Source of the DNA: Rickettsiales bacterium
Lineage (GTDB): Bacteria > Pseudomonadota > Alphaproteobacteria > Rickettsiales > UBA6187
Assembly (NCBI GenBank): GCA_040507985.1
Contig: JBEVNR010000002.1
Location: forward strand, 71,538-135,537
Direction of reading: 5' to 3'
DNA: 64,000 nt
Shown: positions 1 to 64,000 of the stretch, in pieces
How positions within the stretch are numbered: the stretch's first letter is position 1
Layout of the letters: each line of letters opens with the position of its first letter
Position numbers and translations under genes: made by a program
The notes under the pieces: generated by a model
Database searches by the model: none
What the model saw: the letters and a program-made list of their open reading frames with translations, nothing else
What the model was told of the DNA's origin: nothing

Positions 1-1223
1 ATCACATCCGCAATCAGCTTAGTTGAAGCTTTGGTCACGCCTGCTTGCTCAGCAAATGCGGGCCAGTTGTTTACTGCGGCGCACACTTCATCAATAATGG
101 AGGCGGCGTCATTTTTTGGGACGCTAAATTTCTCGGCTAGTTTCAGCAAATGTTCTTTGCCGGGTGCGCGGCCTTCGCCCATTATGGTTGTGCTGTGTTC
201 GCCGCCGGGGCCGCCGGAGAAGGTAAGGTCATAGGCAGGCGCTACGCTCCAGTTGCCTTTGCTATCCATCAGAAAGCTGAAGTTTTTGGCATGGTCATCG
301 CGGTTATGCGCGAAGGCGTTGAACGCGGCCATATAGAGGATTTTTTCCACCTCCTGTACATTGCGCGTGAGCGTTAGTGTGGCACGCATGATGCTTTCAT
401 AATCGATGGAAGGCATGCGGTGCTCAGCGTGAAGCAAGCCGCAAATCGTGTGCATGTGCTGGCGAGTGCCGTCAATACGGTCAAAGCGCTGGACGCCGAA
501 ATAGCCATTGCCTTTTTTTGCCGGGAATAAATGCGTCGGCATCATTTCCAAACCCGCCGCGCGCGCCATCAGGCTATAGGCATATTCAATCGCGCCGATG
601 TCTTTTTGGTCGCTGCCGGAGGCAAATTTTACCATCCAATGGCTGTAACCTTTCGGCAATTCCTGCTGGCCGTGAATAATGCGCTTTTTATCTTTGCTAA
701 TGCCAACCATAATTTTAGGCCGCGCACCGGCGGACGAGCCAGATAATTCTAGCAATTCCGCAAACACATCACCGGATTCGCCTTCCAAAACTTCCTGCGC
801 TTCCGCTGCCAGTTTGTCCAACTGGATTGCTCCTTCTGCAGAAGATTTTTCACTCACATCCGGTTCATAAACCAGTGCGCCCATTCCGAACTGACTGACA
901 TGAGTAAGCCTATCCAGTGGTGTTAAAAGTTCTGGCGCAATACCATGGCCGCGCACTTGGCGGTCAAGCAGCAAACGCCCCCAACCATCAGGCAAGCTAT
1001 CATTAAACACGCCGAATAATCCTTCAAATACCACATCATCGCAAGGAATAGCGCCGGGCTTCACGGGCAATTTGAATGGAGAGATTTCGATTTTTCGATT
1101 TAGAAAATCCGGGTCATATTCAAAGTAAATGCGGCGATTGGATAGCGCGAGCCTTCCCAGCTTTTCTTTGCCTGCTCCAAAATCCAGGAATACATTTACG
1201 AGATTTACGGGTTGGTATTTCAT
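1..1223 (-). CDS. hipA: HipA-family serine/threonine kinase toxin (type II TA). The 3' end runs off the window.
   Basis: This ORF is not in the supplied track, so I translated the minus strand from the ATG at 1223..1221. It reads MKYQPVNLVNVFLDFGAGKEKLGRLALSNRRIYFEYD...LSGSSAGARPK...AFAHNRDDHAKNFSF...APAYDLTFS. These are HipA N- and C-terminal hallmarks (P-loop-like GSSAGARPK, catalytic D-x-H-x-K-N). The start overlaps the hipB stop as ATGA. GC is visibly lower than in the core genes. Confidence 0.85.
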   Translation of the reverse strand, partial: MKYQPVNLVNVFLDFGAGKEKLGRLALSNRRIYFEYDPDFLNRKIEISPFKLPVKPGAIPCDDVVFEGLFGVFNDSLPDGWGRLLLDRQVRGHGIAPELLTPLDRLTHVSQFGMGALVYEPDVSEKSSAEGAIQLDKLAAEAQEVLEGESGDVFAELLELSGSSAGARPKIMVGISKDKKRIIHGQQELPKGYSHWMVKFASGSDQKDIGAIEYAYSLMARAAGLEMMPTHLFPAKKGNGYFGVQRFDRIDGTRQHMHTICGLLHAEHRMPSIDYESIMRATLTLTRNVQEVEKILYMAAFNAFAHNRDDHAKNFSFLMDSKGNWSVAPAYDLTFSGGPGGEHSTTIMGEGRAPGKEHLLKLAEKFSVPKNDAASIIDEVCAAVNNWPAFAEQAGVTKASTKLIADV

Positions 1224-1549
1224 TTGATATTCCCCCGTTTGCGAAGCTTAGGTTCCTTCAACAACTCATCTAGTGAAAGCGTGGGGGCATTAGCAGCAAA
1301 TAGCTTTTCAAATTCATCAGAAGCGTGAAGCGCAATTGCAAGCTTGAGCAAAGATTCCAGCGCAATCTTCCCGCTACGCTCAAATAATTTGATTGTTCCC
1401 AAACTCACGCCAGAACGATGCGCCAGCCCTTCCTGCGTTAAATTCATAGCCAATCGCTTGGCTTTAACCTTAGCGGCAATGTCTAAAATGAGTTCTTGAG
1501 AGGTTCTTATCATGGATATTATTATATCTACAAATGAGTTAAAAGTCAA
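1220..1549 (-). CDS. hipB: XRE-family HTH antitoxin (HipB-like)
   Basis: The 109-aa ORF contains KAKRLAMNLTQEGLAHRSGVSLGTIKLFERSG, a classic XRE helix-turn-helix. It has a 4-nt overlap with the hipA start. The track start at 1549 is TTG. An ATG at 1513 (MIRTSQEL...) is a plausible alternative start. Confidence 0.8.
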   Translation of the reverse strand: MTFNSFVDIIISMIRTSQELILDIAAKVKAKRLAMNLTQEGLAHRSGVSLGTIKLFERSGKIALESLLKLAIALHASDEFEKLFAANAPTLSLDELLKEPKLRKRGNIK

Positions 1550-1550
1550 T

Positions 1551-1574
1551 TAATAGATAGTATATTGTCTATTA
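1551..1574. promoter_or_regulatory. Candidate hipBA operator palindrome
   Basis: The sequence is TAATAGAtagtatattgTCTATTA, with perfect 7-bp inverted arms separated by 10 bp. It sits immediately upstream of hipB in an AT-rich, promoter-like stretch. HipB repressors are known to bind palindromic operators. Confidence 0.35.
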
Positions 1575-1726
1575 TGCAGGTGCTCAATCATCTACAAAAC
1601 CCTGCGCTGTGAACTTATAGACCGGCGCGGAGCCTTTACCAGCCTTGCTGATTTGGCATTGCTAATTTAGCATTGATATGATACGGAGGCGTTTGATAAG
1701 GTGATTTAATTGAATCGGAGGTTGTC

Positions 1727-1879
1727 GTGGATTGCCCGAAATGCGGAAGCGAGTTTTATTGCAAGGACGGAACGAACGGGGGCCGCCAACGCTATTTATG
1801 CAAGGGTTGCGCGTATCGGCACACGACGGAGAAGCGCGCGGGCACGGCGGACGCGGCGACGAAGCGGCAGATGAGTTGA
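1727..1879 (+). mobile_element. IS1-family transposase remnant; only the InsA-like zinc-finger N-terminus is left
   Basis: A GTG-initiated 50-aa ORF reads VDCPKCGSEFYCKDGTNGGRQRYLCKGCAYRHTTEKRAG.... The pattern CPxC...G(x)QRYLCxxC matches the IS1 InsA zinc finger. No HTH or DDE part follows, and I saw no terminal inverted repeats. Confidence 0.5.
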
Positions 1880-2770
1880 AACGACGGCATATTTTTATCA
1901 TACGCATGCCGCCCGAAAACCATGTCCGGCGCAATCGGCGCGACAGCTGGCGCGGCACACCTCCGTTGACGCCATCAAAAGCGCCGAAGCGCTTAAGGAT
2001 GTGGACATATACCCGCCTATGCGCCATGATTTCGCCAACGCCGCCGCCTCCAACGGCGATTTTATTGACGATTTTTCCGCCAAACTCGCCAATGCCGACG
2101 TGCCCGACGTTCTGTCCTTGCCCAAATACGGCATGGAAGCAGCAGAGGAAATCGCCAAACCCTCCATTCTGCGCGCCGCGTTCGACGCCGCCGCGTCGAC
2201 ACCGGAGGTCGCCGCGAAATTCGGCGGCAAGGCGGTTAAAGTCGTTCCCGTCGCCGGAACGCTGATCGGGCTGGGCATGAACCATGCCGAAGCGGGAGGG
2301 CTGGAACAGAAAATGTACGACGCCGTAGAGCGCGGCGACATGCCGATAGGCGCAGTGCAGGATTACGCCGCGATATTGGCCGGACATACGGCGACAGGCG
2401 CCGACGCCGGCATCTTTTTGGGCGAAGGCGCGGTGCGGCACGAATTCGAGAACTGGGCGACCAAATACGGCATTGTGACGCCGCCACCCGCGAAGAGCTG
2501 CGCCCGTCCTCACTGGCAATCATGCTTGCCCACGGCGCACAAAACACCGCCGAAGTCGCGTCCTCTAGCGCGCAAAAAGCAGGCAAAGGCGCGATCATCC
2601 TTGCGGATAACACAATGCGCGGCGCTAATACCGCGCTTGATTGGGCAAACGGCGATCTGGCGGCGCGGGAGGAAATCTACGCCCGTTTGCCGACATTGGA
2701 CATCCGAGAAGCCAAACGACGCAAGTTTCTCGTTGAACTGGATTCCCCCTGCGTTGGAATAATAACGAAA
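1875..2770 (+). pseudogene. Frameshifted remnant of an unknown protein-coding gene
   Basis: One frame is open from 1875 and reads ...DFIDDFSAKLANADVPDVLSLPKYGMEAAEEIAKPSILRAAFDAA...AVRHEFENWATKYGIV. It decays near 2470-2520. A protein-like continuation appears in another frame (LAIMLAHGAQNTAEVASSSAQKAGKGAIILADNTMRGANTALDWANGDLAAREEIYARL...). There is no proper start and no clean stop before the AT-rich spacer. I did not recognise a family. Confidence 0.35.
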
Positions 2771-2855
2771 ATAAATCCACATTTATCAGTAATAAATTTA
2801 TTAAAAAAATTCCTAGTTACAATTAATGTTTTTCTCCTGATCGCGTCAATTCCGG

Positions 2856-3884
2856 CTATTGAAACGCGTCCGCCAACACGCCGACGCCGACGCCGAAATA
2901 ATCGGACCTGTTCCACTTCATTAACGTCTCGAAATTGTCGTAGACCAAATAATAGCGTCCCTCGTTTTTTGAGGGTTGAATGAGGCGCGCGGAAAATCCG
3001 GGGACGTTCGGCAAGGGCGAGCCGTCTTTATTGGTTACGCCGGCGTCCGTCCATTCGGCCAGCGATTTCTGCGTTTTTTGTTTCACGACGCCATCGGGAA
3101 CGGGGCGGGAAAGGCGCACCTCCCTTCCCCAATTATGCGCGTCGTTCCACCCGGATTTATGTAAATAATTGGCGACGGAGCCGAATACGTCGGCCGGGGT
3201 ATTCCAGATGTCCCGTCTTCCGTCGCCGTTTTCGTCTACCGACAGGCCAAGGAAGCTAGACGGCATAAACTGCGTTTGGCCAAGCGCGCCGGCCCAGGAC
3301 CCTTTAAATTGCTCCGGCGTCGTATGGCCGGCGTTTAATATGGTCAGCGCGCGAAAAAGCTCGTCGGTGAAGAATTTTTCCCGCCTACCGTCGAAGGCCA
3401 GGGTGGAAAGCGCGTCGATCACGTTAAACCCGCCCATGTTCCGCCCGAAATCGCTTTCCGTCGCCCACAGCGCCACGATAAAACGTTTTTGCACCCCGTA
3501 TTTGTGCTCTATGCGATTTAGGAGTCCTTCATGCTCGCGTATCAGGCGCCGTCCGCGCTCGATGCGTTGCCGGGGCGCGATGCGGTCAAGATATTGGGTA
3601 AGGGTAAGCGTGCCGTGGGGTTGGGCGCGATCAAGCTCCACCACGCGCGGCAAGTATTGCGCTTTAGCCACCGTCTTTGCCACTATGTTGGCGTCGACGC
3701 CGCGTGCGCGCGCCTGTTTCGCCGTTTTGTCGCGCCACGCGTTGAATCCTGCCGGCGTCGCGTCTTGAGCGAAAGTGTCCGCAGCGACGAAAATCGCCAA
3801 CAAGACAATCGCAAGCGCCGCAGTGATAACGTTTTTAGGATGGCGCAATAGTCCCGCCCGGTTCGTTTTCCGCCCTTTGATCAT
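2856..3884 (-). CDS. mltB: Lytic murein transglycosylase (MltB/SLT_2 type) with an N-terminal signal anchor
   Basis: The 342-aa product contains ALWATESDFGRNMG...GSWAGALGQTQFMPSSF...DGDGRRDIW...ANYLHKSGW, the signature blocks of the family. The catalytic Glu lies in the ES motif. Confidence 0.85.
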   Translation of the reverse strand: MIKGRKTNRAGLLRHPKNVITAALAIVLLAIFVAADTFAQDATPAGFNAWRDKTAKQARARGVDANIVAKTVAKAQYLPRVVELDRAQPHGTLTLTQYLDRIAPRQRIERGRRLIREHEGLLNRIEHKYGVQKRFIVALWATESDFGRNMGGFNVIDALSTLAFDGRREKFFTDELFRALTILNAGHTTPEQFKGSWAGALGQTQFMPSSFLGLSVDENGDGRRDIWNTPADVFGSVANYLHKSGWNDAHNWGREVRLSRPVPDGVVKQKTQKSLAEWTDAGVTNKDGSPLPNVPGFSARLIQPSKNEGRYYLVYDNFETLMKWNRSDYFGVGVGVLADAFQ

Positions 3885-4010
3885 ATTTCACGCTCCTTCA
3901 ACAATGGCGATTAGCGAATACATAGCTCAACGCAGCTAAAATAACGAATTAAGCGCAGCGCCACAAGAGGTTAGTGTAACGAACGCAAAAGAGCTTAGTT
4001 ATTTACCGAC

Positions 4011-6389
4011 CTACGCCCGCAGCGCGGCGCCGCATTTTTCCGCCGCCGCCGTCACGGCGGACGATATGCGTTGCAGATCGTCGTCGGTCAGCACTTTATG
4101 TTGCGGACGGATTCTTACCGCCACCGCCACAGATTTTTTCCCCTCGCCTACGTTTTCGCCGCGATACACGTCGAAGACGCGCACGCTTTCGACGTTTTCC
4201 TTGTCCGCCTTGCCGATGCGGCGCGTGAGCTCCCCGATCTCAATTTTTTCGTCCATAACGAAGCAAAAATCGCGATCCGACGCCTGATAGGGCGACAAAT
4301 ACAAGGGCGGGCGCGCCGCCTTTCCTTTTTTTTGCTGAACGGGAAGCGCGTCGATATATATTTCGCACGCCGCGACGCGCTCCTTCACGCCTTCGCCGGC
4401 GCATAGGCGGGGATGCATCTCCCCGAATACGCCCAAAAGCGTTTTGCCTAAATACACGCTCGCACTTCTGCCCGGCCACAAATAAGACGGCGCGGAAGAA
4501 TCGATGCGGCATGATTCTTCCTTTACGCCACATTCCGACAAAACGGAAAAGAAATCGCGCTTGGCGTCGAACGTGGTGCATTCCGGACGGACAAGCTCTC
4601 CGGGCGCGGCCTCCCGCCTGCCCACGCGGATCGACGCTGCCGCCTTACGTTGGTCGGCCGGCGACGTACCGAAAAAAATCGTCCCGGTTTCGCACAATCC
4701 GAAATCCGAAAGGCGACGTCCGGCGTTTTCCGCAACGGTACGCAGCAAGTTCGGCAATAAAGACGGACGCATATGCCGCCATTCCTGCGAAATCGGGTTG
4801 CCGATCGTCACCATGTTGCTAAAACCGAACGCCTCTTTCTGCGCGTCCGAGATAAACGACCAGCACAACGCCTCGCGCAATCCGCGTCCCAATAACGCGA
4901 ACGTCGCCTTGGCCGTCGCGGCGGCAAGCGGGTGCGGCGCCGGCGCCGTTGAGACGGGAGGAAGCAGCGTTTCGGGTATGGCGTCGTACCCCACGATACG
5001 CGCAACTTCCTCGACCAAATCGGCTTCGCACGTCACGTCGTGGCGCCAGCTTGGGGGAACATACCCCGCCGCGTCGCTTGCGGGAAAAAAACCCAGCTTG
5101 CGCAAGATTGCGTCCGCGTCGACGTCGGATATGTCCATACCCGTCAGGCGCTTCACCGCCCCGGCGCGGAACGGCGCGGCCTCCCGGCGCAACGTATTGC
5201 CGCGCACGGCTTTGATCGGACGAGAGAGGTGGCCTCCGCAATGTGCAGCGATTCTGCCGGCAAGAATGCGAAGGGCGGTTTCGGCGAAATCGGCGTCGAC
5301 GCCGCGCTCGAAGCGCTTGCGCGATTCCGTATGCATATTCAGAAGGCGCCCCGTCTTGGCCACGCTTGGCGCGTCGAACAGCGCGATTTCCACGAAAACA
5401 TTGCGCGTGGTCGGCATGCAGCCGCTTGCCGCTCCGCCGATAATTCCCCCGACGGCGTGCACGCCTTTGGAGTCCGCGACGACGGTCGCGCATGCAGGAA
5501 GACGGTAGACGGCGCCGTCCAAGGCGGTAAACGATTCCTCCGGCACGGCGAGACGAACGCAGAGATCGCCTTGTAACGTATCGGCGTCGAAGACGTGCGC
5601 CGGGCGTCCGAATTCGTGCAACAGGTAATTCGTGAGATCGACCGCCGGCGAAATGCTGCGTTGCCCTATCGCCCGCAATCGCCGCGCCATGGAGAAGGGA
5701 AGCGCGCCGGAGTTATCGACGTTTTTTACATAGCATCCGTAGAAGGCGCCACACGCCGAATCCGGCGCAATCGAGACGGCAATCGGCGCATCGAAATGTC
5801 CTTTTATCTCCGTGGCGGAAACGGGTTTCAGCGTGCCCAATCCCGCCGCCGCGAGGTCGCGCGCAATGCCGTAAACGCCGAAACAATCGCCCCTGTTGGG
5901 GGTCAGCCCGATTTCAACCACGACGTCGCTTAGTCCGAGCGCGTCGGCCAAAGGCGATCCGACGACGGCTGTTGCCGGCAATTCGATAATGCCCTCGCCG
6001 TCTTCTCCCAGTCCGAGTTCCGCGCCGGAGCACAGCATGCCGCAGCTTTCCTCGCCGCGAATTTTTGAGCGTTTAATCGTTATGCCGCTGGCCGGCACCG
6101 TCACGCCCACCGGCGCCAAGGCGACCTTTATGCCGGCGCGGGCGTTGGGCGCGCCGCAGACGACGTCTAATATTTCGCTTCCGTTATCGACCTTGCACAC
6201 GCGCAGCCGGTCGGCTTGCGGGTGCGGCTTGGCGTCGACGATCCCGGCAACGACGAAGCCTTGCAGCAAAGCGCCCGGCGACGCGACCGACTCCACCTCC
6301 AGCCCTATGGCGGTGAGCTTTTCGATAAGCGCCTCGTCGGAAGCGTCGCCCTCTAAAAATTCACGCAGCCATTCTAGGGTAAATTTCAT
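4011..6389 (-). CDS. pheT: Phenylalanine--tRNA ligase beta subunit
   Basis: The 792-aa product begins MKFTLEWLREFL.... It has a tRNA-binding domain (HPQADRLRVCKVD), B3/4 and B5 regions, and a C-terminal anticodon-binding-like domain (SVAVAVRIRPQHKVLTDDDL). Confidence 0.95.
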   Translation of the reverse strand: MKFTLEWLREFLEGDASDEALIEKLTAIGLEVESVASPGALLQGFVVAGIVDAKPHPQADRLRVCKVDNGSEILDVVCGAPNARAGIKVALAPVGVTVPASGITIKRSKIRGEESCGMLCSGAELGLGEDGEGIIELPATAVVGSPLADALGLSDVVVEIGLTPNRGDCFGVYGIARDLAAAGLGTLKPVSATEIKGHFDAPIAVSIAPDSACGAFYGCYVKNVDNSGALPFSMARRLRAIGQRSISPAVDLTNYLLHEFGRPAHVFDADTLQGDLCVRLAVPEESFTALDGAVYRLPACATVVADSKGVHAVGGIIGGAASGCMPTTRNVFVEIALFDAPSVAKTGRLLNMHTESRKRFERGVDADFAETALRILAGRIAAHCGGHLSRPIKAVRGNTLRREAAPFRAGAVKRLTGMDISDVDADAILRKLGFFPASDAAGYVPPSWRHDVTCEADLVEEVARIVGYDAIPETLLPPVSTAPAPHPLAAATAKATFALLGRGLREALCWSFISDAQKEAFGFSNMVTIGNPISQEWRHMRPSLLPNLLRTVAENAGRRLSDFGLCETGTIFFGTSPADQRKAAASIRVGRREAAPGELVRPECTTFDAKRDFFSVLSECGVKEESCRIDSSAPSYLWPGRSASVYLGKTLLGVFGEMHPRLCAGEGVKERVAACEIYIDALPVQQKKGKAARPPLYLSPYQASDRDFCFVMDEKIEIGELTRRIGKADKENVESVRVFDVYRGENVGEGKKSVAVAVRIRPQHKVLTDDDLQRISSAVTAAAEKCGAALRA

Positions 6390-6521
6390 TGCGTTGCCGT
6401 CATTGGTTTGTTTCGTTCATATAATCGTTTTCGGTCCGGACCAGCTTTATCGCAAGGGGGAAAAAACTTCAAGGCATTTAGTGGTATTATTGTACGTCAG
6501 GTGAAGAACTTACTCTTCATT

Positions 6522-7274
6522 CTATTTTTTCACCGCGAGCAAAAGAAACTCCGCGTTGCCCTTGCGTCCGGCGACGGGGCTGCGGCACATCGCGAGCGGC
6601 GTTAAAGCTTGCGATACTGCCCAGTCGCATATCTCCAGGCACGTTTTTTTATGGACGGAAACGTCGCGAATGACGCCGCCTCCGGCGTTGCTCGCCTCTC
6701 TATCCGCCTCAAACTGGGGTTTAATAAGCGCCACCAGCAACCCTCCCTGGCGCAGCATGGCAATCGCGGGAGGAAGGGCGAGCGTGAGGCTGATGAAACT
6801 CACGTCGCATACGATGATATCGAACGCGGAGTTGTTTACGCGTTCCGGCGTTAAATGCCGGGCGTTGGTGCGTTCCACGGGAACCACGCGCGGGTCGCTG
6901 CGCACCTTCCACGCCAATTCGCCGTAACCGACGTCGACGGCATAGACGCGCCCGACGCCGTAATGCAGCAATACGTCGGTAAATCCTCCGGTGGAGGCGC
7001 CCACGTCCATCGCAACCATGTCTTTTAGGTTCAGCCCGAAGGCACGCACGGCGAAATCGAGCTTAAATCCTCCCCGAGACGCCCACGGACAGGCGATTGC
7101 GCCGGATTTCAACGCCACGGCGTCGGTTGTTTTTACCTGCGCCCCCGTCGATGCGACGGGCGTTCCGTTCACCAATACGTCTCCCCGGAGAATAAGGCCC
7201 ACGGCCTCGCGAAGGTCGCCTGCCAGCCCGTCGTCGCACAGGCGTGCGTCAAGCCGCGTTTTTTTAGGCGCCAT
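6522..7274 (-). CDS. tlyA: TlyA-family rRNA (cytidine-2'-O)-methyltransferase
   Basis: The 250-aa product has an S4-like N-terminus (RLDARLCDDGLA...REAVGLILRGDVLVNG) and an FtsJ-type SAM motif (DVGASTGGFTDVLL). Confidence 0.9.
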   Translation of the reverse strand: MAPKKTRLDARLCDDGLAGDLREAVGLILRGDVLVNGTPVASTGAQVKTTDAVALKSGAIACPWASRGGFKLDFAVRAFGLNLKDMVAMDVGASTGGFTDVLLHYGVGRVYAVDVGYGELAWKVRSDPRVVPVERTNARHLTPERVNNSAFDIIVCDVSFISLTLALPPAIAMLRQGGLLVALIKPQFEADREASNAGGGVIRDVSVHKKTCLEICDWAVSQALTPLAMCRSPVAGRKGNAEFLLLAVKK

Positions 7275-7281
7275 GACCTAA

Positions 7282-9300
7282 TTAAAATCCCAGGCTTTTT
7301 AGCAACGATTTGGATATCTTCTCCGCCGTGACGCCAAAATGTGCGTAGACGTCTTCAAACGGGCCGGAGGCACCGAACGTTTCGATGCAAAAGAAGTCGG
7401 CGTCCTTCCGAACGAATCGGCGCCACGGGATGCTGACGCCGGCCTCGACGACGGCGTGGCGCGCTCCTTCGGGCAACAGGGAGTCGATATATTCTTGCCC
7501 TTGTTTTTCAAATAATTCGGTGCAGGGAACGGAAAGCACGCGCACCGCGCAGCGTTCCTCCATTTTTTTCGCCGCCTCTATGGCGATTGACACTTCCGAG
7601 CCGGAGGCGGCGATCACGACGTCGGGATGTGCGCCGGAGGCGTAGGCGACGTACGCCCCGCGCGCCGACATGTTTTCCTGCGTTTTGGCCTCGCGAAGAT
7701 ACGGCAATTTTTGCCGAGACAAGGCCAGCAGCGACGGCGCTTCCTCCGATTGCAGGGCCAGCTCCCAACATTCCGCCGTCTCCATCGCGTCGGCGGGGCG
7801 AAACACGAACAGATTGGGAATCGCCCGCAGCGCGGCCAAATGCTCTATCGGTTGGTGGGTCGGGCCGTCCTCTCCCAGCCCGATGGAGTCGTGCGTCATG
7901 ACGTAGATGACGCGCAGCTTCATCAAGGCCGAAAGACGGATGGACGGGCGACAATAATCGCTGAACGCCAGAAACGTTCCGCCGTAGGGAATAAATCCGC
8001 CATACAGGGCCATGCCGTTCATGGCGGCGGCCATTGCGTGCTCGCGAATGCCGTAATACACGTAGCGCCCTTTAAAATCGGTGGCGGAAACGGGCGTCAT
8101 GTCGGCGGTTTTGGTTAAGTTCGATCCGGTGAGGTCGGCGCTTCCTCCGATAAGCTGCGGCGCGACGGGCGACAGGGCGTTCAGTAATTTTTCCGACGCC
8201 TGGCGCGTGGCCAAGGCCGGACGCTCGTGCGCCAGGGAATGCTTGAAGGCGTCCAGCGCGCGCATGGCCGCTTCCGGCAGACCTTTTCGGCATAAAAACG
8301 CGTCGGCGCGGCGACGCTCGTCTTCGGGCAAGGCGTCGTAGCGTTTTTTCCATTCTCCGGCAGCGTTCGGATGCGCGCGTGCGCGCCAGCAATCGTACAC
8401 CTCTTTTTCAAAGGCGAAGGCCGCGCCCTTGCGTCCGAGCGTTTCGCGTAAATGGGCGATTTCTTCGTCGCCCAGCGGTGAACCGTGGCATTTTTCGGTG
8501 CCGGCCTTGTGTTTCGTACCGTACCCGATGATGGTTTTGAAGGCGATAAGGGTCGGCTTGTCGTGCGTTTGCGCCTTTTCCAGCGCGGCGTAAATAGAGG
8601 CGACGTCGTGGCCGTCCGCTTTCAGCGCCTCCCATCCGCAGGCGCGAAAGCGCATGGCGGCGTCTTCCGAGGTGGAGAGCGAGGTTTTACCGTCGATGGT
8701 AATGCCGTTATCGTCGAACAAGACGATAAGGTTTTTCAGCCGCAGATGCCCCGCCAGCGAAATCGCCTCCTGGCTGATGCCCTCCATCAGGCATCCGTCT
8801 CCGGCCAGGACGTAGGTTTTATGGCAGATGACGTCGTCGCCCAACCGGGCGTTGGCCATGCGTTCCGCAAGGGCGAAGCCGACGGCGTTGGCCAGGCCTT
8901 GCCCTAGCGGTCCGGTGGTGGTTTCAATGCCCGGCGCCTCGCCGTATTCGGGATGGCCGGCGGCGGGGGAACCGATTTTTCTAAAATTTTTGATGTGTTC
9001 CATCGTCATGCCCTCGTACCCCGCGAAATGCAAGGCGGCATAAAGCAACATTGAGCCGTGGCCGGCGGAGAGCACGAAGCGGTCGCGGTTCGGCCATTCG
9101 GGAGAGGACGGATCGTACCGAAGGAAATACCTGAAAAGCGTCGCCGCGACGTCGGCCATGCCGAGCGGCAAGCCGGGATGGCCGGAATTGGCGCGCTCCA
9201 CCGCGTCGGCGGAAAGCACGCGCAGGGCGTCCGCCATGGTTTTTATCGCGCGTTTGTCAAAGGAAGGAGGAGCGTTGTCGGCGGCAAGAGTGGAAGGCAC
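7282..9300 (-). CDS. tkt: Transketolase
   Basis: The 672-aa product contains SGHPGLPLGMADVA, GDGCLMEGIS (TPP motif) and HDSIGLGEDGPTHQPIEHLA. Confidence 0.95.
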   Translation of the reverse strand: MPSTLAADNAPPSFDKRAIKTMADALRVLSADAVERANSGHPGLPLGMADVAATLFRYFLRYDPSSPEWPNRDRFVLSAGHGSMLLYAALHFAGYEGMTMEHIKNFRKIGSPAAGHPEYGEAPGIETTTGPLGQGLANAVGFALAERMANARLGDDVICHKTYVLAGDGCLMEGISQEAISLAGHLRLKNLIVLFDDNGITIDGKTSLSTSEDAAMRFRACGWEALKADGHDVASIYAALEKAQTHDKPTLIAFKTIIGYGTKHKAGTEKCHGSPLGDEEIAHLRETLGRKGAAFAFEKEVYDCWRARAHPNAAGEWKKRYDALPEDERRRADAFLCRKGLPEAAMRALDAFKHSLAHERPALATRQASEKLLNALSPVAPQLIGGSADLTGSNLTKTADMTPVSATDFKGRYVYYGIREHAMAAAMNGMALYGGFIPYGGTFLAFSDYCRPSIRLSALMKLRVIYVMTHDSIGLGEDGPTHQPIEHLAALRAIPNLFVFRPADAMETAECWELALQSEEAPSLLALSRQKLPYLREAKTQENMSARGAYVAYASGAHPDVVIAASGSEVSIAIEAAKKMEERCAVRVLSVPCTELFEKQGQEYIDSLLPEGARHAVVEAGVSIPWRRFVRKDADFFCIETFGASGPFEDVYAHFGVTAEKISKSLLKSLGF

Positions 9301-9516
9301 AAGAATTTCCCTGCGAACTTATTAAGACGTCTTGCCGCTTATACTCCATCGCGCTTTTCCCGGCAAGAGCGCACAAAGGGAAGGAGCGCATAAAATCATC
9401 TCGTTTTTCGCGTAATTCCTATGCTCATCTGTTTTGAGCGTTGGCGGACGCCTATTGCATCGCCTGCGCCTAATGGCTATAGTGTGGTTTTTCGCATGTA
9501 GTGACGGGGAAAACGC

Positions 9517-10041
9517 ATGACACACTATGCCGAACAGCGCTCGCGGGCGGATCGGGCGGCGCGACGCTTGTCCGATTTGCTGCGGCAAACCCGTTCCCGC
9601 GTCGCCACGGCGGAATCGTGCACCGGAGGGTTGCTGGCGTCGGCCTTCGTCGATCTGCCCGGGGCGTCGGACGTGTTCGAGCGAGGTTTCGTCACCTATT
9701 CCAACGCGGCTAAAGTGGAATTATTAACGGTGCCGACCTATTACATAGACCGTTTCGGCGCGGTGAGCAAGGAAACGGCGGCGGCGATGGCCGAAGGAGC
9801 GACGCTGGCGGCGCAAGCGACGGTGGGCGTGTCCGTCACCGGAATCGCGGGGCCGGAAGGCGGAAGCGACGAGAAACCGGTGGGGTTGGTGTATGTCGGT
9901 TTCGCGATTCGCAACAAAGAAAAGTTGACGGCGACGGAAAAATTTTTCTTTAGCGGCGATCGAACGGAAATACGGCTGCAAACCGTGGCGGCGGCATTGG
10001 AGACGACCTACCGCCGCCTTTCCGAAACCGCGCGTGGATAA
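9517..10041 (+). CDS. pncC: CinA C-terminal domain protein / nicotinamide-nucleotide amidohydrolase
   Basis: The 174-aa product contains VATAESCTGGLLA...GFVTYSNAAK...VSVTGIAGPEGG...PVGLVYVG. Confidence 0.85.
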   Translation: MTHYAEQRSRADRAARRLSDLLRQTRSRVATAESCTGGLLASAFVDLPGASDVFERGFVTYSNAAKVELLTVPTYYIDRFGAVSKETAAAMAEGATLAAQATVGVSVTGIAGPEGGSDEKPVGLVYVGFAIRNKEKLTATEKFFFSGDRTEIRLQTVAAALETTYRRLSETARG

Positions 10042-10049
10042 AACGAATT

Positions 10050-11357
10050 ATGACGTTCATGCCCCATTGGCCGCCAGCGATCGGCAGTCGCGACGTAAAA
10101 TTTGGATTGGAGCGCGTCCGGGCGGGGCTTGCCGCTATGGGCGATCCGCATTTGCGCCTTCCGCCCGTGGCGCACGTCGCCGGCACCAACGGCAAAGGTT
10201 CGACCGTTTCCTATCTTCGCGCCATCGCCGAAGCGGCCGGATACCGCGTCCATTGCTATACCTCCCCGCATTTCCTGCATTTTAACGAACGCATCCGCCT
10301 CGCCGGCGCCCTTATCGGCGACGACGATTTATACCGATTGATGGAAGAATGCCGCTTGCGGTTGGACGGCATGGAATTAACCTTTTTCGAGGCGTCGACC
10401 GTTGCGGCGTTTTACGCGTTTGCCTCGCGCGACGCGGATCTTTTAGCGCTGGAAACCGGCATGGGAGGAAGGCTTGACGCGACGAACGTCGTCGCCCGCC
10501 CCCTCGTGACCGTCATTACGCCCGTGTCGATCGATCACGCGGAATTTCTCGGCTCCACCGTCGAAAAAATCGCGGGAGAGAAGGCAGGGATCATCAAAAA
10601 AGACGTGCCTTGCGTCGTTTCCCTGCAAGAGGACGGAGCGATGGACGTCATAAGAAATAAAGCGGAAGACGTCGGCGCGCCGCTTTTCGCCTATGAGTAT
10701 GATTGGGGACTCTTGCCGCCGAGCGCGGAGGAATCGCGCTACCGCTTCGTCTGCTCGACCGGCGAGACGCCCTTTCCCGCTCCGTCCTTGCCGGGCGCGC
10801 ATCAGCTCATGAACGCCGGGTGCGCCATTGCCGCCGCGCACGTCATGCGTTCGGCCCTGCCCAAAATATCCGCCGACGCCATCGCGAAGGGCGTCGCCAC
10901 GGCGCGTTGGCCGGGACGGCTGCAATGGCTGACGAAAGGGGCGCTTGCCGATAAGGCAAAAGGCGGGTGGCGCATATTGCTTGACGGCGCGCACAATATC
11001 GCAGGGGCGCAGACGCTGGCCGATTATCTGCGCGACCATGTGCCGGGCGTTCCCGTCTATGCCGTTATCGGCGTGACGCGCGGGCGCGATCCGGCCGCGT
11101 TGCTTCGGCCTTTACGGGGAATCGCCGCCAAGGCGTTCGGCGTGACGGTGCGCACCGAACCCGGCTCCGCCTCGGGCGAGGAGGTCGCGCGCGCGGCGCG
11201 CGCGGAAGGATTCGACGCCGAAGGCTGCGACGACGCCGGTGAAGCCTTCGACCGCCTTCTCGCAAGCGGCGCCGCCCCGGGCGTCGTCGTGTTTTTCGGT
11301 TCCTTATATCTAGTGGCGGACATGTTGCGAATAAACAAAAACGAGGCCATTCTATGA
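10050..11357 (+). CDS. folC: Bifunctional folylpolyglutamate synthase / dihydrofolate synthase
   Basis: The 435-aa product has a Mur-ligase P-loop (HVAGTNGKGST) and also ALETGMGGRLDATNV and LDGAHN. Confidence 0.9.
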   Translation: MTFMPHWPPAIGSRDVKFGLERVRAGLAAMGDPHLRLPPVAHVAGTNGKGSTVSYLRAIAEAAGYRVHCYTSPHFLHFNERIRLAGALIGDDDLYRLMEECRLRLDGMELTFFEASTVAAFYAFASRDADLLALETGMGGRLDATNVVARPLVTVITPVSIDHAEFLGSTVEKIAGEKAGIIKKDVPCVVSLQEDGAMDVIRNKAEDVGAPLFAYEYDWGLLPPSAEESRYRFVCSTGETPFPAPSLPGAHQLMNAGCAIAAAHVMRSALPKISADAIAKGVATARWPGRLQWLTKGALADKAKGGWRILLDGAHNIAGAQTLADYLRDHVPGVPVYAVIGVTRGRDPAALLRPLRGIAAKAFGVTVRTEPGSASGEEVARAARAEGFDAEGCDDAGEAFDRLLASGAAPGVVVFFGSLYLVADMLRINKNEAIL

Positions 11358-12022
11358 CCCGCACACTCTACCATTTTAAATTATGCCCTTTTTCGCGACG
11401 CCTGCGCGTGCACATGGCGGAAAAAAAACTTGAATTCACCCTTATCGAAGAGGCGTTCTGGGAAAAAAGACCCGATTACGCCGAGATCAACCCCGCGATG
11501 GAGGTGCCGGTGTTGCTCGAGGCCGACGGCGAATATTTTCGCGAGAGCCACGCCATTTCCGAATATATCGAACATGCCTATCCCGAACCGCGCCTTCTCG
11601 GTTCCGGGCAAGAGGATGCGGCGGAGGTGCGCCGTCTGCTCTATTGGTGCGACATTAAGTTCCATAACGACGTCACGCGCTACGTGCTGAACGAAAAGGC
11701 GCTGCGCTATCTGGCCGGGGGAGGGTCGCCGTCGTCCGAAGCCCTGCACGCCGCCGCCTACAATTTGCGCCAACATATAGCCTATTTTGAACGTTTGCTC
11801 AAGGATCGCCGCTGGCTGGCCGGCAACGAATTTTCGCTGGCCGACGTGGCCCTGGCGTGCCATCTTTCCGTCGCCGACTATTTAAGCGCGATGCGGTGGG
11901 ATTCTCCCGGCGTAAAACATTGGTACTCGCTGGTGAAGTCGCGTCCGTCCTTCCGCGAACTGCTCCATGACCGGTTAGTCGGGTTCGCGCCGCCGCCCCA
12001 CTATGCCAACCTTGATTTTTGA
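11354..12022 (+). CDS. Glutathione S-transferase family protein
   Basis: The 222-aa product has a GST N-terminal fold (LYHFKLCPFSRRLRVHMAEKKLEF...VPVL...ESHAISEYI) and a C-terminal helical domain. It has a 4-nt overlap with both neighbours. Confidence 0.85.
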   Translation: MTRTLYHFKLCPFSRRLRVHMAEKKLEFTLIEEAFWEKRPDYAEINPAMEVPVLLEADGEYFRESHAISEYIEHAYPEPRLLGSGQEDAAEVRRLLYWCDIKFHNDVTRYVLNEKALRYLAGGGSPSSEALHAAAYNLRQHIAYFERLLKDRRWLAGNEFSLADVALACHLSVADYLSAMRWDSPGVKHWYSLVKSRPSFRELLHDRLVGFAPPPHYANLDF

Positions 12023-12765
12023 ACGCTTTTCTCGAGTTCCGCATGTCCGCCTCCCTTTCCCTGCGCGCGAGGAGCGCGTTGTTTCGCGCTCTTTTTCCGG
12101 TGTGGACGGCGCTCGTGTCGACGCTATGCCTGCCGTTGCTGCTCTATCGCGACGCGCGTAAAATCGCGCCGGCCGGGCGCCTGTGGGGCGCCGGCACGAT
12201 GTTTTTATTGAAGCATGTATGCAATCTGCGCTTTGCCGTTCGCGGAGAGGAAAACATACCGCCGGGAGCGCCCGTCATCTTCGCGTGCAAGCATCAATCC
12301 GTATGGGAGACGGCGATATTTCTTTGTCTATTTCCCCATCCCGCCTATGTGCTGAAAAAAGAATTGCTTTCCGTTCCGTTGTTCGGCACGTTCCTGCGCC
12401 GATTGGAGATGATTGCGATAAATCGCTCCGGCGGCTCGGCGGCGATAAAGGAGTTGCAGCGTCTGGCCGCCGAAAGATTGCGGGAGGGAAGGGCGGTGGT
12501 CATTTTTCCCGAAGGCACGCGCAAACCCGTGGGCGCAACGACGGACTACCAATCCGGCGTCGCCTTTTTATACGCCGGAGCGCCGGAAGGGACGGCGGTC
12601 GTTCCGACGTCGCTGAACTCCGGCGAATATTGGAGTCCGTTTTCGCGGATAGTGCGCCCCGGCGTCATTACGATGAGCTATCGCCCTCCCATTCCGGTCG
12701 GATTGCCGCGCAAGGAATTTATGAAGGCCTTGGAGGAAAGCATAGAGAGGGGATGCGCTTTTTAA
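12019..12765 (+). CDS. plsC: 1-acyl-sn-glycerol-3-phosphate acyltransferase
   Basis: The 248-aa product has an N-terminal TM segment. The acyltransferase motifs are KHQSVWET (H-x4-D/E block) and FPEGTR. Confidence 0.85.
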   Translation: MNAFLEFRMSASLSLRARSALFRALFPVWTALVSTLCLPLLLYRDARKIAPAGRLWGAGTMFLLKHVCNLRFAVRGEENIPPGAPVIFACKHQSVWETAIFLCLFPHPAYVLKKELLSVPLFGTFLRRLEMIAINRSGGSAAIKELQRLAAERLREGRAVVIFPEGTRKPVGATTDYQSGVAFLYAGAPEGTAVVPTSLNSGEYWSPFSRIVRPGVITMSYRPPIPVGLPRKEFMKALEESIERGCAF

Positions 12766-12853
12766 AGTGCATCGATTTTGCTTGTCTATCGCGCTTCTGC
12801 GCTTATAATGCCGAAAATTTACCCTCATTATTTAGTAACGCCGAGCGCTTTTC

Positions 12854-13867
12854 ATGACCGTCGGTTATGGCCGTTTTCCCGTAAGGCGCATGCGCCGCAT
12901 GCGCGACGCCCCGTGGATGCGCGACCTCGTGCGCGAAACGCGGCCGGCGCCGTCCGACCTTATCTGGCCGACGTTCGTGACGGAGGGAAGCGCCGACGTT
13001 GCCGTTCCCTCTTTCCCCGGCGTAAAGAGGCAATGTCTGGCAAGCCTGTGCCACTCCGCAAAGCGCGCCTACGCGCTAGGGGTGCGCGCCATCATGGTTT
13101 TTCCTTACGTCGATTCGTCGCGAAAAGACGCCATCGGAACGGAAGCGACCCGTCCGGGCAATCTTATCGCGCAGGCGGTGGCGGAAATAAAGAAAGCTGC
13201 GCCGGATATAGGGGTGATATGCGACGTTGCGCTCGATCCCTACACCGATCACGGCCATGACGGCGTTTTTATGAACGGACGCATAGACAACGACGCCACG
13301 TTGCAACGCCTTTGCGAACAAGCCTTGTGTCTGGCCGACGCCGGAGCCGACATGCTCGCGCCTTCCGACATGATGGACGGGCGCGTCGGGGCGATTCGCG
13401 CGGCGCTGGACGAATCGGGACGCGCGGGGCTGCCTATCATGTCTTACGCCGCTAAATTCGCCTCGGCCTATTACGGCCCGTTTCGCCATGCTGTCGGGTC
13501 GGCGTCGGCATTGCGGGGCGGCGACAAAAAAACCTACCAGATCGAGCCGGCGAACGGGAATCAGGCCGTCCTCGACGCGTTACTTGACGCGGAGGAAGGC
13601 GCCGACATGCTGATGGTCAAACCGGCTTTGCCTTATCTCGACGTCGTCTCCCGCCTTAGGCGGGAATGCGCCCTGCCCGTCGTCGCCTATCAGGTGAGCG
13701 GCGAATATGCGATGATGCGCGCCGGCGCCGACGCGGGAGCGTTTGACTTCATGAAAATGCTGCGCGAGCAGATAATTTGCTGTAAACGGGCCGGCGCCGT
13801 TGCCGTCGCCACGTACGGCGCCTTGGAATTAGCGAAGGAATTAAAGGAACATCCCTATGACGAATAA
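12854..13867 (+). CDS. hemB: Porphobilinogen synthase (delta-aminolevulinate dehydratase)
   Basis: The 337-aa product contains RRMRR...DLIWPTFV, DVALDPYTDHGHDG, PSDMMDGRV, YAAKFASAYYGPFR and MVKPALPYLD. Confidence 0.95.
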   Translation: MTVGYGRFPVRRMRRMRDAPWMRDLVRETRPAPSDLIWPTFVTEGSADVAVPSFPGVKRQCLASLCHSAKRAYALGVRAIMVFPYVDSSRKDAIGTEATRPGNLIAQAVAEIKKAAPDIGVICDVALDPYTDHGHDGVFMNGRIDNDATLQRLCEQALCLADAGADMLAPSDMMDGRVGAIRAALDESGRAGLPIMSYAAKFASAYYGPFRHAVGSASALRGGDKKTYQIEPANGNQAVLDALLDAEEGADMLMVKPALPYLDVVSRLRRECALPVVAYQVSGEYAMMRAGADAGAFDFMKMLREQIICCKRAGAVAVATYGALELAKELKEHPYDE

Positions 13868-14042
13868 CGGCGACAGCCCCGCCGCCGTGGCGGTGCGAAA
13901 AACGGCGGAACGCTGCCACGCGGCGATCGATCGCCTCGAGGCGACGTTAGAAGCGCAGGTTAAGCGCATCGAGGAACTGGAAGGACGTTCGTCCCCGTCG
14001 AACGCGCCCTTGTTCCGCATGCCGCAACCCTCTAAGGAATAG
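13857..14042 (+). CDS. Small coiled-coil protein of unknown function, in the position usually held by a DUF4164-like gene upstream of zapA
   Basis: The 61-aa ORF has a helical heptad-like core (ERCHAAIDRLEATLEAQVKRIEELEG). It overlaps the hemB end by 11 nt and lies directly upstream of zapA. The call is weak and rests on context only. Confidence 0.4.
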   Translation: MTNNGDSPAAVAVRKTAERCHAAIDRLEATLEAQVKRIEELEGRSSPSNAPLFRMPQPSKE

Positions 14043-14048
14043 CCCGCC

Positions 14049-14363
14049 ATGGCCGAATTTACCATCGAATTGGGTGACGCGTCTTATACGCTTCGATGCA
14101 ACGAAAGCGACCTGCCCACCGCGCACCGCATCTGCGACAAGCTGAAGAAACGTTTCGTTGCCGCCTCCGGCGGAAAGCGCCACGTCAACTCCGCGCAATG
14201 CATGGCGCTCATGTTGTTTCGCATGGAAGAGGAGTTGGAGGAAATTTCGGACGCGCTGAACGCGCGCGGCGCAGGCATAAATGCGGACGAGGCGCTCGAA
14301 TTGCTAAAAAATCTGCATCGACGGTTGGAAGAGCTTGCGAAACGGGCCGGAGGCGCTATATAA
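14049..14363 (+). CDS. zapA: Cell division protein ZapA
   Basis: The 104-aa product begins MAEFTIELGDASYTLRCNESD....HRICDKLKKRF, followed by a helical tail. This is the layout of alphaproteobacterial ZapA. Confidence 0.75.
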   Translation: MAEFTIELGDASYTLRCNESDLPTAHRICDKLKKRFVAASGGKRHVNSAQCMALMLFRMEEELEEISDALNARGAGINADEALELLKNLHRRLEELAKRAGGAI

Positions 14364-14371
14364 TCCTTTTC

Positions 14372-15575
<1,204 letters not shown>

Positions 15576-15578
15576 GCG

Positions 15579-16424
15579 TTATTTTTCGTTCAGCACTCCC
15601 GCTTCCATAAGCGAGAGAATCAATGTTTGCCTTACTTCGCGATATGTTTCCGCATTGCGCGCAATCAACAGCCCATGCGTGACGTCGTCGCACCGAAACG
15701 CTTCCCCGTTCCACCTTGCGTACGGTAATCCCAAATTTTTTGCGATCGCAAGGCCGGGTAAGTGGTCCCACGGGAACGTGGTGCGGAAAACCAAAAAATC
15801 CAATTCGCCGGAAAAGAGCATCGGGTATGAAATGACCGACGGAACCTCGCTCGGAGCGAGCGTTATTCCCTCAAGCGTTTCCGCAATGCGTTGCGTCTCG
15901 GGATGGCGGAACACCTTTCTTCCCATCAACCCGAATAAAGGCCGACGCATGGCGACGCCATTCGCAACGGAAGGAAAAGCCGGCGTCGTGCCATATTTTT
16001 CGTCGTATAGCGTCATTTTTTTGTTATAGGCGTCGTATAGCCACGCGGCCTGCGTTTCGCCCTTCGATACCAAACAGAGCAATATGCCGAATCCTTCCTT
16101 GCCGGCGACGAAATTGAGCGTGCCGTCCAGCGGGTCGCATACCCATGTCGGTACGTCGTCGCCGCGCAGAAGATCCAATATCGAGGCGTCTTGCGCAAAT
16201 GATTCCTCGCCGATAAAATGCGCGTGGGGGAGGACGTCGTGCAACGCTTCTTTAAGAAAGGCCTCCGATTTTTTGTCCGCCACGGAAACGGGATCGTCGG
16301 GAGAATTTTTATAGGCGACGTCCGTCGTTGCCAGGCGCCCAAAATAGGGCATGAGGCATCTCTCTCCCGCGTCGGCGACGGCCCGGCCGACGTGTAATTT
16401 TTGCGCTTCCGTTAGTATGTCCAT
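15579..16424 (-). CDS. Inositol monophosphatase family protein (SuhB/CysQ-like)
   Basis: The 281-aa product contains PDDPVSVADKKSE, FIGEE, WVCDPLDGTLNF and WDHLPG metal-binding motifs. Confidence 0.85.
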   Translation of the reverse strand: MDILTEAQKLHVGRAVADAGERCLMPYFGRLATTDVAYKNSPDDPVSVADKKSEAFLKEALHDVLPHAHFIGEESFAQDASILDLLRGDDVPTWVCDPLDGTLNFVAGKEGFGILLCLVSKGETQAAWLYDAYNKKMTLYDEKYGTTPAFPSVANGVAMRRPLFGLMGRKVFRHPETQRIAETLEGITLAPSEVPSVISYPMLFSGELDFLVFRTTFPWDHLPGLAIAKNLGLPYARWNGEAFRCDDVTHGLLIARNAETYREVRQTLILSLMEAGVLNEK

Positions 16425-16432
16425 GGTATCGC

Positions 16433-19400
16433 CTAAAACTTCGTGCGATATTTTACCAGCGCCATGGCGTCGGCGTCCTTGCTTGCGTCGTGGTCGGGTT
16501 GGAGCCTTACGCCGGCGCCGAAGGCAAGTTCGCCGTTATAGTGCGGAAAGGCTTTGGCGTAGTAAGCTTCAAGGTCGGTTTCTTGACCGCTTGGGGCCAG
16601 ATCGACGTTTTCGCGGCGGTAATTGACCGTGCCGTCGGCGTTTACGCCTTCCGGCAAGCGAAGGGACGCGCTGCCCGAGCGTACCCGCAGCGGCTGCGAG
16701 ACGTTGAATCCGAGCCGGTCGTTGCCCTCTTTCGTTACGCCTTCATATTGCGCGCCAAGCGAGAACGAGTCGCTCACCACGGCGCCGATATCCTGCATCA
16801 AACCGGCGGAGGCGAGGTTGGCGCGGCTCATGCCGACGTTATAGTTGGCGGAAAGCGTAAGTTTGTCGGTCGCCTTGAAGTTGCCGCCGAACGACGCGTA
16901 ATCGGTGGGCGTGTTCTTGTCGAGCGCGAAGGCGCCGCTATAGCGCGAGCCTAGCATGCCGCGTTCTTCCTGCATCGAACCTAACTGGCCGGAAAATCCG
17001 AAGCGCTTGCCGTAAAAATCGACGCGCGCCGCCATGCCGCCCACGGCGTCGCCGTCAAGCCGTTCGCGTTCGGCATAGCGCGTCATGTCGTCGACGTGGC
17101 TTTCGCCGTTATAGATGCCGTACGACAGGCGCATATTACCGTATTTGGTTGAGGTGGCCGCCGTTTGCGCGTTTTCGGCGAGCGAGGCGAATCCGTTGCG
17201 GAACGCCCCGAACATGCTGTGCCGTGCCATGTTTTCTTCGGCGGTCGGCGCATCGTCGTTGCGGAATAATAAGGCTTTTTCGGCGTCGTTATTGACCGAT
17301 TGGCGGAAGCTTAGTTCCCGCGATCCCAAGCGCATCTGCGTGTCGAGGGTGAAGGCGGTTGCGTTTTCCCTATCCTGCGCCGCTCCTCCGCCGAAACCGC
17401 GCATCGGAAGGTCGCCCTCCGCGCGTTCCGCCGTCGTCAGGCGCATATTATCGCGCAATTGGTATTGGCGTTCGTCCGTTTGCTCGAAAAATTCGTTGAA
17501 GGAATTTTCGATTTGCGGCGCGTTTTGCGCGGCGCGAATGAGGCTATCGGCGGAGATGTTGTAGTTCTTGCCGTATTTATCTAAAAACATCACGTCGCCG
17601 CCCGCTTTTTGCAGGGCGTTGCCGAACGCGGCGGACGATTGAATGAAGGATTTGCCGACCGACATCCCGCCGCTATTAAAAAACGCGCCCGTGGCGAGGG
17701 TCCATCCGCCGGCGGATGGCTGGGTGGCTTTCTCTAAATTCACCATGCCGTGGCCGTATATGTCGTCTATACCGCTTGCGCCCAAATCGGTGGCGGTGTC
17801 GAACAGAATGTTCAGCACCGTTTTCGTGCTTAAATGCGGGAAGGCTCCTTGCAGCACGCCGACGGCGCCGCTCACCGCCGGCGCGGCGAAGGACGTGCCG
17901 TCCGCACCGCTGCCGAACGTGTTCGTATAGTCGCCGGGAGCGGACAGGCACCACTCCTTGGCCACGCCGCAATGGGCGCTATAGGTTGCGATTTGATCGT
18001 TTTCGTCGAGCGCCACGACGGCCACCCAGTTTTTGCTGAAGTCGTAATGGTCTGGATTGACGACGTCGTAGCCCTCGGGTTTGTTGTCCGTCAGGTTTCC
18101 CCTAAAGTAATAGGGCAATCCTGCCAATAGCGCCGGATTGTCGGTCGGGGTGTTGCCGGCGGCAAACACCATCGCCACGTCGGCGTCGACGGCTTTTTTA
18201 AATACCTTCAGGTACGAATAATTCGAGTTGCCGTTTTCCGTGGCAATTAATTCGGCGCGCAAATCTTCCGGCGCGAAAACCGCGTCGGTGTGGCTGTCCG
18301 CAATGATCGGCGTTGATATGTCTGAACGCGACTCGCCGTCAAACTCTCCTTCCACCAGAAACCCGTAGCTGGCGTTAATCACGCTTGCGCCGGAGTTTAC
18401 AAGGTAGTTAGTTCCTTGAATGTCGGATCCGCCGAGCACGTCCAAAAAGCGCACCGGTATCAATTCGGATTCATACGCCACCCCTTGCGTGCCGGCGTCG
18501 TTCTTACGCGCGCCCAAAATATGGGCGACGACGGTGCCGTGGCTGACGTCTTCCGAGCTGTCGTCCTGCTGCGACGCCACGCATCCGCCGGTGACGGTGC
18601 AGGTGCGGGCCTTGCTTGCGGTAATCGCGCCTGCAAGGTCGACGGCGGAAAAATCGACCTGTTCGTCCAAGATGCCTATTTTTACCTTTCCGTCGGGAGA
18701 GGAATCCTTCAATTCGCCGTTTGCCTTGCGGTCATAAATTTGCCCGGCATAGCCGCGCCCGTAAGCGTCGTAGGCGTGCATTTTTTCGAGGGCGGGGTTC
18801 GTGTCGGCCTCTTCCGTTTGGTATTCGCTCGCGGATTTCGATTGCGGGTGCAGCGTTGAATTTTCGTCTCCGCCGCCGTTATCGTCCCCTCCGCCGTTAT
18901 TATTGCCTCCGCTTGATTTTTTGCTTGATTTCGATCCTCCGCCGGCGGCGAGGGCGGCCACGATCAATCCCGCGCCGGCGACCCCCGCAATAATGGCGGT
19001 TTTCATGCCGATGGCGTCGTAGGGTTTTTCGTCGCCGTTATCGTCATATTCGTTACCCGGCTGGCCGTGTCCCATGGCGCCGGCCTGGGCTTGCGGCATG
19101 TTGCCGGTAGGCGCGTTCTGGTAGACGGGCTGAGGGCGCGTGACCGGCGCGGCGTCGGGATATCCCGGTCCGGCCCCGAACGCTCCCTCCGTAGGGGGAA
19201 GGGGATTGTACGGGCGAGGTTGTCCGGCCATGTATTGCGGATTTTGCTGCGCGTATTGCTGGCGCGAGAAACGCGACGGATATTGCGGCGCCGGCGCTCC
19301 CGCGACGCGAAATGGCATGCCGGGATGGTTTCCGTAACGTATGACCCCGCCTTGCGCGTTGTAAAGCGGACCGTATTGCGCGCCGGGGCTAGAGACGTTT

Positions 19401-19711
19401 TGAAAGCCGTTATTGCCGTAAAAATCGATGGCGCGCGGAGGCGCGTAGCCGTAAGGATCGCCGTAACCCTGATAATAGCGCGCCGTATTGTACGGGGCTT
19501 GGCTGTAGAAGAACGGATCCGGAGCGTTGGAGCGCGACGCCGGCGCGTAAGACTTGGCGTAATAGAAGTTTTGCGCCCCCGCCGCTTGCGCGCTTAACAT
19601 GCCGATAACGCCGTAGGCCGTGGCGCTAAGCCATTTTTTTTTACTTTTTTCCGCCATGATGCTAAACTTTCCCCGAAAATCCGCTTGCGTGCCGCTCTCG
19701 TTTTTCATCAT
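16433..19711 (-). CDS. Autotransporter with a subtilisin-like (S8) serine protease passenger domain
   Basis: The product is 1092 aa. The signal peptide reads KKKWLSATAYGVIGMLSAQAAGA. The catalytic triad occurs in D-H-S order: IGILDEQVD, SHGTVVAHILG and DGTSFAAPAVSGAVGVL. The C-terminal beta-barrel region has alternating hydrophobic residues and ends in ...ALVKYRTKF. An alternative start is at 19657 (MAEKSKKKW). Confidence 0.85.
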   Translation of the reverse strand: MMKNESGTQADFRGKFSIMAEKSKKKWLSATAYGVIGMLSAQAAGAQNFYYAKSYAPASRSNAPDPFFYSQAPYNTARYYQGYGDPYGYAPPRAIDFYGNNGFQNVSSPGAQYGPLYNAQGGVIRYGNHPGMPFRVAGAPAPQYPSRFSRQQYAQQNPQYMAGQPRPYNPLPPTEGAFGAGPGYPDAAPVTRPQPVYQNAPTGNMPQAQAGAMGHGQPGNEYDDNGDEKPYDAIGMKTAIIAGVAGAGLIVAALAAGGGSKSSKKSSGGNNNGGGDDNGGGDENSTLHPQSKSASEYQTEEADTNPALEKMHAYDAYGRGYAGQIYDRKANGELKDSSPDGKVKIGILDEQVDFSAVDLAGAITASKARTCTVTGGCVASQQDDSSEDVSHGTVVAHILGARKNDAGTQGVAYESELIPVRFLDVLGGSDIQGTNYLVNSGASVINASYGFLVEGEFDGESRSDISTPIIADSHTDAVFAPEDLRAELIATENGNSNYSYLKVFKKAVDADVAMVFAAGNTPTDNPALLAGLPYYFRGNLTDNKPEGYDVVNPDHYDFSKNWVAVVALDENDQIATYSAHCGVAKEWCLSAPGDYTNTFGSGADGTSFAAPAVSGAVGVLQGAFPHLSTKTVLNILFDTATDLGASGIDDIYGHGMVNLEKATQPSAGGWTLATGAFFNSGGMSVGKSFIQSSAAFGNALQKAGGDVMFLDKYGKNYNISADSLIRAAQNAPQIENSFNEFFEQTDERQYQLRDNMRLTTAERAEGDLPMRGFGGGAAQDRENATAFTLDTQMRLGSRELSFRQSVNNDAEKALLFRNDDAPTAEENMARHSMFGAFRNGFASLAENAQTAATSTKYGNMRLSYGIYNGESHVDDMTRYAERERLDGDAVGGMAARVDFYGKRFGFSGQLGSMQEERGMLGSRYSGAFALDKNTPTDYASFGGNFKATDKLTLSANYNVGMSRANLASAGLMQDIGAVVSDSFSLGAQYEGVTKEGNDRLGFNVSQPLRVRSGSASLRLPEGVNADGTVNYRRENVDLAPSGQETDLEAYYAKAFPHYNGELAFGAGVRLQPDHDASKDADAMALVKYRTKF

Positions 19712-20028
19712 AACGGCGACCGCCCCCGAACATTAACTATACGTTAATTTCATGGAGTTTTTTTTGCAATAGAAAAATGAGAGCGCGTGCGTAAAGATAT
19801 ATTTACTATAGCGTAGGACTAAAAAAGATCCGGAAGGCGCGTCAAAAAACACGATACGGATAGCGTATTTTTGTTTTTTATTTTTTTAAAAACAAGAATA
19901 CCTACATATAGCATTAAAAAGAGCGTGGCGTTCGACGTACCTGCCGTGCGAACCAAAAAAACATAACGCCATTTGCCTAAGTCATCCTTCCTTCAGCATA
20001 GAACCGATTCAAGATCGTAAGGCGCGAC

Positions 20029-21039
20029 TTACAAGGGAGTGGGGTAAAGAGTTCTCTTTTCCGTCACGGTGGAAGTCACCCAAGTAGTCGTTTCCTGAAT
20101 AACGGTTACCATGTGTTGTGCGTCCGAAGAGGTTTCTTCCGGTTCTTCGATTGCGAGAAGAGTGACGGTATGATGCTGCGTAATGGTATATGTACTGGTA
20201 GGAATCACGCACGTCGTAGTCGGGGAAGCAAACTCTAAAGTTCTGGTAATAGTAGTTACCTGTTTAGTCATGCTTTTAAATTGGTTGCAGAATCCCTTGA
20301 AAGGAATCGGGCCAATGAATGCGTCACGAAAGAGCAGGGCAAGAGATTCGGATGGAATGGCGCCCGTTTCACAAGAAAAAAGCATTTCCTGCGTCTGTTC
20401 GGAAGACATCTTCGGAAGTCCTTGCGTAAGAACGGAAACGATGCGGGTGAGCGCGTCGCCGTCGTCAAGGCTGACGTCGGTATTTCCGGAGTCACACGCG
20501 GCTACTTGGCGATTGACGCTCTCCAGATTAGCGGCGGTGGATTGCTTATATTGAAGCGCTCGATTCAGTTCCTTAGCGATGTGCATGGCTTCGTTCTTAG
20601 GCGTTTCAGCGGATAATCCGAAGTACGTAAGAAACCAATCCAAAGGCTTAACCAATTGAATCACTAAACCGTTATTGCGTTTCATGGCGGTGAGCGCTTC
20701 AACTTCCAACTTCGCCTCCTCAAACAATATGATTGCTTGTTTAGTGACCTTCGGCAGATACTTGCAATCAACGGCAACATATTTGTCAAATTCGGTTAGG
20801 GAGATGGCAGGCATATCGAAGACGGCAACCGATTTGGCAGGCGAAGCGGCGGCGGAAGGATGAGAAACGCGATGGTAGACGCATGTCACGGCGAAGGTAA
20901 ACAAAAACCCGGCAAGTATCGTAAAGCAGTTGAATCCATGGCGACGTCGGCTAGTCTTCTCGGAACGGTTGAGGGGAAGAAATTCCGACGACTTCTTGTT
21001 AGCGTTCACATTGTCGCTATAAGGGGGGTAGGACGTCAT
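20029..21039 (-). CDS. Orphan signal-anchored protein with a Thr-rich C-terminus (lower-GC islet)
   Basis: The 336-aa ORF is the only long ORF in an AT-rich-flanked, lower-GC block. It has one TM segment (FNCFTILAGFLFTFAVTCVY) after a 45-aa basic N-terminus. The C-terminus is T-rich (TKQVTTITRTLEFASPTTTCVIPTSTYTITQHHTVT...). I recognised no family. Confidence 0.6.
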   Translation of the reverse strand: MTSYPPYSDNVNANKKSSEFLPLNRSEKTSRRRHGFNCFTILAGFLFTFAVTCVYHRVSHPSAAASPAKSVAVFDMPAISLTEFDKYVAVDCKYLPKVTKQAIILFEEAKLEVEALTAMKRNNGLVIQLVKPLDWFLTYFGLSAETPKNEAMHIAKELNRALQYKQSTAANLESVNRQVAACDSGNTDVSLDDGDALTRIVSVLTQGLPKMSSEQTQEMLFSCETGAIPSESLALLFRDAFIGPIPFKGFCNQFKSMTKQVTTITRTLEFASPTTTCVIPTSTYTITQHHTVTLLAIEEPEETSSDAQHMVTVIQETTTWVTSTVTEKRTLYPTPL

Positions 21040-21316
21040 GATGTTTGTGGAAAATGCAGTGACGTCAGCGGAAAGCGTGGGCGGCGTAAGGAAAGTGGTA
21101 GCGCGAGGAAAGATGAGGAGGCGGTAAAGCGAAGCTAGGGATGGTAATTAAGATTATACTCGTATATTAATATTAAAGTCAATTTTTTTTAAGATAAGTA
21201 ATTAATTTTAAAGATAATTAATAGATTTTTTGCATCCTGCCTAGTTCATGCGGGCGAGTCTGTGCCTTGTAACGCAGTTATTTCGCTCTATGGTTTTGGG
21301 CGTCCGTCTCATTTTG

Positions 21317-23209
21317 TCATGTCCTCCCGAACAATTTTTCTATGTCCTTTAGCTTAAGCTCGACGTAGGTGGGGCGGCCATGGTTGCACTGGCCGGAAAA
21401 GGGGGTGGCCTCCATTTCGCGTAACAGTGCGTCCATTTCTTCGGTGGAAAGACGTCGGCCCGACTTGATGGCACCCTTGCACGCCATGGTCGCCATCACT
21501 TCTTCCACCGTCTCTTTCATGGACAAGTCGCCCTCGAGGCCCCGTACGTCGTCAATTACGGCCCTTAACGCCCCGGCGGCATCCATATTTCCTAAGATGG
21601 CGGGAGTGGCGCGCACGATGACGGCATTTTCGCCGAACGGCGCCGCGTGGAAACCAAAACGCTTCAGCGCGTCATAGTGGCTTGGCTCTAGCGCGGCGGC
21701 GTCGGTCGCCTCTAGCTCTACGATCTCGGGAATCAATAATTGCTGCGTCCGTACGCCGCCGGCGTAATATTCGCGCTTCATTTTTTCGTACCGCAACCGT
21801 TCGTGAGCGGCATGTTGGTCGACGATGACGACGGCGTCGTCGGTTTGGGCCACGATGTAATTATCGTGCAATTGGCATCGCGCCGCGCCAAGGCGTTCGT
21901 CGGCGCGGGCAATTCTTTCCGACGGAGGAGGCGCGGAATAGGCGTTGTGGCGAGAAGCGGAAGCGGCGACGGCGGCGTCACGCGGCGCCTCCGGTCGATG
22001 CGCGTCCCGCTGTGCGGTGATTTTCGCCGCAGAAGGAGAGGGAAGGGGGCGAAAGGTCGGACGAGACGGTTCGTTCAACGTCTGCGGCGCCGTCTTCGGC
22101 GGAAGGGAAAAAATCTGCGCCGAAGAGGAAGGAGAGGGAGCATAAGAGGGAACGCGGGCTTTTTCCAGCGTTTTTGCGGCAATTTCGGTCGAGCTTCGCT
22201 GCGCGCCGGTGCGCAATCCCTCGTGCAACGCCCGGACGATAACGCCGCGCACTTTACTTTCGTGGCGAAATCGCACTTCCGTTTTGGCCGGATGCACGTT
22301 CACATCCACGTCTTCCGGCGGAACGCTCGCATATAGCGCAAGAATCGGGTAGCGCATGCGCGGCAGATAGTCTTGATAAGCGGCGCGCACCGACGCCGTC
22401 AATATTTTGTCGCGCACCGGCCGGCCGTTGACGAATAAATACATGTGGTGGCTATTGCCGCGATGCAGGGTGGGAAGACCGGCGTAGCCGCGCGCGGAAT
22501 ATCCCGCATCGTCCGACGCCGCAACCGCGACGCCGTTTTCCGCAAAAGACGGCTCCATCGCGCTTGCCACGCGATGAAAGAGGCGCTCCTCCTCCGTGTC
22601 TCCCCGCGCGTCCAGGGCGTATATTGGTTTGTCGTTTTCTCCGACCAACGAGAAGGATATGCCGGGATTGGCCAGGGCTTGCCGCAATATATTTTCTTGG
22701 ACGTGCGTAATTTCGGTGCGATCGTGCTTTAAAAATTTGAGGCGCGCGGGGGTGGCGAAGAATAAGTCGCGAATCTCGACGCAGGTTCCTCGTTCTCGTC
22801 TTGCCGCCGGTAATATTCCCGCGACGGCCCCTCCTTCGGCGCGAATTTCATGGGCGGCGTCGGCGTCTTTCGCGCGCGAGACGACGGACATGCGGCTAAT
22901 GGAGGCCACCGACGCCAGGGCTTCGCCGCGAAATCCCAGAAAACGGACGTTCCATAAATCGTCGTCGTCGAGTTTTGACGTGGCGTGGCGTAACAGGCAT
23001 AGCGCCAGTTCGGCCTTGTTCATGCCCTTGCCGTTATCGTCGATGCGAATGAGGTTGCGTCCGGCCCCGCGTATCGTCACGCGTATGTCGGTCGCACCGG
23101 CGTCGATCGCGTTTTCCACCAACTCCTTGACGGCGGAGGCCGGACGTTCGATCACTTCGCCGGCGGCGATGCGGTTAATGACGTGGTCGGGAAGGACGCG
23201 AAGGGGCAT
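21317..23209 (-). CDS. mutL: DNA mismatch repair protein MutL
   Basis: The 630-aa product contains VINRIAAGEVIERPASAVKELVENAIDAGA (GHKL ATPase), GFRGEALASV and a C-terminal dimerisation domain with QCNHGRPT. Confidence 0.95.
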   Translation of the reverse strand: MPLRVLPDHVINRIAAGEVIERPASAVKELVENAIDAGATDIRVTIRGAGRNLIRIDDNGKGMNKAELALCLLRHATSKLDDDDLWNVRFLGFRGEALASVASISRMSVVSRAKDADAAHEIRAEGGAVAGILPAARRERGTCVEIRDLFFATPARLKFLKHDRTEITHVQENILRQALANPGISFSLVGENDKPIYALDARGDTEEERLFHRVASAMEPSFAENGVAVAASDDAGYSARGYAGLPTLHRGNSHHMYLFVNGRPVRDKILTASVRAAYQDYLPRMRYPILALYASVPPEDVDVNVHPAKTEVRFRHESKVRGVIVRALHEGLRTGAQRSSTEIAAKTLEKARVPSYAPSPSSSAQIFSLPPKTAPQTLNEPSRPTFRPLPSPSAAKITAQRDAHRPEAPRDAAVAASASRHNAYSAPPPSERIARADERLGAARCQLHDNYIVAQTDDAVVIVDQHAAHERLRYEKMKREYYAGGVRTQQLLIPEIVELEATDAAALEPSHYDALKRFGFHAAPFGENAVIVRATPAILGNMDAAGALRAVIDDVRGLEGDLSMKETVEEVMATMACKGAIKSGRRLSTEEMDALLREMEATPFSGQCNHGRPTYVELKLKDIEKLFGRT

Positions 23210-23230
23210 AAGATGATTCCGCGAAACATT

Positions 23231-23378
23231 ATTAGGACTTACGCAGCACGCATCTTTTTGGCGCTTTTTGCGGTAAAAACGGTCTAAAAATGCTCACGTA
23301 CGTTAAGTACGCTGCGCTTTTTATCCGTTTTTGACCTAATAAATCGCTCAAAAATCTACGCACTGCGTAAGTCCTAAT
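23231..23378. repeat. 148-bp imperfect palindrome (long hairpin, MITE/REP-like)
   Basis: The termini ATTAGGACTTACGCAG (23231-) and CTGCGTAAGTCCTAAT (-23378) are perfect inverted repeats. The arms remain partly complementary throughout, for example AAAAACGGTCTAAAAA against TTTTTATCCGTTTTT. The centre is CGTACGTTAAGTACG. The element fills the whole gap between the Mth938-like gene stop and the mutL start. Confidence 0.7.
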
Positions 23379-23767
23379 TAAGACGCGTCGCCGGGCGAGA
23401 CGATGAGGAGCGCGGCGACGTTTCGTTCTTCGCTGAGCAGCACGTTATAGGTGCGGCAGGCGGCGCCCAGATCCATTGTCTCCGGCGTCATTCCTGCCGC
23501 CGCAAATGCATTTTTTGCCTCGGCGGAAAGCGGCGCATAGCGTTTGCCCGCGCCAAGCAGTAGCACGTCGGCTTTTTTGACGCTATTCGGCAAGCTTTGT
23601 ACCGACTCCGGCGTAATGGCGCCTAAGGAGAGCGGCTCCCATAGATATACTGCGTCGGGCGTGACGGCGATACTCCGCGAATAGGCGTCGTCGTTGACGC
23701 GAAATATTTGCGCACCGTAAGAGCGAATGCGTTTTTTTTCTTTTGGCGTAAGTGGGGTAATGTCCAT
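23378..23767 (-). CDS. Mth938-like (DUF498) domain protein
   Basis: The product reads MDITPLTPKEKKRIRSYGAQIFRVNDDAY...DVLLLGAGKRY...MDLGAACRTYNVLLSEERNVAALLI, which matches the family layout from the internal Met. The track ORF extends to 23860, but that 31-aa extension is AT-rich and contains a TTGACTATAAT promoter-like string. Confidence 0.65.
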   Translation of the reverse strand: MDITPLTPKEKKRIRSYGAQIFRVNDDAYSRSIAVTPDAVYLWEPLSLGAITPESVQSLPNSVKKADVLLLGAGKRYAPLSAEAKNAFAAAGMTPETMDLGAACRTYNVLLSEERNVAALLIVSPGDAS

Positions 23768-23939
23768 AGGGTGGAATATAACGTCGCCGACGTGCAAAAG
23801 CAAGGGTGGGGAATTATAGTCAATCCAATTTAGAATGACGCCTATATAGAATTTTGGCATGTTTTTTTCTTTTTGGATAAGTGCGTCACGTAAGCCTTAA
23901 TCTCGCCTTGATTTTCACGGAAGAACGCAATAGCATGCC

Positions 23940-24032
23940 TATCAAGCCGCCTCGGACGTTTTCCCGTCGAACCCGGTCAGATCGGAGACGAAGCAGCCGT
24001 AAGGCGAAGGAGACGGGTCGGGGCGGCCCAAC
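23940..24032 (+). ncRNA. ffs: Signal recognition particle RNA (small bacterial SRP / 4.5S)
   Basis: The conserved domain IV core CCGGUCAGAUCGGAGACGAAGCAGCC is present (compare the consensus GGUCAGGUCCGGAAGGAAGCAGCC). The closing helix pairs GCCGCCUCGGAC with GUCGGGGCGGC (23946-24027). It lies immediately upstream of dnaX, the usual alphaproteobacterial position. The ends are approximate. Confidence 0.75.
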
Positions 24033-24051
24033 CAATTAACGTACGCTCGCC

Positions 24052-25260
24052 ATGTCTTCCGCTTCGCCCTCTTACGTCGTGTTAGCGACCAAATATCGTC
24101 CCGGGCGCTTTGAGGATTTGCGCGGACAAGACGTGTTGGTGCGCACCTTGCAAAATGCGATACGGCTTGACCGCATCGCTAACGCCTTTATCATGACGGG
24201 CATACGCGGCGTGGGAAAGACCACCACCGCCCGCATCATCGCCAAGTCGCTAAATTGCGTCGGCGGGGAACATTCGGATAAACCGGCCGTTTCACCGTGC
24301 GGCGCGTGCGAGCAATGCGTCGCGGTGCGCGACGGGCGCCACCCCGACGTGCTCGAAATGGACGCCGCCAGCCATACGGGCGTGGACGACGTGCGCGAAA
24401 TTATCGACATGGCCCGTTATGCTCCATCGATGGGGCGCTATAAAATATTTATCGTCGATGAAGTGCACATGCTTTCACGCAGCGCCTTCAACGCGCTGCT
24501 AAAAACGCTGGAGGAACCGCCGGCGCGCGTGAAGTTTATTTTCGCCACGACGGAAATTCGCAAGGTGCCGGCCACGATTCTTTCCCGCTGCCAGCGTTTT
24601 GACTTAAAGCGCGTCGAGACGGAATCGCTCGCCCGTCATTTAGCGGCGGTCTGCGAGACGGAAGAAAGGCGCATTGAGCCTTCCGCCCTGGCGCTCATCG
24701 CCCGCGCGGCGGAGGGATCGGTGCGCGATTCCTTGTCGCTGCTCGATCAAATTCTCGCCATGCAGGAAGGCGTTCCCACGGCGGAAGACGTACGCCGCAT
24801 GTTGGGCATGGCCGAAAGCGGACGCGTCGTCGCCCTGTTCTCCGCATTATGCGAAGGCGACGTCAGAACGACACTCGCTCTCGTGCGCCGGGCCGTGTCG
24901 GACGGGCAAGATCCAATGCAAATCGTGAAAGAAGCGCAGCAAGCCTGCCATCACGCCGGATTGTTCACCGTGGCCGGAAAAGACGCCGAGACGGACACGT
25001 TTTACGACGAGGTCTCGCGCGGCGCGTTGGAAGAGGCGTCGAAAAAATGCGGCGCCGCCTTCCTTATGCGCATGTGGAGCCTGCTTATTAAATGCGCGGA
25101 AGAATTTTCTTATAGCTACAACGCCCAGGCGACGCTGGAAATGGGGATGGTGCGTTTATGTTATGCCTCGTCGCTGCCTACGCCCGAGGCCGCCTTGCGC
25201 GCGCTGGCGAAACACGAGCGCGCCTTGCCCCCTGCCGCGCCGGATAAAAAAAAAACCTGA
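24052..25260 (+). CDS. dnaX: DNA polymerase III subunit gamma/tau, zero-frame (gamma-length) product
   Basis: The 402-aa product contains GIRGVGKTTTARI (Walker A), a Zn module CGACEQC, IVDEVHML and SRCQRF. It ends ...PAAPDKKKT* immediately after an A10 run. Confidence 0.9.
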   Translation: MSSASPSYVVLATKYRPGRFEDLRGQDVLVRTLQNAIRLDRIANAFIMTGIRGVGKTTTARIIAKSLNCVGGEHSDKPAVSPCGACEQCVAVRDGRHPDVLEMDAASHTGVDDVREIIDMARYAPSMGRYKIFIVDEVHMLSRSAFNALLKTLEEPPARVKFIFATTEIRKVPATILSRCQRFDLKRVETESLARHLAAVCETEERRIEPSALALIARAAEGSVRDSLSLLDQILAMQEGVPTAEDVRRMLGMAESGRVVALFSALCEGDVRTTLALVRRAVSDGQDPMQIVKEAQQACHHAGLFTVAGKDAETDTFYDEVSRGALEEASKKCGAAFLMRMWSLLIKCAEEFSYSYNAQATLEMGMVRLCYASSLPTPEAALRALAKHERALPPAAPDKKKT

Positions 25261-25706
25261 TTGTCCCTAAGGAAAATTCCCTAAACGGCATGGATAAAGC
25301 TCTTGCCGCCTTAGAGGAGGAAGGCGACGTCACGGATTATGCGTCCTTTCTGGAATATTTGCTGAAAAACAAGGAGCTCACGCTATACCGACTGCTGAGC
25401 GCCCACGCAGAATGCGCGGAGTGGAGCGCCGAGAAAATCGTCCTTCGCGGCGATTCCGACATATTGGCGCCGCGTCTTGGTGAGTTAAGGAGCCATTTAT
25501 CCCATGCCGGCCTGTCCTCGCTTCCGGAAATTGCCATTGAAAGTGTCGTAAAGCCGCCTTCATACGCCGCGATGTCGACGTCTAAAGCGCAGCATTCGCC
25601 CAAAGGGAAAAAAACGGAGGCGCCTACGCACCCGGACGTCGCCTACGTGAAAAAATTCTTTCCTGAGGCGATATTAATCGCTTTAGACGAGGGCGAAACG
25701 GCATAA
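25248..25706 (+). CDS. dnaX: Tau-specific C-terminal domain of DnaX, encoded in the -1 frame relative to dnaX
   Basis: This frame is open from inside the A10 tract (the TAA at 25245-47 is the last stop). The first ATG is at 25290. The product reads ...YASFLEYLLKNKELTLYRLLSAHAECAEWSAEKIVLRGDSD..LAPRLGELRSHL...HPDVAYVKKFFPEAILIAL. This follows the pattern of the alphaproteobacterial DnaX C-terminal domain (F..V..L.....L...L...v..v.f..g.i.....L..rL...L and then P.V....FPgAeIv). Confidence 0.6.
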   Translation, partial: KKNLIVPKENSLNGMDKALAALEEEGDVTDYASFLEYLLKNKELTLYRLLSAHAECAEWSAEKIVLRGDSDILAPRLGELRSHLSHAGLSSLPEIAIESVVKPPSYAAMSTSKAQHSPKGKKTEAPTHPDVAYVKKFFPEAILIALDEGETA

Positions 25707-25743
25707 CGCGCTATCGTCTAAATAGAGAGGACGGCATCAGTGT

Positions 25744-26832
25744 TTAATCAAATCGTATCTGCATACATAACCTAAGATATTGCGTGCCGTCATCACCCGT
25801 AAATAAGGTTCCGAAGTCATGCCTACCCGTACTCGGTGTATCGAAGCACGTGCGGGAAAACAAATAATCTTCAAAGGCATTCCAATTATAGATATGGTAA
25901 CAAACGATGTTGCCGCTCTCGTTAACGATCACATAACCGCCGTTAGCGTCGTAAATGCCGCACCATATTTTTCTTGCCGTCATTCCCAACGCAACGGATA
26001 ATAAAAAACGCTTTATTTTACTTTCATAGAAGGGCTGCCCACAGGATAGATCGTAACCGCAAGGATTCTTATTAACCGTTAGCCCGGTAAGCTCCGTTAT
26101 TTTTGTGCCGAGACCCGAGTAATAACCCGCCATAAGATCGGCAAGAATAAGATCTAGTTGCGAATCGCAGAATGCGATATTTCTGCGAAATTGATCGTCT
26201 TCCACTTTTACATAATGAAGAGTGCAACCGTGCGCCGCTAATTCCGCCAATAACGATTTCGTCTTTTTTCCTTGAAAAACTTCGTCGGAAAGTTTTTCCG
26301 CGCTTTCCGCTTCGTATAAAAAACACGTACTATGCTTAGCGGCGTTAAATAACGTCGATTTTCCGCCAAGTCGCGATTTAATGCTAAATCCTAATTCTTG
26401 CCGGCGTTGCGTAACGGGATCGTGAACCGCAACCTTAACGTCTTGCTTATTTTGCGAACCGGATTTTAATAGCGGGTTGCCTATCTTTTCCACGAAATGG
26501 GCAATTTCAGGAATTTCGAAGCTTGCCTCGCCTTTGCTCGCCCGCACTTTTTCAAAAAGCAGATCGGCCGCGGCCACATATTCCGCCGCATTGACTTCCG
26601 AAACGATTCGGGCCGTAGTTACTGCCTTAATAACGACGGTATCGCCTTCGTTGCAACGTCTGTATTCCGCATCTATTCGTTCTTGCCCTACGGTTCTTCT
26701 AACCGCATATACGGGATAAAAGAAATCTTCGCGGGGATTTAAATGGGCGTCGGCCGCATGAAGCTTGCCCGTTCCTAAAAGCCTAAGGAAAACGTATAAT
26801 TCGCTCCACTCGCCTTTATTCATTCCGGTCAT
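25744..26832 (-). CDS. Type II restriction endonuclease, HpaII-like
   Basis: The 362-aa product has the N-terminus NKGEWSELYVFLRLLGTGKLHAAD, which is what I recall as the hallmark of the HpaII endonuclease family. It has a 4-nt overlap with the upstream C5-methyltransferase gene and lies in a lower-GC block. The family assignment is from memory and was not searched. Confidence 0.65.
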   Translation of the reverse strand: MTGMNKGEWSELYVFLRLLGTGKLHAADAHLNPREDFFYPVYAVRRTVGQERIDAEYRRCNEGDTVVIKAVTTARIVSEVNAAEYVAAADLLFEKVRASKGEASFEIPEIAHFVEKIGNPLLKSGSQNKQDVKVAVHDPVTQRRQELGFSIKSRLGGKSTLFNAAKHSTCFLYEAESAEKLSDEVFQGKKTKSLLAELAAHGCTLHYVKVEDDQFRRNIAFCDSQLDLILADLMAGYYSGLGTKITELTGLTVNKNPCGYDLSCGQPFYESKIKRFLLSVALGMTARKIWCGIYDANGGYVIVNESGNIVCYHIYNWNAFEDYLFSRTCFDTPSTGRHDFGTLFTGDDGTQYLRLCMQIRFD

Positions 26833-27788
26833 TCGTAACAGGCGGCTTGCGCCGCGTTTTGCGCTTTATCGGTCCAAACGGGCTTAGCCGCTTGCCGCCT
26901 TAACGTTTGCAAGCGTTCGATAATCGTTTCGCCAACGGCTTGTACCGCGTGTACGGCGACGCTATTGCCTAGTTGTTTCATAGCTTGCGTTTTCGACACC
27001 GGAAACACGAAATCGTCGGGAAAACCCATCATGCGCCGGCCTTCCTTCGGCCCCATGCGTCGTTCTTGGCCGCCCACTATGTAGCAATCCCAATTTCTAC
27101 GATCGCCCACGCCCGAACTGCGTCCGCCGACGCGCAGCGTATAGCCGATCTCCTTTTCGCACACATCGCCCCATACTTGATTCATCGTAATATTAAGGGG
27201 TAGCTTACGCGGAAACTTAAACTCGGCGCCATAATTGTCTTCCTTACGGAATCCCACGATAAACAAGCGCGGCCGATGTTGCGGCAATCCATAGTCCGAC
27301 GCTTTTACGACTTGCCAATATATATTATATCCCAGTCGCTCGCTAAGAATGGCACGTATGGTCTCGAATGTTTTGCCGCCGTCGTGATTCAGTAGATGGC
27401 GGACGTTCTCCAAAAATATTACCGACGGGCGTTTGGCCTCGATAATTTCGGCTATAATAAAAAACATATTACCGCGCTTGTCCTTCTCCTCTGCGAATCC
27501 TCTTTTGAATCCGGCTTGGCTAAAAGGCTGGCAAGGAAAGCCGGCGCACAATATGTCGAAATTGGGAATTTCCTCGGAAGGAAACGTAATGGCGGTTATG
27601 TCGGGGTTGAATAAGCCATTTTCAAAAAGTTGCGGCGAAAGCCTGCGAAAATTCTCTTCGTAGGTTAGGCGGGCGAACGGATCAATTTCCGACGCAAAGA
27701 CGCATTTGGCACCCAAATTATGCCAAGCCAAATGAAAACCGCCGATGCCTGCAAAAAGGTCTATAAATGTCAGTGCATTACTTTTCAT
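26829..27788 (-). CDS. DNA (cytosine-5)-methyltransferase
   Basis: The 319-aa product has motif I FIDLFAGIGGF, motif IV GFPCQPFS, motif VI ENV, motif VIII QHRPR and motif X GNSVAV. Confidence 0.9.
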   Translation of the reverse strand: MKSNALTFIDLFAGIGGFHLAWHNLGAKCVFASEIDPFARLTYEENFRRLSPQLFENGLFNPDITAITFPSEEIPNFDILCAGFPCQPFSQAGFKRGFAEEKDKRGNMFFIIAEIIEAKRPSVIFLENVRHLLNHDGGKTFETIRAILSERLGYNIYWQVVKASDYGLPQHRPRLFIVGFRKEDNYGAEFKFPRKLPLNITMNQVWGDVCEKEIGYTLRVGGRSSGVGDRRNWDCYIVGGQERRMGPKEGRRMMGFPDDFVFPVSKTQAMKQLGNSVAVHAVQAVGETIIERLQTLRRQAAKPVWTDKAQNAAQAACYE

Positions 27789-27929
27789 GCCGTCTAAAGT
27801 CCGTACTAAAATAGCTCCCGTCCTTTTATATTATAATTCCTAACATTGGCAATTCTTATATGCGAAGGCCCTATTCATGTTTTTGCCCTGTGCTCGTTAG
27901 CATGCGTCATTATAAAGGGGTTGACTGTA

Positions 27930-28781
27930 CTATAATTTGCAGCGACATTGCTTCGCGCCGGTCGTGGTCGGCGCGTCTTCCGAAAGATCGGTCCCCGCGC
28001 AGCTTCCTTCCTTAAATTCTACCCAGTCATAATGCGCGCTGATTGGGCCGGTATAGGAAAAAGGCCCGAAAAACTGTTCGGCCTTCTTTCCCGTCCATAG
28101 ATTTGCCATCAATTGACTGGGGGCGGAGGGAAGGGGGCCGCCCTTTAGGGTGGACCGGCGTATTTCCTTTCCGTCGACGAACCATGCGAGGGAATCTTTG
28201 TTCCATTCGATTTGATAGACGTGAAAATCTGCTGAGGCGTCGAATCCAAGGGGTGTTTGCTCCATGTTGTTGCCGTCGGAGTCGGTGTTGTTTTGGCCTT
28301 TTACGTAATATCCGGTTTGAATCATTTTCGTATCTTTGCCGAGAAATTCGATATCGATTTGATCGGCGCTGCCCGCGTCGAAAAGAAAGAACGACGAAAC
28401 GATTCCCGACCCTTTCGCCGCCTTCATGCGGCCGGAATAGCATCCATACGAGGTAAATTGCAGCGATTCGTATTCGCCGGAGGCGAAGCGTTGATTTTGG
28501 CATGCCGATTTATTCGTCGCGCAATCGTCCAGGGTAAGCGTCATCACGCCGTCTTTGATCGCCATGCGGTCGCGCCTGAAAATAACGTCGAACATCTCGT
28601 CGGTAGGATGGTAGGCGTCGGGCGATCCTCCATAGGGAGTGGTCGGAACGACGCACCAATATTTACACATCTTTTCGCCGGAGGGCGCGTTGTCGAAACC
28701 GTCGCGATAGCCGGCGGCAAGGGCGGAGCCGTTCATAAAAACGGCGAAGGCGAGACAAAAAAGAACGGCGCGAATTAGCAT
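27930..28781 (-). CDS. Secreted glycoside hydrolase family 16 protein (lichenase-type) with Gln at the nucleophile position
   Basis: The product is 283 aa with the signal peptide MLIRAVLFCLAFAVFMNGSALAAG. The blocks GIVSSFF, DQIDIEFLGKDT, LGFDA, H.Y.IEW, WFVDG, MANLWTG and AHYDWVEF parallel Bacillus lichenase. The canonical motif is E-I-D-I-E, and here it reads Q-I-D-I-E. Confidence 0.85.
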   Translation of the reverse strand: MLIRAVLFCLAFAVFMNGSALAAGYRDGFDNAPSGEKMCKYWCVVPTTPYGGSPDAYHPTDEMFDVIFRRDRMAIKDGVMTLTLDDCATNKSACQNQRFASGEYESLQFTSYGCYSGRMKAAKGSGIVSSFFLFDAGSADQIDIEFLGKDTKMIQTGYYVKGQNNTDSDGNNMEQTPLGFDASADFHVYQIEWNKDSLAWFVDGKEIRRSTLKGGPLPSAPSQLMANLWTGKKAEQFFGPFSYTGPISAHYDWVEFKEGSCAGTDLSEDAPTTTGAKQCRCKL

Positions 28782-28906
28782 GTAACACCGGATACGTAAA
28801 TAAAATTTCTAGCGCATAATTTTATGTTACCGGAATTATATCGCGATTTTTTTGCGTATCGTCGTTTTTTTATCTGTTTTCCTTTCGGTGCAAAAGCCAA
28901 TATCTC

Positions 28907-28935
28907 TATACAATTCGCTAAAATTCACGTATAAT
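28907..28935 (+). promoter_or_regulatory. Candidate sigma70-type promoter for the orphan gene at 29021
   Basis: TATACA (28907-12), a 17-nt spacer, then TATAAT (28930-35). It is followed by an imperfect hairpin, ATGCTTTCGC ccat GCGAAGCAT (28942-28963), in the presumed 5' UTR. Confidence 0.3.
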
Positions 28936-29020
28936 TAATAAATGCTTTCGCCCATGCGAAGCATGCCGGGCGCCGGACCCATTCCGCGCCAACCGAACGT
29001 GGGTAACGGATAAGATTATT

Positions 29021-30331
29021 ATGGCCAACGACGACACCAACTCTCCCTTGCCGATGACGGCAGACGGCCGGGCGCAGAAACCCCAAGCGCAAGGCGCTAA
29101 CGCGAAAGGGCAAAAAGACACGCCCGAAATGGCGTTGCAGCGCGCGTCAAACGATGAGATTAAGAACGATAAAATCTATTCCCTACCTACGCTTATAGAA
29201 AAAAACTATAAAGCCATCTGCGGAGAGGGGGCGTCTTGGCCGCCTAAAGTCTCTAAAAATCCTGAAGAATGGGAAATGCAGGCCATTATTCCGGACGCCT
29301 TACGGGAAGCCGCCAATCGCGCCCTCGACAAATATGGAACGGAAAACGTTCCCGCCGGCTTTTATGATATTGCGTCCGCGATGTGCGCGGCAAAAGCGGT
29401 CAATGCCTATTTCGCGAAAAAAGACGCCGAATCTCCTCCGACGCAAGAAATGTCGGACGCTCGAAAACCGTTGACGGAGAAATTTCAGAAAAACGTCTTA
29501 GGGCTGCTAAAGAAAGGCGCCGACGCGCAAGTCGAAGAGCAAAAGCAACTGAGGGGAAAAAATCCCATCCTCTCCGCGCACAGGGAAATAGACGGCGCCT
29601 ATGAAAAATGGAATAAAAAACAAAAGGTAAAAGACCATTTAAGAGACGTTTTGCCGGAACCGTTTAGTTTAATCGGCAGCTTTCTTTACGAATTATTGAA
29701 GGCGGGCGTAAAAGGCATGGCCGGAATAGGGGCGGGCATTCTCAAAGCCGTCGGCGAGACGCACGCGATTCTGCAAGGGGCGGCGCATAAAAAAGAGATG
29801 GACGCCGCCTTTCAAGAGATAGCGGAAAATTATACCGGCCGGGAATCGACGGACTTTCTCAAGAAAATTCTCGATAAGGGCGCCGCGACCGTCGCCGCCG
29901 CCGAAGAAGAGAAGAGTCAACAAAAACACGCGCCACAACGGAGCGGACAAAGCCCCGCCGGGCAAGGCGTGGCCGGGGCCGCCGTCTATCCCCAAATGAT
30001 GCAGGCACAGCAACAGGCGCAACGCAATGCCGCCACTGCCGCGCAACCCTATCCGCAGATGCGCCAACCGGAAACGAATCAGCCGCAGACGGTGCAACAC
30101 GTCCCAAAACCGCCTAAACCTAAGAAAGGCGCCACCGCGAACGATCGGAAACGGGATGGAGGCGCAACGCGTCCCGCCCATCCCACCATGTCGGGCGCCA
30201 ACCCGCCGCCTTTTAACCCAAAAGGAGCGTTGACCAGGATGGGCGTGACGGCCGTAGAAAAAGCGACGCCCGGAGCGTCGGTGCGACCTACCGGAGAAAG
30301 GGGAAGTTCCGGCAGAAGCTCGGAACGGTAA
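29021..30331 (+). CDS. Orphan protein with a Q/P-rich, disordered basic C-terminus
   Basis: This 436-aa ORF has no family I recognise. It has a central amphipathic Gly-rich segment (LIGSFLYELLKAGVKGMAGIGAGILKAVG) and a low-complexity tail (YPQMMQAQQQAQRNAATAAQPYPQMRQPETNQPQ...PKPPKPKKG...). Confidence 0.6.
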   Translation: MANDDTNSPLPMTADGRAQKPQAQGANAKGQKDTPEMALQRASNDEIKNDKIYSLPTLIEKNYKAICGEGASWPPKVSKNPEEWEMQAIIPDALREAANRALDKYGTENVPAGFYDIASAMCAAKAVNAYFAKKDAESPPTQEMSDARKPLTEKFQKNVLGLLKKGADAQVEEQKQLRGKNPILSAHREIDGAYEKWNKKQKVKDHLRDVLPEPFSLIGSFLYELLKAGVKGMAGIGAGILKAVGETHAILQGAAHKKEMDAAFQEIAENYTGRESTDFLKKILDKGAATVAAAEEEKSQQKHAPQRSGQSPAGQGVAGAAVYPQMMQAQQQAQRNAATAAQPYPQMRQPETNQPQTVQHVPKPPKPKKGATANDRKRDGGATRPAHPTMSGANPPPFNPKGALTRMGVTAVEKATPGASVRPTGERGSSGRSSER

Positions 30332-30635
30332 TATATTAAACCATTCTTTAGCGTATATCAATTCTTATGCGAATCGCGTCCGCCTCTTCTTCTCACGTCA
30401 AGTCGCCGATTAATTTTTTCGTTCACATTACCGCTACAGTCGCCGCATATTCGCTCAAAAGTACAAAAGTAAAAATTACTTGCAATCAAAAATCAACCGA
30501 CAACCTGATACTTATCTCGAACTGAGGTTAAATGCCTTGAAATTTGTCTCTCCTTACGATAAAATAATTCCAGTGTTATGAAGAAAATCCATGCCATAAA
30601 ATAGTAGGACTAACCAATTATACTGGTCGCCTTCC

Positions 30636-33071
30636 ATGATGGACGCGTTTCCCGGCACGGCGTTATCCCTGCAACTGCTTCCGCTGATCGGCGCGACCGG
30701 GGCGGCGATAGGCTACCTGCTTTTTTTCTTCTGGAAGCGCAAGCTGATCAAAAGCACCAATTTCCAATGGCAGGAAATGATTCTCCGCACCGCCCACGGC
30801 GGCTATTACGTGTGGGATGCGGGGCGCGAACGGGAAGATTTCTCGATCAATCTCGTCAATATCTTCCGGCTGCGCGACGACCAGCAAAACTTTAAGGAGT
30901 TCTCCTGTTTTTTTGAAACCGACAAAGAGGCGTTCCAACGCGCCTTCGATAAGCTGGTGGACGGATCGCGCCAGCGTTTCACCTATAACATGATGGCGAA
31001 CATTTGTGGCAACAAGCGGAATTTTTTATGTTCCGGCTATCGGGTCGAGAATCGGGACTATAAATTCCAAGGCGTGATTTTGTGGTTTTTCGACGTCACC
31101 GAATACATGCTCAAAATGAACGAGATGCGGGAAGACATGCAACGCAGCCGCCGCGAGCGTCGCCACTTAAACGACATTTTGAACAATATCCCCGTTCCCA
31201 TATGGCAGCGAGACGGCGATTTTCACGTGCGATATTGCAACCTTGCTTATAGCCGCTACGTGGACGAGGACGACAAACATCGGGCCATTCCCGAAATCGC
31301 CCCCGTCCTGACGAAAGACGTCGTCGAGGCGGTGCGGTCGGAGCGTCCGTTCGACAAGGAGCACTATCTGGTCGAGGGAGGCGAGCGGAAGTTGCTGCAT
31401 ATTTACGAAATTCCGGTGCATCAAGGCGGAGCGTCGGTCGGGTACGCCGTAGACGTAAGCGACACGCAATATTTACGCAAACAGATAGAGGCGCACGTGT
31501 CGGCGCACGAAGACTTGCTGGAAAGCTCCTCCAGCGCCATGGCGATCTACGGAAAAGACACGCGCCTCATGCATTATAACCAGGCGTTCGTGCGCATGTT
31601 CGGATTGTCGGTCGAGTTTTTAGACTCCGCTCCCGCCTATTCCGAAGTATTGGAAAAATTGCGGGGATTGCGTCGCCTTCCGGAACAGAAGGACTTCGCC
31701 GCCTTCCGCAAGGAGCAAGTCGGGTTGTTTAACCGTAATCTCAAAGAGCCGGCCAACGAATTCTTCCACTTGCCGGATGGGCGCTCGCTGCGGGTGATCG
31801 TGATTTCGCATGCGCTGGGCGGGTTATTGTTCGTGTATGAAGACTTAACCGACAGTTTGCGCATCCAGTCGTCCTACAATAAATTGGCGGCGGTGCAGAA
31901 AGCGACGCTCGATTACTTGAAGGAAGGGATATTGCTGATCGGGTCGGACGGACGCGTAACCTTGTTTAATCCTCGGTTCCAAGAAATATTTCCGGGCACC
32001 GACGCATTTTTAGCGGAGCGTCCCCACGTGCGGGAATTGCTGGAAAAAACCCGCAACTCTTACGAAAACGTGGGGAGTTGGGCGGTTTTCCGCGACGGAT
32101 TCATTGAAAAATCCACCGGGCGCAACCATGCCTCGCTCATGCAAGAGATAGACGGGCGCATTTATAACGTGAGCTTCATTCCCCTGCCGGACGGTCAGGT
32201 GTTGGCGTCGTTTCTCGAAGTGACCGCCGCCGCCATGACCGAGCGCATGTTGCACGAAAGAAACAAGGCCCTGGAAGAGGCGGACAAGCTGAAAAACGAT
32301 TTCCTCTCCACCATCTCTTACGATTTACGCACGCCGCTTACGTCGATCATCGGGTTTTCCGACGCGCTGAAAGAGGAATATTTCGGCGGACTCGCCCCCG
32401 GCCAACGCGGTTACGTCAGGGACATTTACGGAGCCGCCAACCAGCTTTTAGCGATGATCAACAACATCATCGACGTGGCGCGCATTCGCGCCGGGAAATT
32501 CGAGTTGCAATGCTCCTCGTTTAAGACGTCGCATCTTATCGCCTCGGTCATGCGCATGGCGGACGGCGTCGCCAAGGAAAAAGGCGTCAGGCTCGCGCAG
32601 CTATCGACGCTTCCGCGCCGGGCCGAAATGTTTGCGGATATATCGCGCCTGGAGCAATTATTGTTTTACGTCACGCATCGCGCCGTCGTCGGGTGCGGAT
32701 TCGGCGGCGCGGAATTAACCCTATGCGCCGACCTTCACCGTAAGGACGGGCGCGACGGCGTAGAATTTAGCGTGCGCATGGCGTCGCAAGACGGCGGCGC
32801 CGACGTGCGGTCGGTGCGGGAATTTATTTACGGCTCCCCAAGCGGAGAGCGGATCGCCGTCAGGGGAGCGGATAAAAACGAATTCGGCGCGTTTCTGGTG
32901 CGCGACATCGTCGAGCGCCACGGCGGCCTATTGCATTCCGCCGACGCCTTGCGCGACGACAGGGTGTTTGCCTGCATCGTTCCCCAAAGGGCCGACATTT
33001 GCGCGGGGGAAAAAGACTCTTCGCCGACTGATGCCGCTTCTTCCTTAAACAACGCAACCAAAAGGCGATAA
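30636..33071 (+). CDS. divL: DivL-like PAS-domain pseudo-histidine kinase (Tyr in place of the phospho-acceptor His)
   Basis: The 811-aa product has an N-terminal TM segment and several PAS-like repeats. The DHp H-box reads FLSTISYDLRTPLTSIIGF, with Y562 (32319-32321) where kinases have SHELRTPL. This is the defining feature of Caulobacter DivL. Confidence 0.7.
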   Translation: MMDAFPGTALSLQLLPLIGATGAAIGYLLFFFWKRKLIKSTNFQWQEMILRTAHGGYYVWDAGREREDFSINLVNIFRLRDDQQNFKEFSCFFETDKEAFQRAFDKLVDGSRQRFTYNMMANICGNKRNFLCSGYRVENRDYKFQGVILWFFDVTEYMLKMNEMREDMQRSRRERRHLNDILNNIPVPIWQRDGDFHVRYCNLAYSRYVDEDDKHRAIPEIAPVLTKDVVEAVRSERPFDKEHYLVEGGERKLLHIYEIPVHQGGASVGYAVDVSDTQYLRKQIEAHVSAHEDLLESSSSAMAIYGKDTRLMHYNQAFVRMFGLSVEFLDSAPAYSEVLEKLRGLRRLPEQKDFAAFRKEQVGLFNRNLKEPANEFFHLPDGRSLRVIVISHALGGLLFVYEDLTDSLRIQSSYNKLAAVQKATLDYLKEGILLIGSDGRVTLFNPRFQEIFPGTDAFLAERPHVRELLEKTRNSYENVGSWAVFRDGFIEKSTGRNHASLMQEIDGRIYNVSFIPLPDGQVLASFLEVTAAAMTERMLHERNKALEEADKLKNDFLSTISYDLRTPLTSIIGFSDALKEEYFGGLAPGQRGYVRDIYGAANQLLAMINNIIDVARIRAGKFELQCSSFKTSHLIASVMRMADGVAKEKGVRLAQLSTLPRRAEMFADISRLEQLLFYVTHRAVVGCGFGGAELTLCADLHRKDGRDGVEFSVRMASQDGGADVRSVREFIYGSPSGERIAVRGADKNEFGAFLVRDIVERHGGLLHSADALRDDRVFACIVPQRADICAGEKDSSPTDAASSLNNATKRR

Positions 33072-33845
33072 TGCGCGCATGGCGTGTCTATGCATCGCCA
33101 CGTTATGCACGCGCACGAAATCGGCTGCGCAATTTTTATATAAACGTAGCGATAGGGCCAGCGTCGCGGCGTCTTTTTCGGCGACGTCTCCCGAGGCAAC
33201 GCCCAAAAACGATTTGCGCGAATGCCCGATGAGCAACGGAACGCCGGAATGTTTTTTTAACGTTGCCGCTCGCTCGACGATCGTTGCGCTTTGCGCGGCC
33301 GTTTTGCCGAATCCAACGCCCGGGTCAAAGACGAGCCGAGACGGATCGACGTCCATCCGCGCAAAATACCGCAATTTATCGTCGCGCCATGTTTTTAACG
33401 TCTCAATGACGTCACATCCCTCCGGCATGTGTCGCGCTTTGTCGGCCGGAACGCCCATATTATGCATAAAGACATAGCGCGTCTCCGGACGTGCGGCGAC
33501 GGCGCGCACGATGCGTTCGTCGGCGCCTCCCGAGACGTCGTTAATATAGTCCGCGCCGCATTCCAGCCCTAACGTGACGGAGGCATAGCGATAACTGTCC
33601 AACGATAGGGCCACGCCCCGCGCTCGGCACAGGGCGACCGCCGGCGCAAGAACGGGCGACAAGCGCGCCATTTCTTCCTCGTCGCTTAGGGGGGATGCGC
33701 CCGGACGCGTGGATTCGGCGCCGACGTCGATGACGTCCGCTCCCTCGTCGATAAGCGTTGCGATTCTTTTTAACGCCGTATCGGCTTCAAGCCCGTCGCC
33801 GGAGAAAGAATCGGAGGTAAGGTTAACGACGCCGAAAATGCGCAT
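33045..33845 (-). CDS. folP: Dihydropteroate synthase
   Basis: The 266-aa product contains MRIFGVVNLTSDSFSGDG, IDVGAESTRPGA and SLDSY...INDVSG...GVGFGK. Confidence 0.9.
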   Translation of the reverse strand: MRIFGVVNLTSDSFSGDGLEADTALKRIATLIDEGADVIDVGAESTRPGASPLSDEEEMARLSPVLAPAVALCRARGVALSLDSYRYASVTLGLECGADYINDVSGGADERIVRAVAARPETRYVFMHNMGVPADKARHMPEGCDVIETLKTWRDDKLRYFARMDVDPSRLVFDPGVGFGKTAAQSATIVERAATLKKHSGVPLLIGHSRKSFLGVASGDVAEKDAATLALSLRLYKNCAADFVRVHNVAMHRHAMRALSPFGCVV

Positions 33846-33964
33846 AATGCAAATTATTCCATTAATTTTAGAGGTTTTTATACGTATGGCATATCGTTAT
33901 TTCCGCGCCGGCGGGAATAGCGCACTTCGCAATCCTTTAACGAACGTTGAGCGTGGTTTTTAAA

Positions 33965-33982
33965 AAACCGGATCCCCGGTTT
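33965..33982 (-). terminator. Possible intrinsic terminator downstream of the membrane-protein gene at 34024
   Basis: On the minus strand the sequence is AAACCGG ggat CCGGTTT followed by TTTA. An alternative hairpin from the overlapping REP-like element is also possible. The T tract is partly inside the stem, so this is a weak call. Confidence 0.35.
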
Positions 33983-33996
33983 CACGGGGATGACGG
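33970..33996. repeat. REP-like short palindromic element, copy 1
   Basis: The sequence is GGATCCCCGGTTTCACGGGGATGACGG. It is 22/27 identical to copy 2 at 41397, and stem pairing is preserved. Confidence 0.6.
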
Positions 33997-34023
33997 TCCG
34001 TTGTTATTCATTAAGGGAAAACA

Positions 34024-34563
34024 CTATATTATGTCGTTCGTTTTTTTCCTTACATGCGGGCGCCGCGAAAGCGTGACCTCCTCTCCCCATTCTTCGGCTA
34101 TTTGCGCCTGTTTTTTTTCAAGCTTATACGATTTTTCTTCCGCCCGGGCGGTAAGGGCCAATATCGTCAGTTGGGGAGCAAGCCAGACCAGCATCCACCC
34201 GACCGCAGCGAATCCGTAAATATACGCCCACGCGTGAATGTCGTCAAAAAAACCTTGGGCGACGAGCGCCGGGTCATATTGCGTTCCTATGTCGAAAAGA
34301 AAAGGCAAAACCCCGACGACGTTGAACGCCGATACGGTTTTAGAGGCATGCTTTCCGCTTGACCTGTCGATGAGCGAGGAAAGGATGGAAGGCAACATCG
34401 CGACGACTAAAAACGCGAAGGCAAAATACGAGGCGTCGGCGACCCAGACGACTAAGCCTACCACAAAAAATTTTCCGGCCAGACTTAATTTTTTGACGCG
34501 TTTCCCGTGAGCACGGGAACCGCCCTCGGTTGCATTAGCGTCGACGGCGGTATTTTTTGCCAT
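34024..34563 (-). CDS. Multi-pass inner-membrane protein of unknown function
   Basis: The 179-aa product has 3-4 hydrophobic helices (FFVVGLVVWVADASYFAFAFLVVAMLPSIL; VGVLPFLFDI; YIYGFAAVGWMLVWLAPQLTILAL). Codon usage is GC-rich, like the core genes. Confidence 0.6.
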   Translation of the reverse strand: MAKNTAVDANATEGGSRAHGKRVKKLSLAGKFFVVGLVVWVADASYFAFAFLVVAMLPSILSSLIDRSSGKHASKTVSAFNVVGVLPFLFDIGTQYDPALVAQGFFDDIHAWAYIYGFAAVGWMLVWLAPQLTILALTARAEEKSYKLEKKQAQIAEEWGEEVTLSRRPHVRKKTNDII

Positions 34564-34582
34564 TGTCGCGTTTCGCTAGCCC

Positions 34583-35362
34583 CTATTCGTCGTCTCCCGA
34601 AGAAGAAGCGGCGGTAAGGGAACGCTCATCCACGATAATGCCTAGGCGCGCCGCCACTTTAGCGTAAGCTTCGATCAATCCGCCTTTTTCTTCGCGAAAG
34701 CGATCTTTGTCCAAGCTGTCTCCGCCCGCGTCCATGTCCCATAGTCGACAAGAATCCGGACTAATTTCGTCCGCCAAAATCAATTCGGGAAGCTCTTCGT
34801 TGTCGCATCGCCCAAATTCGATCTTGAAATCGACCAACGTAATGCGTAATCCGGAAAATAATCCCGTCAGTACGTCGTTAATGCGCATGGCCATGCTGCG
34901 CATTAGCTCGACCTCAAAATTATCGGCGATATCCAGCGCGTAAATATGGTCTTCCGTGACGAGGGGATCGCCCAGTTCGTCGTTCTTAAAGCAAAACTCC
35001 ACGATCGGCATGGATAATTTTTTGCCGCGCTCGACGCCCAGGCGCTTGCAAAAACTGCCGGCCGCATAATTGCGCACGATCACTTCGAGCGGAATGACCT
35101 CGAGCTTCCTGACCAACTGCTCGCGCATGTTGAGCGACTTAACGAAGTGGGTGGGAATGCCCGCCTGATGCAGACATAGCATAATGCGTTCGGAAATGCG
35201 GTTGTTCAATATGCCTTTGCCGGGAATGACGGCCATCTTCGCCTTGTTAAAAGCCGTGGCGTCGTCCTTAAAATATTGAATCAACGTATCGGGCGTGGAA
35301 CCTTCGTACAGAATCTTCGCTTTGCCTTCATAGAGTTTTTTGCGATTACGCTTGCCGCTCAT
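34583..35362 (-). CDS. purC: Phosphoribosylaminoimidazole-succinocarboxamide synthase
   Basis: The product reads MSGKRNRKKLYEGKAKILYEG...LIQYFKDD...NN.ISE...LEVIVRN.AAGS...DEISPDSCRLWD. The track ORF starts 10 codons earlier at 35392. The Met at 35362 fits the usual PurC N-terminus. Confidence 0.9.
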   Translation of the reverse strand: MSGKRNRKKLYEGKAKILYEGSTPDTLIQYFKDDATAFNKAKMAVIPGKGILNNRISERIMLCLHQAGIPTHFVKSLNMREQLVRKLEVIPLEVIVRNYAAGSFCKRLGVERGKKLSMPIVEFCFKNDELGDPLVTEDHIYALDIADNFEVELMRSMAMRINDVLTGLFSGLRITLVDFKIEFGRCDNEELPELILADEISPDSCRLWDMDAGGDSLDKDRFREEKGGLIEAYAKVAARLGIIVDERSLTAASSSGDDE

Positions 35363-35642
35363 GGATCTGCGCGCCCTTAAGAATGTTGTCATGGGGGAAT
35401 CCCGAATTAAGGTTAGACGAAGAAAACGTCGCGCCCGGTTTTGCCGCGATCCTCACCTTTATTTATAACTACCGGAAATGAACGTAAATAGCAATGAGCG
35501 CGTTATATTTTATGTATTGCTCGCTTTGTTTTTTTTTGCCAAGGGCGGGCAGCGGCAAATTCTTTAAAAAAAATACACAACCCCTATTACCGAACCTGCG
35601 GTAACGTGCGATACGCCGATAAGAATTTTCGTCGTCAAGGAT

Positions 35643-36473
35643 TTATTGGAAGCGAGAAGGCGAAACGAGGGTGGCGGAGTTACCTTGCCATATTTCTTCT
35701 CTGGCATTAGCAACAATTCCGTCATAGTCGGAAGAGAGGGAAGCGGGAGCTTTCCCTTTGGGGTTAACGCCTTGCGGGTTATGCGGAGCATCCTCCAAAG
35801 CGTGCCATGGCTGGGCGCCGTAGCCGCCATCGCTCGGCGGAAGAGACGGGGGAATGTGTGGAGCGGAAGTACTCCGAAAATTTCCATTAGTTGGATCTTT
35901 CCGAAAGATAACATCGCCATTCGGCATCTTGCATGCACCGAACTCTTGAGCTACGAAAAGATTATTATTAGCTATTACCAAGTTTGTTCCGGCGTTTGCT
36001 ATATCTGTTGCACGTTGCCACCCTGACATTTTCTCTTTATGAAGATCTTCTTGGATTTTGCGTTCTTGTTCACGCTCCATCCGTGCTTTTTCCTCTTCCT
36101 CTTTTTCCTTCCTTTCCGTATAACGTCTCTTCCAACAGCAACAGAAGGGCAATCGTCCTTTTCTGCCAAGCGTAAAATGGACAAGCAAGACAAGGCCAAT
36201 GAGTACGGAAGGAATGCCCAACCCAAGGCCGACTTTCAGGATTATCTCCCAAATATCGCCGTTCTGGGAAGAAGATGAGGCGGCGTTAGCGGAGGGAGGA
36301 GGGTCGGAAGAGCTATAATAATTTACGTCCGAAGATTGTGCGGAGGGAGCGGCCATCGCCGGAGGCAATCCGCCGATAGGGGTGGCGAGAAGCGGCTTTG
36401 CCGAAACTTCTAACGTAATTTGCGTTATGATCACGACGATCACGCGCAAAAGACAAAAAGGATCGCGCGCCAT
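35643..36473 (-). CDS. Orphan type I membrane-like protein (signal peptide, S/P-rich stalk, TM, CCC motif, E/K-rich tail)
   Basis: This 276-aa ORF lies in a lower-GC islet. The N-terminus is hydrophobic (FCLLRVIVVIITQI). A stalk reads SSSDPPPSANAASSSSQ, and the TM segment is ILKVGLGLGIPSVLIGLVLLVHFTL. After it comes GRKGRLPFCCCWKRRY and then KEKEEEEKARMEREQERK. I recognised no family. Confidence 0.55.
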   Translation of the reverse strand: MARDPFCLLRVIVVIITQITLEVSAKPLLATPIGGLPPAMAAPSAQSSDVNYYSSSDPPPSANAASSSSQNGDIWEIILKVGLGLGIPSVLIGLVLLVHFTLGRKGRLPFCCCWKRRYTERKEKEEEEKARMEREQERKIQEDLHKEKMSGWQRATDIANAGTNLVIANNNLFVAQEFGACKMPNGDVIFRKDPTNGNFRSTSAPHIPPSLPPSDGGYGAQPWHALEDAPHNPQGVNPKGKAPASLSSDYDGIVANAREEIWQGNSATLVSPSRFQ

Positions 36474-36667
36474 GGCAGGTAAATGAGGTCCAAGAGACTA
36501 GGTAAAACTCTCTATAACCGCTGAAAATACGGTAAGCGAAACAGTGCGTGCGTATATTTATCGAAAGGGTAGAGAGATTATACCGGAGTTGTAAAAAAAA
36601 TCCGGTTTTTTTTAAAAGACAAAACAACCGTTCAAAAATTTAAAAAAGACGAGAATCGACCGGCGAT

Positions 36668-37468
36668 TCACGAGAGACGAGCGAAAAAGCTTAAAAACAT
36701 ATTGACATAACACAAACAGACAAAGGCTTTAAGAACCGCATATAGAAACGTTGTGACGGCCATCAAGATTTTTTCAACCGTCGTCGCCATGCTGCGCATA
36801 AAAATCGCCGCGACGAATATGTTCAATCCGAAAGACGCGGTGATAAATATAAAAAATATGAACATGAAAATCCATTTCCGGAAAAAATGACGTATCATAT
36901 GACGTATCTTAGGTTTTCCGGAAGGATGGGAGAAAGTTGCGCAAGAGTCTTTTCGAGCATTTTGACTCGCGCCTACATCCGGGAAATCAATGGCGGCGCT
37001 CGATTTTTTAAAGATACCACAACATGTCTTAGGATTTTCGGAATCATAGGAGGCGCTGTTAGCAAGAGTGGCGAAGGAATTTTTTCTCGCGTTTTGATTT
37101 GCGCCGGCCTGACGAACAAATGCTTTCGATCCCATACGTATCCCGAAGCAAGTAACGTACAGCCACATTGCCATATCGACGCCAAGCAGGCAAGTCGCAC
37201 CTAAAAGCGCTCGACGAAACTTGGAATGAAGGGAGAGAAATTTTTTCTCTTCCTCATTCGGGGAAGCGGAAGAAAAAGGTTTAAAAACCGTGACTGCGGC
37301 AAAATTCTTCGGAAAGCGCCCGCGCATTCCCGACAAAAATTTTTCCTCGACGTAGAAGACGAAACCAAGAGTAAATAAATGAAGAAAAATATCCGCCCAT
37401 ATGCCTAACGTCAACAAAGGATACGTATAGCCTTTTCCGACTCCTCTAAGTTTGCTGAAAATGGACAT
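36668..37468 (-). CDS. Orphan multi-pass membrane protein with an internal duplicated motif
   Basis: This 266-aa ORF lies in a lower-GC islet. It has hydrophobic helices at both ends (LLTLGIWADIFLHLFTLGFVFYV; WIFMFIFFIFITASFGLNIFVAAIF). The loop contains AGANQNARKNSFATLA and VGASQNARKDSCATFS. Confidence 0.55.
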   Translation of the reverse strand: MSIFSKLRGVGKGYTYPLLTLGIWADIFLHLFTLGFVFYVEEKFLSGMRGRFPKNFAAVTVFKPFSSASPNEEEKKFLSLHSKFRRALLGATCLLGVDMAMWLYVTCFGIRMGSKAFVRQAGANQNARKNSFATLANSASYDSENPKTCCGIFKKSSAAIDFPDVGASQNARKDSCATFSHPSGKPKIRHMIRHFFRKWIFMFIFFIFITASFGLNIFVAAIFMRSMATTVEKILMAVTTFLYAVLKAFVCLCYVNMFLSFFARLS

Positions 37469-37668
37469 TTTCTAAAAAGGAACGTACTAACGTGTAGACG
37501 TCAAATCGTTAGCCTATAGCGAGGCATACAACTAGATGCCCTACATGGATTGACGTTTATGTTTATAAATTTATTCGGCACATATGTCCATATATATATT
37601 TCCTTGCGAAATAACGACGCTATAATAATTTTTTGCGCTAATAGGCGCGAACGTAAATATCAAGCATT

Positions 37669-46816: not shown

Positions 46817-47821
46817 ATGACCATTCGCGTGGCTATAAACGGCATGGGACGCATAGGCCGCTGCATTGCGCGCGCGTTGATCGACCGGAGCGATCGTTAT
46901 CCGGACATAGCGCTTGTTGCCGCGAACAGTCCCGGCGCTCCCGACGCGCAATTGCACTTGCTGAAATACGATTCCGTACACGGGCGCCTGCGCAGCGACG
47001 TCGCTTACGAAAACGGCGCGTTTCGTTACGATGGGGGCGAAATCGCCTTATATCACGAGCGCAATCCCTTGGCGTTGCCGTGGAACGATTTGAACGTGGA
47101 CGTGCTGCTCGAATGTTCCGGAAAATTTAACTCGCGCAAAGAGGCCGGGACGCATTTGGACGCCGGCGCCAAAAAAGTGATTATCTCCGCCCCTGCCAAC
47201 GACGCCGACATGACCGTCGTCTACGGCGTGAATCACGACGCATACGATAAAAAAACGATGCGGGTCGTCTCCGCTGCCTCGTGTACCACCAATTGCCTGG
47301 CGCCGCTCGCGAAAATTCTGCACGAGCGTTTCGTCGTCGTGGCCGGCCATATGACGACCGTTCATTCCTATACCGGCGATCAAAATTTGGTGGACGCCAC
47401 CCACAAAGACCTGCGTCGCGCCCGGGCGGCCGGCGCCTCGATCATTCCCACCTCCACCGGCGCCGCCAAGGCGATAGGATTGGTGTTGCCCGAACTGGAG
47501 GGAAAGCTGCACGGCGCCTCGCTGCGCGTGCCGACGCCCAACGTGTCGATGGTCGATTTCACCTTTGCGTCGGAAAAACCCCTATCGCGCGGCGACATAT
47601 TGGCCGCCCTGAAGGCGGCGGTTCCGATGGGCGGCGCGCTTGCCGTATGCGAAGAACCGTTAGTCTCCGTCGATTTTAACGGATCGGAGGCAAGTTGCAC
47701 CGTCGACGCCACTTCCATCGCGTGTCCGTCGCCTCATTTAGGGCGCGTCGCGGCGTGGTACGACAACGAATGGGGATTTTCGCTCCGCATGTTGGACTTA
47801 GTTCGCCATGTCTGCGCATAA
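46817..47821 (+). CDS. gap: Type I glyceraldehyde-3-phosphate dehydrogenase
   Basis: The 334-aa product contains INGMGRIGR, SASCTTNCLAP and WYDNEWGFS. Confidence 0.95.
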   Translation: MTIRVAINGMGRIGRCIARALIDRSDRYPDIALVAANSPGAPDAQLHLLKYDSVHGRLRSDVAYENGAFRYDGGEIALYHERNPLALPWNDLNVDVLLECSGKFNSRKEAGTHLDAGAKKVIISAPANDADMTVVYGVNHDAYDKKTMRVVSAASCTTNCLAPLAKILHERFVVVAGHMTTVHSYTGDQNLVDATHKDLRRARAAGASIIPTSTGAAKAIGLVLPELEGKLHGASLRVPTPNVSMVDFTFASEKPLSRGDILAALKAAVPMGGALAVCEEPLVSVDFNGSEASCTVDATSIACPSPHLGRVAAWYDNEWGFSLRMLDLVRHVCA

Positions 47822-49028
47822 CGCCTTTCCCCTGCGCCGCCCGTCCGACATTAACGTCACGCCCGGGATGCGGGTTTTCTGCCGCGTCGATTTTAACGTT
47901 CCGGTCGAGCACGGACGCATTACCGACGCCACGCGCGTCGAACGCGTCATTCCCACCTTGCGCTATTTAATAGAGCGGCACGCCAAAGTGATCGTGTTGT
48001 CGCATTTCGGAAGGCCGGAAGGCGAGTTCGTGCGTTCCATGTCGCTCGCTCCGTTGGCCGACATGCTGGCCGGATTGCTCAACGGCGCCGCCCCGGTGCG
48101 GTTCGCCATGGATTGCGTCGGCAGGGAAGCGGAGGAGGCTATTTCCGCGATGAAGGACGGAGAGGTGCTGCTGCTCGAAAATTTGCGCTTTCATCCGGGC
48201 GAGGAAAGCAACGATCCCGCCTTCGCGGACGCCTTGGCGGAGCTGGGAGACGCCTTCGTGAACGACGCGTTTTCCTGCTCGCACCGCGCCCATGCCTCCA
48301 TCGTCGGGTTGGCGGAGCGTTTGCCGGCGGCGGCGGGGTTTTTACTCGAGGAAGAAATCGCCTGTTTGCGCCGCTATTTGGACTGCCCGGAAAAGCCGCT
48401 TGCCGCCATCGTCGGCGGATCAAAAATTTCGACCAAGCTTGGGTTGATCCATAGTTTGGTGGAACATGCCGACATGGTGGCCATCGGCGGCGCCATGGCC
48501 AACACCTTCCTTAAGGCGCAGGGAAAGGAGATAGGCAGGTCCTTATACGAAAAAGATTTGCTCGGCGAGGCCGCCGCCATCGTCCAAAAATCGGAAAAAC
48601 TCGGATGCCGGCTGATATTGCCGACGGACGCCACGCTCTGCGCGTCGCTTCACGACGGAGCGCATTGCGAGGTGCGGAGCGTCGACGCCGTTACGCCGAA
48701 CAAAATGATGCTCGATTTAGGGCCGCGATCGGTGGCGCGCATTATCGAGATGATCGATTGCGCCAAAACCCTCGTGTGGAACGGTCCGTTAGGCGCCTTT
48801 GAATTTCGACCCTTCGAGACGGCGACCGTCAGCGTCGCCAGGGCGGCGGCGTTGGCCGTCGCGGAAAAACGTCTGGTGGCGGTGGCGGGCGGAGGCGACG
48901 TGATCGCCGGACTTAAAAAAGCGGGGCTTGCCGACGCGCTCACCTATATTTCCACCGCCGGCGGCGCGTTTCTGGAATGGCTCGAAAACCCGAACCTGCC
49001 CGGCGTGGCCGCGTTGGCGAAGGGATAG
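47808..49028 (+). CDS. pgk: Phosphoglycerate kinase
   Basis: The 406-aa product contains RVDFNVP, SHFGRP, LENLRFHPGEE, AFSCSHRAHAS and STAGGAFLEWLE. Confidence 0.95.
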   Translation: MSAHNAFPLRRPSDINVTPGMRVFCRVDFNVPVEHGRITDATRVERVIPTLRYLIERHAKVIVLSHFGRPEGEFVRSMSLAPLADMLAGLLNGAAPVRFAMDCVGREAEEAISAMKDGEVLLLENLRFHPGEESNDPAFADALAELGDAFVNDAFSCSHRAHASIVGLAERLPAAAGFLLEEEIACLRRYLDCPEKPLAAIVGGSKISTKLGLIHSLVEHADMVAIGGAMANTFLKAQGKEIGRSLYEKDLLGEAAAIVQKSEKLGCRLILPTDATLCASLHDGAHCEVRSVDAVTPNKMMLDLGPRSVARIIEMIDCAKTLVWNGPLGAFEFRPFETATVSVARAAALAVAEKRLVAVAGGGDVIAGLKKAGLADALTYISTAGGAFLEWLENPNLPGVAALAKG

Positions 49029-49096
49029 CATGGTAATTTTATCTCATATATTCCGATATATTTGTAGAAACTAACGCTAACGTTTACGATGGACGC

Positions 49097-49921
49097 ATGA
49101 AAAATATCTTTTTTCCTCTAGTGGCGTTGGTTGTGATCGGCGCATGCTCCCAGCCCGTCTCCGACGCTTCCGTCAGCTTCGGCAAGGGAGCCTCGCGCAT
49201 GGAGGGAGCGAGGGAAGATAACGTGTCCCCGCCCAATTCGCCCCCGCCCTCTCGTTCGACCGGCGTGTCGGGAAAAGACTTGACCCCCGTTCCCCAAAAC
49301 GGCGCGGCCGCGTTTCCCAATAAACCTGCCTTAGGCGTTAAAGACGACAAAAGAGCGCGGTTGGCGGCAAACGCCGGGGCGCAAATTCGCCCCACGTCCT
49401 TAATCGTGTCCAAAAAAAATACGCCCTCTTCCGCCGTCGCCGCGTTGCGGGAGGGAGCGTTTGCCTCGGGGGAAGGGCAAGTAAGGCCGGCGTCTTTTTC
49501 CGGACCCGCGCCCGCCGCCCTGTCGAGCGATTTTGTCTGGCCGGTGCGACAAGGAAAGGTGACGTCGGCGTTCGGACCAAAAAAAGGGGGGTTATATAAC
49601 GAAGGCGTGAATATTTCGGCCAATAAGGGCGAACCCGTATTGGCCGCCGCCGACGGAGAGGTGGTATATTCCGGTAACGAGCTGCGGGGCTACGGCAATT
49701 TAATTTTAATTAAACATCCCAACGGATACATTACCACTTACGCCCACAACAACGGCAACGCCGTCACCAAAGGCGACGCCGTTCGACGCGGACAAATCAT
49801 AGGAACGGTGGGCGATAGCGGCAACGTCTCGTCGCCGCAACTGCATTTCAGCATCCGCGAGGGAAAAAACGCCGTCGATCCCGGGAAGTTTTTTCGCAGT
49901 TCAACGGAAACGCGTTTTTGA
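49097..49921 (+). CDS. M23-family metallopeptidase lipoprotein (NlpD-like)
   Basis: The product is 274 aa with a lipobox (LVALVVIGAC). The LytM domain reads GVNISANKGEPVLAAADGEVVY...GYGNLILIKHPNGYITTYAHN...GDSGNVSSPQLHFSIR. Confidence 0.85.
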   Translation: MKNIFFPLVALVVIGACSQPVSDASVSFGKGASRMEGAREDNVSPPNSPPPSRSTGVSGKDLTPVPQNGAAAFPNKPALGVKDDKRARLAANAGAQIRPTSLIVSKKNTPSSAVAALREGAFASGEGQVRPASFSGPAPAALSSDFVWPVRQGKVTSAFGPKKGGLYNEGVNISANKGEPVLAAADGEVVYSGNELRGYGNLILIKHPNGYITTYAHNNGNAVTKGDAVRRGQIIGTVGDSGNVSSPQLHFSIREGKNAVDPGKFFRSSTETRF

Positions 49922-50141
49922 TCCAAAACAATACTGCGCTTATCTCTTTTTGAATGAACGAAAGAGACATATTTCAACCTGCATGAAAAATATGGCGTCT
50001 AAAAATACGGCGCCGTTTTTTTATCGGAGGGTTTTGCGTTTCGTTAATAAAGCGGTCGCTTTTTCTCCTGTATATTCCGAGATAAGCGCTCCATGATGCC
50101 ACGCGAAGCGCCGCAACCGCGAGCCGTGAAAGGAAGCCGCC

Positions 50142-53100
50142 ATGAAAAGTTCGGTCAGCCTGAAATTGTCGCTCCTCGTCGCCGGCGCCGTGATTATCAC
50201 CGCGCTTGCCGTCAACCACGTTTATACGCGCGCGAATAAAACGATTTTGATCGACGCTGCCGTCAGCGACCTGCGCCACGACGTCGCCGGCTTTCGTTAT
50301 CCGCTCGAAAAAAAAATAGAGGAAACGAAGGAAGATTTGCGTTTCCTGGCCGGAATGCGTCCCATGCGGGCGTGGATGCGCGCGCGCGCGTCGGAAGACG
50401 GCGTCGATCCGGAGACGGGCGTGCCGGAGCAGGAATGGAAGGAGCGCGTGGCCGACGCCCTGCAAGACATGACGCTTACCCGCAAGCGCTATATGCAGGT
50501 GCGTTTCATCGACGCGGACGGGCGCGAGGAAATTCGATTTAATTCGGAAGAAAACGGATCGCTTCGCCGCGTTCCCGAGGCCGAGTTGCAAGACAAAAGC
50601 AAGCGCGACTACGTGCGCGGCGCGCTTGCCATGACGCAGGGACAAATGTTTTATTCCTATCCCAACTTAAATCGCGAAAACGGCGTGCTTGACGTGCCGT
50701 ATCGCCTCACGCTGCGCATTGCTGCGCCGATTTACGGCCCAAGCGGCGTCGGCGGATTGGCGGTGATTAACCTCGATTTCGGCAGGATGCTGGCGGAATT
50801 GCGCGACGAAATGCGCCCCGATCGGCTTTTTTACGTCACAAACGGTCAGGGTGATTACCTATTGCATCCCGATAAATTCGCCCTTTACGCCGGCGACGTC
50901 GGGCATTCTCGCCGCATACAAACCGATTTGCCGGAAATATTGGCGTTTTCGGACGAAGAAACCGCACGCGGCGCCGTCTACGTGCCGAACATTGACGAAG
51001 ACGACCCATCGGCAAACGCCCTAGCCTACGCAAAATATAAGTTCGACCCGAACAACGCCGATAATTTTATCGGCGTCGCCATCCAAAAACCCGTCAAGGC
51101 GATTATGAGTAAGGCCGACGACGTAAAAAGGCGCGGATTTGTTGCCGCCCTCTTCGTCGCTCTGGCCCTGGCGCCTATCTCGGTCGGGGCGCTCTACGCC
51201 TTGCTCAGGCCGCTTCGGCACATTACGCGGGCCATGACGCGCTATCGCGAGGGCGAAAAAAACGTCTCGCTCTCCCGCGAAATACGCGGACGAGACGAAA
51301 TATCCACGCTTGCGCGCGAATTTACGGCGCTCGCCACCGCATGCAACGAAGAGGATTGGATAAAGGAGAAAAAGATTGAGATTTGCGGCGATTTGCTCCA
51401 TTGCCGCGACATGAAGGAATTCGGACAAAAACTCACCTCGCTTCTCGCGCCGGCGGCGGGGGCGCAACTCGCCGTCTTTCACGTGCGCGAAGACGTGTTG
51501 GAGCAAAACGAATCGGACGAGACGCAAACCCATTACGTGCTCGCCGGGTCGTGGGGATTCGATCCGAACGACTATAAGGACAATAAGCTGTTTTCGCGGT
51601 TCGCGCTCGGCGAAGGGCTGGCCGGCGCCTGCGCCGCCGAAGGAAAGATGACGGTCGTGAGCGCGCCGAAAAACTATCTGCATATTGGTTCGGGACTGGG
51701 AGAGGGACTGCCCGCGCGCGTCATACTGTTGCCCATTCCCGTCGCGAAACATCCGATCGCGGTGCTCGAATTGGCGTCGCTGGGAGAATTTACCTCCATG
51801 CGTGCCAATCTGGTGGAACGCATCGCCTTTATTTTAGAGTTGGCTATAAAGCAAGCCTCCGCCGTTGCGCGCGCCAATTATTTGCTTGAACAGGCGCAAC
51901 AGGCCGCCGAAGAATTGCGCGCCCAGCAGGAAGAATTGGAGGTCGCCAACAAGGAAACGGAGGAAAAAAATGACGAATTGCGCGAACAAGCGACGGAACT
52001 GGAGGAAACGCAGCGGCAGGTGCAGGAAAAAATAACGGAACTCAAGCAGGCCGATCGGTATAAGTCGGAATTTCTCGCCAACATGTCGCATGAATTGCGC
52101 ACGCCGCTCAACAGCATGCTGATTTTATCCGACGCATGGCGAAAAAACGACGACGGCAATTTAACCGCCGCGCAGGTGGAAGAGGCCGAAATCGTCTATG
52201 GCGGCGGCATGGAACTGCTTGGCCTCATTAACGACATTCTCGATTTGTCGAAAATCGAGGCGGGGCGGCTCACCGCCGAACCGCTCGCGTTTTCCCTCGA
52301 TCGCTTGACCGAAAAACTCGTCAAGCAATTCTCCCCTATAGCGAAAAGCAAAAATTTAGGGTTTGAAACGTCCGTGGACGCTTCCTTGCCGAAAGAAATG
52401 TTCAGCGACCGCAGGCGTATCGACCAAATTCTTAAAAACCTACTTTCCAATGCCTTTAAGTTCACCCATAAAGGCGAGGTGAGGCTAGACGTGAGGCCGC
52501 AAGGAGAAGGGCGCGTGGCCTTTGCCGTCACCGATACGGGAGTGGGCGTCAAGCGTGAAAAACGTGACGAAATATTCCGTGCCTTCCGGCAGGAAGACGG
52601 CGGCGTCGACCGGCGCTACGGCGGCACCGGGTTGGGGCTGACCATCGCCCGAAAGTTCGCGCGGCTGCTCGGAGGCGACGTGACGGTGGACGGCGAAAAA
52701 GGCAAAGGCAGCGTGTTTACCCTGACGCTTCCCCTTAAATACGAAAATCTTTCGGCCCTCACGGCGGAGAAGGCGGAGATAAAAACAAAAAACGACGTGA
52801 AAACGCCGGTCGTGATGGCGGTGGAATGCGACGGCGCGGCGGTGGCAGCGGTGCGTCTTGCCGCGTCGCGGAGCGGCGCGCGCTTTCTGCACGCCAAAAA
52901 CGCCGCCGATGCGTTCGCGTTGGTTGACGCGCAAAGCAAAGGCGTGGCGGTGCTTCCCGATGCGCTGGATAGCGGCAGCGCGACGGAATGGCTTGAGCAT
53001 ATGGAAAAACACGCGCCGCATGTGTGCGCCGTGATTTACGCCTCGGAAACCCCGAAGGAATCGGACTACGTCGCACTGCGCCGATTTACCGACCATATCG

Positions 53101-53621
53101 TGCTGGCGAACGAAACCTTGTCGGAAGACGTGCTGGCGGATGAAATTCACGGCATTCTCTCCGCGCCCGCGCCCAAACGTTCGCTTATGCCGACGGGCGG
53201 CGTAAAAATGCGGCACGACGCCGGCAAGGCGTTGGAAGGCAGAAAAATTCTGGTGGTGGACGATGATTTGCGCAACAGCTTCGCTATTTGCCGCGCCTTA
53301 AAAAAGCACGGCATGCATACGGTCGTGGCCGATAACGGCGTTCTGGGATTGCAAAAACTTGAGGAACATGCCGATATCGAGCTAATTCTTACCGACATCA
53401 TGATGCCGGAGATGGACGGCTACGCCTTCATTCGCGCGGTGCGCGCCAAACCTGCCCATCGGGCCTTGCCCGTCATTGCGCTCACCGCCTACGCCATGCC
53501 GAACGAACAGGAGAAATGCATGGCCGCCGGCGCCAACGATTATTTGTCGAAGCCCCTCGACGTGGAACGCACCGTCAATCTGCTTCGCGTCTGGTTGTTT
53601 AAACAAGAGGAGGCGGCATGA
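50142..53621 (+). CDS. Hybrid sensor histidine kinase / response regulator (TM-periplasmic sensor-HAMP-GAF-coiled coil-HisKA-HATPase-pseudoREC-REC)
   Basis: The product is 1159 aa. The H-box is FLANMSHELRTPLNS, the N-box is LLSNAFKFT, and the G boxes are DTGVGV and GGTGLGLTIA. The C-terminal receiver reads ILVVDDD...LILTDIMMPEMDG...ALTAYA...DYLSKP. Between the CA and REC domains there is a receiver-sized segment lacking the acidic pocket. Confidence 0.9.
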   Translation: MKSSVSLKLSLLVAGAVIITALAVNHVYTRANKTILIDAAVSDLRHDVAGFRYPLEKKIEETKEDLRFLAGMRPMRAWMRARASEDGVDPETGVPEQEWKERVADALQDMTLTRKRYMQVRFIDADGREEIRFNSEENGSLRRVPEAELQDKSKRDYVRGALAMTQGQMFYSYPNLNRENGVLDVPYRLTLRIAAPIYGPSGVGGLAVINLDFGRMLAELRDEMRPDRLFYVTNGQGDYLLHPDKFALYAGDVGHSRRIQTDLPEILAFSDEETARGAVYVPNIDEDDPSANALAYAKYKFDPNNADNFIGVAIQKPVKAIMSKADDVKRRGFVAALFVALALAPISVGALYALLRPLRHITRAMTRYREGEKNVSLSREIRGRDEISTLAREFTALATACNEEDWIKEKKIEICGDLLHCRDMKEFGQKLTSLLAPAAGAQLAVFHVREDVLEQNESDETQTHYVLAGSWGFDPNDYKDNKLFSRFALGEGLAGACAAEGKMTVVSAPKNYLHIGSGLGEGLPARVILLPIPVAKHPIAVLELASLGEFTSMRANLVERIAFILELAIKQASAVARANYLLEQAQQAAEELRAQQEELEVANKETEEKNDELREQATELEETQRQVQEKITELKQADRYKSEFLANMSHELRTPLNSMLILSDAWRKNDDGNLTAAQVEEAEIVYGGGMELLGLINDILDLSKIEAGRLTAEPLAFSLDRLTEKLVKQFSPIAKSKNLGFETSVDASLPKEMFSDRRRIDQILKNLLSNAFKFTHKGEVRLDVRPQGEGRVAFAVTDTGVGVKREKRDEIFRAFRQEDGGVDRRYGGTGLGLTIARKFARLLGGDVTVDGEKGKGSVFTLTLPLKYENLSALTAEKAEIKTKNDVKTPVVMAVECDGAAVAAVRLAASRSGARFLHAKNAADAFALVDAQSKGVAVLPDALDSGSATEWLEHMEKHAPHVCAVIYASETPKESDYVALRRFTDHIVLANETLSEDVLADEIHGILSAPAPKRSLMPTGGVKMRHDAGKALEGRKILVVDDDLRNSFAICRALKKHGMHTVVADNGVLGLQKLEEHADIELILTDIMMPEMDGYAFIRAVRAKPAHRALPVIALTAYAMPNEQEKCMAAGANDYLSKPLDVERTVNLLRVWLFKQEEAA

Positions 53622-54511
53622 GCGCCGTACAAATCGACGCGGAAGCCATCGAAGCGGACTTGCTGGTCGACGCCATCAAACGGCGTTGGGGATATGATTT
53701 TAGCCATTATTCCCGCTTCTCGCTCATGCGCCGCCTTAAAAAAGCCTGCGCCGACGCCGGTTACGCCCGCCTGAGCGCCGCGATCGAGCCGCTATTGTAC
53801 GACCAGCGTTTCTTCGACGGATTTTTGCGCTATATGTCGATTACCGTGACGGAAATGTTTCGTAACCCGGAATATTACCTTTCGGTGCGCGAGAACGTGC
53901 TGAAAACCTTGCGCAGCTTTCCCTTCATTAAAATATGGCACGCCGGCTGCGCGACGGGAGAAGAAGTCTATTCCATGGCCATTATGCTGCACGAGGCCGG
54001 GCTGCTTCCGAGGGCGCGCATCTACGCCACGGATTTTAACAAGGGCGCCCTCGACGTCGCCAAAAAAGGCATGTATCCCGCCGACCACATGCGCAGGTAC
54101 GCCGACAATTACCGCCGCTCCGGCGGCGCGCGCGACATAAACGATTATTTCTCCGTCGAAAGCGGCTGCGCGACCGTCAAGGCGTTCGTGAAAAAGAACG
54201 TCACGTTCTCATACCATAATCTAGCTGCCGACGGCGCGTTCGGCGAAATGCACGTCATTAGCTGCCGCAACGTATTGATTTATTTCGATAAAACCCTGCA
54301 AGGGCGCGTGCTTACGCTATTTTGCGAAAGCTTGCGCCACGGCGGGTTTCTATGCCTCGGAAATAAGGAAAACGTACATTCCCTTTCGTCTAAACACATG
54401 TTTGAACATATGGATAAAAAACAACGGATTTATAAAAAATGCGCGTCTCCCACCGATATTTTTCAGGAACATGGCCGCGCCGCCGCGCCCCTCGTTCGGG
54501 CGGGAGCGTAA
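53618..54511 (+). CDS. CheR-type protein-glutamate O-methyltransferase
   Basis: The 297-aa product contains TEMFRNPEY and IWHAGCATGEEVYSMAIML (SAM motif), then ATDFN...AKKG.Y and ISCRNVLIYFD. The ATGA overlaps the upstream kinase stop. Confidence 0.85.
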   Translation: MSAVQIDAEAIEADLLVDAIKRRWGYDFSHYSRFSLMRRLKKACADAGYARLSAAIEPLLYDQRFFDGFLRYMSITVTEMFRNPEYYLSVRENVLKTLRSFPFIKIWHAGCATGEEVYSMAIMLHEAGLLPRARIYATDFNKGALDVAKKGMYPADHMRRYADNYRRSGGARDINDYFSVESGCATVKAFVKKNVTFSYHNLAADGAFGEMHVISCRNVLIYFDKTLQGRVLTLFCESLRHGGFLCLGNKENVHSLSSKHMFEHMDKKQRIYKKCASPTDIFQEHGRAAAPLVRAGA

Positions 54512-54514
54512 CCT

Positions 54515-55657
54515 ATGCAAACGGAATATTGCCCGGACGCGGCGCCAATCGCGGAAATTTTAATCGTGGACGATCGGCCGGAAAATCTGTTCGCCACCCG
54601 CCACGCCCTGAAATCGCTCGGCGCGCGCATCCTTACCGCCGAATCCGGCAACGCGGCCCTGTCGCTCATGCTGCGGCATAAATTCGCCGCCGTGTTGCTG
54701 GACGTGCAAATGCCGGAGATGGACGGGTTCGAGGTCGCCGGCGCCATGCGCGCCCACGACGACATGCGCGACATTCCCATTATTTTCGTCACCGCTATCG
54801 ACAAGGAAGAGCGCCACGCCACCATGGCCGGCAAGCTCGGGGCGGTCGATTACGTGTTTAAGCCCATCAACACGGCGATACTCCGCAGCAAGGTGAAGAC
54901 CTACCTTGAAATTTTCTCGCAGAAACAGCAGGTGCTGCGCCTGAACGCCATATTGCGCCAAAGCAACGAAGAGTTGGAGCGTTTCGCCTATATTTGCTCG
55001 CACGACATGCAGGAACCGGTGCGGATGATGTATTCCTACGCAAAAATGGCGCAGGAATCGTTGGGCGATCCATCGGGGGGAGCGGCGGACGCCGGGGAAT
55101 ATCTGGAACACATCGTCGACAACGCCGGCCGCATGCGCGACATGATACGCGACATACTGGCCTTTTCGCGCATTGGCCGCGAAGAGATCCATATGCAAAC
55201 GGTCGATTGCGACGCCGTGATGCGCGAGACGACGGAACGCTTCGCCGGGCTGATCGACGCCTCGCGCGCGCTCATCCTCTGCGGAAAACTGCCGAAGCTT
55301 TACGCCAGCTTGACCCTGGTGCGGATGCTTTTCCAAAACCTCGTCGGCAACGCGCTGAAATTTCAGGCGCGGGGCGTCTCGCCGCGCATCGCGGTGGCGG
55401 CGGCGAAATGTGGCGGCCAATATTGGTTCTTTTTTAGCGATAACGGCGTAGGACTGGACGCCGCCTTCAAGGAAAAAATATTCCGCCCGTTCGCCCGGCT
55501 CCACCGGCGCGACCTCTATCCCGGCACCGGCATCGGACTGTCGGCGTGCCGCAAGTTCTTACGTTTGTGCGGAGGGGAGATCGGCGTCGAATCCTCTCCT
55601 CCCGGCAGCGTGTTTTATTTCACTTTACCCATCACGGAGACGAGCGATGACAAATAA
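54515..55657 (+). CDS. Response-regulator-receiver / histidine kinase fusion (REC-HisKA-HATPase)
   Basis: The 380-aa product has the REC domain ILIVDDRPENL...VLLDVQMPEMDG...FVTA. The H-box is ICSHDMQEPVRMM, of the phytochrome-associated kinase type. It also contains NLVGNALKF, DNGVGLD and GTGIGLSACRK. Confidence 0.85.
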   Translation: MQTEYCPDAAPIAEILIVDDRPENLFATRHALKSLGARILTAESGNAALSLMLRHKFAAVLLDVQMPEMDGFEVAGAMRAHDDMRDIPIIFVTAIDKEERHATMAGKLGAVDYVFKPINTAILRSKVKTYLEIFSQKQQVLRLNAILRQSNEELERFAYICSHDMQEPVRMMYSYAKMAQESLGDPSGGAADAGEYLEHIVDNAGRMRDMIRDILAFSRIGREEIHMQTVDCDAVMRETTERFAGLIDASRALILCGKLPKLYASLTLVRMLFQNLVGNALKFQARGVSPRIAVAAAKCGGQYWFFFSDNGVGLDAAFKEKIFRPFARLHRRDLYPGTGIGLSACRKFLRLCGGEIGVESSPPGSVFYFTLPITETSDDK

Positions 55658-56099
55658 CGCGACACCTAACCCCGCCGGACGCCCTTTCACCCTTCTGCTG
55701 GCCGAAGACAACGTGGGCGACGCGATGATCGTCCGCCACGCGCTAAAATCTTCCGAAGCCGATTACGCGCTGCATATCGTGCATGACGGGCTGGAGGCGC
55801 TGGAGTTTTTGCATAAGCAATACCCCTTCGCCGACGCGCCGACGCCCGACCTTATTCTCATGGACATCAACATGCCGCGCATGGGGGGAAAGGAATGTTT
55901 GCGCGCGATCAAGCAAGACCCTGCCCTTAAGACCCTGCCCGTGGCGATGCTCACCAGCTCCGACGCGCCGGACGACATCCGCGAATGCTACATGGCCGGC
56001 GCCAATTGCTATTTGCTGAAGCAATTCGACGTGGGCGCCTTCCGCGAAATGCTGAAGGACGCCGTAGGCTTCTGGTCGCGCGTGGCACGGGTGGCGTAG
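55647..56099 (+). CDS. Single-domain response regulator (Rcp1-like receiver)
   Basis: The 150-aa product reads LLLAEDNVGDAMIVRHAL...PDLILMDINMPRMGG...VAMLTSS...ANCYLLKQ. It overlaps the upstream gene by 11 nt. Confidence 0.85.
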   Translation: MTNNATPNPAGRPFTLLLAEDNVGDAMIVRHALKSSEADYALHIVHDGLEALEFLHKQYPFADAPTPDLILMDINMPRMGGKECLRAIKQDPALKTLPVAMLTSSDAPDDIRECYMAGANCYLLKQFDVGAFREMLKDAVGFWSRVARVA

Positions 56100-56257
56100 C
56101 GCGTTGCAATCAAACGATTTTGGCGTATTTTTTTAACGGAACCTGCTGAGACGATCAACGCGCACGATACATAAGAACATGTTGAATTCGCAGCAAAAAA
56201 GACCAAAAAGCACAACGTTCTAGCTACGCTGGCCTATGGCTCAAAAGTGCATACAGC

Positions 56258-56584
56258 CTAGCGCGAGCCGCCATACCCGCCGATGCGCTGCATGTGGGCA
56301 TAGGCGGAAAAAACGGCGGCGCGGCTTTGTCCGCGATTAACGGTTTCGCCCGTTGCGTCGCGTTCTTTTTCCATAACGGAGAGGTAATTGTTTAACGCCG
56401 ATATCGCTGCCTCCACGTCGTCCGCGACGATATGCCTGTCCGACGCGGAAAGATCTCCGACGGCATTCGCGACGGCGGCGGCAAAATTTTCGACGTCTTG
56501 CTTTATCGGCTCTCGCCTTTCCTTGGCCGCTTCGCATTCCTGCGTAAGTTTGGCAAGGTCGTACCTCAACGATTCGACGGACAT
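56258..56584 (-). CDS. Small helical hypothetical protein downstream of sdhB
   Basis: The 108-aa ORF has a protein-like helical composition (LAKLTQECEAAKERREPIKQDVENFAAAVANAVG...). I recognised no family. In a GC-rich background it could be a chance ORF. Confidence 0.35.
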   Translation of the reverse strand: MSVESLRYDLAKLTQECEAAKERREPIKQDVENFAAAVANAVGDLSASDRHIVADDVEAAISALNNYLSVMEKERDATGETVNRGQSRAAVFSAYAHMQRIGGYGGSR

Positions 56585-56611
56585 GGGGCCGGTCCTTTTT
56601 TCGTTAGTGTC

Positions 56612-57412
56612 TTATCCCCGCCTCTCCGCCGCCATTTGCTTAACTTCGCCGATGGCTTTAGCAGGATTGAGGTGTTTCGGGCAGGTTTTCGCGCAATTCA
56701 TAATCGTATGGCAACGATACAGCTTAAACGGATCCTCCAACGCGTCCAGCCGGTCGTCGGCGGCGTCGTCGCGGCTGTCGACGATCCAGCGATAGGCGTG
56801 GAGCAATGCCGCCGGGCCTAAAAACTTGTCGCCGTTCCACCAATAGCTGGGGCAAGCGGTCGAACAACAGGCGCATAAAATACATTCGTACAGCCCGTCA
56901 AGTTTTTGGCGGTCTTCGGGAGACTGCAAACGCTCCTCCAAGTCGCCGACCTTGTCTTTCGCCTGTAGCCACGGCTGCACCGATTCGTATTGCTTATAGA
57001 AGTTGGTGAGGTCCGGCACCAGATCTTTTATCACCGGCATATGCGGCAAGGGATAAATATTGATGTCGCCGCTAATCTCGTCGCACCCCTTAATGCAGGC
57101 GAGCGTGTTCGTGCCGTCGATGTTCATGGCGCAGGAACCGCAAATGCCTTCGCGGCACGAGCGGCGAAAGGTCAGCCCGCCGTCGGTTTCGGATTTAATT
57201 TTAATGAGCGCGTCCAGCACCATCGGGCCGCAAGAGTCCATGTCTATTTCAAACGTGTCCACGCGCGGATTCTTCGGCTCGCCGTCGTCGCCCACATCTT
57301 CGGGATTCCACCGATAGACGTTCAGGCGGCGAATGTTTTTCGCGTCGATGGGCGCGCGGTGATACACGCCTTGCCGGACTTTGGAGCGGCGTGGTAAGGT
57401 GAATTCGGCCAT
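56612..57412 (-). CDS. sdhB: Succinate dehydrogenase iron-sulfur subunit
   Basis: The 266-aa product has three Cys clusters: [32 protein letters not shown] and [13 protein letters not shown]. Confidence 0.95.
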
Positions 57413-57636
57413 GGTTCATTTCTCTTTGTATATGCGCATATAAACGGCTTTCCACACTATCCGTTTTCGGAAAACGTAACGCTACGCGAACAAATATATC
57501 CAAATAGATTTTTTTTTCAATTTTAAACCGCCCGGCTTTTTTTTGACATGAAGGGAATACGTTTCATTCTAAAACTAAAAAAGCTTTATCAAGCGGCGCC
57601 GGTTATTAGATTTTAAAAAGTCGACACAGCCTGGCT

Positions 57637-58245
57637 TTAATCGAAATTTTTATCGTATAGATGCATTGAGGCAACGACTTCGCCGATAATTTCAAAATCG
57701 TCGCCGGCGCGGACGGGAATGGAGGAGTAATCGATGTCGTTACTTTCAGGAGCAAGAAGGGTCGGAAACGTGAAGAATCGTTGAAAGGTGTATCGATTTC
57801 TAAGCCTAGCTATGACCAGTTTTCCATTTAATTTCGAAGGGTCGTTATTTTCGCAATCTATGATGAGAATGCTTCCGTTATGGGCTATTTTATTCATCGA
57901 TTCTCCCTTCAGGCGAACGGCGAGTAAATTGACGCGCTTGGAGTCGACGAAGATGCGGTCGCATCCGTCCGGCTCTCCTTGCAGCGCCAACGTATGCCCC
58001 GGCACGTCTCCGACGATCGGAACGCAAGCGGCGGAAGAGGGCTTTTTCTCTTCTTTCTCGCCTAGGAGAACGCCTGCCGGGCAATCAAGCAACTTCGCAA
58101 TTTTTACCACTTCTTCTGAGGTGACTTTTCTGCTGCCGTTAAGTATGCTGGTGCCTATGGCCTTGGTTTTTCCGAGAGCCAAGGCTATTTCTCCCGATCC
58201 GACCCGCCGCTCTTTCATTAGCTGCGATAATCTAAACAAATCCAC
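57637..58245 (-). CDS. Phage CI/LexA-like repressor (HTH plus an S24 peptidase-like domain)
   Basis: The 202-aa product has an N-terminal HTH (SGEIALALGKTKAIGTSILNGSRKVTSEEVVKIAKLL). Its C-terminal S24 fold reads LKGESMNKIAHNGSILII...GKLVIARL..RYTFQRF. It lies in a lower-GC region. Confidence 0.75.
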   Translation of the reverse strand: MDLFRLSQLMKERRVGSGEIALALGKTKAIGTSILNGSRKVTSEEVVKIAKLLDCPAGVLLGEKEEKKPSSAACVPIVGDVPGHTLALQGEPDGCDRIFVDSKRVNLLAVRLKGESMNKIAHNGSILIIDCENNDPSKLNGKLVIARLRNRYTFQRFFTFPTLLAPESNDIDYSSIPVRAGDDFEIIGEVVASMHLYDKNFD

Positions 58246-58276
58246 AATAATGCCTCAAAAAATTAAAAATTTCTGC

Positions 58277-58306
58277 TTGACATAAGTTTAGATTTTGTGC
58301 ATACAT
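58277..58306 (+). promoter_or_regulatory. Candidate rightward promoter divergent from the repressor gene (relic of an immunity switch)
   Basis: TTGACA (58277-82), 15 nt, then TGC ATACAT (an extended -10-like motif). No intact ORF follows on the + strand. Confidence 0.3.
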
Positions 58307-58682
58307 ATAATGTATCGTTTAGAGAACAAAAACTTATGCCTTGGTAAAATTAATTATGTTCCATTAGCTATTTTTTACGAGACGAACTTGCTCTTTTGGT
58401 TATCGTTTTTAGGTTGTTATATACGATATCATTATTCAATCAAAAATTTCGTCTAATAAATACGTATAAAAGCGTATAACAATCACACATTTTGCTATGC
58501 GTCTTTAACGCTGACCACGCTCTGTTGTTATGCGAATACAATGCTTAACTACCCGCATGCAAGTAAGGGTATTTTTTACATAATACTACATATCAAAGTC
58601 TCCTTGAGACTTACCCCATTATCGTATTTTTGTGCCTTTATTTTAAATGAAAGCGAAAATACCGTGTATTCATATTCGGAAT

Positions 58683-59413
58683 TTACGTAAATTGCCAATA
58701 TTTTTTTATTGAAATTATCATGGATAGGATAATTTTTCTATAACCTGAAAAGGTAAAAATACATGGGGAGACGGAAGGCTCTAATGCCATTTTTCCCTCT
58801 ATCGTCGCCAGATCGGGAATGCCGCTTTCAAACATATCGGCCGCCAGCAAACGGAAGCTGTCTTTAAGCGGGGCGTTCACGCCAAAACCCTTGCTAAGCC
58901 CGCGCAAACGTTGCCGGATGGTATCCAGAGGCATTTCTCCGTCGATATACAGGATTTCGATTGCCCCGCCGCCTTCCATTTGCCGCCGAACATATCGCCG
59001 CCCGTCGCTATGCAAAGCGCGGCGGAAAGGGCGACGTAGGTCTTGCCAAGCCCCTTATCGGCATACAACATCGCCAGCCCTTTTTCGGGCAGGAAAGGCG
59101 ACAGCAGAGTTTTTCGTGCGGGGAATTTTTTCGCCATAAAGTCGTCGTAACTCACGGCGCGCAACCCTTTGGCAGGAAAGGCCCAGAGTTGCCGCCTCGC
59201 TTCTTCCTCGCCTTCGACTAACATCAAATCGTTAAAATCGCTGTGCTTTTCGTCAGGGCTTGTGAATTGCGGCAATATCATGCGGCAACCGAAACGCGCG
59301 GCGGCTTCGTCGGCTTTTTGTTTGCCCGTGTTGACGGGCTTGGCGTAGTCGTCGGCGGCGGCGATAACGAAACGCTTCGTGTTTGTTCCTCCGGCGGCGA
59401 ATGCCTCTAACAC
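58683..59413 (-). pseudogene. Truncated and frameshifted Toprim / AAA_25 (RepA-like) primase-helicase gene of phage or plasmid origin
   Basis: The ORF at 58877..59413 has a Toprim-like part (FVIAAADDYAKPVNTGKQKADEAAARFG...HSDFNDL) and a P-loop (LYADKGLGKTYVALSAALCIATG). The continuation (AIEILYIDGEMPLDTIRQRLRGL) is in another frame, in the ORF at 58683..59015. The N-terminal primase region and the C-terminal part are both missing. Confidence 0.6.
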
Positions 59414-59546
59414 GGCGGATATGTCGAGGTTTTTACGTGGATTTCGCGCGCCGAAATGACGCGGAGGCGTAACATAAATTCTTGCCTGCGCGCGCGTTTT
59501 TTACTATAAGATAGCTTCTATCTTGAGTTATTTAGGGTGAAAGTCC

Positions 59547-60950
59547 ATGGCAGAGAAGTACGACGTTGCCGTCATCGGCGGCGGACCGGGCGGATACGTG
59601 GCCGCGATACGCGCCGCGCAGCTCGGCCTAAAAACCGCGCTGGTCGAAGCGAATCATTTGGGCGGCGTATGCTTGAACTGGGGATGCATTCCCACCAAGG
59701 CGCTGCTTCGCGTGTCGGACCTGTACCATAGCATTCGCGAAGCGGAGCGTTACGGCATTTCGGTGCAAGGCGCGTCTTTCGACATCAAAAAAATCGTCGC
59801 GCGCTCGCGCGAGGTGGCGACAAAGCTCTCGGGCGGCATCTCGCATTTAATGAAAAAAAACGGAATTACCGTCTATGACGGTTTTGGTTCGCTTAACGGC
59901 AAAGGCAAAATAAAGGTGGAGAAAGGCGGAAAGCGCGTCGCGGACATAGAAACGAAAAATATCGTCCTCGCCACCGGTGCGCGTGCGCGTCGCTTGCCTT
60001 CCATGGAATGCGACGGCAAAAACGTGCTTACCTATAAAGAGGCGATGGTTCCCGAAACCATGCCGAAAAAATTACTGGTCGTCGGATCGGGCGCCATAGG
60101 GGTCGAATTCGCCAGCTTTTACGCCGATTTGGGCGCGGACGTCACCGTCGTCGAAGCCGCAGCGCGCATATTGCCCGTCGAAGACGCCGAAATTGCCGGC
60201 GTCGCCGAAAAAATCTTTAAGGATCGCGGCATAAAGATATTCTCGGAAGCGAAGGTTCAATCCGTCAAAGCCGAAAAAGACGGCGTCGTGAGCGCCCATA
60301 TCGTTCTAAAAGGTAAGGACAAAGCCGAAAAATTCGTGTTCGACCGGGCGATCATCGCCGTGGGCGTCGTCGCAAACGTCGAAAATCTTGGGCTGGACGG
60401 CACAAGAATATGCGTCGAAAAGGGGCATGTCGTCACCGACGAGTATATGCGAACCGACGAGCCGAATGTGTACGCCATCGGCGACCTCACTTCCGCCCCG
60501 TGGTTGGCCCACAAGGCGAGCCACGAAGGCGTGATCGCCGCCGAACATATCGCCGGAAAGCATCCGCATCCGATGACGCGCGAAAACATTCCCGGCTGCA
60601 CCTATTGCCGCCCGCAAATTGCCTCGGTGGGTCTGACCGAAGAGGCGGCGAAAGCGCAAGGCAAAAAGGTGAAGGTCGGGCGCTTCCCCTATATGGCAAA
60701 CGGCAAGGCCATCGCCATGGGAGAAACGGACGGGTTGGTGAAGACGATTTTCGACGCCGACAGCGGAGAGTTGCTCGGCGCCCATATCGTTGGAGCCGAA
60801 GCCACCGAAATGATCTCGTCCTACCTTGTCGGCAAAACGATGGAAGCCACGGAAGAAGACTTCATCCGCACCGTGTTCCCGCACCCCACGCTCGGCGAAA
60901 TGATGCACGAATCGGTGCTGGCGGCCTACGGCAAGGCGCTGCATACTTAG
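59547..60950 (+). CDS. lpdA: Dihydrolipoyl dehydrogenase
   Basis: The 467-aa product contains VIGGGPGGYVAAIRAAQLG, the redox-active GGVCLNWGCIPTK, and HPTLGE at the C-terminus. Confidence 0.95.
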   Translation: MAEKYDVAVIGGGPGGYVAAIRAAQLGLKTALVEANHLGGVCLNWGCIPTKALLRVSDLYHSIREAERYGISVQGASFDIKKIVARSREVATKLSGGISHLMKKNGITVYDGFGSLNGKGKIKVEKGGKRVADIETKNIVLATGARARRLPSMECDGKNVLTYKEAMVPETMPKKLLVVGSGAIGVEFASFYADLGADVTVVEAAARILPVEDAEIAGVAEKIFKDRGIKIFSEAKVQSVKAEKDGVVSAHIVLKGKDKAEKFVFDRAIIAVGVVANVENLGLDGTRICVEKGHVVTDEYMRTDEPNVYAIGDLTSAPWLAHKASHEGVIAAEHIAGKHPHPMTRENIPGCTYCRPQIASVGLTEEAAKAQGKKVKVGRFPYMANGKAIAMGETDGLVKTIFDADSGELLGAHIVGAEATEMISSYLVGKTMEATEEDFIRTVFPHPTLGEMMHESVLAAYGKALHT

Positions 60951-60979
60951 CTATATAATATAAACTACGGACGTTATTC

Positions 60980-61852
60980 ATGGACGCACCTTTCGACGAT
61001 CGCGACGGCTTTATATGGGTGAACGGCGCTATGCAGCCTTGGCGCGAGGCGAAAATTCACGTACTTACCCACGGATTGCACTACGGCAGCGCCGTGTTCG
61101 AGGGGTTGCGGGTATATGACGGAAAAATATTTAAGGCGACGGAACATAGCGAGCGCCTGAAAAAATCCGCCGAACTGATCGGCTTTACTCTCGATTATTC
61201 CGTCGACGCCATCAACGGCGCGATGGACGACGTGGTGAAGGCCCAAGGCATAACGAACGGTTACGTCCGCCCGGTGTCGTGGCTGGGAAGCGAGCGCATG
61301 AAAATTCACGCGGAGGGATGCAAGCCCAACCTCGCCATTGCGGCGTGGGAATGGCCGGCCTATTTCGATCCGGACAAGGCCGCGAAAGGCTTGCGCTTAT
61401 GCTGGGCCGATTGGAGGCGTCCTTCTCCCGAAACGGCGCCGACCGCCAGCAAAGCGGCCGGGCTGTACATGATTTGCACCATGAGCAAGAAAACCGCCGT
61501 CGATAAAGGCTATGACGACGCGCTGATGAAAGACTATCGCGGTTACGTCGCGGAAGCCACCGGCGCCAACGTTTTTTTCGTCATGCCGGACGGATCGCTC
61601 CACACCCCGATAGCCGATTGCTTCTTAAACGGCATTACCCGCCAAACGGTTATCGTCCTGGCTAAAAATTTAGGAATAAACGTGGTGGAACGGCATATTT
61701 CTCCGGAAGAAATCGGAGGCGCGCGCGAAGCGTTCCTCACCGGAACGGCGGCGGAAATCACTCCCGTCGGCGAAATCGCCGGGCATACCTATGTCCCGGG
61801 CGCGGTGACGGAGACCGTGACCCACGCGTATCGCGCGGAGACGCATAGATAG
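60980..61852 (+). CDS. ilvE: Branched-chain amino acid aminotransferase
   Basis: The 290-aa product contains HGLHYGSAVFEGLRVY, the class IV fold, EATGANVFFV, the motif at GITRQTV and FLTGTAAEITPV. Confidence 0.9.
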   Translation: MDAPFDDRDGFIWVNGAMQPWREAKIHVLTHGLHYGSAVFEGLRVYDGKIFKATEHSERLKKSAELIGFTLDYSVDAINGAMDDVVKAQGITNGYVRPVSWLGSERMKIHAEGCKPNLAIAAWEWPAYFDPDKAAKGLRLCWADWRRPSPETAPTASKAAGLYMICTMSKKTAVDKGYDDALMKDYRGYVAEATGANVFFVMPDGSLHTPIADCFLNGITRQTVIVLAKNLGINVVERHISPEEIGGAREAFLTGTAAEITPVGEIAGHTYVPGAVTETVTHAYRAETHR

Positions 61853-61862
61853 GACGTTCCTG

Positions 61863-62852
61863 ATGGCACGCACTCCCTCATGGTGGCACCGCCCTCCCGG
61901 CCTTATGGCGCAAGCGCTCGCGCCCCTCTCCTGTCTTTATCGGTGCGGAAGATGGGTGAGGCAACGCGTTTGTCGTCCCTATTCCCCTTCCGTTCCCGTG
62001 ATATGCGTAGGAAACGCGACGGCGGGCGGGGGAGGAAAGACGCCGTCCGCCATTTTTGTCGCGCGCCTATTGCAAGAGCAGGGAAAGCGCGTTATCTTCG
62101 CCTCGCGCGGGTATAAGGGGAAAATTCGCCGCGTGACGGCGGTTGACGTCGACGCGCACGACGCCGCCGACGTGGGAGACGAACCGTTGCTGCTCGCCCA
62201 GGCGGCGCCCACTTATGTCGGAGCCAATCGCCTTAAAACGATTAAAGCCGCCGAACGATTGGAACCGGACGCCATTATCATGGACGACGGCATGCAAAAT
62301 CCTTCCGTTCGCAAACATGTGACGATATTGGCGGAAAGCCCCGCCTATGCGCCGAAAAACGATCGGCTTTTCCCCGGAGGTCCGTATAGGGAACGGCGCG
62401 CGGAAGCCGCCGCCTGCGCCGATTGTATTTTTGCAATGCAATATAACGATGCCGCCCTTTCCGTAGCCGAAGAGGAAAAAGAAAAAACCTATGCGTTACG
62501 CGTGGAGGCGTATGCGGACGGACTGGACAAAACCCTTCCCTGCGTCGCGTTCGCCGGGCTTGCTGAGCCGCAAAAATTCTTTGACACGCTTATGCATGCC
62601 GGGTTTAACGTGACGGAAACCTGCGCGTTTCCCGACCACCATCCCTATGAAGAACGCGACGTTGCCGCATTGCTCGAAAAAGCGGCGGCGCACGAGGCCA
62701 TGCTCATCACCACCGAAAAAGACTGGGTGCGGCTTCCCAAAGACAGGCGGCGTTACGTCCGGTTTTTGCCCGTGTCGGCAACCATGACGCATGATAGGCG
62801 CGAGGCGTTTGCGCGTTTCTTGCTTGAGGCGATAAGGAGAAAGGAATCGTGA
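61863..62852 (+). CDS. lpxK: Tetraacyldisaccharide 4'-kinase
   Basis: The 329-aa product contains VICVGNATAGGGGKTP (P-loop), SRGYKG, GDEPLLLA and DDGMQN. Confidence 0.9.
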   Translation: MARTPSWWHRPPGLMAQALAPLSCLYRCGRWVRQRVCRPYSPSVPVICVGNATAGGGGKTPSAIFVARLLQEQGKRVIFASRGYKGKIRRVTAVDVDAHDAADVGDEPLLLAQAAPTYVGANRLKTIKAAERLEPDAIIMDDGMQNPSVRKHVTILAESPAYAPKNDRLFPGGPYRERRAEAAACADCIFAMQYNDAALSVAEEEKEKTYALRVEAYADGLDKTLPCVAFAGLAEPQKFFDTLMHAGFNVTETCAFPDHHPYEERDVAALLEKAAAHEAMLITTEKDWVRLPKDRRRYVRFLPVSATMTHDRREAFARFLLEAIRRKES

Positions 62853-63745
62853 AAAAACTCTCCGCGCCGGCCCGGTGCGTTAAAGAATTGCGCCATATTG
62901 CCGAAGCGGGCGCCGCCTACGGATTTTATTGGCTGTTTCGTCTTTTGCCCCTAGACGCCGCGTCGGCGCTGGGGGGAATGTTCGGACGAAATTTAGGGCC
63001 GCTCACGGCGGCGCACAAGGTGGCGCTCCGCAACATTCGGCGCACCTTCCCGGACATGCCGGCCGAACGCGCGGAAGAAATCGCGCTGGGCATGTGGGAA
63101 AATTTAGGACGCACCGCCGGCGAATTTCCCCACGTTCCCTCTTTCGACCTTGATCGGCGCGTCGCGATGACGGGCGCGGACATTATCGAGAAAGCCGGCA
63201 AAACCGTTCCCGGAACCATATTTTTTACGGCCCATTTGGGAAATTGGGAGCTGTTGCCCACGCTGACGGCGAAACATGGAGCCCCGGTCACGGCGGTATA
63301 TCGCCGCATGAACAACCCGTACGTGGACGCGCTCGTTAAAAAAACGCGCCTGCGCGCCAACGCTGTTGCCTGCGTGCCGAAAGGGCGGGAAGGCGCGCGC
63401 GACTTGCTGACGGCCGTGCGTTCCGGAAAATGTATCTGCATGCTCACCGACCAAAAAATGAACGACGGCATCGCGGCGTCGTTCATGGGACGCGAGGCGA
63501 TGACGGCGCCGGCGATCGCGCATTTCGCTTTAAAATACGGCTGCGCCTTGGCCCCGATGCGCGTATTGCGCGTCAAAGGATGCCGTTTTTCCTGCGACGT
63601 GATGGAGCCGCTTGACATAGGAGCGGACAAATTAGTGCCGCCGGACGAGAAATCCGTCGTCGAGGCCGTCAACCGCGTCTACGAAGAATGGATTCGCTCC
63701 AATCCCGAGCAATGGTTTTGGGTGCATCGCCGCTGGCCGGATTAG
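62849..63745 (+). CDS. Lysophospholipid / lipid A biosynthesis acyltransferase (LpxL/HtrB family)
   Basis: The 298-aa product has the family signature TAHLGNWELL (H-x4-E block), then DQK...G and PEQWFWVHRRW. It has a 4-nt overlap with lpxK. Confidence 0.8.
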   Translation: MKKLSAPARCVKELRHIAEAGAAYGFYWLFRLLPLDAASALGGMFGRNLGPLTAAHKVALRNIRRTFPDMPAERAEEIALGMWENLGRTAGEFPHVPSFDLDRRVAMTGADIIEKAGKTVPGTIFFTAHLGNWELLPTLTAKHGAPVTAVYRRMNNPYVDALVKKTRLRANAVACVPKGREGARDLLTAVRSGKCICMLTDQKMNDGIAASFMGREAMTAPAIAHFALKYGCALAPMRVLRVKGCRFSCDVMEPLDIGADKLVPPDEKSVVEAVNRVYEEWIRSNPEQWFWVHRRWPD

Positions 63746-64000
63746 GCTGCTCGACGTGTATAGGGTTTCATAATTGATGGGCGCTAAGATTTTTAACGTT
63801 CTCCCTATAATAAAACATAGACATATATAAGAATTCCCTTATGATGCATTTAACGTTTTTTCGTTAGCCAATGCTCATTGGTTCGCTTTTAGATTTTACA
63901 ACGCCACGAGTTGTGACCGGAAAAGTAACGGCGAGTTCTTTGCTTTCTGCTTCAGGACGATATGCCTTCCTCATCGCAAAGGCCGCACGCCAATGCATTT

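Follow-up and report, generated by a model that had tools for sequence, protein, structure and literature searches.

The dnaX gene is a textbook example of how non-standard decoding lets a single gene supply two subunits of the replisome. In Escherichia coli, tau is read in the zero frame, and gamma comes from a -1 shift at the heptamer A_AAA_AAG, which is accompanied by a 5' Shine-Dalgarno-like element and a 3' stem-loop. In Thermus, transcriptional slippage on a run of nine A's (A9) has been shown experimentally (Larsen et al. 2000, as described in PMC1088944 and PMC5009743); according to these accounts, mRNAs of Thermus thermophilus with varied numbers of A give both tau and gamma. Caulobacter crescentus, as cited in PMC5009743, makes tau from a contiguous open reading frame (ORF) and gamma by ClpXP processing of tau. 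Moreover, the dnaX of Blochmannia carries a frameshift past the point where gamma and tau diverge; the genome is AT-rich and eroding, and the frameshift is seen as tolerated damage (PMC3017870).

The closest described systems are dnaX genes of a reversed type, in which tau is the product that needs recoding. Antonov et al. (2013, NAR 41:6514, PMC3711429) report such genes in Chlorobi, Bacteroidetes and Verrucomicrobia (the GeneTack dnaX cluster): 17 dnaX genes from 12 genera, each of two ORFs with a -1 offset and mostly with an A10 run (range 7-10 A), which were aligned to the Thermus A9-GCCTGA slippage site. No alphaproteobacterial case is found among the species in the main text and the consulted part of Supplementary Figure S3 of that paper, nor did literature searches return one. 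The reversed layout has therefore been on record since 2013 in other phyla, and what is new here is an alphaproteobacterial member. It lies in what we call the window, the whole 64,000-nucleotide stretch of DNA analysed, from a Rickettsiales bacterium. The initial annotation of this locus overlooked the published precedent, as well as the closure of the +1 frame near the run in every member of the clade.

Anatomy of the split dnaX gene

The dnaX gene of the window is divided at a run of ten A's, where the zero frame reads CCG GAT AAA AAA AAA ACC TGA (Table 1). Reading the sequence and its ORFs bears out the initial annotation on two points: the run ends a gamma-length zero-frame product, and the -1 frame is open from inside the run, in fact all the way to its terminal TAA. 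Because the last -1-frame stop overlaps the run, the change of frame must occur inside it. One added A (A11), or a -1 slip, would produce a predicted tau of 551 aa with the junction ...PDKKKNLIVPK..., containing three lysines; the junction peptide first proposed had four. A four-lysine junction would be the product of a +4 change (A14).

Table 1. Features of the dnaX locus in the window
Feature	Position	Strand	Description
Small SRP RNA (ffs), bacterial	23941..24035	+	Context only; directly upstream of dnaX; RF00169, 40.7 bits, E=2.9e-5
dnaX ORF1, zero frame	24052..25260	+	402-aa gamma-length DnaX, clamp-loader ATPase domains I-III, end ...PDKKKT*
TAA, last -1-frame stop	25245..25247	+	Overlaps first two A's of the run
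A10 run, candidate slippage site	25246..25255	+	Zero-frame AAA AAA AAA plus the A of ACC; includes in-phase A_AAA_AAA
dnaX ORF2, -1 frame	25248..25706	+	Tau-specific part: short linker (KKNLIVPKENSLNG) and DUF3646-type DnaX C-terminal domain; TAA 25704-25706
TGA, zero-frame stop	25258..25260	+	Terminates gamma one codon past the run
TAA, +1-frame stop	25268..25270	+	Predicted A9/A12 product of 405/406 aa, gamma-like, ...KKKPDCP*
In-frame ATG in ORF2	25290..25292	+	Gene-caller start of a 138-aa stand-alone ORF; candidate split-gene start

ORF1 matches PF13177 (6e-39), PF22608 (2e-15) and, for domain III, PF12169 (1e-29), together with the curated models TIGR02397 dnaX_nterm (417 bits, cut-off 250) and NF004046 (421 bits, cut-off 400); it also matches NF006585 at 590 bits. 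ORF2 comprises 152 sense codons, agreeing with the roughly 150 residues of alphaproteobacterial DnaX C-terminal domain first proposed for it. Its match to PF12362/DUF3646 is weak (E=0.025, 15.3 bits, cut-off 30.2), yet covers model positions 3-112 of 114, and its orthologues have precomputed PF12362 matches, unmarked in two relatives (L001 and L085) and marked as weak in a third (L002). Additionally, nine full-length DnaX proteins of Alphaproteobacteria align with the predicted fused product from one end to the other; in this alignment the junction falls in a variable linker, directly after the LPTPE motif that closes domain III. The invariant L, L, HP and FP.A are common to ORF2 and the C-terminal domain of full-length DnaX, and a profile built from the C-terminal ORFs recovers the C-termini of full-length DnaX proteins of 500-600 aa. 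Judged by these alignments, the homology of ORF2 to the C-terminal domain of full-length DnaX is convincing.

By composition alone an A10 run is unremarkable. It is the only A or T run of at least ten in the window, and runs this long average 1.2 per 64 kb in a first-order Markov simulation, against one observed; AAA is moreover the favoured lysine codon in the window (65%). As such a run is expected by chance, what makes this one significant is where it lies and the fact that relatives keep it, rather than the run as such. Elsewhere in the window, homopolymers interrupt no gene. An A8 tract at 38224-38231, considered as a second split gene, was rejected: it encodes an in-frame GKKN within one gene, beside an ordinary 4-nt gene overlap.

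Conservation of the run, its phase and the closed frames

The layout recurs in four relatives from four other metagenomes, L001 (JGI 3300066487), L002 (ENA ERZ23499148), L085 (Logan SRR6713915) and L086 (ENA ERZ937833), of which L085 and L086 were found by an exhaustive profile search. With the window they make up a single clade, so the five loci represent one origin maintained over time rather than five independent origins. Among the listed matches in GTDB species representatives there is no close relative (best identity 55%), and 80 other alphaproteobacterial dnaX loci from that set served as outgroups only; all are contiguous, with no A-run of at least 8, three of them (L028, L035 and L042) being cut by a contig end. 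Neither clade-specific peptide patterns nor a DNA pattern of LPTP[ED]A joined to an A9 run found a match in scans of JGI metagenomes, and a word-based protein search with the C-terminal alignment returned only three sequences already known. Two short DUF3646 matches were set aside: P0126/L088 proves to be a normal, contiguous dnaX truncated at the end of its contig, and P0127/L089 has an in-frame TAG inside domain III without an A-run.

In all five members an in-phase AAA AAA AAA is followed by a zero-frame stop close by, and the -1 frame carries a C-terminal ORF. The comparison of the same site in related genomes that the initial annotation called for therefore finds both the A-run and the frame offset conserved. 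Runs in the relatives are A9 or A10, and the two versions differ by substitution (GCC vs ACC/ATC, or CTA vs GAT) with no indel, so that the phase is kept. Independent assemblies of the same runs agree on their length, L002 with L084 (A10) and L086 with L087 (A9). The run is followed at once by NNC TGA in four members, and in L001 the zero-frame stop comes five codons later. The +1 frame is shut within 2-5 codons of the run in every member, by different stop codons. On the upstream side, the last -1-frame stop occurs as GA(TAA) in the window, L001 and L086, with an equivalent CT(TAA) at 353-355 in L085.

These elements persist in sequence that is otherwise unalignable among members around the run. 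Identity among relatives is as low as 60% for the N-terminal part and only 24-43% for the C-terminal parts, and ORF2 remains open (137-153 codons) and conserved in all of them. Within the runs, 15 of 15 lysine codons are AAA, vs about 63% elsewhere in these genes, a departure with a probability of roughly 1e-3 if codons are treated as independent. Together, the run, the offset and ORF2, kept in five loci, support the earlier proposal of gamma as the default product, with tau reached only through a -1 shift or an added A, the reverse of the arrangement in E. coli and Thermus.

Routes to a full-length tau

Programmed -1 recoding at the run, in one form or another, is very likely the source of tau. 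The fuller and somewhat less secure statement, which we nevertheless regard as probable, is that dnaX lies in two frames and is decoded by programmed transcriptional slippage at the conserved A9/A10 run. Standard transcription and translation would give gamma (402 aa, domains I-III), which would load clamps and not bind the polymerase. RNA polymerase would realign on the homopolymer and leave one extra non-templated A in some transcripts (A11; A8 or A14 would serve as well). In A11 transcripts, ORF1 and ORF2 would be fused, so that ordinary translation would yield the 551-aa tau (...PDKKKNLIVPKENSLNGMDK...) carrying the alphaproteobacterial DnaX C-terminal domain. Translation of A9 and A12 transcripts would continue in the third frame for only four codons, to yield a further gamma-like protein.

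The main competitor places the shift on the ribosome: -1 programmed frameshifting on A_AAA_AAA (25248-25254) of a faithful A10 mRNA, continuing with AAC CTG. The heptamer is in the correct phase in all five members and the -1 offset is uniform; furthermore, in the Atkins 2016 review reversed dnaX genes count as candidates for ribosomal frameshifting, and one Chlorobium case is reported to have E. coli-like stimulators (PMC5009743). Such stimulators are absent here. Single-sequence folds found no significant or conserved downstream hairpin (z = -1.2, 0.0 and +0.5), and the five-sequence alignment gave a consensus structure of -1.3 kcal/mol without a convincing helix. In none of the five members do the 15-20 nt preceding the run contain GGAG or AGGA as a 5' Shine-Dalgarno-like stimulator. 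The A_AAA_AAG heptamer is likewise absent, in-phase AAG occurring in none of the five; only A_AAA_AAA is present, which in E. coli is far less prone to shifting than A_AAA_AAG (PMC5009743). An essential protein would thus demand high efficiency from a site with no stimulator. A ribosomal slip would also need seven A's rather than the conserved nine or ten, and a pure -1 shift makes the closed +1 frame superfluous, whereas closure of that frame is expected where mRNAs of several lengths are translated. With neither a conserved hairpin nor a Shine-Dalgarno-like stimulator, and with both non-tau frames closed, transcriptional slippage is the most likely level, and we hold a ribosomal slip to be unlikely.

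Alternatively, the locus could be a true split gene, encoding a gamma-length DnaX and a separate C-terminal-domain protein of about 15 kDa, started at ATG 25290 or by termination-reinitiation, with the run as a relic of a lysine-rich linker. Gene callers do annotate two genes in every member, and the ATG named in the initial annotation is indeed the called start in the window, 29 nt past the TGA; L001 and L086 have similar ATGs. It lacks a well-spaced Shine-Dalgarno sequence, with AGGA 16 nt upstream, but a Shine-Dalgarno-like motif precedes only 11 of 44 long ORFs, vs a background of 16%; starts without one are normal in a genome with few such sequences, and its absence is no argument against independent initiation. 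What weakens this reading is the lack of a conserved start: within its first 70 codons L085 contains neither ATG nor GTG, its called start being a TTG, and in L002 the ATG is displaced three residues further in. Furthermore, none of the five members has a -1-frame stop between the run and the domain, and a split gene would leave the homopolymer's invariance, the uniformity of the offset and the closure of the third frame unexplained.

Translation of the linker itself is suggested by its openness in all five members and by patchy amino-acid similarity; between the window and L086, the closest relative of the window, the 14 linker codons from the run to ATG 25290 have 5, 7 and 4 substitutions at codon positions 1, 2 and 3, with no third-position bias over this short, diverged segment. 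A detached C-terminal domain could not, on general knowledge of tau, tether the polymerase to the clamp loader, and to our knowledge a two-piece tau is not known in any bacterium. We regard a true split gene as improbable, and give equally little credence to its corollary, a replisome with gamma-only clamp loaders and a detached tau tail, the polymerase-binding domain being a free polypeptide of about 15 kDa.

A homopolymer miscall or assembly artefact, with a genome that is really A11 and an ordinary in-frame dnaX, was also raised at the outset. Homopolymers are a known source of error and a one-base correction would suffice. However, each of the five data sets yields a locus in the out-of-frame state, for two of them a second assembly reproduces the run length, the A9 and A10 versions keep phase through substitution, the other A8 and T9 runs of the window are in frame within long ORFs, and both non-tau frames stop right after the run in a way that looks designed; an artefact is effectively excluded. 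Less probable still is a recent frameshift in a decaying gene rescued by accident through polymerase infidelity, as in insect endosymbionts such as Blochmannia, whose poly(A) frameshift in the tau-specific region of dnaX is thought to be rescued by slippage (PMC3017870), since here the state has been maintained across relatives down to 60% (N-terminal) and 24% (C-terminal) identity with ORF2 intact, in a window where no other gene is broken at a homopolymer and a genome that, at 55% GC, is not AT-rich.

Relation to known dnaX systems and significance

The locus most resembles the reversed dnaX genes of Antonov et al. In both, adjacent ORFs encode domains I-III and the tau-specific part, which at the DNA level is offset to the -1 frame; the junction has a poly-A run with a stop within a few bases (in theirs often ...GCC(CC)TGA), and gamma is the templated product, while tau requires recoding. 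The position and direction of the frameshift are conserved among homologues, here in five of five members, the run being absent from the 80 outgroup loci. The present locus differs in its host class, Alphaproteobacteria, and in a tau-specific domain of the DUF3646/PF12362 type, and for these reasons its origin is presumably independent of the Antonov cases. An independent origin of the reversed A-run cassette in Alphaproteobacteria, converging on A9-10 with NCC-TGA as in Thermus and Chlorobi, is much more likely than a two-piece tau.

With Thermus thermophilus the locus shares a run of at least nine A's at the gamma/tau boundary and stops near the run in two of three frames (here the zero and +1 frames, 1-5 codons away in every member); A9 followed by GCCTGA, as the same 15-mer AAAAAAAAAGCCTGA, is found in L086 and L002. 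The roles of the frames differ: the templated frame encodes tau in Thermus, where gamma results from slippage, and gamma in the window, where slippage (+1, -2 or +4 A) would lead to tau. The cassette would thus amount to that of Thermus thermophilus moved by one phase. Because its zero frame stops at 25260, with tau in the -1 frame, the gene is placed with the reversed type.

Likeness to E. coli extends to the same gene, the same site at the end of domain III, a slippery tract of lysine codons and products with a common N-terminus, but the E. coli stimulators are not found here and the frame roles are swapped. Caulobacter crescentus has an alphaproteobacterial DnaX with the same domain set and likewise needs both a long and a short form, although the two forms would here arise at the level of decoding rather than by proteolysis. 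As in Blochmannia, a poly(A) tract holds the frameshift and full-length tau would depend on slippage; unlike Blochmannia, the run sits exactly at the gamma/tau boundary, is conserved with designed-looking stops, and belongs to a genome of free-living type with 55% GC.

This dnaX case does not open a new kind of mechanism. It does bear on annotation, as every pipeline applied to these five loci called a truncated dnaX and a "hypothetical protein": the two parts of such a gene should be merged and marked as recoded, not taken for pseudogenes, split genes or signs of a poor metagenome-assembled genome. As an apparently independent instance of A9-10 with NCC TGA, the locus may also help in asking how run length and phase set the gamma:tau ratio. 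In contrast to Caulobacter, the one studied member of the class, which makes gamma by proteolysis, an uncultured alphaproteobacterial clade would use a decoding-level switch in which the essential long subunit is the recoded product.

Reading frames at the dnaX junction

As the initial annotation had described, the window dnaX holds ten A's (A10, 25246-25255), a 402-aa zero-frame product, and a -1-frame TAA at the start of the run followed by an open frame. The gene lies next to its usual partner, the small SRP RNA gene. The zero-frame product (ORF1) carries the three DnaX clamp-loader domains PF13177 (6e-39), PF22608 (2e-15) and PF12169 (1e-29) and matches TIGR02397 dnaX_nterm with 417 bits, and the -1-frame product (ORF2) matches PF12362/DUF3646 ("DNA polymerase III gamma and tau subunits C terminal") weakly (E=0.025; model positions 3-112 of 114). 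The earlier assignment of ORF2 to the alphaproteobacterial tau-specific domain agrees with two further results. Firstly, the conceptual 551-aa fusion aligns full length with nine complete (544-606 aa) alphaproteobacterial DnaX proteins, its junction falling in a variable low-complexity linker right behind the conserved LPTPE that closes domain III, and the invariant columns (two Leu, HP, FP.A) are also present in the window C-terminal part. Secondly, when 1.84 billion representative proteins were searched with a profile made from the stand-alone C-terminal ORFs, it recovered the C-terminal ends of DnaX proteins 500-730 aa long.

Transcript classes were obtained by simulating mRNAs with varying A number in the run. 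The A10 transcript yields 402 aa (...PDKKKT*), A9 or A12 yields 405/406 aa (...KKKPDCP*), and A11, A8 or A14 yields 551, 550 or 552 aa, respectively. The junction peptide of the +1-A product is PDKKKNLIVPK; the one first proposed, PDKKKKNLIVPK, has one K in excess.

Features of the window and zero-frame dnaX junctions of the five loci
Feature	Position	Strand	Details
Small SRP RNA gene	23941-24035		just upstream of dnaX
dnaX ORF1	24052..25260	+	...CCG GAT AAA AAA AAA ACC TGA; product 402 aa
dnaX ORF2, -1 frame	TAA 25245-25247; open to 25706	+	TAA overlaps run start
HpaII-type restriction enzyme	25744-26832	-	PF09561, E=3e-94
C5-cytosine methyltransferase	26829-27788	-	PF00145, E=1e-74
Junction, window			GAT AAA AAA AAA ACC TGA
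Junction, L086 (ENA ERZ937833)			GAT AAA AAA AAA GCC TGA
Junction, L001 (JGI 3300066487)			GAT AAA AAA AAA GCC CTG ACG GCG CCT TAA
Junction, L002 (ENA ERZ23499148)			CTA AAA AAA AAA GCC TGA
Junction, L085 (Logan SRR6713915)			CTT AAA AAA AAA ATC TGA

Conservation among related loci

Among 5.8 billion proteins searched, ORF1 has only two close relatives, both gamma-length (64% and 60% identity); the remaining homologues share at most 55% identity and are all full length. On the contigs of both close relatives a separately called DUF3646 ORF lies directly 3' of the gamma-length gene, and an exhaustive profile search added two further C-terminal ORFs whose contigs share the layout, bringing the total to five loci. 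Comparison of the same site in related genomes, proposed at the outset, found the run and the -1 offset kept in all five. Throughout, the -1 frame holds the C-terminal ORF and is unbroken between run and domain (5/5), and the +1 frame closes one to four codons on at every locus (KKKPDCP* in the window, KKKPE*, KKKP*, KKKPDGG* and KKKSE*). Conserved run, offset and frames thus support the leading reading of the initial annotation, in which gamma would be the default product and tau would be reached by a -1 slip or an added A.

The A9 and A10 loci differ by a base substitution beside an invariant in-phase AAA AAA AAA, with no indel; the 15 residues 5' of the run and the linker 3' of it are otherwise unalignable, and the C-terminal domains share only 24-43% identity. 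Lys codons inside the runs are AAA in 15 of 15 cases, against ~63% elsewhere in these genes. Alphaproteobacterial dnaX genes from GTDB representatives, 80 among the matches listed, are contiguous and encode 477-620 aa unless a contig end cuts them, and none of these 80 has an A-run of at least eight.

Two irregularities were seen in other parts of dnaX. In L086 (contig k127_117859), a 255-bp piece encoding ATPase-domain residues 97-181 is inverted at 2004-2258, which makes two called genes of the N-terminal part; the MEGAHIT contig is probably misassembled locally at this point, a real inversion being the alternative, and L087, the second assembly, ends short of the region. An unrelated alphaproteobacterial dnaX, L089 (JGI 3300009444, Ga0114945_10052143), without A-run and with ybaB next to it, has an in-frame TAG within domain III (758-760, ...AWQLLL*GHGEV...), a different phenomenon for which a nonsense mutation, stop-codon readthrough and a sequencing error are the candidates.

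Proposed slippage and its alternatives

If RNA polymerase realigned on the A/T run, it would generate mRNAs with altered A number, some of which would fuse ORF1 and ORF2 into tau. Judging from the sequences, we favor such transcriptional slippage over -1 ribosomal frameshifting, either level yielding the identical protein, because the conserved feature is a homopolymer of 9-10 bases, more than a heptamer, and because its length reaches nine, as in Thermus dnaX, where A9 has demonstrated slippage (PMC1088944). Selection against homopolymer runs in coding regions becomes evident at this same length in many bacterial genomes (PMC1088944). Moreover, both non-tau frames are closed right behind the run at all five loci, which would have no consequence unless mRNAs of differing lengths were translated. 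Transcriptional slippage is also favored by the lack of stimulators, as neither a conserved or unusually stable 3' structure nor a 5' Shine-Dalgarno-like element was found at the run. A slip made by the ribosome, for which the in-phase A_AAA_AAA at all five loci speaks, is unlikely on these grounds, this heptamer being a comparatively poor shift site in E. coli without stimulators (PMC5009743).

Less probable still is a split gene with a separately translated C-terminal domain. An ATG (25290 in the window) directly precedes the conserved ALAAL motif in the window, L001 and L086, but in L002 it sits three residues further in, and L085, called from TTG, has no ATG or GTG in its first 70 codons. 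Separate translation would also not account for why the run is conserved, the -1 offset uniform and the third frame closed, and a detached domain could not do tau's job of tying polymerase to clamp loader. The missing Shine-Dalgarno-like motif at ATG 25290 is uninformative, since just 11 of the 44 long ORFs in the window carry one (background 16%), and substitutions within the short linker likewise do not discriminate between fusion and split. The scarcity of such motifs, recognizable neither at dnaX itself (24020-24051) nor at most long ORFs, is unusual for a proteobacterium, provided the first-ATG start guesses are correct.

A sequencing error at A10 in an ordinary in-frame dnaX, raised initially as an alternative, is very unlikely and effectively excluded, since the five loci come from five data sets (the window contig, one JGI metagenome, two ENA assemblies and Logan assemblies), independent Logan assemblies of the same sequencing runs repeat the A-run length for two of the loci (L084, A10 as in L002; L087, A9 as in L086), and other A8/T8/T9 runs of the window are in frame within long ORFs, speaking against a general homopolymer problem. 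A decaying pseudogene is likewise very unlikely, as ORF2 (137-153 codons) retains its conserved residues at all five loci despite deep divergence.

One A10 per 64 kb is close to the prediction from the window's dinucleotide composition, and AAA is its preferred Lys codon (65%, despite GC3 0.67); the case for recoding rests on the position and conservation of the run, not on its mere existence. The window (55% GC) has 19 A/T homopolymers of at least eight in 64 kb (for example at 4326, 19634, 35529, 50308 and 57509), roughly double what a first-order Markov model predicts (mean 9.9, maximum 21, 200 simulations); several are in frame in long ORFs, and none but that of dnaX was seen breaking a gene. 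A second split gene suspected at 37669-38849 (+) was rejected: two neighboring genes, lptC/lptA-like as a guess from sequence features, overlap there by 4 nt (ATGA), and the A8 at 38224-38231 is in frame (GKKN) in the first.

Genomic setting and known dnaX recoding

A complete HpaII-type restriction-modification pair (25744-27788, -) lies directly 3' of dnaX and convergent to it, in the place usually occupied by ybaB-recR in other Alphaproteobacteria (L088, L089). Its GC content of 0.43-0.51, versus ~0.60 in dnaX, suggests a horizontally acquired insertion.

Two-ORF dnaX genes whose reading frame shifts by -1 in the DNA were described by Antonov et al. 2013 for 17 genes in 12 genera, with A10 in nine and A9, A8 or A7 in others, and transcriptional realignment was argued from alignment to the Thermus site (PMC3711429). 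The genera in their Supplementary Figure S3 include Chlorobium, Prosthecochloris, Pelodictyon, Flavobacterium, Cytophaga, Capnocytophaga and Coraliomargarita, and the motifs include AAAAAAAAAAGCCCCTGA, beside Thermus GAGAAAAAAAAAGCCTGA (PMC3711429); of the Thermus site, AAAAAAAAAGCCTGA is identical in L086 and L002. The organization is repeated in the review of Atkins et al. 2016, by which Caulobacter gamma is a proteolysis product of tau (PMC5009743), and in Blochmannia, slippage is believed to rescue a poly(A) frameshift in dnaX (PMC3017870). We found no literature report of an alphaproteobacterial two-ORF recoded dnaX. Unlike in the genes of Antonov et al., the tau-specific domain here is the alphaproteobacterial DUF3646, and an independent origin of the cassette within this clade is therefore presumed.

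The organization itself has already been described. Here an essential gene of a sparsely sampled alphaproteobacterial clade, with five known loci, carries a conserved, probable recoding cassette, of most direct use for annotation, since all pipelines rendered the gene as a truncated dnaX and a hypothetical protein. It also offers an apparently independent instance for asking how the gamma:tau ratio depends on run length and phase.

Follow-up and report, generated by a model that had tools for sequence, protein, structure and literature searches.

The locus lies within a stretch of 64,000 nucleotides (the window) from a 2.07-Mb genome, and consists of four genes read in the same direction:

50142-53621, + strand, hybrid sensor kinase gene, 1159 aa (ORF, translation, Pfam)
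53618-54511, + strand, CheR gene, 297 aa (ORF, Pfam)
54515-55657, + strand, REC-HisKA-HATPase gene, here called REC-kinase, 380 aa (ORF, Pfam)
55647-56099, + strand, stand-alone receiver (REC) gene, 150 aa (ORF, Pfam)

The kinase and cheR genes overlap by ATGA with a GAGGAGG Shine-Dalgarno sequence upstream, cheR and the REC-kinase gene are separated by a 3-nt gap (TAA-CCT-ATG), and the last two genes overlap by 11 nt. The first-pass annotation had described the four genes as translationally coupled, and all reading frames and the three junctions were found as it gave them. The operon has gap, pgk, an M23 peptidase gene, and sdhB as neighbours. A gene search over the entire window agrees that MCP, CheA, CheW, and CheB are absent from it. 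Outside the window, the same genome encodes five MCPs, two CheA/CheW sets, two CheB proteins, and two further CheR proteins; CheA and CheW are on contigs C25 and C53, and all MCP, CheA, and CheW genes are on contigs other than that of the operon.

The hybrid kinase has Pfam matches to HK_sensor_dom_bact (residues 95-251), HAMP (353-401), GAF (422-569), HisKA (641-708), HATPase (756-866), and REC (1036-1147), but none to the MCP signalling domain (MCPsignal). From the N-terminus the order is a first transmembrane segment, a periplasmic dCache-like sensor, a second transmembrane segment, HAMP, GAF, a Glu-rich signalling helix, HisKA/HATPase, a pseudo-receiver, and a receiver, which bears out the periplasmic, HAMP, GAF, coiled-coil, and receiver regions proposed at first pass. 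The features of the kinase that matter most here are the following:

51876-51989, + strand, methyl-accepting coiled coil (MAC) segment, residues 579-616, NYLLEQAQQAAEELRAQQEELEVANKETEEKNDELREQ (profile match)
51909-51935, + strand, intact pairs E590-E591 and E597-E598 at b/c heptad positions (heptad phase to His650)
51951-51977, + strand, altered pairs K604-E605 and D611-E612 (heptad-frame comparison)
52089-52091, + strand, phospho-acceptor His650 in the H-box SHELRTPLN (translation, alignment)
52809-53171, + strand, pseudo-receiver (profile comparison with hhalign)
53247-53582, + strand, intact C-terminal receiver (Pfam Response_reg, 88.7 bits)

The pseudo-receiver named in the earlier annotation gives no Pfam match, but profile comparison confirms it: hhalign matches kinase residues 890-1034 to REC2 as aligned from 63 relatives (97%, E=5e-11), and the acceptor Asp and the conserved Lys are replaced by Pro939 and Ala989, respectively. 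Typical kinases of the family have three Response_reg stretches, and the pseudo-receiver is a degenerate form of the second of these, REC1 having been lost entirely. The C-terminal receiver retains its key residues (DDD at 1040-1042, acceptor D1085, T1114, and K1137).

The MAC profile was built for this analysis from 57 related cassette kinases and stands in for the MiST MAC2 profile HMM. When the 2.07-Mb genome is searched with it, the window kinase is the sole matching protein (E=4e-6), and none of the MCPs of this genome matches. The match falls at residues 579-616, where the coiled-coil sequence quoted in the first-pass annotation is found. The family consensus is Q.(A/S)EEL(Q/K).QQEEL(R/K).(A/S/T)NEELEE(K/R), with Q18, Q19, E20, E21, L22, N26, E27, E28, L29, E30, and E31 each kept in at least 48 of the 57 sequences. 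The first Glu residues of the two intact pairs are 60 and 53 residues upstream of His650, both distances being 4 mod 7. The same remainder holds for the distance from first Glu to phospho-histidine in all related kinases measured (89/89), and no Pro occurs between the Glu pairs and the phospho-histidine in these 89 kinases. Heptad phase-locking of the Glu pairs to the phospho-histidine can be regarded as a structural rule for these proteins. Methylation would most likely fall on E591 and E598.

The other two pairs have diverged. Their positions hold Glu-Glu in the nearest full cassettes, so that the heptads read "EEL EEL EEL EEL" in loci L128 and L014, "DEL KET EEL EEL" in the window kinase, and "DEL KEM EEL EEL" in its sister, L092; two of four ancestral Glu-Glu pairs are altered and two intact. 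In-frame [EQ][EQ] pairs number three in the window kinase against a family median of five. The changes at K604-E605 and D611-E612, together with one lost and one degenerate receiver, count against the explanation preferred below, since a drift away from methylation control could be under way.

The second gene product matches the Pfam CheR domain with 140 bits and CheR_N weakly (25.6 bits against a cut-off of 27), has over 7900 homologues that share about 55-64% identity with it, and is related to the structures 5FTW (E=6e-30) and 1AF7 (E=4e-18). Alignment with both structures shows the SAM and catalytic motifs retained (FR82, GEE114-116, D139, N201, R217-N218-V219, and Y222). The CheR was rightly called complete, and the loss of SAM-binding residues, earlier named as an observation that would speak against methylation of the kinase, is not seen in this alignment. 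Both CheR and the kinase are under purifying selection: relative to L092, which has the same CheB-less layout, dN/dS is 0.12 for CheR, whose dS is about 1.36; the kinase has a dN/dS of 0.18. CheR has thus long been kept under selection without CheB. In the CheR tree the window protein shares a clade with RsbM of Bacillus cereus and every cassette CheR, while the two other CheRs of the genome fall outside, apart by a long branch. Judged from its sequence, the window CheR is a SAM-dependent glutamate methyltransferase of the MAC/RsbM clade.

A CheR in a genome with two chemosensory systems could instead be a third chemotaxis methyltransferase that serves some of the MCPs, its adjacency to the kinase reflecting co-regulation only. 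The five MCPs, which a CheR could in principle serve, count against the explanation preferred here; the accompanying CheA/CheW sets and CheBs also fit a chemotactic role, as does the fact that CheR folds are generic and that the "RRL" stretch of alpha2 is kept in alignment with Salmonella CheR. However, the long branch in the tree separates this CheR from the other two, which already equal the two CheA/CheW sets and the two CheBs in number. The same CheR is absent from all 11 other genomes of the same family, and so is not part of the chemotaxis kit of the lineage. In addition, CheRs of this clade accompany motif-bearing kinases in many phyla, including in genomes or loci without nearby chemotaxis genes, and the CheR and CheB of the homologous cluster in Pseudomonas putida have been reported to lack a chemotaxis role (PMC4951495). 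A chemotactic function is accordingly very improbable.

The association with kinases was surveyed in 119 non-redundant loci from many phyla that carry a CheR of the window type, a neighbourhood survey that the first-pass annotation had proposed. Wherever the contig allows, a motif-bearing kinase is in the operon of the CheR (64 of the first 80 loci), and the linkage is family-wide; among other kinases in the same flanks, 59 of 70 are without the MAC motif. CheB is present in 92 of the 119 loci and absent from 23, roughly a fifth, and the CheB-less loci keep as many Glu pairs as those with CheB. On the CheR tree cheB has been lost independently in the window lineage, L008, L055, L080/L081, L032/L084, the Bacilli RsbM group, the large L095-L119 group, and others, the loss in the window lineage being separate from that in Bacilli.

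The third and fourth gene products are REC-HisKA-HATPase and REC proteins in Pfam. The best solved relative of the REC-kinase core is the kinase 8F71, followed by kinase modules of bacteriophytochromes, in keeping with the earlier remark that its H-box is of the phytochrome-associated type. REC-kinase orthologues are found at the same position in L093, L127, L128, L006, L014, L016, and other loci, and a stand-alone REC is conserved downstream of the REC-kinase in related loci. The REC-kinase is the conserved fourth gene of a canonical five-gene cassette; it probably receives phosphoryl groups from the hybrid kinase and acts as a second-tier kinase, and the stand-alone REC, the last gene of the cassette, is the probable output. 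Compared with that cassette, the window operon is a reduced derivative with cheB deleted, one receiver lost, one degenerate, and two Glu pairs altered. The operon junction holds no cheB remnant, so the deletion is clean.

Several known systems resemble this arrangement. In B. cereus, the S-helix of RsbK is methylated by RsbM in a 14C-SAM assay, and RsbM has no cognate esterase, deletion of cheB being reported as without effect (data not shown there; Chen et al. 2015, PMC4574943). The reference for this pair in our survey is L129, a sigB cluster of the B. cereus group whose kinase is 896 aa long and has H505 and D827, matching PMC4574943. The window kinase is 32% identical to RsbK over 660 aa (BLASTP, E=8e-99), with 47% identity in the receiver, and the window CheR is 42% identical to RsbM (E=2e-82). 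The RsbK-RsbM sigma-B stress module is reportedly also treated by Chen and colleagues (2012, Environ Microbiol). Both systems have a membrane-bound hybrid kinase with HAMP, GAF, a Glu-rich signalling helix, HisKA/HATPase, and a C-terminal receiver, a CheR-type gene directly after the kinase gene, no cognate methylesterase, and EEL heptads in the same phase upstream of the phospho-histidine. RsbK combines a CHASE3 sensor with one receiver, whereas the window kinase has a dCache-like sensor, a pseudo-receiver, and a receiver. The outputs also differ, RsbK acting through the REC-PP2C protein RsbY on a sigma-B partner switch while the window operon has a REC-kinase and single receiver; neither RsbY nor an RsbV/RsbW/sigma-B switch is present among its downstream genes and neighbours. 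The RsbK identity of only 32% and this difference in output count against the preferred explanation.

The MAC2 class of methyl-accepting coiled-coil proteins goes back to Wuichet and Zhulin (2010), and is described in PMC6943060 and bioRxiv 10.1101/2022.05.07.491037 as associated with both CheB and CheR. Like MAC2 proteins, the window kinase carries its own methyl-accepting coil beside a separate CheR in a cluster without MCP, CheA, or CheW, and the same CheR clade and motif occur together in about 120 loci. The window operon differs in having no stand-alone receiver-less CheB, and its assignment is through the profile of 57 kinases. The gene order of hybrid kinase, CheR, (CheB), REC-containing kinase, and last gene is also that of the P. 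putida cfcABCDE cluster (PMC4951495) and of the Pseudomonas alkylphenolica bmsA cluster (Lee et al. 2016, as cited in PMC8175716), a likeness of gene order. A five-gene layout of this kind is found in L093, L127, and L128. In the Pseudomonas clusters, too, the receivers to which the kinase signals belong to no chemotaxis pathway, but cheB is kept, the kinases are of the CHASE3/GAF type, and the orphan diguanylate cyclase CfcR is the output known for them. With Tar and Tsr of Escherichia coli and Salmonella the window system shares the enzyme fold and SAM motifs of the CheR/CheB system and heptad-spaced Glu-Glu pairs on an exposed coiled-coil face, E597-E598 fitting A-x-x-E-E-x-x-(small). In contrast, the window kinase is of the HisKA type and covalently joined to the helix proposed to be methylated, where the chemoreceptors act on CheA via CheW; MCP signalling domain, CheB, and a C-terminal pentapeptide of the NWETF type are all missing.

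We consider it probable, at roughly 0.7, that the operon represents a reduced form of the RsbK/RsbM (MAC2) type in which CheR methylates the kinase helix, leaving a write-only mark with a phosphorelay downstream. The first-pass annotation had proposed that CheR acts on the coil preceding the DHp domain and not on an MCP, and this part is upheld by linkage, by the heptad-locked Glu-Glu motif, and by homology to RsbK/RsbM. In the proposed mechanism a periplasmic signal would be sensed by the membrane kinase through its dCache-like domain and passed through HAMP and GAF into a continuous coiled-coil helix that runs unbroken into the DHp helix bearing His650. The Glu-Glu pairs would lie on the outer (b,c) face of this helix in strict heptad phase with the histidine, where the co-translated CheR may use SAM to methyl-esterify the glutamates, most likely E591 and E598. 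The esters would neutralise charge, alter helix packing and so set kinase output, probably acting jointly with the C-terminal receiver as they do in RsbK, and phosphoryl groups would flow from the kinase to the REC-kinase and then to the single receiver.

The same annotation had described the outcome as adaptation, a term that implies a reversible cycle and finds no support: the ancestral five-gene cassette had a REC-less CheB of its own, which has been deleted here, and methylation in the tested CheB-less homologue is a standing inhibitory mark and not feedback. Because this CheB is deleted, methylation here is probably a standing, write-only mark and not reversible adaptation. Reversibility could in theory be restored if one of the two CheBs encoded elsewhere demethylated the kinase in trans, so that the system adapts. 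One candidate, a REC-less stand-alone CheB with the architecture of cassette CheBs, is encoded on the contig of the window, 36 kb upstream of it (C21:35931-36581); the other is a REC-CheB on contig C17. However, neither belongs to the cassette CheB clade, both grouping instead with a canonical REC-CheB, the REC-less protein is paired with a non-MAC CheR of its own, and deletion of the sole CheB of B. cereus had no effect on the homologous system, as noted above. Demethylation in trans is unlikely.

A different objection to a functional write-only mark is that the methylation branch is in decay, with CheR and the Glu-rich helix left as relics after the loss of cheB and the operon now a plain phosphorelay. 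Disappearance of cheB without trace, the fate of REC1 and REC2, and the altered and fewer Glu pairs would all be expected of decay; against it stand the low dN/dS of CheR since the split from the CheB-less L092, the intact catalytic motifs, the retained ATGA coupling and strong Shine-Dalgarno sequence, the recurrence of CheB-less loci with undiminished Glu pairs, and the tested RsbK/RsbM pair, which functions without CheB. Decay is on balance improbable. More tentatively, cassettes without CheB may represent a separate "write-only" mode of methyl-accepting kinases that evolved repeatedly, and not broken copies, a possibility we hold as doubtful although CheR and Glu pairs remain conserved in lineages that lost cheB. 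If true, the mark would be set once per molecule, read jointly with the C-terminal receiver as an autoinhibition licence or a gauge of SAM supply, and erased only by protein turnover or dilution, and the window lineage, with two Glu pairs, a pseudo-receiver plus receiver, and a 2-Mb genome, would be an extreme streamlined case.

That a CheR can methylate the Glu-rich helix of a sensor kinase and not a chemoreceptor was predicted in 2010 and has been shown in B. cereus, so the present finding is a correct rediscovery and the locus brings no new principle. The earlier statement that substrates of such enzymes are poorly characterised needs revision, since the definition of the MAC class dates from 2010 and biochemical tests exist for one member; in the 2022 preprint (bioRxiv 10.1101/2022.05.07.491037) the class is termed experimentally uncharacterised. 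The comparison joins two literatures that do not cite each other, on the "MAC" class in the chemotaxis field and on RsbK/RsbM in the Bacillus stress response. The field is barely studied, with one biochemical case (B. cereus) and two genetic cases (Pseudomonas), yet chemotaxis-type enzymes that covalently tune ordinary two-component kinases are widespread, the clade of the window CheR alone numbering thousands of proteins across many phyla. The window operon is a compact natural variant that lacks CheB and retains two Glu pairs intact and one live receiver, and could serve as a simple model of the methyl mark.

The four tightly packed reading frames described in the first-pass annotation lie exactly where it placed them, and the three junctions it listed are all present. 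The kinase stop codon overlaps the CheR start codon in an ATGA, with GAGGAGG 8 bases 5' of the CheR start; CheR and the REC-kinase are 3 nt apart (TAA-CCT-ATG); and the REC-kinase overlaps the last gene by 11 nt. A Pfam domain scan recovered the domains that had been proposed, except for a pseudo-receiver in the kinase:

50142-53621, hybrid kinase of 1159 aa: bacterial kinase sensor domain (95-251), HAMP, GAF, HisKA, HATPase, and one receiver (1036-1147)
53618-54511, CheR: complete CheR domain (140 bits), CheR_N weak
54515-55657, REC-kinase: REC-HisKA-HATPase
55647-56099, single receiver: REC

The operon is flanked by housekeeping genes (gap, pgk, an M23 peptidase gene, and sdhB). A consensus scan returned no promoter-like sites, and terminator-like sites were no more common than in shuffled controls. 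The sequence AAAAATACGGCGCCGTTTTTTTT at window 50000-50025, 3' of the M23 peptidase gene, is absent from the list produced by that scan and resembles a short terminator hairpin. This putative hairpin and the AT-rich spacer of about 115 nt between it and the kinase start suggest a promoter belonging to the operon itself.

The earlier statement that MCP, CheA, CheW, and CheB are missing is correct for the window, where none was found. The genome (2.07 Mb, 92% complete) has five MCPs, two CheA/CheW sets, two CheB, and two further CheR, encoded on separate contigs or 36 kb away on the upstream side. Both other CheRs fall outside the entire clade of the window CheR and its cassette relatives in the CheR tree. 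The two CheB genes are located as follows:

C21:35931-36581, CheB
C17:6990-8078, CheB

The CheB on C21 belongs to a second non-canonical CheB/CheR pair (C21:32725-36581, on the minus strand, some 36 kb before the window begins). The pair consists of this receiver-less CheB of 216 aa and a CheR of 271 aa, followed by a membrane-anchored protein of 719 aa with a faint protein-kinase match (E=0.005, under the cut-off). By the trees, neither this CheB nor this CheR is of the cassette type.

Database searches with the window CheR gave more than 7900 relatives; the top 120 are 55-77% identical to it and span many phyla. Loci were fetched as a set of 80 and about 40 more, and 119 non-redundant loci were examined out of at least 574 found. 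This survey revealed a recurrent cassette in Alphaproteobacteria, Acidobacteriota, Planctomycetota, Chloroflexota, Bacteroidota, Desulfobacterota, Gammaproteobacteria, and Paenibacillus. The genes run in the order hybrid kinase, CheR, a short receiver-less CheB (about 190-210 aa), a REC-fused output that is frequently REC-HisKA-HATPase, and often a single REC. CheB lies immediately 3' of CheR in 83 of the 119 loci and is nearby or fused in nine; 23 have none, and four are cut by contig ends. The window operon corresponds to this cassette with cheB removed. The distribution of this CheR is patchy: it is present in two of 29 genomes of the same order and in none of 11 other genomes of the same family. 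In Bacilli genomes (e.g., G572, G678, and G596), many matches to the window CheR contain one in-frame TAG inside the aligned stretch, with frames of 298 aa; the alignment likely overruns the gene's own stop codon.

An assembly artefact as the cause of the missing cheB is excluded by the closest relative, L092, a 4-kb JGI metagenome contig (CheR identity 77%) whose junction likewise lacks cheB and whose altered Glu pairs are nearly identical, so the loss of cheB predates the split between the window copy and L092. Relocation of the cassette CheB elsewhere in the genome is rejected, as both genome CheBs fall outside the cassette CheB clade. For a decayed gene left in place, tblastn found only noise at the CheR/REC-kinase junction and in the rest of the window. 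In the CheR tree, the window copy and L092 are sister (support 1.0) to a clade of 18 sequences from Alphaproteobacteria and Acidobacteriota, most of them from loci with CheB. Since the window copy and L092 split, both CheR and the kinase have been under purifying selection (dN/dS of 0.12 for CheR and 0.18 for the kinase, with dS of 1.36 and 1.32, respectively).

The kinase is also reduced relative to the nearest full cassettes, L128 (same order) and L014, which have cheB and three receivers after the kinase core; in the window kinase the first is lost and the second is degenerate. Pfam has no match in the latter stretch even at E=1, and the pseudo-receiver claimed there was borne out by hhalign, which aligns residues 890-1034 with REC2 of related kinases at 97% probability. 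The acceptor Asp is replaced by Pro939 and the Lys by Ala989; related kinases have about 300 aa in this stretch.

The segment between the GAF domain and the H-box is strongly conserved in the alignment of cassette kinases, with the motif Q.(A/S)EEL(Q/K).QQEEL(R/K).(A/S/T)NEELEE(K/R). The heptad core has Leu at one position and a small or polar residue (A, Q, N, or T) at the other, and the Glu-Glu pairs occupy positions b and c. Counted from the first Glu of a pair, the phospho-His is 46, 53, 60 ... 116 residues away, a spacing that is 4 mod 7 in each of the 89 kinases for which it was determined, and none of these 89 has a proline between the pairs and the phospho-His; the pairs therefore lie on one continuous helix in a phase fixed to the catalytic His. 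In many cassette kinases (L006-L128) the EEL heptads form two blocks, each with two or three of them, with a gap of two heptads in between. A profile of the segment marks the kinase in the CheR operon in 64 of 80 loci, the remainder being mostly cut by contig ends or frameshifts; 59 of 70 other kinases in the same flanks lack the motif. The window kinase is the sole match to this profile in its genome (E=4e-6). Its in-phase pairs read DEL KET EEL EEL versus EEL EEL EEL EEL in L128 and L014: E590-E591 and E597-E598 are intact, and K604-E605 and D611-E612 retain the second Glu alone.

If CheB-less loci had fewer Glu pairs, this would have given independent evolutionary evidence for the substrate. 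A first count of 56 kinases gave p=0.07 for CheB absence versus Glu-pair erosion, and a count of 90 kinases at two sites chosen post hoc gave p=0.003. When all in-phase pairs up to 14 heptads before the His were counted, CheB-less and CheB-bearing kinases did not differ (median 5 versus 5, p=0.67) and the association was rejected; the erosion in the window is specific to its own lineage.

Residues 151-163 of the REC-kinase (window 54965-55003) include SNEELERF, in which E152-E153 lie 11 residues (7+4) before His163, in the same heptad phase as the pairs of the large kinase, with a weak coil-profile match (E=1.4). Such a stretch probably occurs in phytochrome-type HisKA domains generally, although E152-E153 could be a second candidate CheR target. 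Nearly all of the 89 cassette kinases have (R/K)(V/I)WL(Y/F) 1-7 residues from the C-terminus, where the last helix of the receiver ends; the window kinase has RVWLFKQEEAA (window 53556-53621) and RsbK has VWLIK. By loose analogy with the MCP pentapeptide, this might be a docking site for CheR/CheB.

The closest characterized system is RsbK/RsbM of Bacillus cereus. RsbK has the architecture CHASE3-HAMP-GAF-S-helix-HK-CA-REC, and RsbM, termed "an orphan methyltransferase" without a cognate esterase, methylates its S-helix in a 14C-SAM assay; deletion of the only cheB had no effect, and 127 RsbK-like kinases were reported across 10 phyla (PMC4574943). The locus L129 is a sigB cluster from the B. 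cereus group, with rsbV, rsbW, sigB, a ferritin-like gene, and REC-PP2C, and on the opposite strand a kinase of 896 aa, whose His505 and Asp827 agree with the published numbering for RsbK (PMC4574943), followed by a CheR gene. Across 660 aa spanning TM2 to the kinase core, the window kinase is 32% identical to this RsbK (E=8e-99), and in the receiver 47%; the window CheR is 42% identical to RsbM (E=2e-82). The RsbK helix has in-phase EEL heptads, as does the window kinase. The putative RsbK methylation sites, E439 and E446, agree with the second Glu of two of these heptads in L129. Through this homology, the mechanism proposed in the first-pass annotation has experimental support in a homologous system, which also works without CheB.

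The arrangement itself was defined in 2010 as the methyl-accepting coiled-coil (MAC) class, with CheB/CheR fused to the kinase in MAC1 and encoded alongside it in MAC2, as described for MiST 3.0 (PMC6943060) and in bioRxiv 10.1101/2022.05.07.491037. Two cases have been studied genetically: cfcABCDE in P. putida (PMC4951495) and bmsA in P. alkylphenolica (cited by PMC8175716). The 2022 preprint on chemotaxis systems calls MAC proteins experimentally uncharacterised (bioRxiv 10.1101/2022.05.07.491037), while the RsbK/RsbM papers (2012, 2015) describe methylation of a homologous kinase; the two literatures use different names and seem to be unconnected.

In the proposed mechanism, a periplasmic signal would pass through HAMP and GAF to the continuous signalling helix, and translational coupling would keep CheR synthesis in step with the kinase. 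CheR would methyl-esterify exposed Glu residues, E591 and E598 being the best candidates, and the altered helix packing, together with the C-terminal receiver, would set kinase output. For RsbK, inhibition by the receiver has been proposed to require a methylated helix. From the kinase, phosphoryl groups would reach the single receiver by way of the REC-kinase; the window kinase has no Hpt domain, and the one stand-alone Hpt of the genome could also take part. As there is no CheB, the methyl mark is probably standing rather than cyclic. The predicted action of CheR on the kinase coiled coil agrees with what was shown for RsbK/RsbM, but adaptation in the chemotaxis sense is doubtful here and has the weakest support of anything in the first reading. 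That reading is right in substance and already known: the class was predicted to work in this way, and one homologue has been shown to do so. The operon is a reduced representative, lacking CheB, of an established family.
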